Shown one piece after another: positions 1 through 6,320 of a stretch of 6,320 nucleotides of DNA. The notes under the pieces are model-generated. The model made no database searches. It was given only the letters and a program-made list of their open reading frames with translations, and was not told the DNA's origin. Numbering within the stretch: position 1 is the first letter of the stretch; the number at the start of each line of letters is the position of its first letter. This DNA is from a virus. The stretch is taken from IMG/VR virus record IMGVR_UViG_3300045988_030101, positions 1 through 6,320 of that record; one strand, given 5' to 3'. The translations under genes and the position numbers were made by a program.

Positions 1-85
1 ATTTTTTTTTGAATTCACGATAAGAGTGGAAATATTTAAACCTTCTTTGACATTTTCGATTACATCTATCTCCCAGCGATGACCA
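1..85. repeat. Terminal direct redundancy: 1-85 is identical to 6236-6320. This is a circular-contig overlap, so the true genome is 6235 nt.
   Basis: Direct comparison of the first 85 nt (attttttttt gaattcacgataagagtgg...gcgatgacca) with the last 85 nt of the window shows an exact match. The offset is 6235. Confidence 0.95.
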
Positions 86-240
86 GTATTTTTTTCTTCA
101 AGGTAGGTTATGACGCACCCTTTGTTTTGATGGACAATTCGTTCTCCGTGATTAATAGCCTCTTTTTCATTTTTGAACTTTTTTAAATAAAACAGCTCCT
201 GGCTGTAACTTCTTGCGATGATAATAATTCTTGTTTTCAT
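1..240 (-). CDS. N-terminal 80 codons of a 103-aa hypothetical protein whose ORF crosses the circular junction and continues at 6235 down to the stop at 6164. Protein: MKTRIIIIARSYSQELFYLKKFKNEKEAINHGERIVHQNKGCVITYLEEKNTGHRWEIDVIENVKEGLNISTLIVNSKKNAILVAKALKEYDDTLKVNINKNY.
   Basis: Manual reverse-complement translation from the ATG at 240-238. The frame stays open to position 1 and continues in phase into 6235..6164, where a TAA stop lies at 6166-6164. The ATG overlaps the TGA of the upstream 52-aa ORF (ATGA). It is missing from the ORF track because it runs off the window edge. I do not recognise the family. Confidence 0.55.
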   Translation of the reverse strand, partial: MKTRIIIIARSYSQELFYLKKFKNEKEAINHGERIVHQNKGCVITYLEEKNTGHRWEIDVIENVKEGLNISTLIVNSKKN

Positions 241-395
241 AATTGTTTAGTCTTGGTTATTGAATAATCTACTACTTCTACAATATCTCTGGCTCCTTTA
301 ACAAATAATTCACATGCTCTCTTTGTTTTGAGCGTTTGGCGAAGGATAATTTTTTTTCCTTCGGTTGTCTTGGCATTTGCTATTACTGTATACAT
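237..395 (-). CDS. Small basic hypothetical protein, 52 aa, missing from the ORF track: MYTVIANAKTTEGKKIILRQTLKTKRACELFVKGARDIVEVVDYSITKTKQL.
   Basis: Manual translation of the minus strand from the ATG at 395-393 to the TGA at 239-237. The stop overlaps the ATG of the following ORF (ATGA), which implies translational coupling. The protein has 11 K/R against 5 D/E and no His. A sigma70-like promoter candidate lies about 30 nt upstream on the same strand. Confidence 0.45.
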   Translation of the reverse strand: MYTVIANAKTTEGKKIILRQTLKTKRACELFVKGARDIVEVVDYSITKTKQL

Positions 396-420
396 GGCTT
401 TGTGTTTTTTTGATTACACT

Positions 421-455
421 GTAAAGATAATACAAAAAGTCCCCTTTGTCAAGTA
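421..455 (-). promoter_or_regulatory. Candidate promoter reading toward the 52-aa/103-aa genes. On the minus strand it reads TTGACA (447-452), a 17-nt spacer, then TATCTT (424-429).
   Basis: The minus-strand sequence is ...tacTTGACAaaggggactttttgtatTATCTTtacag... The -35 is perfect and the -10 matches 4 of 6 positions. It sits in the only large non-coding stretch, about 30 nt upstream of the 52-aa ORF start. A Bacteroidota host would use a different consensus (TTTG / TAnnTTTG), so this is tentative. Confidence 0.3.
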
Positions 456-521
456 AATATCCCATTTTAACATTACATTAACTTTTTATTACACCGCTTT
501 AACGTAATATTTTTAACTATT

Positions 522-616
522 GCGCGCCAGCCTGCAAGGCTGACAGCGAACAGGCTCCGCCGTCGAGAGCGTACTTCGGAGCGAAGCGACTAAGGAAAAC
601 GAAGTTTTCCGCCTTA
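522..616. promoter_or_regulatory. GC-rich cluster of stable stem-loops in an otherwise AT-rich genome. It is a candidate replication-origin/single-strand-initiation element and/or the 3' end of the VP2-VP4 transcript.
   Basis: Stem-loop A is 528-533 CAGCCT / 537-542 AGGCTG with loop GCA. Stem-loop B is 554-559 GCTCCG / 577-582 CGGAGC. 581-587 is GCGAAGC, the classic ultra-stable DNA mini-hairpin. Stem-loop C is 594-600 GGAAAAC / 604-610 GTTTTCC with a GAA triloop closed by C:G. 522-527 is GCGCGC. No ORF covers the region. It lies directly downstream of the rep gene on the coding strand. Confidence 0.45.
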
Positions 617-628
617 AACATTTAAAAA

Positions 629-650
629 TACTGTCTGTTTACTGTCTGGT
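629..650. repeat. 11-bp tandem direct repeat TACTGTCTGTT / TACTGTCTGGT, with a further partial unit (TACT) starting at 650. Iteron-like, and 7 nt from the rep (VP4) stop codon.
   Basis: Read directly: 629-639 tactgtctgtt, then 640-650 tactgtctggt. The 11-bp period is close to one helical turn. Confidence 0.6.
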
Positions 651-656
651 ACTATT

Positions 657-1787
657 TCACGCTTGCCCAAATGCACCCAATGCGTCGCAATGCTCCGAGG
701 TAGTGCACCTTCTTACTCTTTTGAACGTCCACATATTATCTTTAATGTATTGATTAGTAATATCTTCCCATTCTTGCGTTTTCTTTTGCATAGGAAAATC
801 GGCCTGTAACGGCAACTTTGTTAGATTTTCCGTGCTGAATTTTTCAGCTTGTTTTTTAGCCTCTGCAATAGCTCGTCGCTGTTTTTCTTCTTTTCTTCGT
901 TCTTTCATAGCATCCCATGCAATAGGGTCATCTCCCATTACCTCGCGTCCGTATTTTTGCCAATATCTTCTAAGGTTGTCGATAGTTTTCCAGTCATCAG
1001 CTTGTACTTTTTCTCCATATATCCATAGTAGCCCTCTATTAAGATTATTGATCCACATTTTCTCACGTTCTTTGTCTGTGAATATTTTATTTTTATAGTA
1101 TTTTGGCATAGCCATTTTTGTGCCGTTTCGGAACGTATAGGTAGCTACGTTTATATTTTTGTAATTTTGCTTTTGCCAGAGATAGTCCAATCTATCCATG
1201 TACTCAGCCCCTATACCTTTACTTGACAATACGATTTGCTTAAATTCTGGGTGTTTTGTGTCTACTTTTAACATATATTTTGTCATATAGTTGACACTTC
1301 TGCTATTACAGTATTGCCCGATAAATATGAATCCGTACTTCCAATGTTTTTTTATCAGTTCCGCACTTCTTTGCCCGAAAAATATACCGTGTAGATGTAT
1401 TCGGTCGTTGTCCTCTCCGAGTTCCGTAACACACCAATGGCGCATACTTTTGCCTGTATCTTTTCGCACTCTTTCTAAAAATAATCGTAGTCCTTTTGAA
1501 GCTATTTCGTTTGGATTTTCCTTCCAGTTTAACCCTGTTTTTTCTTCCAGATTTTTTATTCCTTCTGGTGAAATGGTCAAAGTTATAAAATAGCCGTAGT
1601 TTGAACGTAATTCCTCTTCTAGTCGTACTCTCCATTCTCTTTGTTTTTCCTTTCTGCATTCTATGCAACACCCACATTTTACGGGTATATAGAGAAGCCT
1701 CCTGTCTTTGCAAACGGGAGGTTTCCCTTTATTTTTTTTATTAGGTTTATATTTGGGATTTTTTATGTATGTTGGATATAAACACAT
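657..1787 (-). CDS. VP4: Replication initiation protein (Microviridae VP4, phiX174 gene A-like rolling-circle HUH endonuclease), 376 aa.
   Basis: The RCR motifs are present: FITLTISPE (motif I), HLHGIFF (HUH, motif II) and NYMTKYMLK (two Tyr spaced YxxKY as in phiX A YVAKY, motif III). There is an N-terminal Cys cluster, CKDRRLLYIPVKCGCCIECRKEK. The ATG at 1787-1785 lies 1 nt after the VP2 TGA (TGAcATG). Confidence 0.9.
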   Translation of the reverse strand: MCLYPTYIKNPKYKPNKKNKGKPPVCKDRRLLYIPVKCGCCIECRKEKQREWRVRLEEELRSNYGYFITLTISPEGIKNLEEKTGLNWKENPNEIASKGLRLFLERVRKDTGKSMRHWCVTELGEDNDRIHLHGIFFGQRSAELIKKHWKYGFIFIGQYCNSRSVNYMTKYMLKVDTKHPEFKQIVLSSKGIGAEYMDRLDYLWQKQNYKNINVATYTFRNGTKMAMPKYYKNKIFTDKEREKMWINNLNRGLLWIYGEKVQADDWKTIDNLRRYWQKYGREVMGDDPIAWDAMKERRKEEKQRRAIAEAKKQAEKFSTENLTKLPLQADFPMQKKTQEWEDITNQYIKDNMWTFKRVRRCTTSEHCDALGAFGQA

Positions 1788-1788
1788 G

Positions 1789-2925
1789 TCAATAGGATTC
1801 TGAATAGGATTCTGTTGTTACTTCTGTTCCTCTTCTTTTTGAAACGGTTTTTGTTTGTGTTCTTTTTCCACGAAGTTTAAAAAACATTTCAGTTATATTT
1901 TCTCCGAATTGCAAACCGATTTGAAGTCTTTCATTAAATGTTTGTTCTGTCCATCTTTCAATCATACCCTCTACTTGCTTACGATATGTTTCTTTATCCC
2001 AATTATGTTTATCAGCTAGCTCATTTAATTCTTTGGCCGCCGCTTTTAATTGTTCAATTTGTGCGTCTGCTACTTCTATATCTTTGAAAGTCTTTGCTAC
2101 CGAGGCTATTAGCTGGCAGTTCATATAATAAGCCGCGTCAATTCTGTCTTGTAAGGTTTTTTGGTCATACTCATATCCGAGTTTTTCTCGCTGGGACCCC
2201 CAATATACTTTGTGCGCCATTTCACTATAATATGTTGCTACTGCAAATGCTTCGCTGATTTCGGCTCTCGATAATCCTTCTTTCGCTTCATTGAGTCTTT
2301 GTATGGTTTCTTCTGTTGTCTTTTTTGCTTTGGAAAGTTCTGCCTCAGCTTCTTTGTAATTTTTGTCGGCGATAAGGTAATTAATTTTAGCGTCCATTTC
2401 TTCAATACGTTTGTACGCTTCTTCTGTATCTATACCTCCAATTTTTTTAGCTTCTTCATTTGCTTTGTTCGCTTGTGCTTCGGCTAACGCAATTTGTGCG
2501 TCATTCATTCTTCTTTGTTGTTCGATTTGTTGTGTTTGTAAAGCCATAGCGACAGGATTACCTTGTGGTTGTTCTGGGCTTGCTTGATGAGCTCCTCCGC
2601 TGGCACCCATGCCGCCGGCTCCGCTTTGTCCATACATTAGGCCAATATTTAATCCTGCATTTTTCAGATGTGCTACTTGGTTTTCTGCATTGGTATAATC
2701 CCAATAATCTTTTGCATATTGTTGAGATTGTGCGGATGCTTGTTGTTGATATTGATTTTGTAGCGCCATAATTCTTTTATTATAAGCCTCTTGTTCTTGC
2801 ATAGCTTTTTTTGGCGACCAACTTAAACCTAATGCTTGACTTATACCTCCTGTTATTAAGCCTGTCAGACTACTGGCTCCCGATCCGGCTAGTCCCGATG
2901 TAAATAATTTTCCGAAATTTCCCAT
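1789..2925 (-). CDS. VP2: DNA pilot / minor capsid protein (Microviridae VP2, functional analogue of phiX H), 378 aa.
   Basis: The N-terminus is Gly/Ser-rich (MGNFGKLFTSGLAGSGASSLTGLITGG). It has the conserved pilot-protein motif NAGLNIGLMYGQ, a long Q/A/E/K-rich coiled-coil-like middle and a basic C-terminus. It sits between VP1 and VP4 as in gut microviruses. Confidence 0.85.
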   Translation of the reverse strand: MGNFGKLFTSGLAGSGASSLTGLITGGISQALGLSWSPKKAMQEQEAYNKRIMALQNQYQQQASAQSQQYAKDYWDYTNAENQVAHLKNAGLNIGLMYGQSGAGGMGASGGAHQASPEQPQGNPVAMALQTQQIEQQRRMNDAQIALAEAQANKANEEAKKIGGIDTEEAYKRIEEMDAKINYLIADKNYKEAEAELSKAKKTTEETIQRLNEAKEGLSRAEISEAFAVATYYSEMAHKVYWGSQREKLGYEYDQKTLQDRIDAAYYMNCQLIASVAKTFKDIEVADAQIEQLKAAAKELNELADKHNWDKETYRKQVEGMIERWTEQTFNERLQIGLQFGENITEMFFKLRGKRTQTKTVSKRRGTEVTTESYSESY

Positions 2926-2950
2926 ATTGTTTATTTGTTTTAATTTTTCG

Positions 2951-2970
2951 CCCTTGTAATTTTACAAGGG
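2951..2970. promoter_or_regulatory. Perfect 20-bp palindrome CCCTTGTAATTTTACAAGGG, 26 nt upstream of the VP2 start. It is a candidate operator or promoter element.
   Basis: cccttgtaa (2951-2959) is the exact reverse complement of ttacaaggg (2962-2970). On the coding strand it contains TTGTAA (2967-2962), then 17 nt, then ATTAAA (2944-2939), which could be a weak sigma70-like promoter for VP2-VP4. That reading is speculative. Confidence 0.35.
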
Positions 2971-3015
2971 TTACACATATTACTAGATAATATATGCTAC
3001 ATGCGTACCATTTTG

Positions 3016-3054
3016 TGAAAAATGGAGGGAGTAGGAACTAAGTTCCTAACTCCC
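3016..3054 (-). terminator. Predicted intrinsic (rho-independent) terminator ending the small-genes/VP1/111-aa transcription unit.
   Basis: On the minus strand, stem GGGAGTTAGGAAC (3054-3042) pairs with GTTCCTACTCCC (3038-3027) with one bulged A and a 3-nt loop; the stem is capped by G/C pairs. It is followed immediately by TCCATTTTTCAC (3026-3015). It lies 20 nt downstream of the 111-aa ORF stop (3074). Confidence 0.5.
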
Positions 3055-3073
3055 AGCCTTTTAGATGTGCGGT

Positions 3074-3409
3074 TTATCCCGCCGATTCCTGTTGTGAAGA
3101 AGTGTCTCCTACTTCCTTCGAATCGAGGGCATTTTGTTCTTGTTGTTCTATTTTTCCGTAATTTTTAGATTTGGCAAGATTTGCTTGGTTGACTGCGTCC
3201 ATTGCTTGTTGTGCAATATCCCATCGGTCAGTTCTGATGTTATAAGCCGGTAGTACTCCGTCATCTCTGTTGGTATAGATAATTGGTGCACCGTCTGTGA
3301 TAGGTTCGTTGTTTTCTGTGATTCTTTTAACTTTTGTTTCAATAGATTCTCCGACTTGGTATTCGTAGTTGGTTTTTATTGGTCTTGGAAAAAAAGTTGG
3401 TTTTATCAT
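3074..3409 (-). CDS. Hypothetical acidic 111-aa protein immediately downstream of VP1. It may belong to the structural module (scaffolding or minor protein). The family is not recognised with confidence.
   Basis: ORF on the same strand, starting 11 nt after the VP1 stop. It is acidic overall (17 D/E against 13 K/R) with a Q/E/S-rich tail. The central segment PIIYTNRDDGVLPAYNIRTDRWDIAQQAMDAVNQ looks like a conserved core. The terminator follows. Confidence 0.5.
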   Translation of the reverse strand: MIKPTFFPRPIKTNYEYQVGESIETKVKRITENNEPITDGAPIIYTNRDDGVLPAYNIRTDRWDIAQQAMDAVNQANLAKSKNYGKIEQQEQNALDSKEVGDTSSQQESAG

Positions 3410-3420
3410 AATTGTAAATT

Positions 3421-5460
3421 TTAAATGTTAGGAATTACTTTTGCTGACATAACACGTCTTGGTTTGTAATTAAAAGCGATTTGAACCCAAAAATTTTGCG
3501 CTGTTAGATCTGTGTCTGCAAAAATGTTATTGTATAAGTGTGGTTGGATATATGTAGTATATGTATCTACATTATCGAAAATTCTGTTTAAACACATCCA
3601 CCCCTCATTTTCAATAAGTGCGAAATTTCCATATGTTTTATTCACATTGGTCATGTATTGTATCCATGCAGGTTGTTTTCCTATGCTTGTATTTAAGTCT
3701 TCCCTTACGCAGGAACTATTTAGATGTCTATACAATCTGTCTTGAAAACCTATTCCGTCTAATTGAGGCTTATGTAAGTCATCCAGTGATTCGAGGTATA
3801 AATCCCATTCGTTGCCTTGAAAATAATCGACTCGTGGAGTGATAGAGGTGATACAAAATATGTATCCAGGTTCATCTGCCTTGAATATAATATTTCCTCC
3901 TTTGTGATTTGTCGCTATACCCCTACCGGCTAATGTACCTAATGGTTGGTCCTCGGTTCCACTGTTATTAACAACTTCCTGGAACTCAATTTCGAGCGAG
4001 CTGCCGCCAAGATATAGAGGTGTTTCGACATGGTTGAGTCCTCCACTTGTGTATACGGTCTGGATCCATGCATTATAACTTCCGTCGCTTATGGCGATTC
4101 TGTTGAGCATGGTATATACTTTTTTCGCCAGATTGAGAGTGTCGAGCGTAAAGCTGCCCGAACTTGTATCGATAGCTGTTATAGAGTTGATACCTGTTTC
4201 CCCGTCAATCCATTCGGTATTTACCCAGTTGGTATTGATGTCACTTTGGTAAGTTTTTAACGCTAATCCTACCATAGGGTATGCGCTATTTGGTACTAAT
4301 GTTGGAGTATTTGATGTGTCATAAACGTCAACGACACTTTCATATAGTTGCGTTATAAATTCATCGGTTGATACATATTGTTGTTTTCCAGCGGATAGTA
4401 TATTTTCTCTCATATCATCTATTGAAGAGAGATTAAATTTACTGTAATTGCCGCTTATGGTATAAGCATTTACTTTGCTTGTTATGTTTATCGACTTTGT
4501 TGCTGTTTCCCCGTCTAGTGTTTTAAATTTGTAAGCCCGGAGAAGGGGTTTTCCCGATATCGGTGCTATTAAATCCGATACATCCTCTAATACTCCTTCA
4601 CCTATTAATTGTCCAATAGACCTCATAGCTAAATCTATTGTTCGATCTTCGCCGGTAGGAGTAAATACGATATTTCCGTTGAGATAAGTGTTATTTAAAT
4701 CGTAATTTTCTAAGTCTCGAAATGCAATAACTACACCATCTCCTTGTATTGTTATTACTTGCGATGTTGGATTTTGAATCATTTGTTCTATTCTATACAT
4801 TCCATTTGCAAACGGTTCTCCTATTGCTGCAAAAAAATATGTATTAGGTACTGTACTGAGATTTGAACTTGCTAACGTTCTTGCTCCGTCAATTGTGTAG
4901 AATGATTCCTCTTGTTTGTTGGCATAATAATTTTTGAATATATCATAATACATTAATGCCTTCGTGATATTCCACGTGAACTCAGTTCCCGATTCTTTAT
5001 TAAGACTCTTATACCCCAAATAAGATAGTAGGCTGCTTGGGTGTATTTGTCTTAAAAGTGTGTCGTTTGAGCCCTTTAACTTTTTCTCTAAATCCCAATC
5101 TGAAGCGTCTATTTTGACTACGGGAAATTTAACCTTTTTCATATCAAGTCCGATGTTCAGGGTATTGTTATGCAGCATTGCGTTATATAATCGGATTGGA
5201 CAGAAGAAAAAGTCGTTTTGCTGTTTAAAACTTCCGAATAGAGGTCCAATAGTTGGGTGTGTTAAAGTATGACATCTTGTTTGAATAGGGTATGTGTCTC
5301 CCGGTAATAATAATTCTGTCATGGTTGGTACTAAAACTCCCGGAGCCATAGAGGTTCTCATTACAAAACTATTGTCGTGTGTACTACGGTTGTAATTGTT
5401 TAACCGTGTAATCATTTTTTTTCCACCTCCAAGGGTGTTTTTTCCAATACTTACTTTCAT
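3421..5460 (-). CDS. VP1: Major capsid protein (Microviridae VP1, phiX F-like jelly-roll), 679 aa.
   Basis: The N-terminal signature typical of microvirus F/VP1 is present: NNYNRSTHDNSFVMRTSMAPGVLVPTMTELLLPGDTY. The size, with large insertions, fits the Alpavirinae-type 650-780 aa VP1. It is the longest ORF. Its ATG overlaps the upstream stop (ATGA at 5460-5457). Confidence 0.92.
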   Translation of the reverse strand: MKVSIGKNTLGGGKKMITRLNNYNRSTHDNSFVMRTSMAPGVLVPTMTELLLPGDTYPIQTRCHTLTHPTIGPLFGSFKQQNDFFFCPIRLYNAMLHNNTLNIGLDMKKVKFPVVKIDASDWDLEKKLKGSNDTLLRQIHPSSLLSYLGYKSLNKESGTEFTWNITKALMYYDIFKNYYANKQEESFYTIDGARTLASSNLSTVPNTYFFAAIGEPFANGMYRIEQMIQNPTSQVITIQGDGVVIAFRDLENYDLNNTYLNGNIVFTPTGEDRTIDLAMRSIGQLIGEGVLEDVSDLIAPISGKPLLRAYKFKTLDGETATKSINITSKVNAYTISGNYSKFNLSSIDDMRENILSAGKQQYVSTDEFITQLYESVVDVYDTSNTPTLVPNSAYPMVGLALKTYQSDINTNWVNTEWIDGETGINSITAIDTSSGSFTLDTLNLAKKVYTMLNRIAISDGSYNAWIQTVYTSGGLNHVETPLYLGGSSLEIEFQEVVNNSGTEDQPLGTLAGRGIATNHKGGNIIFKADEPGYIFCITSITPRVDYFQGNEWDLYLESLDDLHKPQLDGIGFQDRLYRHLNSSCVREDLNTSIGKQPAWIQYMTNVNKTYGNFALIENEGWMCLNRIFDNVDTYTTYIQPHLYNNIFADTDLTAQNFWVQIAFNYKPRRVMSAKVIPNI

Positions 5461-5720
5461 TTTTCTTCGTTTTTAAGTTGTTGATTATTGATCTCATTAA
5501 GTCGCTGACACATAGCCCCAATTATTGCTAAGTCCATGTTTGTTAGTTTAAAATGCTCATTGAGGTATTTTATTGCTTCTTCTTGGCTGTCGAATATTAA
5601 TGGTGATACCACGTATTCTCCTACGACAAAGGTAAATTTGTCTTTTTCATCTTCTTTAAAGGCTCTTACTTTGACAACATCTTGTCTTTTTGCCCAGTCT
5701 AATGCTTCTTGATTATCCAT
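5457..5720 (-). CDS. Hypothetical acidic 87-aa protein, translationally coupled to VP1.
   Basis: ORF on the gene strand. Its stop overlaps the VP1 ATG. It has 17 D/E against 12 K/R. I do not recognise any motif. Its ATG lies 2 nt after the stop of the preceding 92-aa ORF. Confidence 0.5.
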   Translation of the reverse strand: MDNQEALDWAKRQDVVKVRAFKEDEKDKFTFVVGEYVVSPLIFDSQEEAIKYLNEHFKLTNMDLAIIGAMCQRLNEINNQQLKNEEK

Positions 5721-5722
5721 AA

Positions 5723-6001
5723 TTAAATGTTTTTAGTTGCTTCAATTTTTGTTAATATAACTCTACTTTTACGTAATTCGTTTTCAAGTCGTTCTGCTTC
5801 TTTGAATAAACAGCAGTTCATGACAACCCTAAACCCTTTTACCATACAGCCTGTATCCCATTCGAATCCTTCCCACATAAGTGCGTAGCTTCCTTCACTG
5901 AAGGACTCGAATGGTATTTTAGCGCTCTTCACCCATTCTTTTTTACGGAACTTGCCGTACTTCGTGATAGTTGGAATCATTGTGATGTGTAATTGAATCA
6001 T
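5723..6001 (-). CDS. Hypothetical 92-aa protein. The start is uncertain: there are alternative Met codons at codon 8 and codon 42.
   Basis: ORF on the gene strand, packed between neighbours. Its 5' end overlaps the 72-aa ORF by 59 nt in another frame, so the true start may be internal (MIPTITKY... or MWEGFEWD...). Confidence 0.4.
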   Translation of the reverse strand: MIQLHITMIPTITKYGKFRKKEWVKSAKIPFESFSEGSYALMWEGFEWDTGCMVKGFRVVMNCCLFKEAERLENELRKSRVILTKIEATKNI

Positions 6002-6161
6002 TTAGACATTTGTTGTTAACATTTACTGTGTTTCCCGATACTTTCCAAGTGCTGCCACAGCCCTCGAATAAATAGGATATTATTAACAATATAGCTGCAC
6101 CTATAATACTTGCTGCTGTTTTCCAGTTCTCTTTTAAAAATTGTTTGATCTCTTCTTTCAT
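5943..6161 (-). CDS. Small membrane protein, 72 aa, with one predicted transmembrane helix. It is a candidate lysis or membrane-targeting factor.
   Basis: There is an 18-residue hydrophobic stretch TAASIIGAAILLIISYLF after a charged N-terminus (MKEEIKQFLKENWK), followed by a polar N/S/H-rich tail. The ATG lies 2 nt after the stop of the 103-aa ORF. Confidence 0.45.
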   Translation of the reverse strand: MKEEIKQFLKENWKTAASIIGAAILLIISYLFEGCGSTWKVSGNTVNVNNKCLNDSITHHNDSNYHEVRQVP

Positions 6162-6163
6162 AA

Positions 6164-6320
6164 TTAATAATTTTTGTTTATATTAACCTTTAAAGTGTCG
6201 TCGTATTCTTTTAATGCTTTGGCTACTAATATAGCATTTTTTTTTGAATTCACGATAAGAGTGGAAATATTTAAACCTTCTTTGACATTTTCGATTACAT
6301 CTATCTCCCAGCGATGACCA
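6164..6320 (-). CDS. C-terminal part of the same 103-aa junction-spanning ORF. 6164-6235 is the unique C-terminal 23 codons plus stop. 6236-6320 is the redundant copy of 1-85.
   Basis: In-phase continuation of the 1..240 minus-strand ORF across the 6235-nt circle. The TAA stop at 6166-6164 lies 2 nt upstream of the ATG (6161) of the next gene. Confidence 0.5.
   Translation of the reverse strand, partial: GHRWEIDVIENVKEGLNISTLIVNSKKNAILVAKALKEYDDTLKVNINKNY
6236..6320. repeat. Second copy of the terminal redundancy (duplicate of 1-85).
   Basis: Exact identity to positions 1-85. It carries no independent information. Confidence 0.95.

Follow-up and report, generated by a model that had tools for sequence, protein, structure and literature searches.

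In phage phiX174, intergenic hairpins include a primosome assembly site in F-G and weak terminators or mRNA stabilisers in J-F, F-G, G-H and H-A; such hairpins, together with REP-type elements, are thought to act as RNA 3′-end structures. The complementary-strand origin of phage G4, as annotated in GenBank, consists of three hairpins, the last of which has a GCGAAAGC apex and is followed by CTA and then by CTG, the primer start. Mini-hairpin DNA motifs of the GCGNAGC and GCGNNAGC types are described at the single-strand priming sites of G4, St-1, alpha3 and RSF1010 ssiA (PMC13037366). In the reekeekee- and roodoodoo-microviruses, conserved intergenic hairpins with compensatory substitutions were suggested, but not demonstrated, to be minus-strand origins, in a paper that also cites the primosome hairpin of phiX174 (PMC9865509).

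We examined a window of 6,320 nucleotides that is the genome of a microvirus. Its Rep (PF23343) and F-type capsid genes all lie on the minus strand, the closest capsid to its own is that of Dulem virus 224 (59%), and its host is probably a member of the Bacteroidales. Gut microviruses of this order are abundant and almost none has been cultured; we know of no description of the step that turns their single-stranded DNA into the replicative form. The intergenic region 3′ of rep (396–656) is one of only two sizeable non-coding regions in the window, and within it an island at 516–620, a short way 3′ of rep, has a GC content of 0.53, against about 0.3–0.4 in its surroundings (501–600, 0.53; low-coordinate side, 0.27–0.37; rep side, 0.32–0.47). 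A promoter scan placed TTGACA at 452–447 and TATCTTTA at 429–422, ahead of the minus-strand gene at 237–395, and this promoter resembles what we take to be the Bacteroidetes consensus. An open reading frame listed at 310–465 overlaps the promoter and probably does not represent a gene. The parts of the region are the following.

657–1787, minus strand: rep, with its stop codon at 657–659.
629–650, minus strand: tandem 11-mers ACCAGACAGTA AACAGACAGTA (coding sense), between the rep stop and the cassette.
516–620, minus strand: the whole hairpin cassette, about 105 nt, with variants in relatives; covariance model R1.
612–620, minus strand: conserved unpaired 5′ motif TGTTTAAGG (family TGTWTAAGG), invariant columns in alignment A1.
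594–610, minus strand: hairpin A, GGAAAAC-TTC-GTTTTCC on the coding-sense strand, variable in its stem and loop letters and fixed in its site after TGTWTAAGG.
578–590, minus strand: optional module GTCGCTTCGCTCC, whose complement holds GCGAAGC; found in long forms, missing from the 86–91-nt forms.
567–573, minus strand: linker TACGCTC between hairpins A and B, near-invariant in alignments A1 and A2.
549–564, minus strand: hairpin B, GAC-GGC-GGA-GCC-(T)-GTT on the coding-sense strand, with the apex heptamer GCGGAGC at 554–560.
543–548, minus strand: unpaired linker CGCTGT directly 3′ of the foot of hairpin B, with CTG at 546–544.
528–542, minus strand: hairpin C, CAGCCT-TGC-AGGCTG on the coding-sense strand, with an invariant TGC loop.
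516–527, minus strand: conserved 3′ tail GCGCGCAATAGT (family (G)CGnGCAAT(A)GT) in alignments A1 and A2.
508–521, no strand assigned: AT-rich arm pairing with 617–630 (inverted repeat I1, 14 nt, 86% complementary), which could close the cassette into a multi-branch fold.
422–515, minus strand: downstream intergenic part, with GTTAA repeats and then the promoter of the next gene (237–395, minus strand).

Along the coding-sense strand the cassette runs from TGTTTAAGG through hairpin A, the optional module, TACGCTC, hairpin B, CGCTGT and hairpin C to GCGCGCAATAGT. The GC-rich elements from which the original prediction was built are all present: GCGCGC (522–527), CAGCCT-GCA-AGGCTG (528–542), GCTCCG (554–559), CGGAGC (577–582), GCGAAGC (581–587) and GGAAAAC-GAA-GTTTTCC (594–610), as is the 11-bp tandem TACTGTCTGTT/TACTGTCTGGT next to the rep stop (629–650, 10/11 identical). 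The stem proposed between GCTCCG and CGGAGC is not conserved; it depends on the optional module, missing from many relatives, and is in competition with the conserved hairpin B (549–564). The GAA mini-hairpins do lie on the non-coding strand, as had been said, but as an argument they are on the wrong strand. The heptamer of the mini-hairpin class on the coding-sense, presumed virion, strand is instead GCGGAGC (554–560), the apex of hairpin B, which had been passed over; GCGNAGC occurs five times in the window, against 1.04 expected.

About 55 related microvirus genomes carry the cassette, one copy each, in 44 distinct variants, always 3′ of rep and in gene orientation. In 31 of 35 genomes it reaches 87.5% identity at 86% coverage, and model R1 matches the window at 516–573 on the minus strand with 80 bits (E = 1e-18). 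Covariation in the hairpins bears out the proposal that a conserved, structure-constrained single-strand element occupies this microvirus intergenic region, and structure is conserved over sequence throughout hairpins A and C and in the lower stem of hairpin B. Hairpin C is the clearest case: 98.9% of its cells are paired, four of its six pairs change on both sides, and its arm takes the forms CAGCCT, AAGCCT, ATTCCT, ATTCCG and ATTCCC, each with a matching partner. No shuffle of 500 reached its covariation score, and slid controls were only 32–50% paired. Hairpin A has 21 distinct sequences that all fold at the same position, with stems such as GGAGAAC/GTTCTCC, GGAAAGC/GCTTTCC, GGGAAAGCAT/ATGCTTTCT and GGAGATGTAGAAT/ATTCTACACCTCC. 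In hairpin B the upper three pairs are paired in 27–30 of 30 variants, and the lower stem covaries (AACG/CGTT, GACG/CGTC, AATG/CATT, GATGA/TCATC). A middle stem put forward by RNAalifold, ACGGC/GCTGT, is 94.6% paired with no double-sided changes; it is broken in L181, whose changes preserve hairpin B instead, and we keep it merely as an alternative.

TGTWTAAGG, TACGCTC, CGCTGT, the TGC loop and CGnGCAAT are invariant or nearly so, which argues for recognition by a protein, beyond stem stability. Specifically, CTGT is invariant in all 30 distinct B-C variants, and its CTG begins 2–3 nt past the foot of hairpin B (2 nt in the window); TGTWTAAGG was found in 44/44 variants, but doubled as the anchor by which these were extracted. 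The types of A, B and C, like the upstream modules, are combined in mosaic fashion across the variants, and a relative of the optional module, AGCTCGCTTCGCTCGGGG, lies upstream of hairpin A in other genomes. The arm at 508–521 is the predicted closing stem in both DNA and RNA folds; its conservation is approximate and its sequence of low complexity. The 3′ tail takes part in a direct repeat with the rep 3′ end (516–532 and 651–667, 76% identical), and in relatives the repeats bracketing the cassette extend to AATAGTAYCAG.... Downstream of the cassette, relatives keep GTTAAA..GTTAAT..GTTAAAA-GGGATATTT and TATCTTTG/A.

Folding of the single sequence gave a modest signal. Against shuffled controls, by which the original prediction was to be judged, the minus strand folded better as DNA (z = −2.32; 2 of 200 shuffles as good) and the result for the plus strand was weaker (z = −1.44; 21 of 200); the minus strand as RNA gave z = −2.29. 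Comparative evidence from the aligned sequences, rather than single-sequence folding, shows that the cassette is more than chance. With RNA parameters the sense strand of the 44 variants is on average 4.3 kcal/mol more stable than the antisense strand (−33.1 vs −28.8 kcal/mol) and is the stabler one in 36 of them, whereas with DNA parameters the strands are near equal (−16.8 vs −16.9 kcal/mol).

Absence from close relatives had been named as a result that would refute the prediction; the cassette is kept within the clade and is absent from the next-closest lineages. It is missing from relatives with 40–47% Rep identity, including the prophage L098. Several of these have no GC-rich hairpins after rep at all, and at the equivalent site of more distant relatives there are unrelated clusters of GC-rich hairpins, which in L037–L039 end in a canonical hairpin and T-run. 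The exception is L076/L080, which has no other DNA similarity to the window and a Rep only 26% identical, and in which the cassette is inverted relative to all genes. The shared segment is 216 nt long and 86% identical to that of L024, with a 61-nt core that matches the window at 100% identity; the BLAST similarity stops at AATAGT in the cassette 3′ tail, and the inverted L076 copy lies at the 3′ end of a gene, VP2. Read on the coding strand of L076/L080, the copy has neither the CTG linker nor the wobbles of hairpin B. An inverted cassette in an unrelated microvirus shows that it moves by recombination, and that non-coding modules, besides genes, are exchanged between lineages.

The B-C pattern had no match in 185,579 bacterial genomes of GTDB. 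Three IMG/VR pattern scans gave only the window clade, L076/L080 and chance matches in GC-rich contigs, and one metagenome pattern scan likewise gave, among the matches listed, only the window clade, L076/L080 and chance matches. GenBank phages gave no DNA-level match to the window by blastn, Rfam 15 gave none for the whole window at E ≤ 1, and ARAGORN found no tRNA or tmRNA. A host-derived sequence or prophage junction was rejected, given the GTDB result and the lack of the cassette in the only related prophage, L098. A host REP/MITE repeat was rejected on the same GTDB count and on the single copy per phage genome; like REP/BIME clusters, the cassette is a modular set of short GC-rich hairpins at an operon 3′ end, in either orientation, but REP elements are multi-copy in host chromosomes and the cassette is single-copy, microvirus-specific and absent from the bacterial genomes searched.

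Among the described systems closest to the cassette is the primase-dependent G4-type oric of phages G4, St-1, alpha3 and phiK. Both lie in a microvirus intergenic region, span about 100–140 nt and form three hairpins on the (in the window, presumed) virion strand; in both, one hairpin is capped by a GCGNAGC or GCGNNAGC motif (GCGAAAGC in G4, GCGGAGC in the window); and in both an unpaired CTG follows 2–3 nt past the capped hairpin, as the primer start in G4 and a candidate start in the window. An origin of this type would be expected to be non-coding and on the packaged strand, and the cassette is non-coding and gene-oriented in the roughly 55 genomes, which would put it on the packaged strand if, as we assume, the virion strand is the coding strand; the L076/L080 copy is inverted. 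It would also have about three stable hairpins able to stay free of single-strand binding protein (SSB), for which the covarying hairpins A, B and C are candidates, and a mini-hairpin apex near the start with an unpaired CTG a few nucleotides 3′ of it, both of which are present.

Despite these similarities, there is no detectable sequence similarity to G4: model R1 has no match in the G4 origin region, and blastn against GenBank phages revealed no homology to the G4, St-1 or alpha3 origins. The window cassette also has an additional hairpin, C, 3′ of the CTG, and its host is probably a member of the Bacteroidales; the likeness is one of layout, with the start annotated in G4 and proposed by analogy in the window. 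The G4 origin, which likewise folds into three hairpins, does so more strongly (z = −4.7 vs −2.3 for the cassette). The hairpins of the reekeekee- and roodoodoo-microviruses are, like the cassette, intergenic, comparison-derived and marked by compensatory changes, but they belong to other lineages and differ in sequence and position, being one 64-nt hairpin or two of 13–22 nt; neither a modular cassette nor inverted transfer was reported for them (PMC9865509). As in phiX174, GC-rich hairpins here lie at microvirus gene ends and possibly act in both single-stranded DNA and mRNA; unlike the cassette, the phiX174 terminators have T-rich tails and the PriA-type site is a single hairpin of about 55 nt, and there is no sequence relation.

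On this basis we tentatively interpret the cassette as a complementary-strand (minus-strand) origin, a host-recognised single-strand signal on the coding-sense strand; an initiation signal of this kind, as originally predicted, is still the best single reading, though one we hold with less than even confidence. It takes the virion strand to be the coding strand, as in known Microviridae, the structure to act as DNA rather than RNA, and the reader to be, presumably, a primase. The circular single-stranded DNA would enter the cell and be coated by SSB, while hairpins A, B and C would remain folded, with the short invariant linker CGCTGT accessible between the last two. There a host priming enzyme, in the simplest case DnaG primase, would begin an RNA primer at CTG, as in G4, with hairpin B and its GCGGAGC cap as the putative counterpart of G4 hairpin I, and extension of the primer would yield the double-stranded replicative form. 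We know of no account of the trinucleotide preference of Bacteroidales primase, and the three-hairpin element with its invariant CTG linker offers a testable candidate for the conversion step as well as for the site that this enzyme recognises. The strand is favoured by the G-T wobbles of hairpin B, which assign the structure to the minus (coding-sense) strand, and a signal read by the host accounts better than one read by Rep for the exchange of the cassette with a microvirus of only 26% Rep identity.

Several observations speak against an origin. The inverted copy in L076/L080 is either non-functional as an origin or shows orientation to be irrelevant, and the relatives with 40–47% Rep identity that lack the cassette must have their minus-strand origin elsewhere. 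The other non-coding region, 2926–3080, is more structured and more widely conserved and could hold both origins. The asymmetry in stability between the strands appears with RNA parameters and not with DNA parameters. Hairpin A has no consistent strand preference; its wobbles disagree between lineages, and strand assignment by them was dropped. Finally, an intact GNA loop caps hairpin B in no more than about half of the 30 distinct B-C variants.

A role at the RNA 3′ end is almost as likely as the origin role. It is possible that the hairpins act at the end of the rep (VP2-rep) transcript, where they would halt RNA polymerase, or make it pause, ahead of the next promoter, or else shield the mRNA from 3′ exonucleases; the hairpins of an origin would also form at the rep mRNA 3′ end and may have a second role there. 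Stable stems alone would suffice for such a function, which would work in either orientation, and the inverted L076 copy is likewise at a gene 3′ end. The cassette comes directly after the gene that closes a long operon, a promoter follows about 65 nt further on, and the strand asymmetry seen with RNA parameters is on the side expected of a transcript. Some upstream modules have a perfect GGCC-TTCG-GGCC on the coding strand, which in RNA is the unusually stable C(UUCG)G tetraloop, and the unrelated GC-rich clusters of distant relatives occupy the same site, including those ending in a canonical terminator hairpin in L037–L039. Hairpin clusters have also been proposed to act as terminators (PMC8355165).

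Other observations weaken the RNA reading. The original prediction did not favour a simple intrinsic terminator, and the cassette is not a canonical one: a terminator scan of the coding (minus) strand over 396–656 was empty, and hairpins A, B and C are followed by TTAGTC, CGCTGT and GCGCGC, none of them a T-run, whereas Bacteroidales hosts use canonical terminators (L098 flanks). A pure stability element would not be expected to keep unpaired linkers and a loop invariant. The G-T wobbles of hairpin B, moreover, can equally be explained by C-to-T deamination of a single-stranded virion strand.

We consider it unlikely that the cassette is a horizontally moving non-coding module or recombination relic with little or no function for the phage, kept by exchange between co-infecting microviruses. 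The inverted segment in the otherwise dissimilar L076/L080 would be accounted for, as would the mosaic of types and modules, the direct repeats bracketing the cassette and a GC content foreign to the genome. A relic would not be expected to keep to one copy, one site and one orientation across about 55 genomes, or to lack copies in the bacterial genomes and elsewhere in IMG/VR. In addition, the compensatory changes and invariant linkers reveal purifying selection, and the L076 junctions have neither terminal inverted repeats nor a target duplication. A functional version of the same idea, which we regard as improbable, is that the host reads the cassette as a self-contained non-coding module, one that passes between unrelated microviruses and is either orientation-tolerant or sets which strand is primed; it would then be a mobile origin or regulatory cassette of single-stranded DNA phages, and the AATAGT-type border repeats might be marks of Rep-mediated (HUH) cut-and-join events.

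It is very unlikely that the cassette is the plus-strand origin, at which Rep would bind the 11-bp repeats as iterons and nick near the hairpins, for example at GC/AATAGT 3′ of hairpin C. Substrates of HUH nucleases usually consist of a covarying hairpin and, after it, an invariant single-stranded tail, a layout that the cassette shares; AATAGT presumably also follows the f1 gene II nick site, Pfam PF23343 groups the window's Rep with G2P, and the L076 similarity stops exactly at AATAGT. The repeats themselves do not behave as the iterons that had been suggested: they number 0, 1, 2 or 4 over the 44 variants, are present in about half, and are swapped for unrelated hairpin modules in genomes with 75–90% identical Rep. 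Some relatives have a third, degenerate 11-mer copy 3′ of the cassette. The phage with a 26%-identical Rep that has the cassette in common carries its own phiX-like AACTTGATAT on the coding strand. In the window, a phiX-like nick motif gave chance-level matches only, and CAATAGT is not significantly enriched.

The intergenic region 2926–3080 is, judging from its sequence, the better candidate for the site that Rep recognises or nicks. No other DNA in the genome is as conserved (93% identity over 35 genomes vs 80–84% for coding DNA); it has a 50-nt block identical in 22–23 of 23 genomes and folds more strongly than the cassette (z = −5.1). Several relatives with 40–47% Rep identity and no cassette retain the core of the region, GGTACGCATGTA. 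Two functionally distinct non-coding regions in one genome would be useful for building synthetic or rescued genomes of the clade.

Least probable is an independent small RNA gene or an Xer-type attachment site. Inversion would do no harm to a self-contained gene or to a double-stranded site. Rfam had no match at E ≤ 1, no tRNA was detected, inspection by eye showed no conserved promoter beside the shared segment in either orientation and no dif-like palindrome-spacer-palindrome in the clade's intergenic region, where the GTTAA motifs are direct and not inverted, and no cassette-bearing prophage occurs in the 185,579 genomes. Neither a dif-like site nor a Bacteroidetes-type promoter was seen inside the cassette, and the arrangement that defines an Xer/dif (IMEX) site, about 28 bp with two inverted 11-bp arms, a 6–8-bp spacer and flanking direct repeats, is absent from the window clade. 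An attachment site had some appeal, as dif-like integration has been proposed for Bacteroidetes microviruses (PMC3091885) and 29-nt dif-like repeats (ATTTATCAYAATGTTAATTATAATAATTT) lie on both sides of the related prophage L098, which would place its attP in the equivalent intergenic region. The long contigs among our matches are mostly wrap-around assemblies of circular genomes and not prophages, and the apparent host junction in contig L224 is an assembly joined via a CRISPR spacer.

The 6,320-nt window is apparently an entire microvirus genome whose genes all lie on the minus strand; it has no DNA-level match among 50,697 GenBank phage records, and the closest capsid, from a lemur-faeces microvirus, is 59% identical. 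We assume that the virions package the coding-sense strand (the minus strand of the window), as, to our knowledge, do those of all characterized Microviridae. The element of interest is a GC-rich cluster of three hairpins (A, B and C) 3′ of rep, hereafter the cassette (516-620, minus strand).

Features of the window, ordered 5′ to 3′ on the coding-sense strand
3421..5460, minus, F-type capsid gene
1789..2925, minus, VP2, a pilot-protein homologue
657..1787, minus, Rep (PF23343)
612-620, minus, TGTWTAAGG
594-610, minus, hairpin A
578-590, minus, optional GTCGCTTCGCTCC module
567-573, minus, TACGCTC
549-564, minus, hairpin B
543-548, minus, CGCTGT
528-542, minus, hairpin C
516-527, minus, (G)CGnGCAATAGT
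422-515, minus, downstream of the cassette: three to four GTTAA(A) direct repeats and two GGGAYWTTT repeats, leading into the promoter
452-447 and 429-422, minus, promoter downstream of the cassette (TTGACA and TATCTTTA)
310-465, minus, listed 51-aa ORF

Every motif named in the original prediction is present and correctly placed, and the GC content reaches 0.53 in 501-600, compared with 0.27-0.37 in the flank at lower coordinates and 0.32-0.47 in the flank towards rep. Taken alone, however, the window sequence folds only modestly better than its shuffles (z = -2.3 for the minus strand and -1.4 for the plus strand folded as DNA, and -2.3 for the minus strand folded as RNA). For the mini-hairpin-class heptamer GCGNAGC, 1.04 copies are expected in the whole window and five are present, a count reached by 1 of 200 shuffles; two copies lie inside the cassette, one per strand, and three lie in coding DNA at 2249, 2618 and 5883.

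A Rep search of IMG/VR yielded 25 genomes at 75-91% Rep identity and 19 more mostly at ~40%, and pattern scans added one further viral lineage and at least 29 metagenome contigs, giving at least 44 distinct cassette versions in at least about 55 genomes. Genomes of the clade carry a single cassette each, ~40-250 nt past the rep stop and in the same orientation as the genes. In 31 of 35 genomes the cassette aligns across 86% of its length at 87.5% identity, a value that equals or slightly exceeds that of the flanking coding DNA (80-84%), and within the clade the types of A, B and C and the upstream modules occur in mosaic combinations. A covariance model of the B-C core found no match in relatives with 40-47% Rep identity.

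The comparison of variants defines the hairpins. In hairpin C, pairing is 98.9% with double-sided changes at four of six pairs, a covariation score matched by none of 500 shuffles, and pairing falls to 32-50% once the partner columns are slid. Hairpin A has 21 different sequences, some with entirely different stems, that share one folding position. Hairpin B was absent from the original prediction; 27-30 of 30 variants pair at its apex, GGC-GGA-GCC, compensatory changes have arisen independently in its lower stem (AACG/CGTT, GACG/CGTC, AATG/CATT and GATGA/TCATC), and its G-T wobbles become A-C mismatches if read on the opposite strand. The stem GCTCCG...CGGAGC proposed originally needs the optional module and competes with hairpin B. 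An alternative stem from RNAalifold, ACGGC/GCTGT, is well paired without double changes and was kept only as an alternative; the one variant that breaks it (L181) has changes that preserve the hairpin B model. The cassette is flanked by an imperfect direct repeat (516-532 versus 651-667; the rep-end copy is GGCAAGCGTGAAATAGT, the cassette-end copy GGCTGGCGCGCAATAGT), which in some relatives is lengthened to AATAGTAYCAGMSAGT at both borders; events at this sequence may have given rise to the cassette or may mediate its exchange.

We class the cassette as a putative structured intergenic hairpin signal of a single-stranded DNA phage. Mini-hairpins of the class defined as GCGNAGC or GCGNNAGC occur at the priming sites of G4, St-1, alpha3 and RSF1010 ssiA, and the motif of the N4 virion-polymerase promoter is GCGGAGC (PMC13037366). 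The original argument from GAA loops is not supported; on the coding-sense strand the heptamer of this class is GCGGAGC and caps hairpin B. After hairpin B comes CG and then an invariant CTG within the unpaired linker that separates two hairpins. This layout resembles a G4-type origin: the GenBank record of G4 annotates a complementary-strand origin with the RNA primer starting at CTG, and its virion strand has three hairpins, the last with a GCGAAAGC apex, followed by CTA and then CTG. However, the two have no sequence in common, and because the cassette fails the homology test we do not assign it to the G4-type family. Conserved intergenic hairpins of other microviruses have likewise been read as complementary-strand initiation signals, without proof (PMC9865509). 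On the strength of the G4-like layout and the invariant unpaired motifs, we tentatively prefer the reading that the cassette may be a host-read complementary-strand initiation signal. It would offer a testable handle on the conversion of single-stranded DNA to the replicative form in abundant gut phages.

A role at RNA 3′ ends is nearly as likely, for several reasons. RNA parameters give the sense strand a stability advantage over the antisense (-33.1 versus -28.8 kcal/mol; an advantage seen in 36 of 44 variants), while with DNA parameters the two are equally stable; a perfect hairpin of the CUUCGG type is present on the coding strand of some upstream modules; and the cassette sits at the operon end, directly ahead of a promoter. 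In more distant relatives (L030, L033, L034 and L036-L039, ~40% Rep identity), unrelated hairpin clusters rich in GC occupy this position, in the 260 nt after rep, some with GCAA loops and three finishing in a canonical terminator, a hairpin plus T-run (CCCCCC...GGGGGGGTTTTTAT). Four other relatives (L026, L027, L040 and L041) have no such cluster in those 260 nt, so their complementary strand must be primed elsewhere. The cassette could fulfil both roles at once, as may the intergenic hairpins of phiX174. The original framing as an origin or a terminator is partly supported: the complementary-strand signal remains our preference, and a canonical terminator is set aside because all hairpins of the cassette lack a T-run. 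The element matches no tRNA or Rfam family, and host sequence or a prophage junction is rejected, as a scan of 185,579 bacterial and archaeal genomes with the 23-base B-C pattern gave no hit.

The 11-bp tandem between the rep stop and the cassette (629-650) had been proposed as a Rep iteron. It has two copies in about half of the variants, one in others and four in one, and is missing altogether where unrelated GC-rich hairpin modules occupy the same space, despite Rep being 75-90% identical throughout; this inconstancy speaks against an iteron. The GTTAA(A), GGGAYWTTT and promoter motifs of 422-515 are preserved throughout the clade and make better candidates for iterons than the 11-mers. We take this promoter to fit the Bacteroidetes consensus TTTG-N19-21-TAnnTTTG. 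The ORF at 310-465 is probably not a gene, since its start falls within the conserved GTTAAAATGGGAT motif and part of it coincides with the promoter; the next gene has its conserved start codon, ATG, at 395 (ORF 237..395).

The other intergenic region, 2926-3080, is the most conserved DNA of the genome (93% identity at 99% coverage, versus 80-84% for genes) and contains four hairpins (fold z = -5.1). When k-mers were counted across 23 genomes, a single long invariant stretch emerged genome-wide, CTCCCTCCATTTTTCACAAAATGGTACGCATGTAGCATATATTATCTAGTA at 2981-3031 (minus), with a 50-nt block shared unchanged by 22-23 of them; the core GGTACGCATGTA is kept at the equivalent position in several relatives with 40-47% Rep identity. 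Given this conservation and structure, the inconstant tandem, and the blank result of the B-C model in those relatives, Rep recognition is far more likely to be located here than at the cassette, and we regard the region as a strong candidate to hold the plus-strand origin and the site nicked by Rep.

The cassette also occurs in a different microvirus (contigs L076/L105 and L080), whose Rep shows 26% identity along a short stretch, whose VP1 has 789 aa, and which has no DNA similarity to the window clade apart from this segment. The 216-nt segment of L076 and L080 is 86% identical to the cassette of the related locus L024, with a 61-nt B-C core 100% identical to the window; it is placed between VP2 and rep in inverted orientation with respect to all genes (within L076 1-500; L080 995-1211), and the similarity stops exactly at ...GCAATAGT. 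It follows that the cassette moves by recombination between lineages, independent of a cognate Rep, and that in the L076 lineage at least either it is not used as a strand-specific signal or its orientation is irrelevant. Such inverted transfer between microviruses is unusual. This phage has a GCGAAAGC hairpin in its intergenic region and, shortly before rep on its coding strand, AACTTGATATATATAG, which we take to resemble the phiX174 origin CAACTTG/ATATTAATAAC.

L098, a microvirus prophage whose Rep is 47% identical, resides in a MAG of Candidatus Aphodosoma (Bacteroidales) and lacks the hairpin cassette. Dif-like direct repeats of 29 nt (ATTTATCAYAATGTTAATTATAATAATTT) flank it at 3162-3190 and 9142-9170, 5980 nt apart, and its attP falls in the intergenic region that corresponds to that of the cassette. 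In the metagenome contig L224 (locus 5650-6530), host-like DNA (UvrD helicase, GC about 0.5) is joined to a CRISPR array with a 47-nt repeat (GTTGTGATTCGCTTTCAAATTTGTATCTTTGACATATTAAATACAGC), whose last spacer continues directly into microvirus sequence of this clade. A prophage is ruled out, as the junction is a CRISPR spacer, and the spacer match links the clade to a host.
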